A stretch of 64,000 nucleotides of DNA from Rhizodiscina lignyota (lineage: Eukaryota). The DNA is taken from positions 1 through 64,000 of the forward strand of contig ML978125.1 in the NCBI GenBank assembly GCA_010015805.1. The letters are read 5' to 3'. A program made the position numbers and the translations under genes. Positions 1 through 64,000 of this stretch are shown here, one piece after another. Positions within the stretch are counted from its first letter, which is position 1, and every line of letters starts with the position of its first letter. The notes under the pieces are model-generated. The model did no database searches. It saw nothing but the letters and a program-made list of their open reading frames with translations, and was not told where the DNA came from.

Positions 1-1755
1 TTAGCATACCTCTTAATCGTCTTACCCTACTACCTCACGTTTAATAGCTTCTTATTCGATATCTCGCCCGTCTCTCTCCTATTTACATAACATATAGCTA
101 TAAAACCTACAACTTCTAGCTGTACTACCTTTTACGCCTCCTAAATAACTATCTATACTATATTATACACCCTAACTAACTCCTACTCCCTTCTCGCATC
201 TATTATACTACTACTTTTACTATTACTTTTACTATTACTTTCGCTGTTACTACTTTTACTACTACTATTATCGCTACTATCGTCGCTACTACTACTATTA
301 CTATCGCTATCGCTCCTATCTCTATCTACTAGCATCTCCGCTATCTTGACTAACTACCTACGGTTAAACCCCTCTAAATACCTCGCCTATCCCGCCCTCC
401 TTAACTACATCTATAGTATATATCTATTCGTGTTAGCCTAGACTATTACCCTCTCCTCCTTAGCCTCTTACTTTAACCGCTTGTCTGCTAATATAAAAAC
501 CCTCTCTATCTGCCGCCTCGTAACGCGCTATGTCTACTTATCCCTATTAACTGTACTTTCTCCTTTATCTCCCTTACCCTTACCCCCTAGCCTCGCCGTT
601 ACCTTAAACAACCGCTACTACCCTCCTATCCTAAAAAACTACTAGTAATATACACCTACCGTCTATATCTCGTGCTCTTACGCCTCCGCAATAGCTAACC
701 TCGTCGCCCTACCGCGGCCGCGCCTGTTTACCTACCTATACTCCCTCTTATAATACTCCTATATATACTGTACCCTATAGTGTATAAATCCGTACTTACT
801 ATACCTAAACCTATTATCCTATAACTACAAACTGGCTAATAGCGCTAATATAGGCTCTAGGAACATAACGCCCTTATATACGTCTACTACATCTACTATA
901 CTAGCCGCTACACTCGCGATCGCCTTATAGGCCTTTACTATCGTCTTAGCCCTATACCTCTTATCTAAATACGATCGGACGTTAGCCTTAATAATAGCGT
1001 ACCTGTACTACCTGCAAATAATTACCTTGTACTATAGTAAATACTCGAAATAATCGCTAAAACCTGCTATCTCTCCCCTAATCTTTTAATCTCCCTCCCT
1101 CCTTAGTTCTACTATAGGTTCTTCCTTAACTAACGACTAGGGCAACTATTAAATAGCCTTCTAAATTTAATAATGTGTCTTATTATCTACTTAAATCCCT
1201 AATATTCTCCCCTTTTTCTCATTTCGTAGCTTTAACGCTTTAGCCCTAGCCGCGCTACGCGCGCACGCGCCCGCCCTACTCAAAACACGCGACTGCGAAA
1301 CTACTTCGTACTGCGGAAACGGGCGTGTACTACCCTATTACCCTACTATATTCGACTACAGCTTACCCGCCTTTAACTACAATTTACTTACTACTATCCT
1401 ACCTACCTACTACGTCCGACTACGACTTGTTTTACTTACTACATACTACACTAAACTACTCGCTCAGATTACGTGACCGCGAACACGAAAACTCCTACAT
1501 ACTATAGACTACGGCTATAACGTAACAACGCGCCGTAACCCTAATAGTTCTAACTACATAGCTAGATTAGGCGCGACTAGGACTATATTTCTACATGCTT
1601 AAAACCCGCCTACAGGCGCTACTTTACTACTTTCTCACAAATTACTTTAACCCTAAACCCTAAATCACCCCGACCCCCTCCTTATCCTGCCGGCGCTAAA
1701 TTTGTTAGTAGGCTTAAATCACTTCGAGTCGAAGTAATTATATAGTACAAGTTAG
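1..1755 (-). mobile_element. TLH (telomere-linked RecQ helicase)-type element, copy A (5' part; runs off the left window edge)
   Basis: Aligns with 4169-5923 at offset 4168. The minus strand from about 1070, after RIP reversion, reads F.HL.QYKVIICRQCRYAV...HL..H...C..C...HC..EHGW...CQQFF..GG.QRLFEV, which is the DUF3505 pattern. Confidence 0.8.
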
Positions 1756-4700
1756 CCTAACTAACTTCTACAACTACTTCCTTATGTCTGTCTTCTGTAT
1801 CGCTACCTACCTCCTAAACTCTTCTTTCTCCGCCTGCTACCTCCTACGGGCCGCTACTAAACCCTGCTCGGCTAGCTCCTACAATACCGATTCGAACATT
1901 AAAAACTTATGCTACTCCTTACTAACCTTCTAAAACATGACCTGCTGCGCTATAGTATAGAATAGCAACTTATTAACGCCCCTACTATATATACCCTCCC
2001 CTATCTACGCGCTATAGCCTGTCTACAAATAGAATCCGACCTCTCTCTAATTAAACCCGTTAATATGCTGCCCCTCCCCCTTCTCGTCCTCTCTCTACTA
2101 CCTACTATCCTTATCTCCTCTCGTAATAGCTTAGATAATAGCCTTATTATTAATATACTGCCTGTAAATCGCCTTGCTACTATACCTCTAATATATAATA
2201 TTTATCCTTACCCCTAAATATGTTATACTAGCCTTCTAGATCGCCTTTCTAACCCTATCCGTGTCCTAATACACCGTCTTTATTAATAGTAGCTACTATC
2301 TATCCTCTCTATTATCCCTTTCTTCTCCTCCTCCTCCTTCTTACCGTCTTCTCCCTCTTATCTTTAGGCCCTGCTACGCCTATTCTAGCTTTAGCTCCTA
2401 TAAAAACGGGCTGCGGCCGCTTCTACTACTACTAGCGATATTTCTACTATTATTGCCGGCGATATTACCGCTACCATCTCCTTTAACCTCTACCGCCGCC
2501 ACTACCGCCGCTACTATCGATATAACGGTAGAAACACTCTCTAACCTGTCCTAAAACAGCCTTACCAACTATAAATCGTATAATAATAACGACCTGACCT
2601 CGTGTAGCAAATACCGGTAGATTACCTTCTCCCTACTACTAAACCCTATACTCTTATAGTACTATACTATATATACTACTATCCTATCCTCTACGAAAAT
2701 GCCTCTACCCGCGCTGTCCACGCCGTTCTTATACCGTACCGTAACGATCTCTATACCCCTAGCCGGCTATCCTCCTATTATATGCATTAATACTAATAAA
2801 TCCTGCTTATACGCGTCTAAATCCTTCTTATACTACTAGATCCTATCTTTCTTCTATACAACCGGATCGCCGCTATTCTACTACTACCGCTACTACTACT
2901 ACTACTAGCTTCTATAGATTATATTATGCGTAGCCTTAGTATTAACAAACTCCTTACGTAACTGCCGCTCCCCTATAACTCTGTCTACTATCTACTTACT
3001 ACTATCGACGCCGCTAAACGCCTCTCTATTCCGCCTATTATCTACGAAACTCTACCTAACCCTTATCTCCACTATATTATCTACTATCTAGTCTATCTTT
3101 ACTAGTAGTAACCGCATCGTCGTATCCGCGCTATTAGGCCGGCCCTCGTTATCGACATGTAACAATAATAACCTCCTCTTAAACCTTAACTATAACGCGT
3201 ATACTAACCTATAGATTATCGCCTGTAAATCCGGCATACTAAAATTAATATAGCTGTATAATAACCTATCGCTAACCTAATCTACTACTCCGTCTACTAC
3301 TATACTATAATATACCTTTAACCTGTACGTCCTTAATATTAAAACCTAATTTATCGGCGTTAGCTTGCCGCTAAATGCGGTTAACGTTATAAACCTGTAT
3401 ACTATCTCCTACACTAACTAGAAATAGGTTAGCGCCTTCTTTAATGCCTCTACCCGGCTAAAACCTTACTCTTCCCTTATCTCTTTAATTACTACTTCCC
3501 TTATTAACTTCGCATAGTATAAAACTAATATCTTAGTGACTGTAACGACTGCTAACAATGCTCGCGTCGCCTTAGACAGCCCTTTCTACGCGTAATCCTC
3601 ATCTAACCCTAAAACCGCCAATCCGCTGACGATGCCGTTTGTATATGCGTCGTCCTGCACGTCGTGGTCTAACAATGCGATCAAAAACTCTAATATCGCC
3701 GCTTCCACCTCACCGTCTTCTTTATCTCCTTCCCTTTCTTCCTCTCCTTACTCCTACTCTTACTCCTACTCTTGCCCCCGCCCTTATACCTTCTTACCCT
3801 ACTCCTCTTCACGCCTAATAGCCTGTCTAACCTATATTAATACTCTAACCTATCTACTAGTTAATCTATACGGTAGTCTTTTCTACCTAATACTATTTTC
3901 TGCCTCTTCTCTCCCGTCCCTCCCTCCTCGCCTTCTTCCCTCTCGCCTGGCCCTTTCGATCTCTATACGCATCTCCTTATCTGACCCCGAATCCCTTTCT
4001 GAATCTTCCTCTAAATCCTCTTCTGCTGGCCCTGTCGACGCGTCCCCCGACCCGCTATTACTATCGCTACTACTACTACTCCTACTACTCTTCCTCCCCC
4101 TCCCCCCTTTTATCGCCTTTAGCAAACCCTATATCCTCTAAATATAACAAACTACCTTATACTAAACCTTAGCGTACCTTTTAATCGTCTTACCCTATTA
4201 CCTTACGTTTAACAGCTTCTTATTTAATATCTCGCCTGTCTCTCTCCTATTTATATAATATACAGCTATAAAACCTACAACTTCTAGCTATACTACCTTT
4301 TACGCCTCCTAAATAACTATCTATACTATATTATATACCCTAACTAACTCCTACTCCCTTCTTACATCTATTATACTACTACTTTTACTATTACTTTCAC
4401 TATTACTTTCGCTATTACTACTTTTACTACTACTATTATTACTACTATCGTCGCTACTACTACTATTACTATTACTATCGCTCCTATCTCTATCTACTAG
4501 TATCTCTACTATCTTAACTAACTACCTACAGTTAAACCCCTCTAAATACCTTGCCTATCCCGCCCTTCTTAACTACGTTTATAGCACGTATCTATTCGTA
4601 TTAGCCTAGACTATCGCCCTCTCCTCCTCGGCCTCTCGCTTCAACCGCTCGTCTGCCGACATGAAAACCCTCTCCATCTGCCGCCTCGTGACGCGCTGTG

Positions 4701-5238
4701 TCTGCTTATCCCCATTAACTGTACTTTCTCCTTTATCTCCCTTACCCTTACCTCCTAGCCTTGCTATTACCTTAAACAACTACTATTACCCTCCCGTCCT
4801 AAAAAACTACTAGTAATACACGCCTACTGTCTACATCTTATGCTCTTACGCCTCCGTAATAGCTAACCTTATCACCCTACCGCGGCCGCGCCTATTCGCC
4901 TACCTATACTCCCTCTTATAATACTCCTACATATACTACACCCTACAGCATATAAATCCGCACTCGCTATACCTAAACCCGTTATCCTATAACTATAAAC
5001 TGGCTAATAGCGCTAATATAGGCTCTAGGAACACGATACCCTCATATACGTCTACTATATCTACTATACTAGCCGCTATACTTACGATCGCCTTATAGGC
5101 CTCTACTATCGTCTTAGCCCTATACCTCTTATCTAAATGCGATCGGACGTTGGCCTTAATAACGGCGTACCTGTACTACCTGCAAATAATTACCTTATAC
5201 TATAGTAAATGCTCGAAATAATCGCTAAAACCTACTAT
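1756..5238 (-). pseudogene. RIP-inactivated TLH-family ORF (DUF3505 plus recombinase-like middle region), truncated
   Basis: Start ATG mutated to ATA at about 5238. Many TAG/TAA stops fall at Gln/Trp codons. The readable frame ends ...DIRKQLQKLVR at the 1756 junction. Confidence 0.8.
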
Positions 5239-5923
5239 CTCTCCCCTAATCTTTTAATCTCCCTCCCTCCTTAGTTCTACTATAGGTTCTTCCTTAACTA
5301 ACGACTAGGGCAACTATTAAATGGCCTTCTAAATTTAATAATACGTCTTATTATCTACTTAAATCCCTAATATTCTCCCCCTTTTCTTATTTTATAGCTT
5401 TAACGCTTTAGCCCTAGCCGCGCTACGCGCGTACGCGCCCGCCCTACTTAAAACACGCGACTGCGAAACTACTTCGCGCTGCGGAAATAGGCGTATACTA
5501 CCCTATTACCCTACTATATTCAACTACAGCTTACCCGCCTTTAACTACGATTTACTTACTACTATCCTACCTACCTACTACGTCCGACTACGACTTGTTT
5601 TACTTACTACGTACTACGCTAAACTACTCGCTCGGATCACGTGACTACGAATACGAAAACTCCTATATACCGCGGACTACGGCTATAACGCAACAACGCG
5701 CCGTAACCCTAATAGTTCTAACTATATGGCTAGATCGGGCGCGACTAGGACTATATTTCTATACGCTTAAAACCCACCTACAGGCGCTACTTTACTACTT
5801 TCTCGTAAATCACTTCGACCCTAAACCCTAAATCACCCCGACCCCCTCCTTATCCTACCGGCGCTAAATTTGTTAGCAGGCTCAAATCACTTCGAGTCGA
5901 AGTAATTATATAGTACAAGTTAG
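1756..5923 (-). mobile_element. TLH-type element, copy B (longest; 3'-truncated just before the expected helicase domain)
   Basis: Same right terminus (...GTACAAGTTAG) as copy A. Relic ORF carries DUF3505, WLRRAGWARHLEG, DN.AE.RVGWSF.DDRRN, TGGQPARG.E, YHK and IHRYLP..VG motifs, typical of fungal telomere-associated RecQ proteins. Confidence 0.8.
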
Positions 5924-8900
5924 TACCGTACTACGTATACTACTATCCTATCCTCTACGAAAATACCTCTACCCGCGCCGTCCGCGCTATTCTTATACTA
6001 TACTATAACAATCTCTATACTCCTAGCTAGCTATCCTCTTATTATATGTATTAATACTAATAAATCCTGCCTATACGCGTCTAAATCCTTCTTATACTAC
6101 TAGATCCTATCTTTCTTCTATATAACTAGATCGCTACTATTCTACTACTACTACCGCTACTACTACTACTAGCTTCTATAGATTATATTGTGTGTAGCCT
6201 TAGTATCGACAAACTCCTTATATAACTACTACTTCCCTATAACTCTGTCTACTATCTACTTACTACTATCGACGCCGCTAAACGCCTCTCTATTCCGCCT
6301 ATCATCTATAAAACTCTACTTAACCCTTATCTCCGCCGTATTATCTACTATCTAGTCTATCTTTACTAGTAGTAACCGCGTTGTCGTATCCGCGCTATTA
6401 GGCCGGCCCTCGTCGTTAATATATAATAATAATAACCTTCTCTTAAACCTTAACTACGACGCGTGTACTAACCTATAGATTATCGCCCGTAAATCTAGTA
6501 TACTAAAACTAATGTAGCTATATAATAACCTGTTACTAACCTAATCTACTACTCCGTCTGCTACTATACTATAATATACCTTTAACCTATACGTCCTTAA
6601 TATTAAAACCTAATTTATTAGCGTCGGCTTACTACTAAATGCGGTTAACGTTATAAACCTATATACTATCTCCTACGCTAACTAGAAATAGGTTAGCGCC
6701 TTCTTTAATGCCTCTACCCAGCTAAAACCTTACTCTTCCCTTATCTCTTTAATTACTACTTCCCTTATTAACTTCGCGTAGTATAAAACTAATATCCTAG
6801 TAACTGTAATAACTACTAATAATACTTATATCGCCCTAAACAGCCTTTTCCACGTATAATCCTTATCTAACCCTAAAACCGCCAATCCGCTAACGATGCT
6901 ATTTATATATGCGTCGTCCTATACGTTATAGTCTAATAATACGATTAAAAACTCTAATATTACTACTTCTACCTTACTATCTTCTTTATCTCCTTCCTTC
7001 TCTTCCTCTTCTTACTCCTACTCTTACTCCTACTCTTGCCCCTACCCCTATACCTTCTTACCCTACTCCTTTTTACGCTTAATAGCCTATCTAACCTATA
7101 TTAATACTCTAACCTATCTACTAGTTAATTTATATAGTAGTCTTTTCTACCTAATACTATTTTCTACCTCTTCTCTCCTATCCCTCCCTCCTTACCTTCT
7201 TCCCTCTTACCTAGCCCTTTTAATCTCTATATATATCTTCTTATCTAACCCTAAATCCCTTTTTAAATCTTCCTTTAAATCCTCTTCTACTAGCCCTATT
7301 AACGCGTCCCTTAACCTACTATTACTATTACTACTACTACTACTCCTACTACTTCTTCTCCCTCTTCCCCCTTTTATCGCCTCTAGTAAACCCTATATCC
7401 TCTAAATATAATAAACTACCTTATACTAAACCTTAGCGTACCTTTTAATCGTCTTACTTTACTACCTTACATTTAATAGCTTCTTATTTAATATCTTACC
7501 TATCTCTCTTCTATTTATATAACATATAGCTATAAAACCTACAACTTCTAGCTATACTACCTTTTACGCCTCCTAAATAACTATCTATACTATATTATAT
7601 ACCTTAACTAACTCCTACTCTCTTCTTATATCTATTATACTACTACTTTTACTATTACTTTCGCTATTACTTTTACTATTACTACTTTTACTACTACTAT
7701 TATTACTACTATTATCGCTACTACTACTATTACTATCGCTATTACTCCTATCTCTATCTACTAGTATTTTCGCTATCTTAACTAACTACCTATAGTTAAA
7801 CCCCTCTAAATACCTTACCTATCCTACCCTCTTTAACTATGTCTATAGTATGTATCTATTCATATTAGCCTAGACTATCGCCCTCTCCTCCTTAGCCTCT
7901 TACTTTAACTACTTATCTACTAATATAAAAACCCTCTCTATCTACTACCTTATAACGCGCTATATCTACTTATCCCTATTAACTGTACTTTCTCCTTTAT
8001 CTCCTTTATCCTTACCCCCTAGCCTTACTATTACCTTAAACAACTGCTACTACCCTCCTATCCTAAAAAACTACTAGTAATATACGCCTACTATCTATAT
8101 CTCGTACTTTTATACCTCTATAATAGCTAACCTCGTCGCCCTACTACGGCCGCGCCTATTTACCTACTTATACTCTTACCTATAATACTTCTACATATCC
8201 TCCTATGTGTAGTATATATGTCCGCACTTATTATACTAATAACTATTATCCTATAACTATAAACTAGCTAATAGCGCTAATATAGGCTCTAGATACTAGA
8301 CCTTCTCGCGTATAACTACGATGTCTTCTACTATAATACTACTTACTTCTACTATAATCGCCCTACGCGCGTCTACTATTAACTTACTCTTATACTTCTA
8401 GCTTAAATGTAAACTTATACTACTCCTAATAACGGCGTACCTATACCTCCTATAAATAATCGCCTTATACTACGGTAAATACTTAAAATAATCGCTAAAA
8501 CTTGCTATCTCTCCCCTAATCTTTTAATCTCCCTCCCTCCTTAGTTCTACTATAGGTTCTTCCTTAACTAACAACTAGGGCAACTATTAAATAGCCTTCT
8601 AAACTTAATAATACGTCTTATTATCTACTTAAATCCCTAATCTTCTCCTCCTTTTCTTATTTTATAGCTTTAACGCTTTAGCCCCTAGCTATACTACGCG
8701 TATATACCCGCCCGCCTACCCTGCTTAAAACACGCGACTACGAAACTACTTTCGTACTACGGAAATAGGCGCGTACTACTCTATTAACCTACTATATTTA
8801 ACTATAGCTTACCTACCTTTAACTATAATATACTACCTACTATCCTACCTACTTACTACGTCCGACCGCGACTTATTTTGCTTACTACGTACTACGCTAA

Positions 8901-9207
8901 ACTACTAATCCTACTTAGATCACGTGACCGCGAATATAAAAACTCCTATATACTGCGGACTATAGCTATAACGTAATAATGTACTATAACCCTAATAGTT
9001 CTAACTATATAGCTAGGTTAGGCGCGGCTAAAACTGTATTTCTATATACTTAAAACCCGCCCCTAGGCGCTACTTTGCTACTTTCTCGCAAATTAGGTTC
9101 GACTCTAAACCCTAAATCGGTCTAACCCCCTCTTTATCCTACTAGCGCTAAATTTGTTAGTAGGTTTAAATCAGTTCGACTTGAACTAGTCGTATAGTAC
9201 GAGTTAG
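5924..9207 (-). mobile_element. TLH-type element, copy C (truncated at the YHK motif)
   Basis: From 5924 it aligns with copy B from about 2660. Relic start at about 8508. Terminus ...GTACGAGTTAG at 9207. Divergent patch at about 8170-8430. Confidence 0.8.
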
Positions 9208-10227
9208 GGGTTTATAGAGCTAATTCTTATAGCGCCGGAAAGTGCGCGTAGAGGCGCATATTACGCTATTAAAACTGCGGCATTCCGTCGACGCGAAGGC
9301 GGGATATATAGTAGGGAAGAAGCTAGTCTGTCTTTTAGGCGCGCGGTAGTTAATCCTTCTATAGCCTTAACGTTAAATCTCCGCTAAGATTAAGGACATC
9401 TTAGCGCGCCTAGGGGGGTTACGGCCCTACTAAAGCCTATCTTCCTATAGCCCCTATTAGTAATATAGAGGTTGCCTAGGATTGGCCGCTATATTGCTAG
9501 AAGCTATTCTACTATATATAAAAGAAAGCGTAAATAGCTAGAGTAGGGTTAGTACCTTTATATTTAATTATAACCTTATATAGACAGACTAGGCTTACCT
9601 CTTAGCTCCTTTTCTGTCTATCTCCTCCTCTCCTTTTTAGTCCGCTTAGCGATAGTTTATAGTCTTTAGACTACCTCTAGACTTGCGTTTGTAGCTTAGG
9701 TTACGTGATATTTCGGAGAGAAAGACTTAGTTCTTACCTCTTAAAGGGTCTAGGGCCTTAAGCCTCTTACTAGCTTACTACTACTAGACTAAAGGGCTAT
9801 AAGAAGCTTAGTCGCTTCTTATATAGGTCTTTTAAGTGCCTTTAGCTAACTTAAAGCCAACGCGCTAACTGTAATAACATTATAAATAGTAGTACTCTCT
9901 TATAGAAGAGAGTCGACTTCTAATAGCTTTAGTTAAAGTACTAAGGTAGGATAACTACTATAGCTACCGCCTACTACTAGAGTAAAGGGTCCCCCTCTCT
10001 CGGCTAGTTCCTTTAGTTAATCGCGTATAAAGTAGGATAGGCGAGCGAGGGCGAAGGGGCTTAAGGGCTAAGAGGGTATATAGAGGTTAATACGCCCGCC
10101 TCTACTTCTACTAGGGGTACTACCTTAAGTTAAAAGAATATTTCTCTAGACTCTTACCTCTATACTTTACCTTACCTTACTAGACTCTATCTATCTATTA
10201 ATAAGGTCTTATATCCTTTTCTAGGGA

Positions 10228-10470
10228 GTACGCTTAGTGCGTAAGCTTATATACAACGCTCTTTAAGCGCTCTTTTAAAAGCGTACACTTAGTAAACTAG
10301 CTTTAATCTAGCGCTTTCTTAGCGCCTCTCTAAAGGGGTATACTTAGTATATAAGCTTATATGTAACGCTCTTTAGGCGCTCTTTTAAGAGCGTGTACTT
10401 AGTAAATTAGCCTTAATCTAGCGCTTTTTAGGCGCCTCTCTAGAAGGGTATACTTAGTATACAAGCGTTA
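10228..10470. repeat. 55-bp tandem repeat with 110-bp higher-order period
   Basis: Units start at 10228, 10283, 10338, 10393 and 10448 (gtacgcttag/gtatacttag...). Alternate units are more alike. Related copy at about 10822-10895. Confidence 0.8.
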
Positions 10471-10500
10471 ATATAGTGCGTCCTTACTACCCTCTTCCTT

Positions 10501-11050
10501 AGGGAGGATCCTACCTTAGCCTTTACTAGCTTTCGACCCTTTTAGGTCCTTTACTAGATCTAGAGGGCCTAGAAGGCGCGCCTTAGCTACTTCTCCTCTT
10601 TTAGAGAGGATTCGACCTCGGTCTTTACTAGCTTCTAGGCTATTTTAGGTACTTTACTATATTTAAAAGGCCTTAAGGCTATAAATAAGGAGGTATATAT
10701 ATAGCCCTACTTAGAGAGGATTCGACCTTAGTCCTTACTAGCTTCCGGCTTTTAAGATACTTTGCTAGACTTTAAGCTAGGTAGAGAGTTACGATCTAGA
10801 TATACTTAAGGAACTTAGAAGCGTACTTAACGTACAAGCTTGTATTTAACCTTCTTTAGGCGCCCTTTTAAGAAGGTACGCGTAGCGCGTAAGCTAATCT
10901 CTACTAGACTAGATAGAGTTACTACTATTATACTTCTTAGTTATCCTACTATCTTTACGCGATTTTATAGGAAAGAATAGTAGGCTTTATTAAGGGAGAT
11001 ATATATAGCCTTACTTAAAGAGGATTCGACCTCGGTCTTTACTAGCTTCT
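10501..11050. repeat. Dispersed ~32-bp motif AGAGAGGATTCGACCTCGGTCTTTACTAGCTTC, four copies
   Basis: Copies at about 10501, 10603, 10713 and 11017. Confidence 0.75.
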
Positions 11051-11249
11051 AGCCTTTAAGGTACCTAGCTAGCCTCTTCTATATAGGGTATACTACTACT
11101 ACTAGTAAAGTAGTAAAGCGATTGTTTACTACTAGGGCTATTCTTTTATACCTTGTACTAGTACTCTACTATACTACCTATAGTAACGATCGCTCTTAGC
11201 AATCTACTCCTCCTACTCTACCTTACTCTAGCTTATCTAGGGTAGTAGC

Positions 11250-14200
11250 GCTAGAGGCCTACTTAGCTAGTACCTCTTCTATAGCTACGCCTAGTAGTTA
11301 TATAGCTCCTTATTACCTACTATCTTAGCTAGAGCTACTACTACTACTATCCTCTTTGTCTATAGTAGCCGCGCTACTATAGCTCTCCTCGCTACTTACG
11401 CGTTTATATTAAGGCTAATAATACTAATTAAATACTATATCCGCCCTCTACTCTTACTCTTCTTCCTTATACCTAATAGGCCCGACTACTTATCCGCGTA
11501 TAGGAGTAGCTAGTAGAACCTAAGTAGGTACTTATATAGGTACTAGTTAAATACCCTTCCTAGCTCTACCTCTCCTCTTTTACGCGGAAGGAGCTTAAGG
11601 CTAGCCCTTACTACGCTAAAAAGGGCATAGTACAACTTCCTCTCGTACGTACCTAAGTACGCGTAGCTATTATTGCCTCTACTAGGGCTAAGTAAGATAG
11701 TAGCAACGTTTAAAGGGTATAGGGTCCTAGTCTTATTGCCTAATATAAGGTAGAAGTCGTCGCGTATAATCTTAAACAGGTACTTATAGTAGAATAGCTA
11801 TAGGCCCTAGACCGCGCGCTTATAGTACTCCTCTAGTACCTACTTACAGGCTATGCTAATAACGTTAGCGCGGAGCTACTATAAGTAGATATACGCTAGC
11901 TAGCGTACTATACGTCCTACTATCTTCTCGTTACGCTAGTACTTTCTAGCCTACGATAGCGCTAGCTCCGCCTGTATACGCGCGTTAAAGAAGTCTTATA
12001 CGCGGCTACTACGCTAGAAGTACTTTCTATATAGTATGCTACTACTAAATAGCATATAGTCCGTTACGTTCGACTAGAAGGCTAGACTAGCCTACTTAAA
12101 CCGTAGCTCTAGCTAGTAGTAGCTATATTATAGTAGCGTATTATAGAAGCCTAGCCCTACCTATACTCTCTACTACCTATTCTACTTATCGCCTACTACC
12201 TACTTACAACGGCTCTACTATAGTAATAACTCCCTCCGTAGTTAGTAGCTACTAAGTACGAAGTAGAGGTAGTATAGGAATATAGTTATTATCTTCGTCT
12301 ATTCCTATAGTATTAACCTACTATAGTACTACGCTAGGACTATTTCGAAGCCGGCGGCGAACTTATTAGCGTAGTATTAGACGAAGCCTAGGTAGATATT
12401 AGTCCTAATTAGCTACGCGTATAGCGGGTAGTCTATAAGTAGGAGCTCTTTCTCTTACTACTACTACTACTACCGCTACTCCCTCTCCTCTTATAGCTAG
12501 GGGCCTTATATAGCCTTATAGAGCTTTAGGCGGTCGATAAGGCCCTAGAATAGCGACTAGCGTATCTAGTACTCTTCGCGGATACTAAAAGACTTTTACG
12601 TAGAGTCTTGAAGCGTAGTATTAGTATAGTGCTTACTAGCGTAGTACGTATCCCTTAGTATAGCTACGTCTCTAGAACGGCCTCTTATAGCGCTATAGGC
12701 CCCCTAAAGGACTACTAGGTCTATAGCTAGGTCCTTAAGGTCGCTATTAGCGAATAGCATCTACTTTATAGCGTCTTACACCTCTTTTACTAACGTGTAG
12801 AACTAGCTATAGATAAGGCCTCTCTAGTAGAGCTTAAAGCGTGCTAGTAGTACGCTTATAAGGCTATAGGCATTATAGAGCATGTTTAGCTTAAAGTACT
12901 ACTACCTACTAGTCCTAGTAGCTAGAAGGCGGCTATTATATATTTAGTACGTATAGCACTCTAGGTAGTACCGCTTCTAGTAGTATACCTACGCCTTATC
13001 GTCGATATACTACCGCTATAACTAAAGTAGGCTTACTTCTAGGCAGATCTCCTTCGCGAGGTCGATATAGAAGTAGTCCCTATATATAAAGGCGAGGTCG
13101 AGGGCGCGCTTAATATATGCCTTAAAGTAGCATATCGCGTCTAGTAGTATAGGCTATACCGCGCTTATTTTAAAGCGTAGCTTTATCCCCTTTATAGAGA
13201 AGAAGAGCTATAAATCGCGGAAGTTGCTAAGCTATAGCAAGCCTCTAATAGTATCCTAGATAGTAGCCTAAATGCGGTCGAGGTATAGTAGCTAGATATA
13301 GTAGCTAATACTCTACTACGTCTAGTACCCCTTCCCTCTTACGCTTTAGGCCTCTATCTAGTAGGCCTACGCGCTTACTCACGAGTACGCGGCGCTAGCG
13401 GGCAGGTACTAGACGTAGTGTATACTATAGTACTCGTAAACTACGGGAAGAAGGATATTATTAAGCTAAAGTAAGTACTAGCTACTAGTTAGCGACGTAA
13501 ACTTCCCCTCGTACGCGTACTATATATATAGGAACAGTATATACACGGTAATCTTATCTACGCTAGATACGCGGCTAAGCTAGAAGTAGGGGACGTTACG
13601 GAGTATAGTAAGATAGGACTATAGAGCGTAGGTAGTATTATACTCGTCCTACTACCCTATAAATACAAGCGTCTTTAAATAGATATTAGTAGTAATATTC
13701 TGCGTTAGTATTAGTACTAGCTATAGTAGAAGCCTACTACGGGCTATAGTAAGGCTACTACTAAATCCTAGGAAGCTATTAATGTTAAAGGCAACCTAGG
13801 CGCCGATAGCGCGTATCTCCTCTACGTATAGGTAGACGCGCGCTAAGAGGGCTAGACGGCGCTAGCTACGTCTTTAGCAGATCTACTAGAGGCCTACGAG
13901 CTGCTACTACTAGTCCTATTATAATATAATGCTATAGAAGGTAGCCTGCTACTATACTTCTATTAGCTGCTCCTACTACGCGAGGCGGTCTAGCGTAATA
14001 ATATCGGGTAGTAAGAGTATATTAAGAAAGGCCCTATCGTTAGATAGGTCCCTTAGGCTATAGTACTTACTATTAACAGCTACTACTACTACTTCGTGCT
14101 TATAGCGCTTATCTACGTACTCCTCTTCTATATAGCTATAGAAGCTATATTATAGCTAGTTATATAGCTTTTAGACTGTATAATCGTATATTAGGAGCTC

Positions 14201-15395
14201 CTTATCCCCCTCCTCTTCTCCTCTCTCCTATATACTACCTACTAGTATACTAAGATCCGCGCTTAACGCTACGTCTATAGCGTCTATAGCTACTATAACT
14301 ACTACTACTATACTAATATTAGCATCTTAACCTAAAGCTACGTCTACTACTACTACCCTAGGATCTTCCGCTAGTACTACTAGCCCTACTACTACTATAA
14401 CCTATACTATATCTACTACTATACCCTATTTATCTACTACGCGTATATTAAGGTCTATATCTACTAGTATATTATTAGTACTTAGTACGTCTACTACGCT
14501 TAATACGTCTAATATCCTAGTTTATAGTAGGCTAGTAGAGCTAGTAACTTTAGTAGTAGGGGGAGGGCGCTATAGCGTGTAGGGTATAGTTAGGATAGTA
14601 AGGTTTAGTTAACGCGAAGGTAGGTTAGGTAGAAGAGAGATCTATAGCGTAAAGAGGATACTAGTAGCTATACTTATAGCTATACTTATAGCTAGTAGTA
14701 GTAATAGTACTAGTAGTAGTACTAGTAGTAGTACTAGTAGTAGTACTAGTAGTATAGTAGACGAGGACGCTATAGTAGGTAAGAGGGCTTAGAAGAACTA
14801 GTAGATACTATGCTATCCTACTATTAGTAGGGACTTTAACTTTAACTTTAACTTTAGCCTTAACTTTAACTTTAGCCTTAGCTTTTCCCTAGCTTTAGCT
14901 CTAGTCTTAGTTCTAATAGGCCTACGCGCTACTACTACTTCTAAGTATAGTAGGTTTAGGTAAGTAGAGAGGTACGTTTATACTATTGCTATTATTGCTA
15001 CTACTACTACTACTACTACTACTTCTTCCTCTACTACTATTATTAATAACGACAGTAATAATAATAATAGCAATAGCTACTATTACTAGTATAGCTAGCT
15101 ATACTCCTCTACCTCCTCTACCTCTTTCCTCCTATCCTACTACTACTACTCCTACGTATTAAGGCTAAGGCTAAGGCCTTATAGCTACTAGCTAACGCTA
15201 GTAATACTACTAAGTATACATATAGCGTCTAGTTCGTTAAATAGGCGCTTAGCGATAGTATTAGCCTACTATAACTACTCTATAGTCTAGTATAGCTATT
15301 ACGCCTCCTCCTCCTATTATAGCTCCCTCTTCTCCTTCTAGCGCGCCTAGTACCGCTATACACGCTCTATAATACCCTTATACAGACTAAGGGCA
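11250..15395 (-). pseudogene. RIP-inactivated large ORF of an uncharacterised fungal repeat-associated family
   Basis: RIP-reverted motifs in order: ERV.RY.ARQKE; low-complexity linker; GFHGC.EEEH; FDIDSFLGFSSSLAVAR; LRDVPHF.LGRV; YVQHLPAS; DFRDLQLFFSAKGTKL; FYIDLAKEIC; GGLIYSQFY.SVKE; SFGIREEHRI; GLGF.NTL..YGYCWLEPR; HWLLPY...RMWYSI. Ends are approximate. Confidence 0.7.
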
Positions 15396-15690
15396 TATAG
15401 GTTAGTAGTATTAGTTAATAGGAGCTATCCCCTCTTAGGGCCTAAGGCTAGTAGCGCTACTACTAGTACTAGTACTAGTAGTAGTAGTAGTAGTAGTACT
15501 AGTAGTAGTACTATCTCTCCTCTTATAGCTACCCTACTCCCCTCCTACCCTCTATATATATAGTATCTCTAACCCTCTATCTATCTATAGCGTATAGCGT
15601 AATAAAAGAGATAGTAGAGGATAAGCGATTAAAGAGAGGAGAGAGAGGATAGGAGATAGGTAGATAGCTACTACTACTACTACTATACTT

Positions 15691-16390
15691 ATTATATAGG
15701 TATTATAATCTAAAATTAGATTAGAGCGCCTACCCCTACTACCCTACTCTATAAGTAGTATAGTAGTAGTATTATAGTAGTAGTAGTAGTAGTAATAAGC
15801 GATAGAAGGCTAAGAAATACTATATTAAAATTAGAGAGGAAAGCGGAAGAGGGCGTAGAGTAGCTACTTATACCTTTATTTCCGCTCTATTAACGCTACG
15901 CGCGCGTACTAGCGAGACTTTACGCTCTACTATAGCGCTTATTACGTAGGCGTTACAATTTAGCGCTAGCCCTCCGCCCTTTTACTCTACAAGCAGCGAA
16001 AGTAGCGCTAGGCGGCGCGAGGCCTTAAATAGAGCGAGAATAAAAGCGTACGCAGCTACTCTACGCCCTCCCCTACTCTTCTCTCTAATTATTATATAGT
16101 ATATACTATCTCTCTCGCGCGCGCGCGCGTAGCGAGCTACACTCTTAACCCTAGCTTATAGTTACGTAGGTATTATAATTTAGCGCTAGACCTCTACCCT
16201 AAAAGTAGCGCTAGGCGGCGCGAGGCCTTAGATAGAGCGAGAATTAAAGGCGCACATAGCTACTCTACACCCTCCCCTACTCTTCTCTCTAATTATTATA
16301 TAGTATATACTATCTCTCTCGCGCGCGCGCGCGTAGCGAGCTGTACTCTCGTCTCGACCCCTAGCTCGTAGTCACGTAGGTATTACAATT
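15691..16390. repeat. Iterated terminal repeats: ~210-220-bp direct repeats, ~75-bp inverted repeat and a 20-bp motif in four copies
   Basis: About 15999-16180 matches about 16202-16390. About 15818-15891 is the reverse complement of about 16028-16101. GTCACGTAGGTATTACAATT variants at 15691, 15941, 16161 and 16371. Confidence 0.85.
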
Positions 16391-17866
16391 CACCCCTACG
16401 CCTCGCCCTCTCCGCCGGCGACCTCTCCAACTTTGCCATACTTACTATACTACCACGCCGCGAGCTATTTAGTAAACAAGACCTACCCTCTACTGCCTGT
16501 GCCCGCCGCTCGCCGTCCCGCTCTTTTTTTCCCCTATTTAGGCCCGCCGCGCGCCTGAGCCCTAAGCCGAATCCGAGCCATAGAAAAGGGGCGGAGAGAT
16601 CGATGCCGGATAGAGTAAATCCGGCTCAGCTCATTAAATCCGCGCGTCCGATATCTCTCATCCTTCATAATATCTCTCATTACTGCCTCTCTGAAGAGCC
16701 CTCATAGCACGTCCAGTCTAATGTCTGGGCATCACGTCTGTTTGACAGCTTTATCTCTCCGTCTTTGCTTCGTTTGAGCAGATTTGGCAACTTTGCGCGA
16801 AGCTCTGTTCCTTGATCGCGGTGGAGTTCCGGTGGAGCTCCGGTGGACTTCCCCGGATTAGTTCTTTCTTCTCTCGTCACAATTGTGGTCAACTCAATCT
16901 AGATCCTTGTTCAAGGGCTTAACAACAACTTGGGTCATTCATTAATCGGCAATCCTCGGCGGATTCGGCTCTGATTCGGTCGTATACGGTGCTCAGCCGA
17001 CAGGTTCTGATTCAGGACTCCTTGGACAATCTTGGTTCATGATAGCGAATACCTATGCAGCGACCAAAGAAGTTGAAGCTTGTCCTGGGCATGCCCTGAT
17101 TCAAGTCTGAGTCAACATGCTCTACATTGCAACCTTGTTGGTTGTAAAGCCCAAGACACCATCCAAGACACTATCAGCAAGAAAACGGAAGAGAGCCTCA
17201 TCTCGCTGACCAGAACTCATTCCTGTCCGTATACCCAATCCGTCGGTAGAAACCAATGCATGGCTTTTCGGTCCACAGCATCTTGCATATGAAAGTCTTG
17301 TTGGTGCCCAGGGAAGTATTTCCAAATCGTTCCCATCTTTCTCGTCGTGTCTTTGCTATTCGTTCCATTTCCCCAATTTCTTCTCGCTTGTCTGTGGGTC
17401 TAGACTCTAGACTGGTTTGAGCCTTGCGGCCGCCCGGGGACCGTAGCCCAGATTCTCGGTAAATGTACACCATTACAACTTGATAACCATTGGATGGAAG
17501 AGCTAGGGCAAATTGTCAACCTTAAATGATCCTTCCCGGACACGCTAACATGAGTGGACCGCCCCACTTCTCCACACGCCGCAAAATTAGCTCAAACCTG
17601 ACTCGCCAACCCCAGAGTTCTCCGCGGGCATGGTTCTAGGCTTATTGGCAGTGGTTCGACCTCATCTTAACAGCTTGTTACCTCAAGCCACGTCTTATCG
17701 TCCTCATCCCCTCCTTTGTGGCTTACCATACCCTCGGTTGTCTCTGGGAAGGATCGGGAAATTGAAATAGAACGATATAAGAGAGTGTGTATCCCTCAAT
17801 GTAATCGTTCTACAAGGATCGAATTCTTCTCGCGCGATAACTAGGCCTTCCAAATCTCATGCAGTC

Positions 17867-19697
17867 ATGGGGCGGCTAATCCCAAATGTCTTCAATCTCC
17901 TTGTGGTCATTTACGTGGCCCTTGGATCAACCGCTTGTTCATATGGCATGGCAATTATTGGGTACAGTGCTTCCAGTCGGAGACCGACGTTTGGCTGATC
18001 GGATACCAGCTCCACCATTGGACAGCCCAGTTTCTTTAAATCTTTAGGTCTTGCAATGCAAGGCGAACCTGGATATTCTCGTACTGCCAGTTTCGTTGGT
18101 GGCTTCAATGGTGAGTTGATGACTTGTTGTGCGATGACTACGAATCGTGGGATTCGCTGACAGATTACAAGGTGTCAATTCTGCTGGTTCTGCAATCGGT
18201 TGTGCCATCTGCTCGTATTGCGCCGACAAGTTCGGTCGAAAGCGAACGATTCAAGTCGCTGCGGTTGTCCTCATCATCGGTGCTGCTCTCTGCGCAGGCT
18301 CGGTCGATAATGGCATGTTCCTTGTTGGTCGATTTGTCAATGGTCTCGGCATTGGTGCGCTTGTTGCCGCAATTCCAATGTACCAAGCCGAAGTCTCGAC
18401 ACCAGAATCTCGTGGATTTATGGTTTCTATGCATGTAAGTCTGGCAACTCCGCTCATTACGAGAGATGCTGATCGTATACAGGGTGTCATGTTTGCCATG
18501 GGCTATACTCTCTCAGCGTGGATTGGCTTTGGCGTGTACTTTATTACCGCCAGTGGCTCCACCTCTACCTTTCCATGGCGCTTCCCCATTGCCTTCCAGA
18601 TGGTTCCGGCGATTCTTCTCCTCATCGGCTCACCATGGCTACCGTTCAGTCCTCGCTGGCTCATGATGCAGGGTCGCCATGAAGAGGCTCACAACGTTTT
18701 AATGCGGCTGCATCGGGACAAGAACGATCCTCATGATACCACGGCACGAAAGGAGTATTATCAGATGAAGAAGCAAGTCGAGTTTGACCGGCAGATTAAG
18801 TCTACTACATCCAAGTTTGAACTCTTCAAGACGGGACCGAACCGGCGCCGTGCTCTTGTTGGCTTTGTGCTCATGTGGAACAATCAATTCACCGGTGTTC
18901 TCATCATTGCCAATTACGGAGTCATCCTGTACACGTCTCTGGGAATGACTGGATTCATGCCGTTGCTGCTTAGCTCGCTTTGGGTTACCTCGACCTTTCC
19001 CGGCAACATTTTCTGCGCATTCTTTGTAGAGAAATTTGGACGGCGAAAATTCTTGCTCACTGGTCTGTGTGGGATCCTTGTTGCTTTGATTTGCGAGACG
19101 GCACTTCAAGCGACGTACCTCGGAGGGACGAACAGGGCTGGACAGAATGCAGCCATCTTCTTCATCTTCCTCTTCATCACGCCGTTCTGGAGCACATTCA
19201 TCGACGCCAGTCAATTCCTCTACGTGTAAGTTTAGTCCTCCCCGAAATTCAGTTGCACTGACGTTTCATTTCCTCGTAGATCTGAAATCTTCCCAACCCA
19301 CATCCGCGCTCAAGGTACAGCCTTTAGTATGATGGGACTCTACCTTGCTGACATTATCGTCCTCGTCGCTGGTCCAATTGCGCTTAACAACATTCAGTGG
19401 AAGTTCTTCTTCGTTTTGATTATCCCGACCGCATTTCATATCGTCTTTGTCTATTTTATGTGTCCCGAGACGAAAGGCCGCTCGCTTGAGGATATCAACA
19501 CTCAGTTTGGAGAACAGGTTGCCATTCACTACTACGGCGCGAATGAGCAAGAGAAGCATGAGTTTGAGATGGCCATTGAGGAGGATGAGAAGCATGATGC
19601 GACGCATGATCATGATCGCCTTGATCCCATTGATATCACAAAGGCGCCGGATCAGACAACGCATGTCGAGGATGTGACGGAGAAGCGTGAAGTCTGA
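17867..19697 (+). CDS. MFS sugar porter (5 exons)
   Basis: ATG at 17867 (MGRLIPNVFN...). DKFGRK, GRFVNGLG, PMYQAEVS..ESRG, PFSPRWL, NQFTG and PETKGRSLE motifs. GT-AG introns at about 17963-18009, 18111-18171, 18435-18482 and 19226-19279. Confidence 0.92.
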
Positions 19698-20433
19698 AGT
19701 CTTCAGGTTTCGGAAATGGGTCGGCCAACTGTGAATCACATTTCGGCCATCTTGTACGGTACTCTGAGATACAAGACAACGAGCTCCTCGTTCCTCCATC
19801 GTTTTATTCGATAGTTATGAGGTGATTTCAACTCATTGAGATTGTTCGTTCAATCTCTTCTGTACCATCAACAGGGACTAAAGAACTCCAATTTAGAACC
19901 GGTGGAACGGATGAAAGAAGAGGTGACGTTAGATTAAGATATCTTGCAGTTAGAACGTGCACAGGGTAGGTCGCGCTCTTGCATCGCAGCATCTCGTCGA
20001 TCTGCATCAGGCAAAGGGGCCGACAACCCGAACGACAAGGGTTGTTTCCCACGGAATACTTCCACGGAACACCACGGAACACTCTGACAGAAACCAATCA
20101 TTGGGATTTCATTTTCACCAATAAAGCCTTGGAGGAAATACCCTCAAATCATCCCATTCCATTAAATTTGTTGTGGGTGTTGAGACTCACGAGAGAAGTC
20201 AGTTGCGAACGAGAATGAGACGATCCCATTTCACTCGTCCAAATGAACCTGAGCAATGCCACTTCAGCAGTCAAGCTTAGAGTTATTCAAAAGTTCTCTG
20301 TATATATGAGGATGCTGCAACTTAACCGCACTTCTGCGGATATAAGTGAAACGACCGGATAAGATGGAATCATCAACCCTCTGTGCATTACAGCAATTAG
20401 TGTCTATGAGAGTGGTCCACGGCTCCAAGCTGA

Positions 20434-21723
20434 TCATATTTTACTCTGTTTCTTCCTTGGATCTCCTCCCATCATTTCTTTCCACTTTTCACTCACATCC
20501 TGCTTCTCTCTTAAGCTCTTCTTCGACCACATGGCTCTCCATTCATCATCTTCTCTTCTCCATCTCCCCAATTCGCCCTCACCACCATCCAACCACTCTG
20601 CGCATGCTTCAGCAGTCCTCGTGCTCGCTTCCATTGGAATCAAATGTCCAATATCCTCGAACGTCACGCCTTTCACTCTTCCGAGCCCCGCACCACCACT
20701 CCCTCCAACGCCGATACCAGTATATTCCAACTTCATCTTGTTTGTCACCGGTGAGGAAGTGTCCGACAGGCCACCAAAGATATAGAGAACAGATGGTCTA
20801 ACTTCAGGTAAACGCGCCAAAGTACGAGGTCCTTCAGAGCGATAGAACGGATATGTGTGCTTTTGATCTGGGTCAAGATCAGGATGTGTCGATCTGTTCG
20901 GCGGCTTCCCAGTCTTCTGGCCATACCCTTCAAAGTTCGGTCGCAGGAATGTGTGCACCTCATGTGCAATCGCTGTTGTGAGTGTGACTTGCGGCGACTT
21001 GTTTGCTGTCTGTGTTTCAGGATGAAGCAGCGTTGGAAGTTCCCGCAGTCCGTATTTAACCCAGCGATCAAAGACTCGTTTATCCCAGCTTTGATAGAAA
21101 GGACTCTTTGCAAATGATTTGGCAGCGTCCTCTCGTGAAGGCCAGACATCTCGCCGAAATGTTGAAAGCCGTGCAATACTTGGTTTTGCATCCTCGGGAT
21201 TGAACTCCGCAGAAGACTTTTGAATAACCGGGTCGATTAGTATCAATCCAGCGAAAAGCCGTGGACTCCATAGTGCCACATTGACTAAGTTGTTTCCGCC
21301 CATACTGTGACCAATTCCGACGAGCGGTCGCGACATCTCTTCTCTCTTCAGATTGATCATGTGCATCAGATCCCTCGGATGATCAAACCAACCTGGATCA
21401 TTGCCTAGTAACTGCTCATTCAACACACTACTCTGGCCCTGATGAGCCACATCCGCTATCCATATCGATCGTATCCGGAAGTTGTGCTTCTTTGCCAGAG
21501 TCAAGAGATCTTCCCAAAGCGGCTCGTACAGCTCCTTCGGAAAGCCATTCGCGTGAGCTCCAATTATCGTGACATCGCCAGGTTTTGGATTTGGATTGTC
21601 CAGAGGAATGTACTGTTTCACTGCGAGATGCAGCACATCTTCTTGATCACCAGCGAGTGCGCCGGGGAACTCGCGAACGTACGAGCAGGGAATTTGATGC
21701 TCGACGATGCGGAAGCCCGACAT
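20434..21723 (-). CDS. Alpha/beta hydrolase (MpaH/Lpx1-like) with PTS1-like C-terminus
   Basis: HANGFPKELYEPLW, GHSMG nucleophile elbow, GHLIPME and C-terminal SKI. Likely start MSGFRIVEH at 21723. Confidence 0.88.
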   Translation of the reverse strand: MSGFRIVEHQIPCSYVREFPGALAGDQEDVLHLAVKQYIPLDNPNPKPGDVTIIGAHANGFPKELYEPLWEDLLTLAKKHNFRIRSIWIADVAHQGQSSVLNEQLLGNDPGWFDHPRDLMHMINLKREEMSRPLVGIGHSMGGNNLVNVALWSPRLFAGLILIDPVIQKSSAEFNPEDAKPSIARLSTFRRDVWPSREDAAKSFAKSPFYQSWDKRVFDRWVKYGLRELPTLLHPETQTANKSPQVTLTTAIAHEVHTFLRPNFEGYGQKTGKPPNRSTHPDLDPDQKHTYPFYRSEGPRTLARLPEVRPSVLYIFGGLSDTSSPVTNKMKLEYTGIGVGGSGGAGLGRVKGVTFEDIGHLIPMEASTRTAEACAEWLDGGEGELGRWRREDDEWRAMWSKKSLREKQDVSEKWKEMMGGDPRKKQSKI

Positions 21724-22354
21724 GTTGGACTGGCAACTCGAAGTCTGGCAGAGCAGCACCTCAGACGTCGCGAACACACTGAAGACTTTGATGAAATTTA
21801 CAGATCGATGAAAGGAAATACATATTGAAATGCAGCTCAGTCGTGAAGATTTGTCGGCGTTCCAACCTCGGCTTCTCGCTCGAATCGGCAAGGCGCGGCG
21901 AACATCCACCAAATTGCCGATGATCCGAAACTTTACTCCTCATGTTGATGAAAAGAGTTCAAAGTGATGATGGAGGTAAAGAACTCTCCGGTATGTCCGA
22001 GCATGCTTCATCAATCAGAGGTATCCCCAATTTCGGGATCTCCATAGGATACCGTGGTTAACGTGGCTTAATTTCGCCGCACGGAGAATTAGGAACTACT
22101 TCAACGACTAGATTTCCGTCTTCGGCATGCAAAATCTTTTACAGACATAGAATTTTTATTTCCATGATTCTAGTCGGATATTGAAATGGCTGCCATTGCA
22201 TGATTTACCAACTCTTCAGAGTTGCGAAGCGCTTCCCGCATTCTGGGCTTCATTCGACTTTGCATTACGCAAACTGTACTTGACTCAATTGCTGCAATTT
22301 ATACGAACAGTTAATTGCTGATACAGAGGATTAATTCTGTTGTTGCGTAAGGAA

Positions 22355-22861
22355 TCAGTTCTCTCCGCGGCTGGGAGTATCCACCTCTTCCAGCAAGACG
22401 CCTTTCTCTTTCAACAAATTCACCGCCTGATCCACCCAAACCATACATTGATTGTTCCTGCTTGGTTCAGGAACATCATCACAGACTTGTCTGAACTTGC
22501 CACCGACACCTAGGCCCAACGGCTTGACCACGTCTTCGCTGTGCAACTCATCACCAGCCTCCTCTTGAATTGCAGCCTCATCTTCACCTGCGCCAAAGTA
22601 GTCCTGGACCCTCACAACACCTAGCGGTTCTCTGGCGACGAACGGCCACCGCTTTGAGTCTTCCGGTCGAGCATTATAACGGTATTCTCTCATCATTGGT
22701 CGGTCATCAGAACCGACAGAGCCGTTCATGTGGTAGGTATGACCTGTACCGAGACTTGGGCTGTCTGTTTCGACAAAGATTGTATGGTGTATGAATGGTG
22801 GAGAAGATGTCATGACTCTAAAAACGGGGAACCATTCACGAGAGGTCGAAGAGTTAGACAT
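22355..22861 (-). CDS. Small conserved fungal protein (DUF6540-like)
   Basis: HHTIFVET..G.GHTYH.NGS...M..EY...PEDS and C..WV..A...L...GVL pattern. Single exon with ATG. Confidence 0.65.
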   Translation of the reverse strand: MSNSSTSREWFPVFRVMTSSPPFIHHTIFVETDSPSLGTGHTYHMNGSVGSDDRPMMREYRYNARPEDSKRWPFVAREPLGVVRVQDYFGAGEDEAAIQEEAGDELHSEDVVKPLGLGVGGKFRQVCDDVPEPSRNNQCMVWVDQAVNLLKEKGVLLEEVDTPSRGEN

Positions 22862-23347
22862 CCTTCCTCAGATCGGAATTGGCATCAACTGTAAGCCTGA
22901 AAGTGTGCGGATGGAAGATAGATCTGTTTGTTGCAGGTCTGGAGACAGTCAATCTAATCAAAAGGTCGAAAGACTTTTCTTGGTACGGCTTCTGGCAACT
23001 GCTTTGAAAGTGGAAAACGTCCAGCGGTTTAAAATGCCTTCGTTGGAGTCGCTCTTATATTAGGCCGCGGCGGTGTCTCATTCAGGAAATGTACTCCGTA
23101 GAGTCTGCTCCGCCAATAATCCAAGCAGCAGCGTGACTCTTCAAGATGCGCAAACAGTTTCTCACCTCCATCTCACTAAACAATGTCCGAGATTCCCATC
23201 TCCACCTCTGCTTGCAGCTTCAAATTGGCCAAGTCAAGCGCGCCAAACATGCGTTCGCACGTGATACTCAATCAACGGTTCTATTATTCGTAGAATCCGT
23301 TCAAACACTTCCGTATATAGTTAACCTTCAATCATGTCTATTTGAAG

Positions 23348-26300
23348 CTACTTTAGCAAAAACCCTGCGCTCTCCGTCACAGCGGTCCAGAGTTTTGTCC
23401 GGAGCTTCTCTTCACTGGAGTAACTATATAATTGTATCATATTAAAGCATGTTCTCGCTACCGGCAAGTGCTCCGAGTCTTCTTCTCCAACGCACTGTAG
23501 ACGGATGACAAGACTAGTCTCGCCCAGCGCTGGCACGCGGTCACTGCCCGTTATGAAGCCCAACAGCTTCCTCTGTTCCGCGCGCGCCAGGCTGCGGAAG
23601 AACTGCCAGAACCACACCAGCACGTCCACTTGCTGCGCAGGCTCTTCCACATGCCACCCCTCGTACACCGCCACCGCCATCAGCGTGTCCACGTCGAGCG
23701 GGTTATCCGACCCGCGTACCAACAGCTCCAGTTCCTCGGGCTGGAAGAGGGACAGGGCGTTACCGCCGCAGACGGCGAAGAAGCCCCGCTTGAAGGGATC
23801 AAATTGCCGGGCGACCGAGTCGTGGATGCAGAAGTTGACGAGGAGGCGCACAAAGTCGGTGCGGTTGGCATTGGTGACGAGAGTGTCTGGCATGTTGTGC
23901 ACGAGCGGGAAGGACTCTTTCTTGCCGTAGCGATCAATCTCCACAACAAAGGTACGGCAGAAAACGGACTCCACGTCACCGTCAAAGTCGAGGAGTTGCT
24001 GCAGGCCGCGTGCGAGGGCGGGCCGGAATTGTGCGAGGTCGTCTAGGGTAAAGTCGTACGCGTCGTGCGGAATGGGAGAGGAGGAAGATGCCGACAGCAG
24101 AAGCTTTTTGAAGAGGAAGGGCGGAAAGGGGATATCCAAGATTGTGGAGTTGTAGATCGCGAGGCCAACAAGTGTGCCGAGGAGGAAGAATTGTTCTGTG
24201 TCTTCGAGAGTGTTGGGATTGAAATAGCAGTAGTTGGAGTCTTCATCGTACTCCACAAGGCCTGAAATGGCGTAATTAGCATTGCATGCGTGAGATTTAA
24301 GTGGAAAAGGCGATAAACGTACCATGATTGGGGTCCAACAACTCTCTCATGAGCAGAATAAAGAACTCCTTCCGCAAGCCACCTGCATCCACGCCATCCT
24401 CTCCCTCAAAATGCACACGTAGTCCCTTTTTCAACTCGTTTTGTGATTGTGTGGCGCCGGTGACCGCTCTAATCTCGTTCAGAGTATCTGCGGCAAGGCA
24501 ATCGCGGCGAACGTGAATGTGAAGATTCGACTGAACAGCATGATTGGTAGTGAACTGCTGAAACCAAGCTTTGCGTGCTTCGTCCGTCTGCTGCCGATTT
24601 GCGTCAAAGGCCAAGATGCGGATCTTTGCCGACATGGAGAGAAGAAAGGGAAAGGAGCAGAAGGTGAACTTTTGTTTGCGTGATTCCCAAGCTCGAAAGT
24701 CCTCGATAAGCGCGGCTTCTCCAAACGAGTCCAAGATCAAGTTGTACCAGGAGCTGGTTGGCTGGCGGAGAGGAGGTGGCCTGCAGAGGTTGGCTGCCCA
24801 GAAGATGCCGATGCAGATAGCTGCGCTGACACTGCCGGTATCACTAGAGAAGTCGGCCTGCTTGGGAAGCTCCACATGCTCAGGGAGAAGCGCTTGATCA
24901 CCCTCCAGGGCTCTCGTACTGGGCATTTGGGAAACCATGGACAGACGCCCATGATCGCCAGCATAGCCACCACTCTCAGGACTCCTAGAAACACCGTCAA
25001 GAGCGCCGGCCTCGAGTACACTCCTGCATCGTGAGAGGCGATAATTAAGGTAGCGTTCACACAGCGAGAGACTCTCCGCATGCTGCTCGAGAGGTAGATT
25101 GGCAAACCAGGTGTGCAGGTAGTTGCGCGCTGCTTCTGGCGCGTGGGCCAGCAAGCCGAGCGTTCGCTTGACGATGTTCGAGTGTTTGAACGCCTGCGTG
25201 TGCGTACCGTCTTGCTTGTCGTGGAGTAGAGGGTTGGCTATGATGAGCAGGAGAAATCGCAGATGTTGTGGTTCATTCAGAGGACGGCCGGGTCTCTTGA
25301 GTAGGTTCTCTGTAATTTTGAGAAGGAGGTGATGAACGTGTGTGCAAGCAGCTGCGAGCCCTGAGGGAAGATTGACGTCCGTGGACACGCCAAGGTCAGT
25401 GATATGCTTTGATATTATTGACAAAGCTCCAGCTCCAGCTCCACCAGCTTCGTCTTCATGGTCTCCCTGTCCGTTGGCATCTTTGGCGCCATGTTGAGTC
25501 TGCCATCGATCTACCACGTTTAGAACGGCATCATACCACTGCTGCAAAGCCTCCCAGTCAATATGCGGAGACCGACGACTGACAAATTTCGCGGAGCGGC
25601 TTCTCCTACGCGTCGTCAGGGCTTTTTGCTGTTGCTGCGCTTTCGATTCATCTCCACCGCCCATCCACAACGCCGCATTCTCAGCGACATCGCCAACGCG
25701 AAGAGTTTTACCGTTCACCTCCGAAAGACCAAACGACAGTCCTTGATCATGCACCTGGCGAGGTACAAGCACAGCAACAGAACTCTCACTGCGCGTACGG
25801 CCTGCGGGGATGGGTCGAGCGGTAGAGAACTGCGTATTCAGGCACTCAAGGTTGCCAAAGCTGGACCTGAGGTACACCTCCAGAGGCAGGAACGAGGTTC
25901 GTAGAAGGTCCTGGTTGCGATCCTTCTGGGACTTCATCTCCTCCACATGGCGATCAGATGGGCGGTCTCCAAGTTCATCCATATGCAGAGCAGGTGAGGA
26001 ATTTCGAGATGCAGCATGAACCTCAGGAGAAGGTGGTGGCGGTGGCCGCCGCGAGGGCGGTTGAGGTACAAGAGAAGGAATTGAACGGTCATTACGCCTT
26101 GGAGACGCTGTCAAGGATACAGGTCTGTCGTGATTCTTCTGAGATTCCGAATTGCGCGAGTGTCGTAAAGGTTCTTTAACAGACCGCTTCTCCCGCGATA
26201 TAGCTTCAGGTGAAAGCCGAGCTGGAACCAACATCTCTTTCTCCGCACCAGTTCTCTCCATTGTTGCGGCAGTCTCATTTTCTCTTGCAGTCGTCTCATC

Positions 26301-27110
26301 ATTTTGCGATATCAGAGCGTGGACATATCTGTCCAAGCATTGGTCTGCAATCTCTCGTGCATTCAATGCTTTCAGGGCAAAATACACTGCTCAAAATTAG
26401 CATTTATCGCTTTCTTTCGTGTCGCTGTACTTACGTTTGCCTGGAATTTTGTGTGCTGGATGGGCCTTCTCAAGATTTTGGAACGCAGCGGAAGTGTCGT
26501 CGTGTCGCCATATCCAACGATGCTGACTGTCATCTTCCTGCTCACTCCTTGGCTTCAGGTCATTGACGCACTGGCAGACGGTACATCGGTAGTGCGACAA
26601 GGACTTTGGCCATCGGACCTTGGAACCACAACTCATGCAATTGCCAGTTTCGAATTGAGGGTCTTGTGCTTTCCCCGAAGGTCTTCGGTGAGACTTTGCA
26701 GCGGAAGCCGATTCTTTGCTGGGCATGCCGAAGGGATCCAGACCGGATGATGCTGAATCGGACTCTGACTCTGGATCGTCAACAAGCTTCCGTGGTCTGG
26801 AGTGGAACAGTGGGACGATGTGGCTCAGGGATCGGGAATGAGGGCGATGTGCAGTAGGTCTTCGTTCAGCTGAGCCAACACCAGGCGCTCTGGGACTCCG
26901 AGGTGCATGTGCACTGCTAATTTCAACTAGTGGGATTGGGGGAGGTCGTCTGGGGACGTCTGGGCGGCTGTAAACAGAATGTCTCTGTGCGTGTGACGTA
27001 GACTCTTGCGGTCCGGAGTGGCTCAGCGCCTCATTTTGCCTCGTGGAGTGCTCGGTCTCTGGATGAACGCTCCGGGATCCGGAAAACAAACGCGACAAAG
27101 ATGGCATCAT
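23348..27110 (-). CDS. HUL4: HECT E3 ubiquitin ligase, Hul4-like (3 exons)
   Basis: N-terminal CMSC...CTVC knuckle, LLKRPGRPL, FEGEDGVDAGGLRKEFF, FITGSDRVP and catalytic LPVARTCFN. Introns at about 26387-26434 and 24262-24322. Confidence 0.85.
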
Positions 27111-29050
27111 GTCGTCGAAATATTGCCTCAATTTTGTATTATTGCGTCGGCTTGCGGCAAGCTGAGAATGTACATGCCTGACGTTGTCAGTTTCAGTTCG
27201 ATGACAGGTGCATGCTCGAGGTCAGGAACAAGTTCGAACCAACCTTGCTGAGCAAAACAAGTGCCGTGCAAAAATCCGTATCCTTCAGACTCGAGACCAA
27301 ATGTACTGTGGAAGTTCTAGTCCACGGTGTATGCTCCACTAATCTATACCACTGTTACGGAGGTTGTGCGAATGTACTAGAACAATGCTGACAACGCCGT
27401 CGCATCGCTTTGCTTATAGGTCATCAAGCATACCCTGACTGCTTGTTCTTGACCACCTCGAAGTTGATTGATGATGTTGACGGTCAGTGGTCTCGAAGGT
27501 CGGCGGTCGACTAGTATTGGGAGATGCACGCGACAGCAACTTCTCCAATTGACATGCAATGAATGTTGATTCACCCGATGTTGTCAAGTGATGAGGTGAA
27601 AATCTCAACTGCTTCGGATATCTCGTGATCGACTGAAGGTGCTCGTGGATGAGGAGTGATGAAAGCAGCGACGATGATGTCGTGGCGGGCGTAGCTACAT
27701 AACAGCTTCGCGAAGCTCTAGTGGCTGCTTAGATAGCTTCTGGTGAAGAGGAGGTAAAGGAGGTTGTTGTCGAAGGGAGAGGGTGGAGAGCGAAGGTGAT
27801 GTAGTTGTCGTCGCAGAGAAGTAGTCGCGATGCCGGAGAGGGAGAGATACGCGCGCGCGCTTTCCCAATTGCCGTCACGGAGGGAAGTAGTGAAGGAAAG
27901 GCGACGAAGCAACACCACGCCAGTGCGCGCTCATCTGTACTTCGATCCCCAAGTCGCGCGGGTCGGGGCATGGATGCTGGCCCAGCTCGAGTCTCGTATA
28001 ATATTTTGGTGCATGATCTCAGGGGTCCTTTACATAGGTGCCGTCTCCCGAGCACTTGGCGGCGTCTGGGGTGGTTCTCCGCGCTTGCGTGGGTACATCT
28101 CCGGACGGGGACCCCTTCAAAGGGGAACATCAACTCCAACGTCGTGTTTGTATCAACAGAACTTCCTGTCGAACTGTTACAGTACGGAAAACTCCATCAC
28201 GCCTCTTGAGATTGCCGCGCCTCATCTTGTCTCATCTTACGCCGGGCTATATCAGGAAGCAGACAACGCCACCCATCAACCCGTCGACTCCGTGCTATCC
28301 ATAGTTATGGACCTCGTATCCAACGTCCCTTCCTCTTGACTGGGCTCTGTTCGTTCACAAAGCATTCGTCATGGCAACAGAAGTCTCGATTGATAAGGCT
28401 GAAAATAGCTGTCCAGGAGAGCGGAAGCTGGAAGTGGGTGTCGCGCTCAACTTCTCAGCATCGAACGAGATAACTCCATATCAAGCAGCGAAAGCGCCGA
28501 TCTGACAACCCACTGTAGCGGAGCCGCTCATTGACAAGGCTCCACTAGCTCAGGCGGAGGTAAGGTGTGCTACTATGCAGACGAGCGCCCATTCTGCGTC
28601 GACATCGGCATCTCGACACTTCTGGCCACGCACTCGCGTCAATACGAGGTCGATCAAGCCCACTGCGCCTGTTGAAATATTGCATGTAAAGATTTCTTTT
28701 TATACACTTTCAAATTTGAGTTCGCAGTGATTTTCCGCGAGGCTGGCCAATGGCGAGAAATCTTCCGGACAGCCTTGCTGTAGAAACATGCAAGACGGCC
28801 GCATCGATCTGGGGCGCAGCAGCGTTGCTGTCATACTCGCGAAATATCATCAAGAACAGCTGATAACATGTGAAAGAGTAGTTAGGTACATCTTTCCTTC
28901 AATCTCTCTTTGAATGAATGGCTTTGGAGTCTCTCATCTCCTCCCTTCTTGATTGGTTTCAACCCGAACAGAGAAGACGCATATGGCACCTCGGACTGCG
29001 GACTCTTTCTGACTTGATTGACATTGTTTCTCGCTGAATCAACATTCGCC

Positions 29051-30995
29051 ATGTCGCACCTACTGAAGCCGTCATCGGTCTACGAATTACTCCCGTTAGA
29101 CAGGTTGTCGGGTCGTTCATCCACTCTCTTGACTGATCGAACAAGTACCTTAACCAAAAACAGCGCAACCGAGTCTCACAAGTTGAGAAACCGCGGACAT
29201 GTTGCCCTTGTTCAGACCAACTTCGCCCTTTTAATCCTTTTTACCTGCGTCCCGTTCCTAGTATTTGGCGGACTCGTCTCCCAACACCATGGCCATGCCA
29301 CAAGCGAGCATCCGAAGCTCAAATCAGGGCTGATCCAAGCCTCTAAAATAGTGCGGACCCCCATCCTGTCTATTGAAGGCTGCTAACAGGTAACAGGGCC
29401 CTTCGCTTTTCGCTCCGCTATTCGCTGCCGTTGCTGGTCGAACCATCCTCAAATTTGTCCAATGGAGAGCAGAAAGAGGGACAAACGTTGGCTCACTAGA
29501 TCAGCTGCTTGGATGTACAACGATGTTTGGGGCGATCTCGACTCAGGTGGAGCTGAAGGCGCTCAACTGGATTGCGGTGTGTCTTGTTGCTCTGTGGGCA
29601 CTCTCTCCTCTCGGCGGCCAGGCCTCGACGCGAATACTTGACTTTGGATTAGCAAACAGCACGATTCCGAGCACTATAGACTACCTCGACATGAACAATA
29701 CCTTTGATTACTATACCGGGGGTGACAAAGCTGGGCCAGTTGCCAACGCTGGGGCTGTGTTTATCTCCGCCCTTTCCAGTTCATTGGATGTTAAGAATTC
29801 GGGTCAAGATGTGTGGGGCAATGTCAAGATCCCAATGCTGGAGAGGTTACCCCTTCCTTCAAAACCAGATCCTGAAGGATGGGTTAATGTTCCCGCGAAT
29901 GGTTCTGTCTATTCATCACTAGCTGGCATTCCGGTGTCTTTGAGAGACAGGACTTCTAACATTAGCTTTGTCATATACACATCATACTGGGTTCTCGACT
30001 GCCCAGAATTGCGGCCCGTAGCCGAAAACGAAAATACCACTTCTGTATTCGCAAATGCAGAGCCTTTTCCCAACAGCCCATGGTGGCTGGCATCACCCAA
30101 CACAACCGACAGCAGTCGATACACTTTCTCGAAGAGATCAGTTGCCGATAGGTATATTGCCTATCAGAGCTGGGATTCCAGCGACAATGAGAGTTACGCT
30201 ACCTGCACCTTACAAACTTCCTTTGTGGAGGCGTCAGTATGGTGCACCGATGGAGACTGTCGTGTTACCACAATGCGCCCGTCAAAACTTCTACATCCGC
30301 CACCGAGCTGGTCGACGTTAGACTATCAATCCAGGACATTCGACGACTTTGCATACGGCTTGACAGGCTCGATCCTCGGCCACGAGGCCCACCCAACTCC
30401 CATCCAAGGCTACTTTCTCGACCCCGGCCAACCATTCAGTAACAACGCATTGGAAGACAAGAAAGGCCTCTATCAGCTCTCCAAAGAGTCCTTTGAGACG
30501 TCTCTTGCGCAGATCATGAACACATACTGGATCGTCGCAATCGCACCCACCGCCGTACCTGCCGGCCGCATCCAGCCCGATCTCAACAGCACCCTCCACC
30601 AAATGGGCGCCTCTTCCCTTCCAGCGACAAACGTCACCATCGTCACGACATACGAGATTTTCGTTTGCAACAATACATGGCTCGCCATCCTCCTCCTCGT
30701 CGACCTAATACTCTTCATCTTCGGCACCATCGGCCTCGTTCTTGCAATGCTCAACAAGGGACCCAGCCTGGCGCTGAACATGAGTTACATGGTGCGAGAT
30801 AGCCCGTACGTGCTTACCGAGCCGTCGAGCAGTTTATGCAGTGGGGCGGAGAGGAGCAGGGCGCTGAAGAATGTCAGGGTCAGGTATGGTGATGTGCTAC
30901 CGGAGGAGAAATTGGGGAAGGTGGGGATCGGTGAGTGTGATGAGCAGATGGGGCTGTGGGTTGGGGTTTTTGATGGGAGGAGGGAGTATGCGTAG
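29051..30995 (+). CDS. Conserved fungal membrane glycoprotein of unknown function (2 exons)
   Basis: Exon 1 has a TM segment. Intron at about 29351-29396. Then GPSLF..LFAAVAGR...WRAERG, LWALSPLGGQAS.R, D.WGNVKIP.LE, YSSLAGIPV and a C-terminal TM segment. Confidence 0.8.
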
Positions 30996-31404
30996 ATATG
31001 ATAATAATATCTAGACATTGAAATGGATGCAGAAGTTCGAGATCACTCTTTCCTTTTTGCGAAACAAACACCAATGACCTTTCCGATTATTGCCAGTACT
31101 ATTACATGTCTCCATAGTGCTAGGTAAGTCTGTTGACTGTATGTCCCTTTCAAGCAATGAATCAAGGGATCAGAACAATCTCTAACTGGGCATCCCTCAG
31201 CTAGAGCCAGGCTGGGGTCACGTGGGAGCCTCTGAGCTGGAGGTGGCGGGGGACGGGATTCGCCACGTGACGTCGTGTTTCTTTCGCGAATAATCTCGCC
31301 GATTTCTTGGAAAACCTCATGGTCGCAGCGCTTCGAATGGCAGTCAAGATACCAGTTCCACCATTGAGGAGAAACTGAGATCGCCCCAACCTATTCCTGT
31401 CAAG

Positions 31405-31773
31405 ATGGCCGAAGCACCATCTGACTCCCAAAGAGCCCGACCCGTTGTGGCAGAGTCTTCTCATATCCAATCCTCGAATGACTGCATGCCATGTAGAGTA
31501 ATGGGTCCGTTCCCTTTTCTCCTTTCCCCTCTCATCTGTCATGAGCCACTAGTTGGATTTGATAATGACAAATCTTATACTTCAGGTGCGACCGCATTCG
31601 CCGGCCTCGGAACATACACGTACTTTTCCGGCCACAGCCAACTTCGCGAGATGCAAGCGGAATACTTGGCGAAGGGGAAAGGATCTGTGCGATGGCTCGG
31701 AGCGCGAAGAGCTGGGATAACGGGCATGGCCGTTACACTTGTTGGGTTGGGGCTGTATAGATTGGTGAATTGA
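31405..31773 (+). CDS. DMAC1/DUF4536-like small membrane protein
   Basis: DCMPCRVMG followed by two Gly-rich TM helices ending GLGLYRLVN. In-frame 81-nt intron at 31505-31585. Confidence 0.75.
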   Translation: MAEAPSDSQRARPVVAESSHIQSSNDCMPCRVMGPFPFLLSPLICHEPLVGFDNDKSYTSGATAFAGLGTYTYFSGHSQLREMQAEYLAKGKGSVRWLGARRAGITGMAVTLVGLGLYRLVN

Positions 31774-32203
31774 GGGAAGTTAGAAGTGGTGATACATGTG
31801 GAATGCGGAGATACCGAAAGAGATGCTATGGCCATCTACCTGATGTATAAATGGCCCGGAGTAGTGAGTTGGAAAGGGAAGAATCCCGCACACTCCGGAC
31901 CTCCACACAGGCCGACAACGGGACGTCCTGGGAGCTTGACGTACCAGGACATTACGCTTGGCGAGCGGTCAAGACAGTGAGGCCTGAGATGGACTACCGC
32001 TGTCTTGCCATCTCATCTTGTGCTAACAGGCGGGAGTCTCTTCTGTACTTCATGGACGGGTTGCACAAGAGAAGATCTACTTCGTGGTACTCATTGAACT
32101 ACACTCCGCTCGTGGGAATACTCTCACGAGAGTCCATGACTATCAAATCTATGCATCTCAAACGAAATTCATTCAATGAAGCAGATCATTGATCTAATAT
32201 AAA

Positions 32204-33458
32204 TCATCCCGCAACATTCTCAGCCACCTTTTCCCCATCCTTCCCGACAACCCCCTCTGCCCTTTCCGCCTGCGCCGTACTCGTCTGGAACAGCTTCCCA
32301 ATCGCTTCAACCGTCGTATTCCCACCACTTAACACAACACCCATGTTCCAACCCCCTTCTCCACCCTCCCTCTCCGCAATTCTCCTAAAATCCTCATCAA
32401 ACATGCAAACCGCCAACCCTACGACTGCACTCGGCTCAACGAACACCTTCATCCGCTCCAACACCAGCTTCATGGCCGCCTTGATATGCTCCTCTGTCAC
32501 ACTGTAGACGCCCTTGACCTTGCTCTTGTCGCTGATCACAATCCAGGGGATCTCTCCGACAGGCGTGCGCAGGCCGTCAGCGATGGTGAGCGTCTTGACG
32601 GAGGGGATTCGCTTTCCAGCTGCGAGGCCAAGCTGCCCGTCGTTGGCGCCTTCGAAGGAGGGCTCAGCGCCGAAGACGCGGATACCTGTCCCTTGGAGGG
32701 CGGTTGCAACGCCGGAGAGCATGCCGCCTCCGCCTAGTGGTGCGATTACGGCATCTAATGTCTGTTTCTGGTCTCTGTTCACGCTTATATGTGACATTGC
32801 CAGCAAGTCTTTTGCTTGTTGCTCCAGTTCTAACGCCATCGTACCCTGTCCCAATATGATATCTGGATGGTCATATGGAGGTACTAGTATCGCGCCTGTC
32901 TTCTTAATCACGTCTACCACTACGGCTTCGCGCTCTTCTGAAGTCGACCCGCTAAATAGTACATTTGCGCCATAACCCTTTGTGCCCGCAATCTTCGAAG
33001 GTGTACTTATGGTTGGCATGACGATATGTGCTGTGATGCCTTTCGTTCGAGCGGCGAGTGCGAGTGCTTGTGCATGGTTCCCTGGTATTGATATCAGCCT
33101 CCGCTCTTATCTAAAACCCATTTCACGCCAATGACGTACCAGAACTATGTGTCACCACGCCTCTTGCCAGCTCTTCATCGCTCAACTGTGTCAAGGCATG
33201 AAATGCTCCTCGCGCCTTGAATGCGCCAATCTTCTGGTAATTCTCACATTTGAAGAAGAACCTGAATTTCGGTTTTGCAGGCGTCTGTCCTTCCCATTGT
33301 GTGCCCTTGAGAGCTTCAGGTGATCGTGGCGTTGATGCGACCGAATCGATGGTGGTGCATGTGAGGACGGGAGTGAGGTGGACGTATTGCTTGATCAATT
33401 CGTGCGCTTTTTGTACGTTTTCGCGTGTGAGAGGTTTGGATCTGGATGATTCGGCCAT
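32204..33458 (-). CDS. PLP-dependent serine racemase / threonine dehydratase-like enzyme (2 exons)
   Basis: FKCENYQKIGAFKARGA (PLP lysine), HSSG|NHAQA across an intron, GQGT, PLGGGGM, TIADGL, VEPSA and SGGN. Confidence 0.9.
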
Positions 33459-34117
33459 TGCTTAGAAGCGATCTTCAGATACGGGAAGATATACGAAGTT
33501 GACTTACCATGACTGTCATAGAGTAATTTGGAGTTGCTATGTAGTGCGATATCGGTGTTAGTCAAGCCGAGCTCTCGCAAGCTCCTGGAAGCGCTGCTTA
33601 GCTCCGCGAATAAAGAAGAAGTCCAACAACTCTACGAAATCCAACGAAGGCAGCATCTTGGAGCTATTTGAGATGATACAACACGTCTACTTGACCTTGT
33701 CATCTGTACTCTAGACAATACACGTCCCTTCCAAGCGAGAAGAGGCGGTTGGCGGCAGTCCAATTCTTAATGAGATGGCATCTTGAAGCAACCCAGAAGA
33801 GCTCAATTCGACGCAATAACAGTCCCGAGGAACTTGACACTGTATAAGACGTGAGTGTGGAAATGGGAATGCTGTTGTTCGTTTCGAAGGATTGATGTCA
33901 TCGGCGATTGGAGGCACGTGCGTAACAACGCGGCGCGTCTTCAAAGCTCTCCATGGAACATATCGAAACCACCCACCATCGATCCATCTCATCCCACAAC
34001 AACAAATTCTTTTCTGTGCATCAACTTATCAACCTGCACTCTCAAGTCTATTGTTCTGATTACGAATTCTTGAAATGATATAACACCTGCGCCATTCCTC
34101 CCCGCATCCTCACCAAG

Positions 34118-34133
34118 ACGCGTCGCGGCGCGT
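34118..34133. promoter_or_regulatory. MCB (MluI cell-cycle box) elements upstream of CDC45
   Basis: ACGCGT at 34118-34123 and GCGCGT at 34128-34133, about 130 bp before the ATG of a DNA replication gene. Confidence 0.6.
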
Positions 34134-34257
34134 CAACTCACCTGTATAACCGCGAATTCACGATAGCACGGCTTCATCTCATCGCATACTCATGCGATCC
34201 ATAATCGAGGCATTATTTGACACGTGACGATAGCCTCCCATCGTCGGTACAGTCAAG

Positions 34258-37002
34258 ATGTTCCTCCCACGCGAGCTCCTCTCGCACCTCTACCTCCACC
34301 TCCTCCGCACATCGCACGCCCTCTCACCGCCCGTTCTCATCCTCGTCGCGCTCGAACCCGATGCACTCTGCGCGTCCCAAATACTCACTGCCCTCCTGAA
34401 GCGCGACTTCATACCACACAAGATACAACCCGTCTCCGGCATTCAGGACCTACTACGTGCCGGACGAGAGCTCGTGCAGCCTATGCGCACCACGGATGGC
34501 GGCAGTGGAGGCGTCGTTGTGTGCCTTGGCCTGGGCGCGCTATATGACCTGGAAGAGACGCTGTTCCTCGAGGAAGTGGCTGTGGGGAGAGACGATGATG
34601 GCTACGACATCAGAGAGCCGAGATTCAATGGCTATGGAGGCGTGGAGTGCTGGGTTGTTGACGCGAGACGCCCGTGGCATTTGGATAATATGTTCAGCAA
34701 CTTTGAGAGAGCGGAAGAGGTTGATGAGACGGCGGTTGCACGCGTTCCTGGTGTCAAGGATGGGAAGGTGACACAGGCGTATAAGCCGGGGCGAGGAGGG
34801 ATTATTTGCTTTGATGATGGTGATATTGAGGAGGATCTCAAAGCTGAAAGAGACGCGTATCATGGTGCGCTCGAAGCTCGACGCGCGTTTCCTGACTTTA
34901 TGAACTCGGAAGAGATGGGGGCGTGGATCAGACGTCGAAGGCTGGAAGATGGTGGAGACGAGAATGAGGGCGATGCAGATGATGAAGATGTCGAGGACAG
35001 GATTCCAGACTCTGCTCAAGACACATCAAGAAAGAGAAAGTCTTTGTCGGATGCCGAAGATGAGTCTGAGGATGAATCTGACAGACCTGCTCAACGGCGG
35101 AGAAGCAACTCTGTAAGTGTGATACACTTTCTTCATTGTCATGCAATTAATTTTATGCAGTCCAGTAGCATACCTTCGCCACGAGACCGTTCACGCGGAC
35201 GCAACAAAGGCGACGGGCTCGGTGCCTCATCAGACGAGTCGCGCTCTCCAACACCTGGAAGCCGATCCTCATCATTGCCGCGAAGACGTTCCAAGAAGGA
35301 GGAGAGCTTGGAAGAGAAGATCTGGAAGAAATGGGCAAGCGACGAACTCGTTCTGGACAGATACAACAACTTGGGCTCGTCATTTGCAGAGCCCATCTCG
35401 TCCATGATGTATTCTCTCGCTTCTGACCTGGGCAAGGAGGACAACGACCTCCTTTGGCAATGCATCGTCGGAGTCTCAAGCATGGAGCTCGCTGGCCAGA
35501 CACACGCAGGTCTCGGTCTCTCTCCACTATCCACGGCTGGTGGTTCATCAGGCTGGAACGGCGTACGCGGTGAACGTATCCGCTCGGTCTTACGCGAAGA
35601 GGTCCGGCGCCTCAATCCATTACCCGTAACCGACATCTACGGCCTCGATCCAAACAACGGTATTATACAAACTCACGCACGCTCTCCCACAGATACCGCG
35701 ATCCGTCTTTCTCCAGAACCGCGCTTCCTGCTCATCCGACATTGGTCGCTCTACGACAGCATGCTCCACTCGCCATACCTCTCCGCCAAACTACACATAT
35801 GGTCCGACAATGGCCGCCGGCGTCTGCACAAGCTACTTGCCAAAATGGGCGTCAGCTTGGCGCAGTGTCGACAGAGTTATACGCACATGGACATGGATCT
35901 GAAGCGTAGTCTGCGCGAGAAACTGCTCAAGTTTGCACCGCAATATGGTCTTGAAGGTCTTGTCCCGCCCGTCGGACGTGGCGGGAGAGAGGCAAAAGAG
36001 GGCTGGGGCTTTGTGCGGTGTTGGGGCTGGAAGGCGTGTCTCAGTGCTGTAGATGTTGGCGTTGTTGTGGGGTCGATTCTGGATGTTGGTGTTGCGGAGA
36101 ATAAGAACGGCGCAAGTGGTGCAGGGATGAGAGCGCAAGACAACTCGCAGCTCACGTACTCACAACGTGTACAAGGCGTTGTCAATGTCGACCAGGATAT
36201 TATAGCTGCGCTGGATCGAGAGCGCGCCGACGACGCGAATGCCAGATTCTGGACCGCGTACGATGCCTTGTCTTCAGCGTCTCAGCTCGCTGGCCACATT
36301 GCAACGGCTCAGTATCTACATCGCGCTATCCTGAGAACGGGCACATCGCTCATCGAGAAGAAACAGATTCGACATCTCAAGGCATTTCGCATGGCTGTTG
36401 TCAAAGAAGGCCCAGATGTTCAGCTCTTCACTCATGCTGGGGCTCTTATCAAGCTGGCGCTGTGGGTAGCTGAGGCAGTCATCGAAATGGAGGGAGGTCG
36501 AAGCAGCAGCGTCAAAAAAGGATCTGAGCTGGTCATGGCTGCGCTGGATGAGGCTCGAGGATCATACATTGTCGTTGGACTTGGAGGCGGTGGTGCCGTC
36601 GCTCTGGACAGAGAGCGGCAGAGGAGAAGGGCTGAGAGGAAGAAGAAGAGAGAGGAAGCGAAAGAGACAAAGAAGAAGGAGCGTGAGAAGGAAAAGGAGA
36701 TGCGGAGGGAGCAGAGACTTGCGAATGGCGATAGCGATTACGAGTCTGATGAGGAAAACGAGGAAGATGAGGAGGATAGCGACGACAGCGATGATGAGAG
36801 CGATGTTGATGAGGAAGAGGAGAAAAGGAAGAAGGATAGAGGCTACGGCAGGAATCGATTCGGCAAGGCCTTCAAGGATGTCATGGACGACATGGGCTTG
36901 GCAGTCAGGATAGACAGCTTTGAGCATTGTGTTGCTCAGGTTAGGAAGGAGGAATTGAGCTCGTTTCTTGAGGAGCTGAGTATGAGGGCTGTTGTTGGCT
37001 AG
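34258..37002 (+). CDS. CDC45: DNA replication initiation factor Cdc45
   Basis: LVALEPDALCA..IL..LLKRDFIPHKIQPV, DARRPWHLDN, FLLIRHWSLYDSMLHS, LLAKMGVSL.QC.Q.Y.HMD and RNRFG.AF. Probable in-frame intron at about 35113-35160. Confidence 0.95.
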   Translation: MFLPRELLSHLYLHLLRTSHALSPPVLILVALEPDALCASQILTALLKRDFIPHKIQPVSGIQDLLRAGRELVQPMRTTDGGSGGVVVCLGLGALYDLEETLFLEEVAVGRDDDGYDIREPRFNGYGGVECWVVDARRPWHLDNMFSNFERAEEVDETAVARVPGVKDGKVTQAYKPGRGGIICFDDGDIEEDLKAERDAYHGALEARRAFPDFMNSEEMGAWIRRRRLEDGGDENEGDADDEDVEDRIPDSAQDTSRKRKSLSDAEDESEDESDRPAQRRRSNSVSVIHFLHCHAINFMQSSSIPSPRDRSRGRNKGDGLGASSDESRSPTPGSRSSSLPRRRSKKEESLEEKIWKKWASDELVLDRYNNLGSSFAEPISSMMYSLASDLGKEDNDLLWQCIVGVSSMELAGQTHAGLGLSPLSTAGGSSGWNGVRGERIRSVLREEVRRLNPLPVTDIYGLDPNNGIIQTHARSPTDTAIRLSPEPRFLLIRHWSLYDSMLHSPYLSAKLHIWSDNGRRRLHKLLAKMGVSLAQCRQSYTHMDMDLKRSLREKLLKFAPQYGLEGLVPPVGRGGREAKEGWGFVRCWGWKACLSAVDVGVVVGSILDVGVAENKNGASGAGMRAQDNSQLTYSQRVQGVVNVDQDIIAALDRERADDANARFWTAYDALSSASQLAGHIATAQYLHRAILRTGTSLIEKKQIRHLKAFRMAVVKEGPDVQLFTHAGALIKLALWVAEAVIEMEGGRSSSVKKGSELVMAALDEARGSYIVVGLGGGGAVALDRERQRRRAERKKKREEAKETKKKEREKEKEMRREQRLANGDSDYESDEENEEDEEDSDDSDDESDVDEEEEKRKKDRGYGRNRFGKAFKDVMDDMGLAVRIDSFEHCVAQVRKEELSSFLEELSMRAVVG

Positions 37003-37290
37003 ATGTATTGCATGGGCAAAGATGGAGAACTCGAGCAATAACGGTTGCATTTGCTGTTGGCTGGCATGGCGCGTCACGCATGGCTCTTGTTGTATGAATC
37101 TCATGTTACTTGTGCTGCTGTTATTAGCATTTTATGAATTGATAGAACACCTATCCTCGATGCAGCTTAGGTCGTGTTTGCCTAGCTTTCCTCCGCGTTG
37201 CGTGAGATTGTGTTGGAGGGCCTGAGGGTGTGATGTATATAAACCACCACTCTGAAGAGAGGTTGCTTTGCGTCATCAACCACAATCAAC

Positions 37291-37470
37291 ATGGTAGTAG
37301 CAGGTATTCCGCAAGCACCAACTGGTCTCATAATCCTCTGGGCTCCCCACTCCTCTAGCACAACCACAACATCAAGCTAAGGCACTCCTCAACCACCAAC
37401 CGGTCTAACAACCCTCCTCCCGACCGAACTCCGGCAGCAGATTCTCAGCTACGTCCTCCACAACATCTGA
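37291..37470 (+). pseudogene. F-box-like gene relic
   Basis: TATA box at about 37236 and ATG at 37291, then in-frame TAA at 37378, then LTTLLPTELRQQILSYVL followed by TGA. Confidence 0.35.
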
Positions 37471-38009
37471 GCGTTCCGAGTTCGAGGCTGCGGGTACCGA
37501 TCAAGGCGAAAGGGAACCGGACTTACCTATTGCAAGAAGAAGAAGCGTACGGCGTACCTTACTTACATTCACATCAGTCAATCGAGCAACACGAAGAGAG
37601 ACGGTGTATTTTTTTCGGGTACAATACAGATTGATAAACCAAGAGTTTGAGGGGTGTCAAAAGTCGCAGGAGGAACTTACAAAGGACGGTTTGGGCAGAT
37701 ACTGGGATCATATAATTGGTGTTTCCATTGTGATTTGCAAAGAGTACATTAGAGACTCAAGGATGTGTTACGTGATCCTTGGTAAAATTCTGCCTTTATT
37801 GACGTGCTCAGGGAAAATTTTAGTATTGCAATTGAGTTTGACAGGTCGTAGCAAGAAGAAAGGTTAAAGACCGAGTAGGAAAGCTTTCCAGAGTCAGAGA
37901 AGAGGCATGAAAGTTGTCAATAGTCAAGCGGCTCGAAAAACTGTGATGGAAAGGTTGGGTGGCAGGATAATACAACAGGGAAATTGTATACGAGAATATT
38001 AGCTTTGCT

Positions 38010-39193
38010 CTAATCGAACAATACCACCATTCGCTTTGAAGCTTTTCCTGTGCTCATATCCTCATACATCTGCGGCATATCTTCCAGCTTTTTGAAATCG
38101 ACCTCGGGAATGATCTGATGCTTAGCTGTGAAATCTACCGCCCTCTTCATGTCCTTGGGATGTCCCGTATTCGATCCCTTGACTCTGTACTGCTGAGTTA
38201 CAATGTCCCAAGCTGGGAAGTCGATCGCTTTGATAGGCAGACCAACAACCATGAGCACTCCGCCGAGTTTTAGCACCTTCTTCGCGTTTCCGTAAGCCGG
38301 AATGACGTTGCTGTACACTGCTGCGCCGTGGGTTCCGCCTTTGATATTGTCAGGCCCGCGCGTCAACTTCTTGACCTCCTCTAACCAATCAGGATTCGAC
38401 GCAGTATTGATGATGGCATCAGCACCTTTCTGTTTAGCGATTTGAAGCATGTTGTCGTTGACGTCGAGTCCGATTACTTTGTAGCCCATTGCTTTGGCGT
38501 ATTGGACGGCGTACTGGCCCAACCCACCGCAACCGATGACAGCGAACCATTCTCCGGGTTTCAGCTCTGCTCTATCGACGGAATGGAATGCTGTGCGAAC
38601 ATTAACTTTCAATTTCCGACGGCTTTGGGTCAGAGGGGAAATGGCTGCATTACCAGTGATGCCCGCACAGAACAACGGGCTCATCTTCTCCGCCGGTAGA
38701 CTGTCCGGCAGCAAGATGCAGTCCTCCCAATCAATCAGCGAGTACTCCGAGAAGAAGCCATCCGTCATGATCCCCTTGACTTTCGCTCCGCCGTTCACTG
38801 GTTCGTAGCACAGTGTGCCGTGCGCGTGGCAGCCCTCGCACGTGAAACAGCAGTTCACGATGTACAGCATACCAATCTTGTCGCCGACTTTGAAACCCTT
38901 GCCTTCAGAAGACGGGTGGAGCTTTTCAACGATTCCAACACCCTCGTGGCCCATAGTCAAGGGCTTGCCATCGTCCGGGAACATCTCGGCCATGAGATCG
39001 GAATGGCAGAGCGATGCTCCTGTCATCTTCACCAGCAGCTGACCCTCTGTTGGCTCCGGAATAGGCACATCGTTGATCAAGACCTTGCCGCTTTTCTAAC
39101 CCCAACCTCAGTGATGAGTCTATAATGGCAAATGGTTATTCGGCCCACCTTGTCGAATTGAGCGGCCTTCATGGTACCCTTTGCGCCGTTCAT
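38010..39193 (-). CDS. Zinc-dependent alcohol dehydrogenase (MDR family)
   Basis: LCHSD, GHEGVG, structural Zn cysteines C..CEGC.......C, CAGIT and GCGGLG. Start MNGAKGTMKAAQFDK at 39193. Two introns. Confidence 0.92.
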
Positions 39194-41385
39194 GTTGACA
39201 GATTTCCGTCAAACGTAGATATATCGCAGTGTACAAGAAGAGAGGCTCAACTCAGCGAAAGTAATTAAAGCAGACAGTCACATGGACTTGAAGCTAAAGA
39301 AGAAAGTAAAAAGTTACTTACTCCCCCGCCGACTTCTCGGCCCACTCATCAATGTTCAGAGGTACAGTGACTTGCGCGTCGCGGGTATCGCTGGCCGATC
39401 TCCGCCTCTACTCCTCACTTTACACCCAACAGAAAGCAGAGCACACTCCCGAGGGGTTGCACATGAGACAGATGGCAGTGCTAATGTACATCGAGCTGGG
39501 CGGAGCGTGCACATCCGCGGCAGACGAAGTGGTTGGAGGTGGGGTAGCGGGAAGGTTTGAGAGCTCGAAGAAGCAAAGTGTGTGAGTCTGGATGTAAAGT
39601 AGTTTCTTGGCCATTTCACTTCGCAGAGGCCAAAGATGCTGATGGAAATAAGAGAGTGGTTGGAAGTGTGCATCACGATAAGTCTGATGCCCCTTTCTTT
39701 CTTAAAGCGGCGTCTGTTGCGTCAAAGCTCAGCTGACACCTCTCCTCGACTCGTCCATTTCTTCGTCTTTTCCTCATCCATAAAGCCTTTCGATCAATTT
39801 CCATCGGCATTAATAGCACTACAATCTAGAACTTGAAGGACTACGTGACTAAAGAGCCATTGAAACTAAGAGGATCCAACTTTAAGAAACGCGATCTGGT
39901 CATTGACTCATTGCTCTCTGCGCCGCAGGTCGGAGTTCTTTGTTCAGCATGCTTTGAAGCTCTCAGATTGCCACAATCGCGTTTGTCTTATAAGTATAAT
40001 TCTCCATTACGATATGGTCGATTCCTTGTTCCATCTCAATGCTTGTTCTCATATTTCTTTGATACACGCCGCTATTCAAAGCTCTTTAGGCAGCATCTTC
40101 CTCCACGGCAGAGCAAGTCTTCTGCAACAATATAGCTTAAGAGCATCTACTGCTCTTTTCTCCAGTCATCGTTCCCCCGCATTACACCAGCCGCAATGCA
40201 CTTCTTTCTTATTGTAGTCACGCTTTTCCTCGTTTACGGGGCTCGCCGCAGTCCCGGACTCAGCGCAGTCGTTATTGCTTCAGTCTTTAGCATAGCTCTT
40301 AATGCTCATCTAGTGACAAGCTCTGCCTGTACAACGACCTGGGAGTTTATTCTTGCCGGTCCAAGTCCGGGGCTCAGCCAGATACCTTGTTCTGCTACTA
40401 TCACGCCGGCACCACCCAAACCATCACCTTTTAGTCAATTTGAACCAAACCCTAAAATATCTTACCTGGCTCCCAAGGTCAGCCCGGTACATGGTGTTCC
40501 AAAAGTAATGGCTTAGTTGAATCGCCAACCACTCCGTCTCCGCGCTTCTGCTCATGCTAACCCGGCTTAGCTCAAGGACAAACCCCCAACGGCCCGTTTA
40601 AATCACGCAGTAATCGAGGCTCATAAGCTCGCTGAAGCTGTCTCGGTGCTCGAACAAAAGATGAAGCACGGCAAGAGTAAGTCACCCAGGCCTCCAGCTC
40701 GGCCCTGCGCCGTGGCGTCAGAAGCCTTCTCCCACCATTCGATCTCTTTTTGAACCCAATCCTCAAATAACTCACTTACCTGCTGCCAGCGCACCGAATA
40801 GGTCATCAGTAGAGCCAGGGCAGTTTTCTAGAACCCCCTCAACAATGCGATGCAGTCCCACCGGGATTCGATCATGTATACGGAGACCCAAGGTCCGCTG
40901 AAGCAAATTGGGCCCGCTTGGGGAGGAGGCATAACTCTCTCTAGTCGTCGGAGGACATCATCGCATGTAACCGCTCACCCAGGCTCTGGATAATGGCTGG
41001 AGTCTAATTCTATTCCTTCAGTTCCATCTCTCGAGGATGAAGAGGCTAACGAGCTGCATGACAATGCTTCCGAAAATGGTGTCGTGATCGTTAGGGTCAC
41101 AATGGTCAGCACTTTTGTTACGACCATGGTCGGAGATGCCTATCTGATGCTGAAGTTTGCATAATGCATACACGGAAATGGCATCTTCCTCGTGAAGTGA
41201 TTTTCCGTAACGTCGTTCACATTTGCAGAGGGGATGCTCACAAATACGACTAGAGGACTTTGCTGCTAGATACCCTGCAAATTCAAGGAGGTTTACCTAT
41301 ATTAGACATAGCAGCTCTAATTCGGCCTCAGCTTTCTCAGATCCATTCACTCATAAATTTTTCTATTCCGAAAACGCTAACTACA

Positions 41386-41628
41386 TCACCACTGTAGGTA
41401 TCTTAACCGTATGGCACCTGAAAGAATAGTCGCAGCCTCTTCTTCCCTGTGCAGCGTGTAGTCGGGGAGAAGGAACAGAGGTCCCTGGATATGCTTTGAT
41501 TTGATCGTATCTTTGAGTCTTCGAGAGACCCTTTGCGCGAGAAGGAGTGACTGCTGTGGGAGCTGGAGGAGGATGAGCTCCAGAAGTCCAGGAAGGATGA
41601 ACACATGGTCGATTGCTCACGTTTCCAT
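41386..41628 (-). pseudogene. F-box domain pseudogene
   Basis: ATG GAA ACG TGA, then AIDHVFILPGLLELILLQLPQQSLLLAQRVSRRLKDTIKSKHIQGPLFL, which matches the fungal F-box pattern VF..PELLE.ILL.LP...LL.QRV. Confidence 0.55.
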
Positions 41629-41924
41629 GTTGGTAGGAGGTAATGCTTTCTGTGACGTTGAATTTGGAGAAGCGTTCTCTATCTATACTTCCTTGATGCC
41701 GAGACTCCATTCTATGTTGCTCCATTCACAACGCGGTATCACGTGGTCTCGACGGTAAGCTCCGTTGGCCTGGCAAGTGCAGCCTGACGGTGATACTCTG
41801 GAAATTTTGCCCCTCCCCCGCCAAACAAGTTCATTCCAATATATACAGCACCATTCCACTATTACCGATATTCCAGACTTGTTTCCAGTTCGTTGAGTCT
41901 CCTGGCCGTGTGCACTCCGAGAAA

Positions 41925-42648
41925 ATGGCGGCAAAGAAAGGCGGCGAGAATACCAAGAAAGCGGCAGGAAATGCACGCAAGGCTGAGGCTGCAGCACAGA
42001 AGCAAGCAGTAAAGAATCGTGAAGAAGAGTCCCAGGAATCTGCGAAATGGTCAAAGGGTTCGAAAGATAACAGCAAGGCGTATGTTCATACTCAAATTCC
42101 GGAAGAGCCGACACTGATCCGCATACAGTGAAGCTGCGGCAGCGAGACAAGCAGAGGCAGCGAGGAAGAAAGCAGAGAAAGAAGCTCTCGCGAAAGCCGA
42201 AGAAGCGTCGTTACCTTCCAAGGGCGGCCCTTCGAAGACGAAGACTGCGCAAAAGAAGAGTCGTGGCCCCAGCCTGGACCTCGCCGCTCTGGACGGCGAG
42301 CCAACGTCGAAAAAGGGAGCCGACCTTAACGCCACTGGCATTGACAATGCTCTAGACGCCCTTACCCTCACATCGAACAACAATTCTCAAATAGATCGAC
42401 ATCCTGAACGTAGATTCAAGGCCGCTTATGCCGTATTCGAAGAGAGGCGACTGGAGGAGATGAAGGACGAGAAGGGCTTGAGGCGGCAGCAGAAGATCGA
42501 GCTTATACGGAAGGAGTTCGAGAAGCATCCAGACAATCCGTTCAATCAGATCAGCGCGCAGTTCAACAGCACGAGGGAAGAGTTGGCAGAGCTACAGGAT
42601 GCGGAGAAGAGGAAGATTGAGTCGAGGCTGGGAAACACGAGTACCTGA
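41925..42648 (+). CDS. CCDC124/Lso2-like (DUF1014) protein (2 exons)
   Basis: GENTKKAAGNARKAE..., W.KGSK, GIDNALDAL, DRHPERRFKAAY..FEERRL and FEKHPDNPFNQ. Intron at about 42080-42128. Confidence 0.9.
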
Positions 42649-43390
42649 GGGAAGAGGGAGCTGGGAAGCAGCACACTTTATGCACGAAACGATCATTAGC
42701 TTATGAGCATGGCAAAGGGCGTTCTGGGTACTAAGAGACATGGTGTTGGAACGCCATATAGAACGGTCTTTCTTCCGGACATCGAGGGTCAAGATTCCAT
42801 TAGTTTTTCGCTGATAGATGAGTCGTCTAGCATTCAATACCCTTCAACTGTGAAATTCTTTTCATTCTTCCGCTTGATCGAAATCTTCAGCTTCGACAGC
42901 TCTCCACGAACGAAAGAGTCATCAATTTTTCGTTGTATAATCTGTTATCATCGGTGATGGCAAAATGCACTCTACGCGGAAGCTAAGCCGCGAATTTTTA
43001 CTTTCTTCCGCGGAGCTCGTACCGTGCTCAGAACTTGGCCTATTTACACCGTTCAATCTATTCCGCCGAGCGCGCACTGCGCGCCGAAATTCAACTAGCT
43101 CTCCTGCCACCTTTCTTCAGCTAATTCGCAAACTCACTAGAAGGCGCGCAACATAGACCAGTCCTGCTCTTCAACAAAAGGGAAAGAATCAGTGAAAGTT
43201 CGGTTTCAGAAGATTCACCCAGTGTTTGTTAATTCTGTACAGCGTTATTGAACTCCATCTATCCCGACTGAAGAGACTACCCACCTTAGCGGTTCAAGAT
43301 GACAAAGCGACGGCATGAACCTTCTGCCGTCATCTCTGTACAGTGTGCATGTCGCCTCCAACTCTGTGCCTTCGAAAGTGCTTTTCCTCT

Positions 43391-43768
43391 TCATATTGTC
43401 TGCTGCAGGTACCTAATCGCCCAATAAAACTTCCAGAGCCCGAAGGCGAAAAGCGTACCAAACCCCAACCACAGCCAACCTCCGAACTTGAGACTGAGCA
43501 CTTTACTGTCTGCCCAGTGCTCTGATGGCCTCTCCGACGATTTCATCCTTCCCTCTTCCTGCACAGTCGATACGTCTGACGACTCAGCGCGGGACGATTC
43601 CGACTCCCACACGAATTCCCAGCCATCCTGGATCATTGATTCTCGGTGCGATTCGAGGTCTGCGTCTGGTATTTCGAGTATAATCGTTTGGGATTGTGGA
43701 TACGCGTCGTCGTTCCATGCGTATGGCCAGGGGCCGCGTGAGGCTTCGTCGTGGGTTGGTTGACGCAT
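43391..43768 (-). CDS. Possible orphan protein with a C-terminal TM segment
   Basis: ATG in good context (ACCACAATG), acidic body and hydrophobic GGWLWLGFGTLFAFGLW. No recognisable family. Confidence 0.35.
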   Translation of the reverse strand: MRQPTHDEASRGPWPYAWNDDAYPQSQTIILEIPDADLESHRESMIQDGWEFVWESESSRAESSDVSTVQEEGRMKSSERPSEHWADSKVLSLKFGGWLWLGFGTLFAFGLWKFYWAIRYLQQTI

Positions 43769-46700
43769 TGTGGTTGTTTTTGATGGATTCGGGATGCGAA
43801 GATGGGACGAATTTTGGACTTTAAGGAAAAGGGAATGAAACGGGCGAGAATTTAACCATACAGTCGTTGCGCGATGATCCCGTTGAAGAATTTAACGGTC
43901 CACTAGACAAGTGAACAATTAGCAATACAAAGATGGCAAACCGCTCAGGCGTGGCATGTTTGATGGTTTCGAAAACCGTTGAATATAAGAAATACCAAGC
44001 TCTCCAATCAAATGAAACCAAGTCGTATTCAAATTCTAGTTAAAGTTTAAAGGTATCGGCACATGCCAATGTCATAGTTGCGGGTATGTGCAATGAGCGC
44101 AATGAAAGTAATGACTGTAGTAACTACATCGAAGATTATAGTCCATAGGTGAGTTGAGTCTGAACAATGTGTCGCTACCGAGATTGCATTAGTTAGATGT
44201 GCTGTTGGCGCTACTGATCTGGCAGTTGACGAAGGATGCTTTTCTGATAGACCCGCTAGAGCCATTGATTTTATGTTGAGTAAATATAAAATTTATTTGA
44301 ATTCGACACGGAATAATAGAAATGGAGAATGCCTTTAAATGCTTACTCTATCGCATGGAAAGCAAGCAGGTGACGGGTCAGAACCCTCGCGAAAGGACGG
44401 CATTCGCAATATAGAGAAGATGTGCTGAAGGATTGGAGGAAAGGACGAAAGCAATAGGGGTGCAGACACTACCTGTGGTTCATTATTTGTGATGATGAGC
44501 GACAGCCTTGTGGGAGGGTGAGGGCGTGGCTTCAAAGATCCCAACGTTTTGAAGGAAGGATAGCTATAAAAACTGTAGAATAGTCGTATGAATATCTGGG
44601 GGGGAAGGAACGAGATATCTAGTTTCACAAATTGAGTTGTGTCGGGCTATGGAAGGAAGGGAGGCATTAGTACATGTGCTATGAAAGCCGTCCCGTGTGG
44701 TGGAAATAAAACGGGCTATGAAATGGGTTTGTCTGTAAGTCTGCTTTATGTACGACATGCAGATGCGGTTTTTTCGCTTCCAAAAGTATTTCTGACCGCC
44801 CGGCTTGAGAAATTGACGGGAATAAATATTTTCGTCAGCTGGCGTTGGCAACAGGGCCAGCGAAAATGAGGCAGTTACAAGTTCAATCGCCTCCCGCTAG
44901 AGATAGACACGTAAAGACGCACCCAGAACAGAAGATCTTCATCTCGAGCTTGGAGCTTGCGGACGGCAAGCCCTGCGGCGACGGAAAACTTGCTCGCCGC
45001 GGCGCTTTAAACATCCCGTTATCGATCCAGGACGGACGGAGGCTTCTTATCGCTGCCAGGAGATCCGCAAATAGCAAACGAAACACCGCACCCTTGTCTT
45101 CCAACTGGTGAACGAGCGCTATCGTCATTCGAGGTAGGCTCTATCGATATCATGGAGGCCGGTGTGGCTCAAGGAAGTGCGCAAGATTTTCGATTCTCCT
45201 CGAATCTTTCAGCCTTGCCACTTCCACCTCGGACCCATGAATCTATTGTGCTACGAGAACTGCTACCAGCTCGGGAAACAGCCAGACCATATGGCCAGAA
45301 CACTGGAATGCGCCTGTATCAAGAGTCCAGGGCTCAGCGACAGAACACGAGAGTGCGCTGCTTCAAATAATCGGATAACTCGAAGTCCAGATAATACGTT
45401 TGAAACAGCAAGAGCTTACCGCAAGGCACAATGTGTTTCAGACAATCAATGCCGCACGAGCACGTTTCAACTTGCAAAGCGATTTCGCTCTCACTGCTGA
45501 ACCTTTTACAGAAAACCTGAACAGATTCTGTTACAGAGCTGCGGAGCTGGAGAAAAGATTCACTGAGATTGAGAAAGGTAACCCTTGCTTGAACTCTGTC
45601 TATGTCGACAAGACCATACTAATTTCAAACAGGTCTGGACATCCATCCAGAATTGACGTCAATTCCAGAGTTTTACGACTCTTTCCCGCCATGAAACGTT
45701 TGGCAACACATATCTCCCTTGGAACAACCCCTCCTATTAGCCCCACGAGCCAGTATCTGCCCACCAGTGGCTCTATCCAAAGGATCAAATGTTAACGGAC
45801 TCCGAGGCTCAACAGAGTTCTCCCCGAGTGAGAGGCAGAGATGAAATCGGCGGTCCCAAGTCCGTCCTTCATCCTCAAGACGACATTGACGTACAGCATA
45901 CGTCGCAATGAACTTATGGGATGTTCCCAGAAACACCAGAGAGCTGCTATCACGCGGAGACATGTACTTTGGCCCTCTCGGCATATTTATGATCAACCGT
46001 CATTGCTGTTTGTAATTCGCACCCCCCAGCAGCCTTCAAGATGTCTGGCATTGGCGTCACCGTGAAAGAACCTTCTTGAACAGGATGAATGAACGCGCCA
46101 TCCAGGGGATCACAGGTGGAATATGCTGGGAGATTGGTATTATGTCTCGAAACATCCGTATCTCGAGCGTTAGCATCTTTCGCTTTCGAGGAGGGTCCGT
46201 TTGTCAATGTTCCAGTCTCATGTTCTATTAGTTCTCAGCTGTGTTTTGTTTGTTGCATGTTCGCAATCTCGAAAGCTCACATACCGCTGAGATTGGATGC
46301 GGCGCTTAGCTCACTCGCCGAACAGGTGATCGAGCATTGCATCCGACGTAATTGCAGATACGCTACAACAAGCGCAGCTATGCCGATGATTGCTGCAGCG
46401 GTTCCGAGTACAACTGTTTCCATTTGACTGGCGTCGAAGCCTTGCGATGAACCGGGCGCACCGTTGGTGTTGCTGGGCATCACTGAGTATGTGACACAGT
46501 TTTGCTTAGATGTTGAGGATGGACTTGAGCAAGGAAGAAGCGTGTCATTCACACTTCGAAGGCCGTATATAGGAGACATGGTGTCGAATCGTGCGACGTG
46601 GGATCTGGCAAGAAAGAATCAAGATGCGGTGGGTTGCGAAGAAGTGGAAAAATGACGAACATTGACCTTACCTAAAGGAATCCGACAGTTATAGCTAGCG

Positions 46701-47674
46701 GATGCTTGAGGAACAGGCGACGAAAGTCATGGCTATGAGTACTGCGGTTGTCATCATTGATCCTGAGTATTTGGCCACCATTTTTGGCTATGAATACGTC
46801 TGGTTCGTTACGATTTGATAGAAGTGGCTGAGACATAAAAGGTGAAAGTAATGGTTGAATCCTTGGCATGTAATTATGTAGTTGTGAGATCTGGAGTAGT
46901 GGCTACGAAATGAACAGCATGGCTATGAAAGCTAAGCAATCGACTCACGAAATCTTCGAGGCCATCCGAGAGGCGAATATCGGTCGTAGCAAGACTTCCC
47001 CGTTTGTGATGGATTCAAGCCGAATACAAGAGAACACTCAGGAGAGATGCATGAGAGTAATTGTAAAACTTGATGAAATGTCGGCGTCGGACGAAGTTTT
47101 AGAGGGAGACCTCGTGAAGCGTCAACTCGGCGTTGCGCACGTGCGGAGAGCAATCTTGGCTATGAACCGGCTGTGAAAGAAGGCCAGGCTTTACTGTATT
47201 CCCGAGTAATCGTTCATAAGTTTGGAACAACTTCGACCGATACGTACCATGACGGTCCTCCTTATGTCAGAATGCCTGATCCTTCTTGAAAGTCCGGTTC
47301 AGCCTCGATTATTAACACCGTGGGGCTTAGATCGACATGCATGCATTGGCCGACACCCCGCGATCGACGACTGTGGCCGAGTCCGAAGGGTTTTGGCTAT
47401 GACAGAGCAAGCTGGCTATGAAGAGTAGTTATAAGGGTTGATAGATATAAGCCTTAGAGTACTCTCATCGCGATACATGAATCAGCTGCATGAATCAGCC
47501 ATCGGCCCAGACCTCGTTCGCAGCGTTTACCGAAATTAGAAACGTCACGGCAGCTGAAAGTGTACGGATCTCTCTCATCATGGAACATCAATTTCGTTGA
47601 AAAGCTAGAAAATCTGACATCAGGGCAGGACTTAGTTTACCCATAGCAGCGAGCGCACCGAGTTTTGGTATTCG

Positions 47675-48945
47675 ATGGACATCGGCGCGTGGTCTTCCAA
47701 TCAATCGGTTGCACCATCTCCACTGACGAGGCCGTCCGATGTTGCTTCGGGTTGTTCGCAACAGGTTGTATCCACGAGCGACAAAGATTCATCAAAGCGG
47801 TTTCAATGCGATCTCTGTCCTAACAGTTTCACAAGGAAGGAGAACTTGGTCGGCCATGTTCGAGCTGCTCACAGTAATGAGAGACCATTTGCCTGCAAGG
47901 AATGTGGAAAGCGCTTCGTGCGCAAAAACGACCGCGACCGACACGAGAAGCAGCACTCAGCCCCTAAACAGTTCAGATGTGGCGGAAGGCAGCCTAGCGG
48001 TCAATCATTGGGTTGCGGGAGGGCATTCCATCGGTTGGACGCGCTCAAATCACACCTTCGGTCAAAATTGGGCAAAGACTGCGCCAAATCGCTCACTCGG
48101 ATTGACAAGGAAGAGACGGAGAGCCCATCAACTGCTCCCGAGGAGACACAGTCATTAAACATTCAAGACACTAAAGAGACTGTGCCCAATCCCCACGACG
48201 AGGAGTCGAGGTTTGCGGAAGTTGGAGAAGTATCGTACGCGCGCCGAGAAGCCCACTATAAACTAGACAGAGACGCGCTACGGAGAGAAAATAAACGACT
48301 GAAAGCGAACTCATTCGACTGTGAGGAATTCTACCTCGAATTACAGAGTAGACGACGAAGAAACGCCCTACCAGAACTTAAATGGCTCGAGATACCAAGA
48401 ATTCGACCGAAATGCATCCCGCTGCTGCTCATCCAAAGAGTAATCACTTTGGAAAAGGAGCTTATACATAGAGGTATGTAGTATTGTGAGGAATCGAGAG
48501 CAGAACTTCAAAATGAGGTACAATTTGTTGATTGTTGACAGGAATCGATGTCGAAAAGGAATTGTCGTCTTGGAATGTCCGCTGTGAAAAAATACCGATC
48601 CAAGCGACGATTGGGGGCCACGTCAGCTCCCCTCCTCCGAGTCCCTCAAATGTAGGTGCTGATTACGGCGTTCAGCCTTTGGCGAACGAGCACCACCAGA
48701 AAGGGAACACCGAGCTGTCTTCGTCTCGCTTTTGCCGGGACGGTGGATCTGGGAATTCCTGTATACTGAGACCGCTAAAGAGGCCTCGGAATGAGAGCAG
48801 TGACATTAAGAGCAGAAACAGCGCTCCTCGACCTACTCACTCTCCACGAGACCGGCACCATCAGATTCCTTCTTACGCCTTAACCCCTTCCGATGTCTTT
48901 CTCTCTCTGAGCGCCGAAGTTTTGAATCAGCTTCCGGTTCTCTGA
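47675..48945 (+). CDS. C2H2 zinc-finger protein with a Crz1-type finger triad
   Basis: FQCDLCPNSFTR..NL..H...H.NERPFAC..CGK.F.R..DR.RHE..H...K.F.C...GCGR.F.R.DAL..H.RS..G..C. Probable intron at about 48473-48540. Start uncertain. Confidence 0.75.
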
Positions 48946-49283
48946 CCTATACTCCATCTGCTTGGCAGACCCAACGCTTCTTGGATTATCTAGCTTCACA
49001 TGAATCCTTAAACGTGCTCATCTTGGGCGGTGCATCGATGCTTGGAGCGTCACATTTCTTGTGGACCAACGCAGACCTGACACAGCACGAACGAGCAAGA
49101 AGGCTTCAACATAGAATCCTTGCAGATAATCGATCAAAGAGAGTACTCTATTCTTTCGATATGGTGAGGACTCCCGTGAAATACGACTCTGCCAGACAAA
49201 TATATTGGAATTGGAGGCTGGATTATAATCTAACAACCCTTCTGCAAATGTCGTCGTTTGTCCAGCATTGCAAACATCTCCTC

Positions 49284-51013
49284 TTAATCAGCGCTTTCAA
49301 TGTGATCGTCTTTTGCATCACGCTTTGCTTCATCGTCTGCAATGCTCTCCATCTCGAGCTTTGCCTCACTTGCTCGAAGCTCGGCATTCTCAGTCTCGTC
49401 AATCGCGTTGATATCGTTTGGCTTTCCAAGTTTCTCCCGGATCTCCTTTCCTTTCCACATCAAAACAGCGATCGGAATGAACGCGAGGAAGCTTCCCATC
49501 AATGCAAAAAAGAGGAAGGTGAACTGATACCCGATTTTCTCGGCCATTGGAATCGCGTAAAAGGCGAATGTCATTCCAATCTCCTGGCGGCAGAAATTGA
49601 ACAGCTGCGACACATCCGAGCCTTCAGGGCGGTACGAGTCGATTGAATATGTATAACACCTACGGCAGTCAGTGTCACAAGTCTACAACAACATTACGAT
49701 GGAAATACTTACGTAGTGGTGATAATCTGAATGCCGAAGCATGCGAGCCCCATACCGAATAGTGGGCCGAACCAATGAGTATGATACTGGAGCGTGAAGC
49801 CATATATCAAAAGGCCAATTGGCAACAAGATCTCGCCAGTCCAGATAGCCTGTAAACGAACCTCGGGCTCTGGATCTCTACCGAGCCTCTTGCGCTCTCG
49901 CTTTACGATGTAGTCGACAACAAGGCCACCTGCGAGTTCGCCGAGAGTACCGCCGATAGTGAGGGCGCCTCCATACGCAAGCCCAATGTCGAGCGTGTTC
50001 CAACGGAAGAACTGGGTGAAGATGTGTGCAACTGTCACAGCGGGCAAGATACTTGCGAAGCCATACTGGGCAGCATAGTAAAGGGCTGGAAATAGCGCAC
50101 TTGGATACCTAGCCATCCGGAGCGGTGGAAGAATGAAATGCTTCGCTCGGAGATGCAGCTTCGGCGATGGCTTGCCCCAGAACTTGAGGCGCTGGAGATA
50201 CGTTGTCTTCGACAACGGAATGTGCTCTGCAAGTTGATTTGACGAATTCTCACGCACGTAGAGCGTCTCTGGGAGGCAGAAGAATGTGATGAGGAACATG
50301 ACACCATCGAGAATTGCGGCAAATTTGAACGTCCATCTCCAGCCAAGGTACTGTCCAACGAGGCCACCAACGATGGGTGCCAGATGGCTTCCGTTAGTCA
50401 TCATGACGGTATAGAATCCCATGGCACGGCCACGCTGGTGGAAGAAGAAGAGGTCAACAACGCTGGCGGCACCAAGGGCGAAAGCCGCAGTAATAAAGCC
50501 ATTGAAGACACGTGCGACAATAAGTTGGCCAAAATTCCGTGTGTACGCACAGCCGATGGCTGAGACAAAGCCGACGAGAGTGGAGGCCAGGTATACCGGA
50601 CGTCGTCCGTAGACGTTTGCAAGAGGAATCCAGAGAAATGGCGCAATGCCGTTGATGGCAATGACGACGGTTCTGCTCGCAGCGGTCAGTAGCAATCGAT
50701 GTGATGGCCAAGATACTTACGTCTGATAGCCTGCCTGCACTGTTGTGATTCCAAACTCCTTTGCGAGCGGAACGTATGCGGGATTGATGATGGCAGTATT
50801 CAGACCACCCAATGCAGCGAGCAGAGCAACCTGTGTCAGAACAACGATTTTCAAGGCCATTGGCCAATTAAGAGGATCCGCAGGATCGTTTGAAGGGACA
50901 GGACTGAGATGCTGGCGTGATGACGCCACGGCTCCTGCATTCTCGACATCTCGAGCCTGCGTCGTGTGCTCGAGCTCTGACGCAGGTCCGCCTTTGTTCG
51001 TCTTGTCTGCCAT
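49284..51013 (-). CDS. MFS transporter (DHA1-like, 3 exons)
   Basis: PSNDPADPLNWP, ANVYGRRPVYL, DLFFFHQRG.AMG, GWRWTF, PETLY and PEVRL motifs, with canonical introns. Confidence 0.92.
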
Positions 51014-53113
51014 TTTGAAGGCACTTCTTTCTGAATGGACATGATGAGAATTGTGGGAAAACGGCGATATTTGAACGGAGATCTGCCCGGCGATATTCGA
51101 GATGGCTCCACTTAGATTGTAAAATTTGAGGACACAGCTTAGAAACCTATTCGCCGTGACGCTTCACGCCGGATATTCCGAACATTGTAATCATCCCCAC
51201 TAAAGCGATTACCTTTCTTGGTCATGCATTTTCTCGCGCAATTGGCGGGATTTCTCGGGGAAGACACCGGCTCCATGCTTCCGGACGAATATCAAAAGCT
51301 TGGCAATTGCTTCAATTGCTTATCCTGACTCGAGAGCGGTTAAAATATTTGTTATTTCCCCGATATCGAGCTCTGGAAAGCTTTCCTTTATTGAGGAAAT
51401 GCAGACTTGTAAATGCACAGCACACTCTGACTCGGCGTCTATCGCTGTGCGGTATCGGTATGTCGTGACGGGAACTGAGGTAGAAGGTCATCACAACGCG
51501 GTCGCGCTTGATTTGTTCGTTTGGGAGCCACTACAACGTCTTTCATGTAGTCACCCGTGATAATCTCAAGCGAGTCGCTCCAAAAGTCATGCAATATCTG
51601 TACTTTGACTATCGTGCAGACCGAATATGCAGGTGATTTGATCTGACGTACGGTGGACGTGGCTTCAGTGTTTTAGGGAAGCGCAGGAGGTTCGTAATGG
51701 CCGTTAAAGACGCTGTTGAGTGGTTCGCCTGAATCATGCTGGAGATACAAATGGGGACGTTATGATATTTCCATCAGTGCCGGCGTTTTACACGTTTCTA
51801 GAGACATTCAAGCAAAATAGATGGCATCGAGAGCGTGAGAATAATGCATGATATGCTCAGAAACGAAAGGATGCATTTCAAGAGATGGAACTGCCCTTTA
51901 ATATGGCGTAAGAGAAAAGATTTATTGCTCCATGGAGAGGAATGCTCATGATTTCTCGTATGCCGGCTCTTTCGGAGGACTTGCATGCAGCATTTTCGAA
52001 CAATTTGTATGATTACTCTGACAAACGAATGGCATTGCAAAGCTTGGCTGAGAAACGGATATTTGAATGCTGACTCGCGTTCCTGCAGGACTATGAAAAG
52101 ACATACGTAAATAATAAGATCCATGTCCAGGTTTCTCTTGCCGTGCACGCATTCTACGTCGTACTGTTACGCCGAAGTCATCCGTGTCCGGCTGCCAATA
52201 GACGCCCCTCCCGTGGGCCAAGCTGCGTATTCCATGACTGCATGGCAGCCAATTTTCGGATTGCCTAAATGGAGACCGATCTTGCCAAGGAGCTATCATG
52301 CCTGAGATGTGTTGTCTTTCTTGTGTGCCACAGGTTTATTCTGGTGTGACGGATCGTAGGGCGATCAGAATGGGCTTAGTAGGAGATCTCGACCTGCCAC
52401 CCGGATTCCTGTCTCATTTGCAACAGCTTCTTAGCCTTTAATTCTCAAACGAATATACTTAGTTTTTCGATAGTTGTCGCGAGCCACTCAGGCCGAATAT
52501 CGAGGGCGGATCGAATGTTTACTGCTGCCAAGTTCTCATCACGATACAGCAGTTCTCATCCATCTTACCGCCATTACGCACTTATTCCAAATGAGTTGTC
52601 TTCCAATTGTCTACGGATCTACCCCCGTGATGTGAAGAGTTGAATGGAATGTGTAGGATGGGTATGTGTCTTCGTTTGAGCGTAGTCTTCGATCGTTGTT
52701 TCGAAAGCGTATTGGACAGGCGACTGCATAAAGAATTTCACTGGGGAATGAAAATTTAGCACTGCGCATATCGAAGTCAAAACTTGACGTTAAAGGAGAT
52801 TATTGATACGTCCAAAGAGCTGTCGGAGGGGAAGAGGCATTGCCACAATTTATAAACGTAAAAGATGTTGTGCAAGAGAAAGCGCAACGAAAGTTGGAGG
52901 CCTTCAAAGGGGCTGGAAATGACGCGTACCCCGCCGAGCGCAACGCGTCGGGTATCCCTGGTATCGCGGAGACCTTCATGGTGACCCTGTTTCTGGTTTC
53001 AGCACTTGTACTCCGGACACTATACCTTCATATCCATTTCTCAAGAAGTAGTGGGAGTTTCTTGGAACTTTCAACTTTGTCCGTCCAATCCTGAATTCAA
53101 GACCCAATCCGAC

Positions 53114-53718
53114 ATGAGCAGTTTCTCTCAATACGACACCGACGAAGAACGCCTTCCAGAAAGCCTGGAACGGGTCGGCTATGATGCAGATACTGAGAGA
53201 TATACATATCGCGATACGAATGATGGGAGCCTTTGGCAAGGCCCTGAAGGAGCAAGATATGGTCGGTTAGAGAGAAGTCTGTTCCCGTCACGGTGCAATG
53301 AAATATGATCACTGACGTGCAACAACCAGTCAGTGGAGCCATAGATGTGAATACTCCTGAATATCACAGCTCAGATCAAGTTCGTCCGTCCTTTTCGATC
53401 TTCCAAATCCCTTCTCACGCAGACCAGACAATCGAACGAGGAAGTCGGCAGTCATGGCGATACATGATGCCTTTCTTGCTCCTCATCTTTCTCTTCCTCT
53501 TGGGCGTCTGGAAGGTCATCGGACCTTCTTCTTCAAAGCCATCAGCGATACAATGTGGAGAGGCGGAGCGCGCATACGAGGTGCGAGCCGGTGATACTTG
53601 CTGGGCTCTGTCGGAGAAGTATGACTTCAAATTGGATGATTTGAAGAAATCAAATCCGAAGATGGACTGCGACTCTCTCCTGGCAGGAGAGCAGATATGC
53701 CTACCACCAACAGTATAA
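53114..53718 (+). CDS. Membrane-anchored LysM (CBM50) protein
   Basis: YDTDEERLPE...RVGYDADT..YTYRD..DGSLW.G..G.RYG N-domain, TM segment WRYMMPFLLLIFLFLL and LysM YEVRAGDTCWALS...N..MDCD.L..GEQICLP. Two introns. Confidence 0.88.
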
Positions 53719-54348
53719 TGAATTTGATCAACTTCGAGTATTCTCAATATTCTGCGGACCGGATTCCTCGGATGCTGATGAGAACACCTTGCTGGGGGCC
53801 ACCAGCCAAACCTCAGGCTCAACTTTGGAAGTGATCAGCTTTTCAGGCATGGCAACAGATGCACAGAGCATGGCATCCCTGGCTTTATACCAAGCATTGA
53901 ATGGTATGATAGCTAGGAGAGTATTGGCGTGCGGCGCTCGTCCAGAGGGGTCTTCACAGCTTTTGAGATGCTATTCTGCGGAATAGCGCAAAGGTTTGCT
54001 TTCAACGGGTCTAGAAATTCGCCTAGCATCGCCATATATGCTGCTCCATCCTCTTTGTTTGAACTGACCTACAATGTTGAGTTGCATTGTAGCCTCGTCG
54101 GTCCCATGCACTGGGCAAAGTCCCACGTGTCTCAGGCCATGTGATTCGCGCATTTTCTTGACCGGCATGCTCCCCAGATTCTCGTGAGAGAATCGTTCAA
54201 ATGTCCAACTATTTCCCTGGATTAAATCTTCTTTACTACGGTACATCCACGCACTCACCTTCTCAAGCATTTCCATTTTGTCCTGGTTCGTCATTATCCG
54301 ACCTTTGAGCATTAGAGTCCGAGAGGCTGGCCGCTGTTCATCTTCGAT

Positions 54349-56532
54349 ATGCCCCCCGAGCTTCCAACGTACCGCTACCGACCTCTCGAAAGCGATTCTA
54401 CGGTTCGGATACTGGCTCTTCATCGTGCAACGGACCATTCTGCGTCGTTAAACTGCAACATCATTCACCGGGACCTTGAGACCGAATGCTTCCCGCACGA
54501 CTTATATGAAGCAGTTTCGTACGCGTGGGAAGGCCAACAGCCTTGTCTGCCACTTGTATGTGACGGTACGGCGACACTGCACATCACACCAAATGTGGAT
54601 TCTTTTCTCCGTGTTCTGCGCAGGACACATGCGACGCGATATCTCTGGGTCGACGCAGTCTGCCTCAATCAAACTGATGGCTATGAGAAAGGCAAGCAAG
54701 TCTCACGAATGAGAGAGATATTTCGCCATGCACGAAAGGCGCATATCTGGCTCGGAGAAGAGGCCGGTGGTGAGGCCGATCTCTTTACGTCGCTCGAGCG
54801 CCTTGCACGTCTACCTTTGGATGCTTTGGATCTGTATCTGATCGGTAGTGAGGACTCCATAGACAGCGATGATGAAGAGGAAGAAATAGAGACTCTTTGC
54901 AAGACTCAGGTACAAGTTTTGGATACCTTATTACGGAGACCGTGGTTTACCAGGCGTTGGATTCTGCAAGAGGTCACCCTGAGCAGGTACAATGTGGTGC
55001 GCTGCGGAATGCTCACGATCCGCTGGACTGTTTTCAAGGATGCACTTTCTTGTCTTACACTTGACGAGAATTTGAACGGCATGACAACGATTCAAACCTC
55101 ACTGTCTATTTGTACCCTCTCGGATCGAGCTGATCGGTTCAAGCTTTTAAGGAAATCTCGTGTACGGAAAGAGAGGCACACGCAAATGGGCGGCGATAAA
55201 TGGAGATTATCATGGCGTGGCAAGGCCGGAAATGAGGAGTCACTTCACCTCCTGGATCTACTTGTGGAATTTCGCAATTCCAATTGCTCGGATGAACGAG
55301 ACCGCGTGCTGGCTTTGGTGGGCTTAGCTGTTGATGGATCAGACTTTGATCTTATTGCTGGCTACAACGTAACACTCCTGGAGTTCTGGATAATGTGTGC
55401 GGGACAACAGTTCACGAAACAACACAATGTTTATGGTCTACATCAGTTGCTCAGTTTAGCAAGCAGCTTTCGGTCGGCTGAAGATGAAGAGACATTGCCG
55501 TCCTGGGTGCCTAATTGGGCATCTACCCCTACATATGCCCTTCCACAATACAGTCAAGGTCTTCTTGGGGGTGTCTCTCCAAAATCTAGATCCATGGCCA
55601 CACCGCTGGGTCGATCACTGCATTGTCAAACTCAATTTGGGTATTGTGGTAAAATCTTGTGGACATCGACAATTACACCCAATTCCGCATCTTTACGAGA
55701 CGTATACTCCCATCTCCTGTCCTCTATGATAGAAGGAGCAGCCACGTTACTGTGGCATGAAGATCTTATTACTGGTTCCTTTCAACCAGTGCCACTATAT
55801 CTGCAACACGTTCTGCAACGCCCGGGATTTACCCACAACTTTATTGGCTCACTGGACATCCACGATAAACGCTACCGTAATGTCTTGGCCGAATGCCTTA
55901 TCAAATCATTGCTTGCAACTCTTGGGGCGATGTGTAATAAGTCTTTCTCAGATCTCAAGGATCTAGCCGAACATCCATGGATCACAACAACGAAGGTTGA
56001 AGGCAGTGAAATGCTCCAAATCCATTCGACAGTTGAAGAGCTTATTGCCGATTTATTTCTGCAAAAGTACAGAAACCGAAAGTTATGCTTAGCACGTGAA
56101 CGACATGAATATTCACGAGGTCATCCACCACAATTTTTTCGTGATTGCATTGTCATTTCAATCCCTACATTCCGATTGAACTCTCCAGTCTCTCCCGAGA
56201 TAGACGAGTTTGAAGCCCTTCACTTTGGAATAGCGCCACCGCGAACGATCGCTGAAGACCAAGTATTCCAGATTGGTCGTGATTTAGTCGAAGCTACACC
56301 AATGGGTATCATGAGAAGTGTCACGCCGGTGAATCCAGGCGGACAAGAAATTCCAGCCTTCAATTCATCGGAAACTGTTGGTTTGAAATTGAGTATAATG
56401 AATCGAGTCAGCCCTTAGATTTAGAATCATTGCTCATTGTGTAAGATGGTTTCCGATTTTGACGGAGAAAATCTACCGATAGACTCCCAGAGTCAGCGAA
56501 AAACGTTTGATAACGGTGAATTCCCACAATAA
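54349..56532 (+). CDS. HET-domain (heterokaryon incompatibility) protein
   Basis: YEAVSYAW, LWVDAVCLNQ.D..EK..QV.RM..IF..A, RPWFTRRWILQEV, CSDERDRV.AL.GL and LPSWVPNW. ORF stops at 56418; a short last exon to 56532 is possible. Confidence 0.9.
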
Positions 56533-57057
56533 ATAATTGTTCTGAGTACTGAATTCGAGTACATATACACGAGAAATCCAAGAGAACAGCACTTAGTCGT
56601 AATATTACTCAAGCACGAGTACCGCTTTTCCAGAGCAGGCCGCTGTAGCAGTGACCTGCAAGAGATCAATCATCAGACCCTGGTCAATGCTTGTGCATAA
56701 CTTAACGACTGCCATTATATACAGTTCGGATTCATGATATCCCAAAAGTAGATTGTAGTTACGTCTAGGCCTTATGCTCTAGAGTAGTTAGGCTGCATGC
56801 ATCTCTTCTCTTCGATTTAAGTTTTGAAAGTGTCAGTTTCAAGGATGAGAGTCTCACCATCAGTTGAGAAATTATAACAATTGTAGATGTCTCAGAAGTG
56901 CGCGAATTTATTTTTGAAGGCATGCGGAATGAAAAGAGCTTGTCCATTCGTTTGTCTTCGCGCTATCATGACTACCAAACCAGAAGCGCTACCCACCCAA
57001 CTGAACTTCTGAAGGAGTACAACCGCCAGCAATAATATCACAACGCAGATGCCAATG

Positions 57058-58158
57058 TTATTGCGCTTCCTCCCAGCCCTTTAGAAATGACAGCAAATTC
57101 CCCCCGAGCCGGTCAATGACATACCCGCCCTCCAAAAGAATGATACTCGGCACTTCCTTCAACCCTTCCGCACCCCTGACACGACTCGCAACCGCCTCGT
57201 AATCTTCCGTATCGATCTGGAATTTCCCAATCGGATCCAGCATAAAAGTATCGAAACCCAAACTCACAACCAGGAAGTCGGGCGCATGCTCTCTCGTCCG
57301 CTCAACCATCACTTCGATCTTTTCCAAATACTGCTCGATGCTCGCGCCAGTTTCGAGCGGCAGATTAATATTGAAACCTTCGCCTTCCCCTTTGCCAGTC
57401 TCATCCTCAAAGCCGGAGTAGTATGGAAACTCGTCTCGCCCGTGGATACTGACATACAACACATTTGGGTCCTCGTAGAAGTAGTCTTGTGTTCCATTCC
57501 CATGATGAAAGTCCAAATCTAGTATCGCAATCTTCCGCTTCTTCTCTCCCGAACGGAGCTTATGCAGCGCATGCACAGCTACCACAGCGTTGTTGATATA
57601 ACAGTAACCTCCTGCTTTGGCGGTATTGCAGTGATGTCCTGGCGGCCGACACAGTGCCATGACAGTCTTCTTACCGACATCATCGTTAATCAAGCATGCT
57701 GCACAGGCAGCTAAGCTTGCACTAGCTTCGATTGCAGCCCATGAGTTCTTGCAGATCCCCGTACTCATGTCGAAGGCATAGAAGCCAGGCCGTGCGAAGA
57801 CATCCTTCGGAGGCTGGAAGACCCTCGCGCCAGCACTAGATGATGGAAGCTGAAAGCATTCCGGGAGAATGCTATCGCCCTCTTCGATCAGACCTTCATT
57901 GCGCCATGTCTCATGAGAAGTGCGAAGATGATCGAGATACCCAGATTCATGCGTTTCAGCAAGGAGTTCATTCAAGCTCGCCTTTTGCTCCTCTGAATAT
58001 TCCGATAACTTCTCAAGCTGGACCTGATGGGAGGTCGACTCGAGAGCCTTCAAGATGGCATGGATGCGCTCTGGGGATTCGAGCGCCGGGATGATTTTCG
58101 CGCCGAGTAATTCGACGGTCTCGTGCAGCAGCGTTGCTGGATCGTGCAGAATCAGCAT
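57058..58158 (-). CDS. Histone deacetylase superfamily protein, acetylpolyamine amidohydrolase-like
   Basis: ESPERI, RPPGHH, GGYCYINN, DLDFHHGNGTQ, SLGFD and EGGY. Intronless. Start MLILHDP. Confidence 0.88.
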   Translation of the reverse strand: MLILHDPATLLHETVELLGAKIIPALESPERIHAILKALESTSHQVQLEKLSEYSEEQKASLNELLAETHESGYLDHLRTSHETWRNEGLIEEGDSILPECFQLPSSSAGARVFQPPKDVFARPGFYAFDMSTGICKNSWAAIEASASLAACAACLINDDVGKKTVMALCRPPGHHCNTAKAGGYCYINNAVVAVHALHKLRSGEKKRKIAILDLDFHHGNGTQDYFYEDPNVLYVSIHGRDEFPYYSGFEDETGKGEGEGFNINLPLETGASIEQYLEKIEVMVERTREHAPDFLVVSLGFDTFMLDPIGKFQIDTEDYEAVASRVRGAEGLKEVPSIILLEGGYVIDRLGGNLLSFLKGWEEAQ

Positions 58159-58536
58159 CAGGCAGTAGCGAGAGTTTGTGCGGATGAACTTGTTCGATGA
58201 CTGATACGGAAGATGAGTTCGGAGATGAGAAATGTCAGGACATGAAGAGAAACGTGTTTGTTGGAAATGCTCCGAGAGGTGAAGTGGGATAGCGCCAGAT
58301 ATCAATCTCGTGTGACACAAGATATCATTCTCCGCACGCCGCGTTCTGTACCTGCATACGGAGCAATGCAAAATTTCCTGCATGGGATGATTTTCAAATA
58401 TGACGTCATCTTCCACCAATAGGACACAGTCGTGTGAGACGCGGGATTTTGTTGGGAAGGTGGTCGCGTGTGAAGACGTTCTGGACTTTATTTTTCCTTA
58501 TACGGCAGGTTTATACCAGCCATATCCACACCATCA

Positions 58537-60058
58537 TTACTCGACGAAAAGTCTACCTGCTCCTTTGCGGAAGACGTTTGTGGGGTCATACTTGTTCTTG
58601 AGAGCCAATACTCTTTCCGTGTTGACTCCAAATAGGTCCCATGCATTCGCAGCGTCAATACCTGTACAATGGTTAGCGACTGTTTGCTCCCACGCTCACT
58701 ACGTGGCACCAGTACTTACCATCATAGTTGCCATATTGGCCGACCCCATCCCGGCTATCCTGAATGTGCTTCTTCAACTCTGCATCAATCTTCTTCGCCT
58801 CCGTCCGTGCCCATTCACGGCAAACTGCATCGTTATCTTTATCAGTCCACCTTAGCCCGAGCAAAATGTTACTGTGGAGACCCCTGTTGGCGAAGGACAT
58901 CGCTGTCTGTGAGATTTCGATTACCTTCTTCTGACTGAAGTACTCGAAAAGAAATACGGAGGCGATGGCATCTGGAACACCTCTTACGAATGCCAAGTAA
59001 TCATCCAGGAGGCTTTGAGCGAAGGTTTGACTGAGCGGAGGCATGAACGCTGTGCCTTTCTGTGTCTTGCGATCGCCATGGGTTGACACACCGTTGAGCA
59101 TTGCATTGACTTGCTTATACGGCATATCCGATGTCCGGTTAAGCACCGGATTCAAGTTTAGAAGCGGCTTGTAGTACTCCTCGGCCTCAGCCTTAGGACC
59201 ATTGTAGAAGGCCACGGCAAGCACCACAGGTTTTCGAGCGGGGGCTGGCGCAGCGAAACCGATCACGATCGCAGACTGTCCGTCGGTTGTCTCGGCGAGG
59301 TTATTTGCAAATTCCACAACAGACTGCAGCTTATCCGTCGTAAATGCAAGAAGTCCGCCCCAGACAGGGTCTCGCTGTGTGTAACCGCGGAATGTGAAAC
59401 TGGTGGCGACGCCAAAGCTCTGTCCAGCACCCCTCAATGCCCAGAACAGATCCGGGTTCTCATCCTCTGTAGCATTCAAGATGTGACCGTCCGCGAGAAC
59501 GACCTCAACAGCAAGCAGATTGTCGATCGTCAGGCCATATAGTCCAGAAAGCCAGCCGTATCCGCCGCCAAGTGTCAGCCCACCAACGCCGGTATGGTTG
59601 ACTGTGCCTCCGACAGTAGAAAGACCATGCTCGGATGCAGCCAGATCGACATCCTCCCAAATAGTGCCGCCTTCTGCTATAATCATCTTGCCATCCGGGA
59701 CGACTGTGACATTGCGCATTTTCGAGAGATCGACGAGTAGGCCTCCCTTCGTAGACGAAGAGCCAGATGTTGAATGACCGCCTCCTTTCACTGCAATCTC
59801 AAAGCCATGTTCCCGTGCGAATAGTATCGCTCTTGATACGGCTTCTGCGCAGGTCGGTTGGACCACTATCGCCTTGAGAGCCAGGTCAGTAAGGCAACAG
59901 TCTGTATCAAGACAACTTACAGCCTTCTTCTCCGCAGACTCTGCCCATCTCTTAAGACTTTGTTCATAGCCATCCGAACCTGGCAGAAGTACTGTTGAAT
60001 TTGACCTCTCCAAGGCCGATTTCAGAGCATCAACTGCATCAGTTACTTGACCGCCCAT
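58537..60058 (-). CDS. FAD-linked oxidase (BBE / 6-hydroxy-D-nicotine oxidase-like)
   Basis: AVKGGGH (flavinylation His), TGVGGLTLGGGYGWL, DLFWALRGAG..FGV, Y.NY and a last exon with LKNKYDPTNVF. Confidence 0.9.
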
Positions 60059-60665
60059 CATGAGAAGCCGTAGCATAGTAGAACTTCAGACGGGCAAGGA
60101 CCGGAAAGTCCTGCATAATAACGCGGAGCACATCATACTGTCGGTTTTAAGAGCACCGCGAAGAACCGAGCAGAGTCAATTTAATTTACTCCAGACGTGA
60201 GAACCTGAAAGGAGTCGGAGCACAACCAAGTTGCTTGTGCAAATCGGCTATCTCGATCATTAGTACACCAAAAAAGGACGGGATGTGTAAGGATTCAGCG
60301 TCGGACTAAGTGCGGTGGTTGTTATGTTGCCGGATTGAGCAGCTACGCCGAGCGTTCGGCTTCGGAGTGGATGTGAAGACGGATGACTAAGATGTAACCG
60401 GACATACAACGCATCATGCATTGTCAAAGCTAGGAGAGACTGGGACCTTTCTGATGCTTTTGACTACCCGTTGGCTGCCGTAGTTGCCGGTAATATAATT
60501 ACTGTTATCGAACGTGGGAATTTCCTAATTTGGAGGAGCGCTGTGACGGAGCCGGTAGACAACGATCGATCTGAGGGATTGAAAATAGACCTTACGCCAA
60601 ATGTCCGATCTTTGGAGATGTCTCCTACTCGAACTACCACTGTGTACTATTACCAAACAGAGGCA

Positions 60666-61887
60666 ATGCGTACCCAGACAGCTCTTCAAGTTGTTGGCCG
60701 CGGGGCTGCGACAGTGATTGAGTGCCCAGTACCAGTGCCCAGTCAATTGGATGTCCTCGTGCGCATCAGCGCTGTCGCTCTGAATCCAATCGATTCCAAA
60801 CTTTTGTACGGCGCAATCACTCCCCCAATACCAACTCGCTTAGGATGCGATTTTGCCGGAGTCATCGAAGTGGTTGGCGAAAGCGTTACAAGAGATTTGA
60901 AAATAGGAGACCGAGTGGCTGGTATGGTCCAGGGAGGCAAGTCTCTCTTCGACAACACCGCTCCGTACGGCTAGGAGCTGATGTCTAAAAGGCAATACCC
61001 TTAGGCCAGATGATGGAGCGTTCGCAGAGTCTGTTGTCGCACCAGCACATGCTATCATCAAGCTTCCGGACGTAGTTCCGTTCGAACAAGGTGCTGCATT
61101 GGCAACGCCAGTATTCATTGCCGCGCTGTATCTGTTCAAAGTACTCGGCTTGCCCTGGCCAGACCATACAGGTATCTCAGTATTGAGCACGCAGGTGTTG
61201 ATATACGGTGGTGGAACAGCTACGGGTGCGATGGCGATACAACTGGCCAAACTGTGAGCGGACTCGCAGAATGGAATAATTGTTATCAAATCTGACTGCT
61301 TTGAAAGAGCCGGACTCCATGTGATTACAACTTGCTCGCGACAGAGCTCCGATCTCGTCCTTCGTTGCGGTGCGAACGCGGTCTTCGACTACGTAAGTAA
61401 ACCGTATGGGAGCGTTTTGCTCTTAAGAATGCTAAGAGCGGTTAAAATCTAGAACGACATTGACTGGGCGAAAAAAGTTCGCACTGCGACGAAAGACCAT
61501 CTTGCGTACGTCATTGATTGTATTTCGAATGAAGCCTCTGCTGCTAGCTGTGCAATTGCCATTGGAACACCTGGAGGGAAGTACTTGAGCTGCACCGTTC
61601 GTGGTCCAGAAATAGCTCGAAATAATATTGTAACGTTGAAACCGGTGGGGTTCACGGTCTTAGGACGAGAGTTTACGATTGGGTCCGATGAGCGACGTTT
61701 TGCTGTTGTCGAAGCTGACGGGGAGTTTGTCCAAGCCTTCATTCCGATCACCGAGAGACTGTTGAAAGAGGGAAAGATTAGTGTCTTTCCAATCGAGTGT
61801 CACTATGGGTTAATTCGCATACCTGAAGGCTTGCAAGCGTTGTATCAAGGCCAGATCCGGGGCGTCAGGCTTGTTTACCGTTTGTAG
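60666..61887 (+). CDS. LovC-like trans-enoyl reductase / zinc-free MDR oxidoreductase
   Basis: AVALNPID.K, LGCDFAG.IE.VG, GDRVAG, GAFAE, LIYGG.TATG..AIQLAK, ITTCS and G.IRG.RLVY. Three introns. Confidence 0.88.
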
Positions 61888-61962
61888 CGAGTATGATCCA
61901 ATTACGTGGCGTCAGCTTGCCCTCATACACCAATTCAATCTCATTGAGTCTCAATGCGCATT

Positions 61963-64000
61963 TTATCGCTTGACATTGGTGCCCCGCTCCTCTTCCTTGA
62001 TGAGCAGCAGTACGACTTTGAAGAAGTTGTTGGAAATGCCCCAGACAGGCATCTTCTCCAGTAACGTGGCCGTCTGTTCCAGAATCTCAAAGCGACCTTC
62101 AAGAGTCACAAGATCAGGGATCCCATAAAGAGTGATAGCATATTCGCCACCTTGCTCAACCCATTCAGTTGACAAGTCGAACTGCAGGTCACCTGCCTCG
62201 CCGAGGCTATCAATTTGAATTGCTGGTCGCAGCCCGGAGATGGTATTGACAGGAGGTAAGAGATGAGCCATACACCAGAGTGCGACCCCCGCCCAGAAAG
62301 CATTATAGCTTTCCGCTGGGTGATTAAACGGATATTCTCTGACAAGAGCAAGCATCTGCGCACTGTGGAATGCAACGTCTCTAACTCTCCGCGAATTCTC
62401 CGAGCCCCATTTAACCATTCGAGCGCGTGCGGCCGTGTGTGTCCCACTGCTGCGAGCCAGAGTGTGTAGCCAGTCTAACAGATCTCCAGCGCCAGTTAAG
62501 TGTGACATGTGGACGATCTGGTTGATTTCCACACTGCTTCGCATAGTAGTATTTCTCTTCCCTTCCCTTTTCGCAGTTGGGGATGAAAGGAAGCGGTCCA
62601 ACTGCTTAAGCAGATTGAGTTTTCCGTCACCCATTGGCCACGCCTCCGGAGCAAGATCATGTGTAGGTGAGCTTTCAAGTTCTTTCAGAGACCAAATGAA
62701 TCTTGCGAATGTCGTTGCAATTATGTACTGGTGTTGGGTGCCACCAGTCAAGGGTTTCTCGGATGGCTCGTTTGCGTACATGCTACGCATTGCGTTGCGG
62801 AACGGGACGGCCTGTGGTCCATTGTCACTCCAGGGGTGGAGTGCCATCCATGCTTGCGCAGATTCGGCTTCCCAAAGGGCGATCTCAGAGGGTAAACCAA
62901 GTGACAACTCGCCGACCACGATTGACGGTCGTCGGTTGTGCAAATAGCTGACGGAAGCATCATATTGCTGAAAAAAAGTCAGCTTCAACTCGTGCGTGCA
63001 GAGAACTCTTAGACGGGTATCATACATAGACAGCCCAGCCCAGACGGCGGTGCTGTTCCTTTGCTAACCAGGCCTCCCACCGACTCTGTTCAGATGCATG
63101 TGCTTCCAACGTAAATTCTGCTGGTTCCTGGAAGAGGCCCATCGCTCTGGCGTTGTGAACGAGAGACATTCGAAAGCGCTCACTCATGTCGAAAAGGCGC
63201 TTGCTGCCGTTGCAAAAACCATATGACCCTTGTAAAGCTTGTGCAGCAATATATTGATACGTTCTGGTGAGACGAGTTTCGCTCTCGCCCTTGATAGCGA
63301 AGCATCAGCGTTGAAGCCAGAAACCTCGGACCTAGTTACGTACCATGAACAAAAGCAGTCGGCGATTGAGCTCAGACAAGCAATGTGCAAAGGGTTTTGC
63401 GCCTTCAAAATTCGTGAAGCATGCGCCAATAGATGCCATTGCAAGCACGAGAGGAACGCAGTCTTGACTGGAGGCGTCGAATGTCGGCCGGTGTACGAAT
63501 GCAATTCCCTGCGAAGAAACTATTAGTCAAGTTGATAAATCAAACAGCGCTTAATCCTGGGGCCCCCACCAAGTGAAACCGAGCAAAGAACAAGTCAATA
63601 CAGTAATTAAGCATTTCCGTAGTTGGGAAATTCGCCAGTGAGACGGTGCCCCAGGGAGGGCGCCCCAGAGAGGAGCCAAGCACCCTTTGGATGTCATCTC
63701 GGGCTTGAGGTAGAATTGGGCGCTTTTGAAAAGATCCCGTCACTCGAGGTGGTACTTCGTCAGGTCGGGCCAGTGGTGGAAGTGGCTTCCCTTCCGGAAG
63801 TGGCTCTGCATTCCACGCCATCGGCCAAGGGTCTTCAGCAGGGATATTCGAAGTGAATGCTTTTAACTTTTCCTTGGGTTCGTCGTTTTGAGGCCCTCTC
63901 TCAACCTTGAAATCCAGACTGCTGAAATGCGTTGCAGTTGGATTGTCTTGGAGATCAGGTAGAGATTGAAAATTCGCCAGAAACTCGGGCGAAGAGCCAA
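61963..64000 (-). CDS. Fungal-specific transcription factor (Fungal_trans/middle homology region); 5' end outside the window
   Basis: FPT.E.L..CIDLFF..F, F.HRPTF, L.LAMA.IGA, W.AW...E..RRLGWA, YDASVSYL..RRP and LP....LWEA.SA..W. The DNA-binding domain is not in the window. Confidence 0.8.

Follow-up and report, generated by a model that had tools for sequence, protein, structure and literature searches.

Three telomere-linked helicase (TLH) units lie head to tail at the start of the window (the whole 64 kb stretch of DNA analysed here), and each ends in an array of four short half-sites in which a single position has changed in concert in one of the units. As judged from comparison of the unit copies, this concerted change at position 7 argues for recognition of the half-site by a protein over pairing within a hairpin. 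We propose that a sequence-specific protein, most likely the OrsD fingers of the element itself, docks on this array at the centromere-proximal boundary of the TLH unit, and we put the probability of this reading at roughly 0.45. The 23-nt dyad described in the first-pass annotation would then be the inverted pair of a four-site array, made up of two inverted and two direct 12-13-nt half-sites.

Three truncated TLH units

Self-blastn resolved positions 1-9207 of the window into three copies of a single unit (A, B and C) arranged head to tail, all RIP-mutated and 3′-truncated. The matching segments were 1-1755 = 4169-5923 = 7433-9207 and 2657-5923 = 5921-9207, which define the following units.

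1..1755, minus strand: TLH unit A; the window start cuts the unit, and the 5′ flank and first part of the gene are kept (self-blastn)
1756..5923, minus strand: TLH unit B, 4168 nt; the gene is cut just before the helicase domain
5921..9207, minus strand: TLH unit C, about 3287 nt, with its gene cut within the recombinase-like domain (self-blastn, tblastn)

The right end is common to all three units (...GTACAAGTTAG; in unit C ...GTACGAGTTAG) and their left starts differ. On the plus strand all three end in ...GTTAG, and the base that follows varies (C, T or G). Over 1755 nt, 146 transitions and not a single transversion separate unit A from unit B; that the differences are all transitions is a signature of RIP. 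The region 1-9207 is AT-rich, with a GC skew of about -0.5 to -0.6, G being far rarer than C on the plus strand, and its mutation load appears strand-asymmetric.

When TAA and TAG on the minus strand were read as Gln, a long frame was obtained with a match to OrsD (PF12013, E 2.2e-07). A search of 1.84 billion representative proteins gave 1023 relatives at E ≤ 0.001, the closest of which was P0001 (1737 aa, 47% identity). DEAD and Helicase_C domains were found by Pfam in P0001 and in five more tested relatives, and OrsD was matched in five of these six proteins; the RecQ_Zn_bind match of P0001 was weak and under the Pfam cutoff. A profile made from ten relatives matched RecQ helicases among solved structures at E 3e-65. 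The genes are those of telomere-linked helicases. Searches with tblastn mapped P0001 aa 35-375 to 1085-3 in unit A, aa 35-1092 to 5253-1759 in unit B and aa 35-823 to 8523-5920 in unit C. Each unit has thus kept its 5′ flank and lost an unequal length from its 3′ side, and the helicase domain is present in none.

Contigs from one sequencing run (X1) that match the TLH body (window 1671-4676) were covered at depths of 1100-1300, compared with 127 in the unique flank (9179-10000), and differed from the window mostly by A>G and T>C. The sample therefore probably holds about ten less-mutated TLH copies. No variant at the dyad was among the variants listed for this run.

Unit C is followed on its right by a further block of repeats mutated by RIP (9208-16400), among them tandem repeats of 55 nt at 10242-10476 and repeats of 105 nt at 16041-16349. 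An Rfam search of 1-16000 gave 0 matches. Over the whole window CCCTAA occurs no more often than expected (31 against 31.4).

Joins between units

At their join, units B and C have 3 nt in common (TAG). The sequence CCTAACT at 1756-1762, considered as telomere-repeat filler at the join of A and B, was rejected as such and is RIP-changed gene body: the letters of a less-mutated X1 contig at these positions yield CCTAACT by RIP-type transitions alone, and the P0001 match reaches 1759. The X1 contig continues beyond 1763, past the left edge of unit B. Both internal joins are therefore direct, with telomere repeats at neither of the two. Two joins are a small sample, but they fit better with a defined DNA end having been joined to a TLH body that was broken than with copying through telomere tracts, of the kind that spreads yeast Y′ elements. 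From the gene orientation in M. oryzae and the stacking pattern, the telomere side would be the left of the window.

A four-site array in the last 120 nt

The half-site AAATCACTTCGA(C) occurs four times per unit, all within the last 120 nt, twice in direct and twice in inverted orientation. The inverted copies (S1 and S2) form the dyad, and a telomere-like sequence lies between the direct copies (S3 and S4).

1717..1739, no strand: 23-nt dyad of unit A, half-sites S1 + S2, AATCACTTCGA-G-TCGAAGTAATT
5885..5907, no strand: 23-nt dyad of unit B, half-sites S1 + S2, with the same letters as in A, AATCACTTCGA-G-TCGAAGTAATT
9169..9191, no strand: 23-nt dyad of unit C, AATCAGTTCGA-C-TTGAACTAGTC; arm position 6 is G/C, not C/G, and the centre is C
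5807..5819, plus strand: direct half-site S3 of unit B, AAATCACTTCGAC; equivalents 1639-1651 (A) and 9090-9103 (C, AAATTAGGTTCGAC)
5819..5832, plus strand: telomere-like (CCCTAAA)2 between S3 and S4; equivalents 1651-1664 (A) and 9103-9116 (C)
5830..5842, plus strand: degenerate direct half-site S4 of unit B, AAATCACCCCGAC; equivalents 1662-1674 (A) and 9114-9126 (C, AAATCGGTCTAAC)
5908..5923, minus strand: terminal 16 nt up to the exact shared edge, starting CTAACTTGTAC in gene orientation; equivalents 1740-1755 (A) and 9192-9207 (C)

The first-pass annotation had described a near-perfect 11-bp dyad close to a fixed end, and its description was confirmed. In A and B 10 of the 11 arm pairs are complementary, and the lone mismatch is a TpA that would pair as TpG; the dyad ends 16 nt short of the end common to the three units, as located by self-blastn. 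The compensatory pair that it reported is also present, arm position 6 reading C/G in both A and B but G/C in C, and the centre base differs as well (G in A and B, C in copy C). These arm changes are transversions and so lie beyond the reach of RIP, as had been argued, whereas the differences between A and B are transitions throughout. Copy C has 7 Watson-Crick pairs out of 11 (manual count).

The dyad taken by itself is less distinctive. In composition-matched simulations (n=100, 9207 nt), dyads with 11-nt arms, at most one mismatch and a loop of up to 3 nt were expected 0.48 times per 9207 nt, and at least one was present in 32 of the 100 simulations. The bare dyad is therefore not beyond chance. 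Its fold as single-stranded DNA is weak (-4.2 kcal/mol, z -1.9) and was equalled by 7 shuffles out of 200. A 13-nt inverted repeat, 5744-5756 / 5908-5920, 85% complementary, flanks the whole terminal module and may be due to chance.

The half-sites as a set gave a different result. Searching all 64 kb with a RIP-tolerant form of the half-site, AAATYASYYYRAS, gave 7 matches where 0.26 would be expected, each of them inside the final 120 nt of a unit; no shuffle out of 100 reached 7. Position 7 of the motif is C in all four sites of A and in all four of B, and G in all four sites of C. Over the last 120 nt, B and C differ by five transversions (B positions 5813, 5836, 5890, 5896 and 5902), every one of which falls at position 7 or at the dyad centre. 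Since G is found at position 7 in all four sites of C, the compensatory pair amounts to two of four parallel changes. The other two lie outside any stem, which suggests that a recognised sequence, and not arm symmetry alone, has been conserved. No tandem array of the HAR type was found in the terminal module, where the sites are dispersed over 120 nt. The array lies approximately 540-640 nt upstream of the TLH gene start inferred from tblastn.

Divergence of the two variants in the OrsD fingers

When B and C were aligned over all that they share, 411 transitions, 42 transversions and 20 indel columns were counted. None of the transversions falls in 2657-4913, a stretch of 2257 nt of gene body that includes the recombinase-like coding region as far as C extends. 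Most transversions were instead concentrated in a short island.

4914..5178, minus strand: transversion island of 265 nt, with 31 non-RIP transversions between B and C, in the OrsD two-finger domain (P0001 aa 60-148); A equivalent at about 746-1010

The remaining transversions comprise 6 scattered in the 5′ flank and the 5 in the terminal module. By codon position (1/2/3) the island transversions are distributed 10/13/8, indicating that they are not mainly silent. They affect both predicted finger helices, which follow the two Cys-x2-Cys knuckles; the zinc ligands of OrsD are conserved among relatives. The corresponding helices of C2H2 fingers read DNA, and we take the altered residues to include the canonical DNA-reading positions. 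Before RIP, the two variants would thus have been identical except for the fingers and one base of each copy of the boundary motif. On the sequences of these two types we read this as co-variation of a reader and its site.

As the finger domain differs and the recombinase-like coding region is free of transversions, the fingers are the likelier reader, and we infer that the OrsD fingers read the half-sites. The link between fingers and sites is a single contrast, of A/B type against C type. The two sets of differences share one 1-kb segment on the 5′ side and may have arrived jointly, with no functional connection, by recombination with another TLH variant. A model of OrsD (P0001 aa 31-199; pLDDT 89.7) contains two beta-beta-alpha knuckles joined by helices. 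Comparison of this model with solved DNA-binding folds gave no convincing match (Foldseek E ≥ 0.42); in a wide VIA search the top match was the ORC-interaction domain of Sir1 (Z 5.0), and a viral zinc finger scored Z 4.0. In view of the one contrast, the possible exchange of a block and these structural comparisons, DNA binding by OrsD is put forward as an inference. In the one paper examined among those that mention DUF3505/OrsD, no binding site is described.

The recombinase-like domain

In intact relatives the central domain takes up, in its predicted structure, a tyrosine-recombinase-like fold. It was invisible to sequence searches of Pfam and the PDB and was detected by fold comparison only. 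The model (476 residues) has a mean pLDDT of 70.6, and the stretch with the His and Tyr is below 50. With Foldseek the best match was Cre (E 0.017), and ranks 1-17 were all Cre or its variants. VIA-align gave an archaeal Xer (4a8e) at Z 11.4 (rmsd 3.5, 179 aligned) and XerH at Z 10.6; 44 chains had Z ≥ 8, and those listed were tyrosine recombinases or topoisomerase IB. The protelomerases TelA and ResT scored Z 4.6 and Z 3.4. R789, K824, R952, H1007 and Y1016 (P0001 numbering) are invariant in all ten aligned relatives. The sites differ between B and C but this domain does not, which makes it an unlikely reader of position 7. A literature search returned no paper uniting a telomere-linked helicase with a tyrosine recombinase.

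Upstream regions of relatives

A metagenome scan with the N-terminal TLH alignment gave only four loci, with short upstream parts, and a scan of viral sequences with a TLH N-terminal alignment gave none. One of three independent relatives has a dyad and half-site module. This is L001, an unmutated TLH relative with two 23-nt dyads, AATCAGTTAGG-G-CCTTACTGATT and AATCGGTTTG-GGT-CAAACCGATT, of 11-1-11 form with the core AATCRGTT, sitting in paralogous 44-nt modules that differ by two compensatory pairs. One half-site recurs as an additional exact copy. The core AATCRSTT, defined after the L001 dyads had been seen, has five matches in L001, all within 122-278 (0.45 expected; 0 of 200 shuffles). 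The modules of L001 and of the window resemble each other only weakly over 34 nt (p 0.04-0.11). Within the one element L001 there are half-sites of two kinds, and a strict reader acting alone would not account for both. At the start of the L001 contig (1-110), upstream of the dyads, are six 13-nt tandem repeats (CCCGTAAAGATG-like), a position that recalls the HAR-C array of M. oryzae.

No such module was found in L002 (432 nt upstream) or in L004/L003 (800 and 183 nt). L002 has a mini-dyad, AATCA-GT-TGATT, at 363-375, approximately 70 nt ahead of the TLH start codon.

Covariation of the arms, which had been suggested as a sign of selected symmetry, was seen in an alignment of the dyads (A3). 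Paired cells made up 94.5% against 83.6% in shuffled alignments, with a score of 0.491 against 0.247 (0/500), but the count is biased, as the L001 dyads were picked for being dyads and G-T was scored as a pair.

Possible functions of the array

If the array is a docking platform for OrsD, two OrsD protomers would bind head to head on the dyad, and more on the direct sites. Docking would bring two fused domains, tyrosine-recombinase-like and RecQ helicase, to the edge of the element, and the domains so positioned could create or process a defined DNA end, of the kind seen joined to broken TLH bodies. The purpose of docking may be the creation of an end for transfer, or autoregulation. A more far-reaching version, which we consider speculative and rather unlikely, is that TLH units are self-mobilising chromosome-end cassettes. 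In this scheme OrsD fingers would read type-specific sites, and the recombinase-like domain would cut at the fixed edge 16 nt away and attach the end so made to any broken chromosome end in the manner of a topoisomerase, with RecQ assisting.

The array could instead be the promoter or operator of TLH, with no role in defining or moving the edge; its binding protein would be a transcription factor of the host or, in autoregulation, TLH itself. The distance to the inferred gene start would suit such a function, and dyads are typical of dimeric factors. In the accessible part of the M. oryzae description, 181 bp separate the end of the repeat array from the start codon of TLH; a telomere-dependent regulatory role is suggested by the authors, and no function is assigned (PMC1635262). 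A host factor would, however, be identical for both variants in one genome, so that a concerted change at four sites is unexpected. Moreover, the array adjoins the exact edge of the element in the window and, as far as that description extends, in M. oryzae, which regulation alone does not need. We regard purely regulatory sites as rather unlikely; autoregulation by OrsD overlaps with the docking explanation. A function residing in the dyad itself, as a hairpin or cruciform or as the crossover core for the recombinase-like domain, with selection maintaining arm complementarity, is close to what the first-pass annotation had proposed in placing the symmetry under selection for a recombinase or resolvase or for a hairpin. 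Part of that proposal holds: the changes are non-random and not of RIP type, and the element appears, from modelling, to encode a recombinase-like fold. One compensatory pair in the window, two between the L001 modules, and pairing and covariation above shuffles in A3 also favour it, the A3 pair count being biased. The remainder fits poorly with the identical base change in two direct half-sites outside the stems, with the weakness of the present hairpin, perhaps with an arm gap of 1 nt against the 6-8 bp overlap of known tyrosine-recombinase cores, and with a recombinase-like coding region that stayed constant while the sites changed. The edge 16 nt outside the dyad likewise speaks against the dyad as a crossover or hairpin-resolution site, and we judge this class of explanation distinctly unlikely.

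It is also conceivable that the dyad has no function. It would then be a chance quasi-palindrome, its matched changes would stem from template switching in and among the short repeats, and the 5′ end of C would simply have come from a diverged TLH variant. The expected number of bare dyads agrees with this. Quasi-palindrome correction is a known mutational process that could make matched changes, and the mosaic of differences between B and C shows that recombination between variants took place. Four parallel G/C differences at one motif position, in a 120-nt segment with no other transversions except at the dyad centre, are difficult to reconcile with such an origin, as are the restriction of the motif to the terminal module and the similar layouts in L001 and, from what is available of its description, in M. 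oryzae. A functionless dyad thus seems quite improbable to us. A resemblance to a Helitron 3′ end had also been raised; on such a reading the dyad would be a hairpin near a rolling-circle terminus, and the tandem copies would be 5′-truncated. The fixed end with a nearby dyad and the variable truncation opposite it recall such elements, but the terminus is TTAG in all three units and not CTRR. The hairpin is 16 nt from the end and not 10-12, and the next base (C, T or G) does not correspond to A-T insertion. The gene lies on the minus strand, opposite to the Helitron norm, as the same annotation had itself pointed out. Its observation that no Rep was present was upheld too: relatives carry OrsD, DEAD, Helicase_C and RecQ_Zn_bind, and Pfam found neither Helitron Rep nor Pif1 families at E ≤ 1 in any of ten relatives. 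Termini and protein content refute the Helitron reading, which we consider scarcely credible.

TLH regions occur at most chromosome ends of many fungi, crop pathogens included, and their sharp inner boundaries, with the repeats found there, have been unexplained since they were first described. The window offers a natural 'specificity swap', in which otherwise identical variants differ in their fingers and in one position per motif copy, and this allows a concrete and cheap test of a boundary-reading protein. The spread of TLH regions to new chromosome ends becomes a question of binding and cleavage. If the cassette scheme were true, a broken end would acquire a telomere together with a helicase gene in a single step, the units would represent an undescribed class of eukaryotic DNA element, and the scheme would account for TLH boundaries that are exact and abut unrelated sequence in several fungi.

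Comparison with known systems

Helitron 3′ hairpins and protelomerase palindromes also place a dyad near a DNA end, but in termini, strand, protein content and distance from end to dyad the window units do not fit; the unit end lies 27 nt from the dyad centre, and not at the centre as in a protelomerase site. Iterons with their Rep proteins, and the subterminal repeats of transposons with their transposases, are alike in having multiple short sites near an end and joint change of site and reader. They differ in that the window element has neither a replication initiator nor a transposase family, and the co-change here is one variant contrast.

The core and accessory sites of tyrosine recombinases, such as loxP, FRT and dif, provide a closer parallel. 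FRT has a third, direct element, and the window likewise combines inverted elements with extra direct copies, in an element whose protein is predicted to include a recombinase-like fold. Tyrosine-recombinase cores have a 6-8 bp overlap between the inverted elements. The arms of the dyad are 1 nt apart, and its 25-bp symmetric stretch can be re-parsed as 9-7-9. In contrast to these systems, the edge of the window units is outside the dyad (by 16 nt in all three copies), and the recombinase-like domain does not co-vary with the sites.

Yeast Y′ elements and the X core resemble the window units as subtelomeric helicase-coding units in head-to-tail stacks. Y′ copies have telomere-repeat tracts between them and spread by homologous copying, whereas the window joins lack telomere repeats (0/2) and the units are truncated at different points.

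The closest likeness is to M. oryzae; in a literature search, TLH, subtelomere, palindrome and helicase were combined only in Rehmeyer et al. 2006 (PMC1635262). The part of that paper available to us reports that the TLH gene has its 3′ end towards the telomere and that an upstream repeat block forms a distinct 'near boundary'. The boundary of TLH regions there is exact and falls at either the first or the second C of CCTAACCAGTAATA, a 23-bp imperfect palindrome lies in the HAR-D repeat upstream of the TLH gene (Table 1), and TTAGGG-containing repeats are found nearer the gene (PMC1635262). The palindrome letters differ from those of the window, with only TTCG...CGAAG in common when compared by eye, and M. 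oryzae has tandem HAR arrays, in contrast to the single boundary unit with direct half-site repeats in the window. In its arrangement, the window unit read in gene orientation runs from CTAACTTGTAC through a 23-bp imperfect palindrome and (TTTAGGG)2 to the gene. On the evidence of the same excerpts, HAR-C/HAR-D and the window array are alike in lying upstream of a TLH (RecQ-type helicase) gene, in a discrete edge at C/CTAAC (the window units ending in ...GTTAG on the plus strand), in a palindrome of 11-1-11 form with central G and one mismatch, as in window A and B, and in telomere-like motifs between palindrome and gene. Since its layout equals that of the M. oryzae boundary, as far as the latter is described there, the array in the window appears to belong to a described but unexplained kind of TLH boundary.

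Follow-up and report, generated by a model that had tools for sequence, protein, structure and literature searches.

A stack of truncated telomere-linked helicase units at a Rhizodiscina lignyota contig end suggests one-ended arm replacement by a recombinase-helicase element

The window, a 64,000-nucleotide stretch of Rhizodiscina lignyota DNA, starts at the first base of its contig (C5) with fungal DNA that carries RIP mutations. Its first 9207 positions (1-9207) consist of three truncated telomere-linked helicase (TLH) units, with their genes on the minus strand and a shared end base in ...GAGTTAG. Self-BLAST delimits the copies to 1-1755, 1756-5923 and 5924-9207, and all of them close with ...GTAC[A/G]AGTTAG at 1755, 5923 and 9207, as an earlier sequence-only reading had recognized. 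The features discussed here are the following.

1..1755, minus strand: TLH unit copy A, the outermost, truncated where the contig starts and of a variant subfamily (self-BLAST; 42 transversions in common with B)
1651..1755, plus strand: fixed terminus of A, with three subterminal motif copies, a palindrome and the final GTTAG
1756..5923, minus strand: TLH unit copy B, inactivated by RIP and ending just short of the RecQ helicase (its target reads TGG in the least-mutated copy)
1880..2860, minus strand: 'TLH domain' of B, a putative tyrosine-recombinase catalytic domain according to fold model and residues, limits approximate
about 2760, 2655, 2187, 2016 and 1989, minus strand: putative catalytic codons R, K, R, H and Y of B
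4900..5238, minus strand: N-terminal OrsD/DUF3505 C2H2 zinc domain of B (Pfam PF12013), limits approximate
5819..5923, plus strand: fixed terminus of B, same variant as that of A
5924..9207, minus strand: TLH unit copy C, innermost and with the heaviest mutation load, broken off within Y-H-K of the recombinase domain
9103..9207, plus strand: fixed terminus of C, canonical type
9208..10183, no strand: RIP-mutated flank that received copy C
10184..16584, minus strand: subtelomeric repeat 'S', which may start further left; fixed inner end ...CCATAGA (11 copies); older stack layer

As position 1 is the first base of the contig, the left end of A is an assembly end and no junction. Copy B is cut just 5' of the RecQ motifs and copy C inside Y-H-K, 904 bp earlier as measured on the copy at contig C2, in agreement with the roughly 900 bp originally estimated. 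The three copies differ by 8-17%, and A and B form one subfamily apart from C, with 42 transversions at positions common to A and B and none of these in C. Inner copies are more heavily mutated than outer ones: RIP-type differences number 313 in C versus 99 in B, and A and B are equal in mutation load (75:71). No second copy of the flank at 9208..10183 was found among the fetched contig ends. Junctions were checked against contigs from one public short-read run, in which five contigs diverge from the window at 9207 and differ in their loose ends, and one exact contig spans 9179-10634 with only 29 letters left of 9207, the tool rule being 31. None of the listed matches from this run bridges 1755 or 5923.

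Mapping the fixed terminus across the genome, as had been suggested, extends this picture. A 15-nt terminus pattern has 21 matches, compared to six for a control pattern, and 20 of the 21 lie within 14 kb of a contig end; the lone interior match (C4:2070253) displays no flanking homology and was taken as chance. Beyond GTTAG, sequences are unrelated from one terminus to another, and polarity is identical at every end where it is readable. No interior or inverted TLH copies, nor copies with a second junction, were found in the genome. The array architecture of the window recurs at C10, C21 and in L119. Telomere tracts are present at the left ends of C2 and C10, with the TLH gene pointing to the telomere, and sit directly on a cut TLH unit (C2) and on a cut S (C10); the telomere of C5 is unassembled. 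Seven contigs break off inside an unmutated terminus, and the read depth of one unmutated contig is about ten times single-copy. The map agrees with the initial proposal that a defined end was repeatedly joined into the body of an earlier copy.

At 16 of the 20 termini the empty site could be inferred from other copies. The three target bases conform to YRG in 14 of these 16 cases by script and 15 of 16 by hand, with a final G in all 16, against a YRG background of 2-8% (P about 5e-14 taking 8%), and the flank bases +1 to +4 are unbiased. In RIP-mutated copies, every junction of this genome has TAG on either side, and in the least-mutated copy both window targets (A|B and B|C) read TGG, the donor being TAG. 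As RIP may have turned the targets into TAG before joining, the 16 cases alone cannot separate target preference from microhomology. Unmutated TLH arrays in other organisms, however, follow YRG at six of eight junctions, with G at all eight, and four unmutated targets read from copies 89-100% identical are TGG, CAG, TGG and TGG. Plain microhomology healing is insufficient here, since the bases lost from the target (TGG, CAG) are not those of the donor (TAG). The roughly 3-nt match (TAG/TGG) noticed previously is better read as a YRG target preference than as microhomology. Exceptions are AAG (C33, L129) and TTG (L102, from a 79% homolog), and the TLH-related T family has YRG at neither of its two targets.

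The encoded protein starts at about 5238 in B, about 1070 in A and 8508 in C. Its N-terminal zinc domain has diverged in A and B; PF12013 is detected with an E of 7e-5, below the cut-off, in the RIP-mutated C12 copy and with an E of 3e-20 in the best intact homolog of that copy, and the C and H columns are conserved in the homolog alignment. The following region, across residues 800-1300, has 81 homologs with invariant columns, and we refer to it as the TLH domain from its position upstream of the helicase rather than from alignment to M. oryzae TLH1. The structural model of this domain (pLDDT 82.9) indicates a tyrosine-recombinase (YR) fold. In VIA-align, the top 29 rows are all YR, topoisomerase IB or YR-fold chains, led by XerA (Z 11.1, rmsd 3.4, 157 aligned), with XerH at 9.1 and Cre at 9.0, and the first unrelated rows score Z 3.5 or less. 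Putative catalytic residues, assigned by motif and order, are R750, K785, R923 and Y984, present in 81 of 81 homologs, and H975, present in 75 of 81 (P0002 numbering), with an H-to-Y spacing of 9; in B the H position at 2016 encodes Y after RIP. Foldseek returned nothing at E <= 0.001 for the TLH-domain model (best 0.28), PF00589 had no match in six intact TLH proteins, and a profile search of PDB sequences gave helicases, and no YR, among the 60 matches listed. For the region upstream, YR N-terminal domains occupy ranks 1-3, 5 and 6 at Z 4.0-5.2, which is below the usual noise level, and Foldseek gave nothing at E <= 0.001 for this core-binding-like model. Further downstream, Pfam DEAD and Helicase_C are found, with RecQ1, RecQ5 and BLM as best PDB sequence matches; this RecQ domain is missing from all three window copies owing to truncation. 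Pfam detected no reverse transcriptase in the single ORF of the unit, and neither an HUH Rep domain nor a Pif1-type helicase was encountered, the central domain having the YR fold and the helicase being RecQ.

What is observed is one fixed terminus, variable outer ends, uniform polarity wherever it is readable, YRG targets, a YR fold with its residues and a higher mutation load in inner copies. We propose that these probably reflect a recombinase-helicase element, with putative catalysis, that attaches its only end at a YRG site and takes the place of the arm distal to it. With a full length of about 7 kb, the unit would be one-ended and telomere-oriented, combining zinc fingers, YR and RecQ in one protein. 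The YR would act on the C-rich strand, which runs from telomere to centromere, cutting the donor terminus after TAG and the subtelomeric target after YRG, whereupon the donor 3' end would be joined to the target 5' end. YRs remain bound 3' of their cut. The new unit, along with the DNA out to its telomere, would then take the place of everything distal to the target, and repeated rounds would generate stacked truncated copies with the youngest outermost. A single crossover between chromatids would yield identical junctions. More speculatively, the helicase, in line with the 3'-to-5' direction of RecQ (bioRxiv 2024.02.27.582403), may load at the nick and peel the strand toward the telomere, and replication may complete the process, such that copies are gained. 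Several points speak against this scheme: one locus (L107) with a gene pointing away from the telomere, the YRG exceptions and the T family, the S repeat with its one-ended pattern, TLH loci with boundaries not starting with CTA, the equal mutation load of A and B, and the lack of Foldseek and PF00589 matches to the putative recombinase.

The sequence-only reading had left three options, of which one-ended transposition is now best supported, while healing of broken ends and nested insertion are disfavoured. In the former, host repair by break-induced replication or microhomology end-joining would let a broken end capture a TLH unit, the YR-like domain being uninvolved in the junction. The TAG on both sides of the mutated junctions and the fixed end of S, which has no TLH gene, are compatible with this, as is the duplicative capture of subterminal DNA by failed Pyricularia telomeres described in the available part of one report (PMC8381367). 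We nevertheless consider it unlikely, as a base-exact donor end at 20 places is left unexplained, unmutated junctions show the donor CTA in place of a CCA or CTG of the target, and at unmutated loci at most one of three junction bases is shared, yet the bases on the lost side of the target are constrained. YR transposons are usually two-ended, and a Crypton-like nested insertion whose outer halves were later lost through telomere truncation would fit the truncation seen at C2 and C10. This is a slimmer prospect than repair: at the C10 end, which is complete to the telomere, the stretch from the junctions to the telomere holds none of the displaced halves, and no interior, inverted or second-junction copy was found.

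A free linear intermediate, whose terminus is released or capped by telomere repeats before recombining into chromosome ends, is brought to mind by L107, which starts with 20 CCCTAA repeats fused exactly to a terminus nearly identical to that of the window; its gene points away, the join fits TTAG|GG, and six of the seven bases of GAGTTAG agree with the G-strand of the telomere. With only one such case among 79 loci and the telomere downstream in eight others, we regard this as quite improbable. Still less credence is given to an assembly artefact or unequal crossing-over, although the array sits at the end of a contig and reads leave two of its three junctions unconfirmed: the units are unequal, as already held against crossing-over, the copies are divergent with A and B apart from C, the architecture is repeated at three other places, and a YRG rule is not expected of an assembler. 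Least probable of all is an antisense RNA that has its 3' end at the fixed terminus and is reverse-transcribed in trans, in the manner of terminal addition by MoTeR, FoTeR or Penelope elements. A fixed inner end and variable outer ends typify such elements (PMC8381367, PMC12857005), but the unit has no RT domain, an RNA of this kind would run antisense to the gene, the retained flank shows neither tail nor priming homology, and the variable ends are cuts by the next copy.

TLH regions are already known; neither arm replacement by a recombinase element nor the YRG target rule turned up in our literature searches. According to the accessible sections of the TLH literature, fungal TLH genes combine C2H2/OrsD, TLH domain and RecQ and point toward the telomere, as here, and M. 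oryzae TLH copies have a sharp inner boundary, diverging at the first or second C of CCTAACC, which matches CTAAC here. Fusarium arrays, in the same partial coverage, likewise hold truncated copies, but telomere repeats flank each unit on both sides, and none occur at the junctions here. These sections regard TLH genes as telomere genes of the host or describe neighbours as Helitron-like, and name no recombinase, target rule or arm replacement. XerA, XerH, XerD, Cre and integron IntI have the catalytic fold and R-K-R-H-Y in common with the TLH domain, the upstream core-binding match being weak in the TLH unit. Compared to known YRs, the TLH enzyme is fused to RecQ, is associated with a single element end and a three-base target, shows no invariant HxxR histidine and no PF00589 match, and would replace an arm instead of inserting or excising. 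Cryptons and Starships are YR transposons with two defined ends that insert between target halves, in contrast to the one end and unfound halves of the TLH unit.

Among helicase units, Y' copies in S. cerevisiae are generally regarded as whole with telomere repeats between them, unlike the TLH stack. The likeness lies in a subtelomeric helicase unit in tandem arrays, as far as the consulted part of the Y' report goes (PMC1635262). MoTeR and FoTeR also form terminal arrays with one conserved end, but the TLH unit is free of RT and, L107 aside, targets subtelomeric DNA rather than telomere tracts. IS91 and Helitrons transpose one-endedly by rolling circle, and share with the TLH unit an obligatory end opposite a variable one, a short target rule, the absence of target duplication, a helicase partner and palindromes close to the end. 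They differ in that the TLH unit has a YR fold instead of HUH and RecQ instead of a Pif1-type helicase, occurs only at chromosome ends, and owes its variable ends to later overwriting. Borrelia ResT, a YR-family enzyme, fuses telomeres and reshuffles chromosome ends into mosaics; it acts on bacterial hairpin telomeres, as opposed to telomerase-type ends and an element-borne enzyme.

With about equal weight for and against, TLH regions across fungi may represent an undescribed class of eukaryotic DNA transposon. In this view, a YR-RecQ fusion would cut one strand both at the lone terminus of the element (GWTAG) and at a YRG target; the helicase would strip the unit off as far as the telomere, and the resulting copy would take over from the old chromosome tip. 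Layers would build up as several families overwrote each other, the zinc domain of each changing together with the subterminal repeats that belong to it, and there may also be a linear form capped by telomere repeats (L107). If so, genes that have long counted as part of the telomere machinery of the host would be selfish DNA, and the mechanism would build fungal subtelomeres, delete genes distal to each hit and help to explain how subtelomeric genes are lost and exchanged. For two decades it has been open what TLH genes do, and why some fungi carry them at most chromosome ends while related strains have none; a one-ended mechanism driven by a recombinase would account for their polarity, their boundary at an exact base, the truncated arrays and the patchy distribution. 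It would supply a defined substrate (terminus and YRG) and a catalytic residue, which makes the question directly testable.

The older layer S carries a large ORF of no Pfam family, with no Atlas match for its protein and no informative Pfam in 25 of 150 listed relatives; it displays a one-ended pattern like the TLH unit, but without TLH match or YRG rule. A Helitron-like terminal hairpin was considered at the TLH terminus, where two palindromes precede TTAG, and rejected, as folding is not clearly better than that of shuffles (z -1.5 for the unmutated end, -0.5 to -2.2 for the window copies). DNA alignment of termini between families gave no informative signal, and a coding boundary at L114, L126 and L146 proved not to be a terminus. 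Some TLH loci have common boundaries that do not begin with CTA; the unmutated TLH arrays in other organisms start with CTAWC.

The window opens contig C5 of a genome of 33.4 Mb in 33 contigs, and its start is a fungal subtelomere, as judged from the strong RIP mutation signature over ~16,400 bases (composite index 1.4-2.9 at 1 to ~16,400, negative values beyond). Self-comparison bore out that three copies of one unit end at the same base (1755, 5923 and 9207), with copy B cut just before the helicase and copy C inside Y-H-K, 904 bp earlier. The minus strand of the array carries a single ORF, broken by RIP.

Features at the start of the window
1-1755, minus strand: copy A (83-92% identity among copies)
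1756-5923, minus strand: copy B, outer cut just before the helicase
5924-9207, minus strand: copy C, outer cut inside Y-H-K
9208-10183: RIP-mutated stretch between C and repeat S, no second copy among fetched contig ends
10184-16584: repeat S
17870-19700: first ordinary gene past the subtelomere, by eye an intron-containing sugar transporter

The fullest copy, ~7.1 kb on contig C12, encodes an OrsD zinc domain, a central domain and DEAD/Helicase_C, and its protein has 81 homologs, which are RecQ-type telomere-linked helicase (TLH) proteins; the array is a genuine feature and a TLH family member. Within the central domain, R750 (GxPxRxxE), K785 (YHK), R923 and Y984 are invariant among the homologs, and H975 is present in 75 of the 81. 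The AlphaFold model of the central domain (pLDDT 82.9) best matches XerA (Z 11.1, rmsd 3.4, 157 residues), and also XerH, Cre, IntI and topoisomerase IB; all 29 top structural matches have this tyrosine recombinase (YR) fold, the first unrelated ones appearing at Z ≤3.5. Foldseek ranked YRs first, but with E of at least 0.28, and a Pfam search of TLH proteins detected no YR domain. The region upstream of the central domain may weakly resemble YR core-binding domains (Z 4-5.2).

Genome-wide, the terminus pattern has 21 matches, 20 of them ≤14 kb from a contig end; the single interior match, without homology, was set aside. The fixed end points inward at 18 of 18 termini on contigs long enough for polarity (C30 and C33 being too short), and it is a true terminus, as the sequence-only reading had held, the sequence past it being unrelated between genomic copies. 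The assembly includes telomere tracts at C10 and at C2, the latter sitting directly on a cut unit. Seven contigs break off within an unmutated terminus. In one read run, a contig whose differences are mostly T>C and A>G shows a depth of 1246 versus 118-127 in four single-copy contigs, i.e. roughly 10 intact unit copies, with the tool's warning that depth is no copy number. Five contigs from the same run diverge at 9207, and among the matches listed one exact contig crosses it, with only 29 letters to its left.

At 16 of the 20 termini the flank is present elsewhere without the element, so that the target is readable. The triplet lost at the junction reads YRG in 14 of 16 by script and 15 by hand (the difference being C10:13381, which sits in tandem paralogs), against a same-strand background of 2-8% (P ~5e-14 at 8%). 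The one non-YRG target is AAG, the final G occurs in 16/16, and no bias is seen at flank bases +1 to +4 of these targets. In the six least-mutated cases the target reads TGG or CGG. Since RIP could have turned targets into TAG, the donor triplet, before joining, preference and microhomology cannot be told apart from this genome alone.

Such a distinction is possible in unmutated DNA. Among 79 metagenome loci, L119 is a three-unit array designed as in the window. Gene-strand unit starts read CTATCCC, CTATCAG, CTAAC or CTATCTA, the search seeds having been picked after these had been seen. CYR, equivalent to YRG on the opposite strand, was lost at six of eight junctions with recoverable targets and C at all eight (background 2-6%).

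Targets recovered at metagenome junctions, gene strand
L119: CCA and CTG, from its own copy (99-100%)
L115: CTA and CCA, via L102 (100%)
L136: CCA (88-91%)
L133: CTA (partial)
L129: CTT, non-CYR
L102: CAA, non-CYR (79% homolog)

L098, L099, L111, L114, L118, L125, L126, L137 and L175, and one junction each in L115, L119 and L136, were left out as their targets were not recoverable. Because junctions whose target read CCA or CTG carry the donor's CTA, the constrained target bases were removed during the event. This points to an enzyme that would read an intact target, rather than to annealing at a random break. Boundaries shared within the L142/L144/L145/L172 and L122/L132 groups, however, do not start with CTA, which speaks against generality.

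After cleavage, YRs stay attached to the DNA 3' of the break. The positions of donor TAG and target YRG, both immediately 5' of the joint and on one and the same strand, agree with this. We consider it rather probable that a YR joins the donor's fixed end to a YRG target and that the joined unit takes the place of the distal chromosome arm. Either the helicase would peel off a strand, with copies gained, or a crossover would swap arms; the junctions cannot tell these apart, and the abundance of identical copies, together with the lack of any reciprocal product, makes us lean to copying. With its YR predicted, the TLH unit would work like a one-ended YR transposon; identity as a Crypton, Helitron or retroelement was rejected by the features tested.

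RIP-type changes on shared columns are more numerous in the inner copy: outer to inner, they are 99:313 for B:C, 151:197 on C21 and 87:168 on C10, and about equal for A:B (75:71). A and B share 42 transversions, in the terminus and zinc domain, that C and almost every other copy lack, and both carry a variant first kilobase (746-1755 and 4914-5923); the remainder of B shows no transversions versus C. The donor of A and B therefore differs from that of C, which rules out a tandem duplication. The zinc domain, three subterminal motif copies and a palindrome, the last on both its arms, are altered together in A and B, suggesting that the zinc domain may read the subterminal repeats, binding domain and sites co-evolving. 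The lost halves, which nested insertion would place further out, are absent at C10, which is complete to the telomere, and no cut half joined to a foreign inner flank was seen among fetched contig ends. Later truncation could have removed them.

Four repeats, each with a fixed inner end, lie stacked at the chromosome ends.

Stacked repeat families
H, the window unit (copies A-C): fixed end GAGTTAG
U (L061): ends TTAG, TLH matches, targets CGG and CAG
T (L035, L038): ends GAGTAG, TLH-domain matches, targets non-YRG in 2/2
S: ends CCATAGA, no TLH match, no rule at two targets

U and T are further TLH-related families, and several chromosome ends have them in one stack with H and S. S has its fixed inner end in 11 places, with variable outer ends, and in one case (C10:5077) is joined into the body of a TLH unit. 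Its ORF exceeds 1,000 residues and the protein has 955 relatives, with no useful Pfam match and no recombinase found. S and T fall outside the YRG rule and are not explained by it.

The telomere lies downstream of the gene at eight metagenome loci. At L107:1-140, 20 CCCTAA repeats are joined exactly to the fixed end, the gene pointing away from the telomere; this terminus is nearly identical to that of the present genome, and L107 is a possible telomere-capped linear form. At L025:90-110, telomere repeats were added within the TLH ORF, at a TAAC match that RIP had created, a de novo healing after inactivation.

In the accessible parts of the literature, a sharp boundary at C/CTAACC delimits the TLH regions of M. 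oryzae (PMC1635262), and F. oxysporum has TLH arrays including truncated units, the TLH domain's function being called undetermined (10.1101/2024.02.27.582403). Further papers view TLHs as host genes, as recombination substrates or as lying next to a Helitron-like repeat (PMC8381367, 10.1101/2023.02.05.527183, PMC5576322, PMC12857005, 10.1101/2022.03.07.483234). Among the openly accessible papers searched, no title or abstract start linked TLHs to a recombinase or a transposon.

The terminus is duplicated in tandem over short stretches (29-123 nt) at L025:6162-6208, L115:105-165, L129:3348-3470 and L136:110-138; such duplications would follow if a unit joined slightly within its own end, and may be a route to the M. 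oryzae HAR-C arrays. L039, ~2,700-2,925 from the right end of C6, is an older, diverged H-like promoter region with a terminus unlike both subfamilies.

Follow-up and report, generated by a model that had tools for sequence, protein, structure and literature searches.

What gene left its wreckage in the first 16 kb of the window (the whole stretch analysed here, 64,000 nt of contig ML978125.1 of Rhizodiscina lignyota), and could its product have nicked DNA? In a reading frame ruined by RIP, an initial annotation had noticed motifs resembling those of Rep_trans rolling-circle initiators and had proposed a rolling-circle-like mobile element driven by a tyrosine transesterase that is not of the HUH type. 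The features concerned are the following.

1..16000, no strand: AT-rich, RIP-affected block that holds the remnant and helicase-gene remnants (GC content, RIP indices).
11447..14203, minus strand: RIP-degraded pseudogene of a conserved family core of about 850 aa (profile E 6.9e-138, phmmer E 8.2e-153).
13763..13789, minus strand: FNINSFLGF, the RIP form of the family's FDIDSFLGF on beta-strand 1; candidate equivalent of the Rep_trans metal ligand D46.
13049..13072, minus strand: FYIDLAKE, in the family [YWF]xDx[GA]xE, on a long strand; candidate equivalent of the Rep_trans RxDxAxD.
12782..12823, minus strand: RGLIYS*FYTLVKE, in the family GGLIYSQFYxSxKE; the second Tyr codon (12799-12797) encodes the candidate nucleophile.
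12563..12592, minus strand: SFSIREEY*I, in the family KSFGIREEHRI (the RxExR strand); candidate equivalent of Rep_trans R212/E214.

The GC content of the first 16 kb is 0.33-0.43 versus about 0.50 elsewhere in the window. RIP is indicated by a TpA/ApT ratio well above 0.89 and a (CpA+TpG)/(ApC+GpT) ratio well below 1.03. At 11399-14098 these ratios are 2.76 and 0.13, over the first 16 kb 2.1-2.9 and 0.06-0.25, and in the unique DNA past 16 kb 0.6 and 1.3. By both indices the remnant is a RIP-affected repeat, and 94 stop codons interrupt the 900 codons of its frame (14098-11399), which bears out the RIP claimed for this frame from the start. The 900 codons were translated with stops read as Q or W, in the minus-strand frame whose codons start at 16198-3k. 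A profile of 52 homologues (A1, hmmsearch) aligns with its positions 78-926 of 994 to 14203..11447 in one single frame; therefore the copy was wrecked by transitions and not by indels. The top phmmer match is P0003, a protein of 939 aa with 39% identity over query residues 10-870. As judged from sequence, the match of the frame to this family is far beyond chance. The remnant is 2.76 kb long, and the interval singled out before (12570-13110) is only its middle part. The three motifs described there are real: they lie on the minus strand at 13072-13049, 12823-12782 and 12592-12563 in one RIP-wrecked frame, and the spellings proposed after RIP reversion come close to FDIDSFLGF, RFYVDLGKE, GGLIYSQFYxSVKE and KSFGIREEHRI of the intact homologues. 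Pfam gave only noise for this frame, read through its stops, and for the other frames of 9-16.2 kb.

A search among 1.84 billion cluster representatives retrieved 402 relatives at E<=1e-3, of which 227 reach E<=1e-10 and 67 reach E<=1e-30. The intact homologues that had been called for thus exist, and they are multicopy, not single-copy: clusters at 90% identity have 13-137 members each, one identical protein is found on 10 contigs and others on 5-6 contigs, and two members reside on one contig of F. oxysporum. Intact members are fungal proteins, mostly of about 1,150-1,300 aa, and the gene is intronless in the metagenome loci, where it gives single tblastn segments of about 3.5 kb. The protein starts with a basic, AT-hook-like N-terminus (MPxKRGRP). 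Behind it come a segment rich in Cys and His, then a beta-rich core (about 450 aa) and finally a helical C-terminal region (about 350 aa). Of the 120 relatives listed in a second search, none had a precomputed Pfam domain and the only names among them were 'hypothetical' or 'uncharacterized' (Verruconis gallopava, Fusarium oxysporum, Exophiala spinifera). All 12 full-length members searched (E<=0.01) and all 23 core sequences (E<=10) were without a Pfam match, the best hit of a sequence-profile search of the PDB with A1 was a calcium-channel subunit at noise level (E 0.44), and the ESM Atlas gave no usable match. Relatives were confirmed neither from 64 pattern matches in viral contigs nor from 33 in prokaryote genomes. 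The family is thus large, unannotated, multicopy and fungal, and the frame in the window is a dead copy of it.

Which residues the family keeps was read from an alignment of 52 diverse members with 24-53% identity to the first sequence (P0003 numbering). Only 14 columns are invariant. The residues to which the initial annotation had drawn attention stand among the positions kept in 52 of 52 members (D124, D126, D369, Y457, R530, E532 and R534), as does E590. Nearly constant are Q455 (51 of 52), K461 (50), E373 (49), Y453 (44) and E462 (41), and position 371 is occupied by G (36 members) or A (16).

Where do the intact copies reside? We inspected 50 metagenome loci encoding relatives; the units that contain intact copies measure about 5-13 kb. 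Perfect terminal (TTAGGG)n arrays are present in four of the loci (L007, L017, L019, L037), always downstream of the gene, in the same orientation and 1.3-9.5 kb past the end of the ORF (in L037, past the end of the matched stretch); in L014 two telomere units follow 2.5 kb downstream. The other 46 have no terminal telomere array, and most contigs are short. The family thus often adjoins chromosome ends, with the 3' end of the gene towards the end (arrays in 4 of 50 loci). Upstream of the gene, and only there, the exact 14-nt core AGAGCGTGACAATT of a repeat of 18-21 nt, CCAAGAGCGTGACAATTC, occurs in two direct copies in 11 loci representing eight distinct elements, the proteins of which are just about 50-60% identical; a looser pattern gives 2-6 copies, all on the strand of the gene. 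In L002, L004, L006/L007, L020, L021 and L027/L028 a TAGGGTTAG-like motif precedes the first repeat by 161-170 nt, and a telomere-like TAGGGTTAGA motif is found at the 5' ends of related units. L006 and L007 have a 98%-identical unit in common and differ in sequence upstream of about position 96. At the other end, CATAGGGTTATACCCTAACCTCT closes the units of L006, L007 and L020, and in L007 it is followed by about 60 nt including a (GATGTG)n run and then by the telomere. Tandem arrays lie beside the ORF in many loci. Self-BLAST of the 33 loci of at least 4 kb revealed neither TIRs nor LTRs, and no target-site duplications were found at the family loci. A link to TET/JBP was dropped: the neighbour in L044 stayed below the Pfam cut-off (E 6e-5), and the accessible text of Kojima 2025 describes no such element.

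The neighbours of the family gene include helicases. In L011/L016 a 903-aa OrsD-domain protein is encoded downstream on the same strand, in L046/L047 a 1,490-aa OrsD-domain protein upstream on the same strand, and the two proteins are homologues. DEAD and Helicase_C domains are present in that of L046, whose best relatives in the PDB are RecQ helicases (RECQ5, E 6.5e-33). Telomere-linked helicases are described as having this architecture: Cys/His motifs at the N-terminus, a 'TLH domain' and a helicase of RecQ type (10.1101/2024.02.27.582403). The same kind of gene left traces in the window.

2533..3696, minus strand: telomere-linked-helicase-like (OrsD/TLH-domain) remnant in a tandem unit (tblastn with L046 residues 367-729, E 3.3e-41; with L011, E 1e-17).
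5950..6960, minus strand: second helicase-like remnant, in the next tandem unit (tblastn with L046 residues 367-678, E 1.8e-30).
9103..9128, minus strand: GGGTTAGACCGATTTAGGGTTTAGAG, a motif resembling telomere repeats, where the ORF unit meets the first helicase-like unit (one match, versus none in 100 shuffles).

Both helicase remnants lie downstream of the family ORF on the same strand. The matches cover the region upstream of the L046 helicase domain, and no match to that domain was detected in the window. Positions 1-9207 consist of three tandem units, spaced by 4168 and 3264, that enclose the remnants, and therefore the 'first element' of the initial annotation is a RIP-degraded array of TLH-like genes. 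A SNF2-like gene, downstream and on the same strand, is common to L013, L027 and L037. Altogether, a helicase-type neighbour is present in 5 of about 15 distinct loci with at least 2.5 kb of flank, and the window is a sixth case. A predicted RecQ-type, TLH-like gene thus adjoins the family gene in two related elements and, judging by the tblastn matches, in the window. Within 1-9200 the minus strand carries four exact TAGGGTTAG 9-mers, and at 14898-14832 there is a degenerate array of 6-bp units (CTAAAG/TTAAAG/TTAAGG); the window has no array of two or more TTAGGG units, and a RIP-tolerant pattern of the upstream repeat had no match in it. The motif TAGGGTTAA at 16145-16153 was rejected as a unit boundary; it sits in a tandem repeat of about 213 bp, the other copy of which reads CTAGGGGTC.

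How such units multiply can be read in two ways. It is tempting to speculate that the unit replicates as a telomere-associated element, in a nick-primed, rolling-circle-like manner aimed at telomere-type sequences and with a RecQ-type helicase helping; we regard this as possible rather than probable. Alternatively, the gene may be subtelomeric cargo or a host gene, similar to TLH genes, that does not mobilise itself and was multiplied by telomere-repeat recombination, break-induced replication or tandem amplification, an explanation to which we give a modest chance, well below even. The telomere arrays in 4 of 50 loci, the short telomere-like tracts in or beside the units, the adjoining RecQ-type TLH-like genes and the failure to find TIRs, LTRs or target-site duplications would all fit passive multiplication. 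So would what is described for other fungi, where the TLH regions of F. oxysporum occur as lone units or in arrays, flanked by telomere repeats at either side (10.1101/2024.02.27.582403), and amplification between short telomere tracts is ascribed to recombination or to host-derived rolling-circle replication (PMC8381367). However, a mere passenger is at odds with a catalytic-looking set of residues that is invariant down to 24% identity to the alignment reference and with an upstream repeat of 18-21 nt kept among copies that are about 50-60% identical in protein. In addition, 46 of 50 loci lack a terminal telomere array, though their contigs are mostly short, and the 98%-identical unit of L006 and L007 has different 5' flanks.

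If the protein is an enzyme, of which type is it? In the Rep_trans initiator RepDE, the active site is made up of D46, the strand-6 residues R140-x-D142-x-A144-x-D146, T176/Y178/G180 on strand 9, R189-x-Y191-x-K193 on strand 10, E196 in the next helix and R212-x-E214 on strand 11, and the metal ligands D46, D142 and E214 come from one strand each (Carr et al. 2016, PMC4797284). The AlphaFold2 model of P0003 from the 52-sequence alignment (pLDDT 90.7, pTM 0.87) places the conserved residues of the fungal family in a comparable way: D124-x-D126 on strand 119-132, Y367-x-D369-x-[G/A]371-x-E373 on strand 361-376, Y453-x-Q455-x-Y457 on strand 451-458, K461 and E462 on helix 459-463 and R530-x-E532-x-R534 on strand 529-536. 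The predicted positions would thus put the three carboxylates D126, D369 and E532 each on a strand of its own, in the order of D46, D142 and E214. Between the DxGxE and Tyr strands lie three others, as beta7-9 do in RepDE. Y457 at the end of its strand, with an acidic residue in the adjoining helix, fits the Rep_trans layout as well, since E462 is at Y+5, as is E196 relative to Y191; from order and topology, Y457 would probably correspond to Y191. The family and Rep_trans therefore have in common a strand-1 Asp, a DxAxD-like strand, a Tyr strand followed by a helix with Glu and an RxE strand, in the same order, with catalytic-looking residues at alternate positions of sheet strands. They differ in that the fungal protein is larger by a factor of four, has long helical insertions and extra N- and C-terminal domains and carries its Lys at Y+4 and not at Y+2; moreover, it is eukaryotic, chromosomal, telomere-associated and encoded without introns, whereas Rep_trans enzymes appear restricted to bacteria, according to the accessible text of an April 2026 paper (PMC13107129).

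At the level of sequence this likeness is not seen. The Pfam Rep_trans model (PF02486), which scores 36.5 bits with pT181 RepC as positive control, matched none of 12 full-length homologues, none of 23 cores and not the window ORF. Hhalign of the family against an alignment of 10 Rep_trans sequences (Neff 3.3) was not significant (E 0.15 for A3, 0.68 for the A1 core). When it was run by motif segment, one of four segments found the expected partner, all at E>0.2: QVAFDIDSFLG of the first segment was aligned to KLSFDAMTIVG of Rep_trans, and the RxExR segment was aligned, not significantly, to FGVRDSNR of strand 9. The likeness to Rep_trans that the initial annotation had seen therefore holds for motif order, strand placement and invariance and fails for sequence and profile similarity.

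The best structural matches to the core are Rep_trans/MobT proteins (PF02486: pT181 RepC, pC221 RepD/RepDE 4CWC, RepSTK1 4CIJ), with scores at noise level: both Rep_trans representatives were retrieved by two separately built models, with TBP next. If the first 8 residues are taken as ungapped, the start offsets of four out of four Rep_trans alignments place D126 on D46 of RepDE or D9 of RepSTK1. Foldseek against the PDB returned no match at E<=1e-3 for either model, and 4cwc_A ranked 42 with the core (E 2.0). Against BFVD the whole model had no match at E<=1e-3 either, and the weak matches (E 1.2-2.8) include two TFIID/TBP proteins and one Inoviridae protein. No other beta-rich fold was among the matches listed in the fold searches, and no HUH structure among those listed in six of them. 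In a prediction of a two-copy complex of the core, the fold itself was uncertain. A crescent, TBP-like sheet as in the catalytic domain of Rep_trans is a candidate fold for the core: Rep_trans representatives were retrieved at noise level, and Foldseek returned none at the E value applied.

Noise-level scores, the silence of Foldseek and uniformly negative sequence-based comparisons speak for a new enzyme or DNA-binding fold that is only superficially like the Rep_trans/TBP sheet, with the D/D/D/E/Y/K/R/E/R set serving another chemistry, for example that of a nuclease or nucleotidyltransferase that depends on a metal and forms no covalent intermediate with tyrosine. FDIDS presumably also resembles the hDhD metal motif of nucleotidyltransferases and primases, which we counted for this explanation. 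We nevertheless consider it improbable, with a small chance of being right, given that the order, strand placement and i/i+2 spacing of the invariant residues match the published Rep_trans site (PMC4797284). Likewise against it, two separately built models retrieved both Rep_trans representatives and then TBP, with no other beta-rich fold among the matches listed. One could also think of a DDE/RNase-H-fold transposase that is very divergent and belongs to an undescribed superfamily, its triad being D126, D369 and E590. Three invariant acidic residues, with E590 on a helix, and a multicopy family targeted by RIP would speak for it, but it is very improbable, as no RNase-H-like transposase or integrase was among the top matches listed in six fold searches, though many are present in the PDB, and neither a Pfam transposase match nor, in the 33 loci of at least 4 kb, terminal inverted repeats were found.

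This leaves the Rep_trans-like reading, and we put the chance that the family core is a metal-dependent tyrosine nicking-joining domain of this kind at about even. The core would fold as in Rep_trans, into a curved sheet similar to TBP, and a divalent metal would be bound by D126, D369 and E532 from three separate strands. The next strand ends with Y457 in the model; attack of this residue on a DNA phosphate would give a covalent 5'-phosphotyrosine and a 3'-OH, and the freed 3'-OH could prime synthesis. That the ORF in the window is a dead copy of a telomere-associated element encoding such a nickase is a reading we hold with evenly balanced confidence; the copy and its helicase-like neighbours would then be inactivated relics. 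The rolling-circle-like element with a non-HUH tyrosine transesterase, as originally proposed, is thus partly supported: the catalytic-looking residues are invariant, the family is multicopy and it has neither an HUH motif nor an HUH match in Pfam, but significant sequence or profile similarity to Rep_trans was not obtained. Much more tentatively, and with considerable doubt, this may be the first eukaryotic branch of nickases with the Rep_trans/TBP fold, in a telomere-targeting fungal element that cuts at or near TAGGGTTA-type sequences and works with RecQ-type telomere-linked helicases.

Kinship at the level of structure alone has a precedent. The archaeal initiators Rep-Arvir/DUF7845 were tied to Rep_trans in this way, by marginal Foldseek matches in the PDB, a TBP-like fold and a conserved Tyr (PMC13107129), as is proposed here for the fungal family. 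In contrast to the latter, they are found in archaeal viruses and plasmids and have a catalytic domain of about 300 aa with a wHTH, and their function was shown by mutagenesis (PMC13107129), whereas the activity of the fungal proteins is predicted. No DUF7845 match was found by Pfam in 12 full-length members or 23 cores.

Among eukaryotic elements, Helitrons and Replitrons use HUH endonucleases, in Helitrons with a fused Pif1 helicase. The fungal family resembles them in a candidate Rep-like nickase with an associated helicase gene, in being multicopy and in that no TIRs were seen, but differs in lacking HUH, in having a separate RecQ-type or SNF2-like helicase gene in some loci only and in its association with telomeres. 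The TLH regions of M. oryzae and F. oxysporum, yeast Y' and MoTeR/FoTeR are likewise units adjoining telomeres, bounded by short telomere tracts and sometimes arrayed, and the TLH-like neighbour of RecQ type in the window, L011 and L046 adds to the likeness with TLH regions. In contrast, the ORFs described for these elements, as far as the accessible sources go, are a helicase or a reverse transcriptase, and the family protein has neither domain. It is not mentioned in the accessible text of 10.1101/2024.02.27.582403, the FoTeR paper (PMC12857005), a review on fungal telomeres (PMC8381367) and the L. maculans genome paper (PMC3105345). A literature search, with most subscription journals, Repbase and supplements outside its scope, found no eukaryotic Rep_trans-like element and no second conserved gene of TLH regions that matches the family.

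Whether or not the Rep_trans reading is right, the family has, in its conserved part of about 850 aa, 14 residues of which are invariant, a module that folds confidently in prediction and has no known fold match or function. If it shares the active-site layout, the Rep_trans superfamily would reach eukaryotes, and a non-HUH tyrosine nickase would join the short list of eukaryotic enzymes of transposition and replication. A telomere-targeting element as outlined above would also give a mechanistic origin to the long-puzzling subtelomeric repeat units of the TLH and Y' type. Because the family is large (402 relatives), unannotated and tied to chromosome ends and to telomere-linked RecQ helicase genes, it could bring the question of how subtelomeric TLH/Y'-like units arose and were amplified within reach of experiments.

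The ORF remnant, a RIP-degraded pseudogene of an unnamed multicopy fungal family, shares the RIP block of the window with remnants of helicase-like genes, telomere-repeat-like sequences and several kinds of repeats:

1-9207: three tandem units of 3.3-4.2 kb each, with start spacings of 4168 and 3264
2533-3696 and 5950-6960, minus: remnants of OrsD/TLH-domain, RecQ-type telomere-linked-helicase (TLH)-like genes, in two of the three units
2249, 3603, 6867 and 7245, minus (gene strand): exact copies of the telomere-repeat-like 9-mer TAGGGTTAG
9103-9128, minus: telomere-repeat-like GGGTTAGACCGATTTAGGGTTTAGAG, inside the RIP block at the junction of the ORF unit and the helicase-like unit
10207-10481: tandem array of 55-bp period, downstream of the ORF remnant
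10499-11055: scattered repeats of 41 nt, likewise downstream of the remnant
14832-14898, minus: 6-bp periodic array (CTAAAG, TTAAAG, TTAAGG, CTAGGG and so on)
15950-16400: direct repeat of ~213 bp in about two copies, with (GC)n and (GA)n runs

The tandem units share blocks of 82-96% identity and all three are affected by RIP; neither TLH-like remnant has a detectable helicase domain. The ~213-bp repeat lies exactly where the RIP block gives way to DNA of normal GC content. Tandem arrays beside the ORF are also present in related loci.

There is no true telomere array in the window, but the RIP block holds telomere-repeat-like sequences. The four TAGGGTTAG 9-mers on the gene strand of window 1-9200 compare with an estimated ~0.04 expected per strand in 9.2 kb. 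The 6-bp array lies ~630 nt 5' of the conserved core and may be either a telomere-repeat tract altered by transitions or a mere microsatellite in the variable N-terminal region.

Among the metagenome loci that encode relatives of the family gene (L001, L002 and so on; n=50), the following arrays and neighbours were found:

L007:5420-5497, L017:16514-16627, L019:5505-5582 and L037:22286-22393: terminal (TTAGGG)n arrays of the contigs, all perfect
L008:46-156 and 4627-4741; L009:80-274 and 4669-4865: the same ~30-bp-period tandem array on both sides of the family gene, in direct orientation
L013:7227-10807, L027:6170-9270 and L037:17125-19036: a common SNF2-like gene, on the strand of the family gene and 3' of it

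In every case the (TTAGGG)n array lies 3' of the family gene and in the same orientation. Assembly of a circular template, or of units arrayed head to tail, would give just such two-sided arrays. With the SNF2-like gene, the helicase-type neighbours are of two kinds. Separately, an ORF adjoining a distant family member (L044:4184-5281, minus) gave a weak Tet_JBP match (E 6e-5), which at 22.7 bits is below the cut-off of 34.9.

The family proteins (for example P0005, residues 1-370) begin with a conserved, AT-hook-like MPxKRGRP, followed by a basic RRRxxxxRxR stretch, an acidic low-complexity spacer and invariant Cys/His positions (C284, H289, H296, H304; C347, C362, H364), which look like metal-binding motifs.

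The direct repeat CCAAGAGCGTGACAATTC, 18-21 nt long, is present in 2-3 copies upstream of the start codon in L001 (for example at 158-193), L002, L006, L007, L013, L014, L015, L020, L024, L027 and L028. It is near-constant although the proteins of these loci share only ~50-60% identity. A conserved GTTGAAGT precedes it, and a TAGGGTTAG-like motif is located 161-170 nt further upstream of the repeat region. The CCAAGAGCGTGACAATTC repeat is a candidate protein-binding site, putatively an origin, iteron or promoter element.
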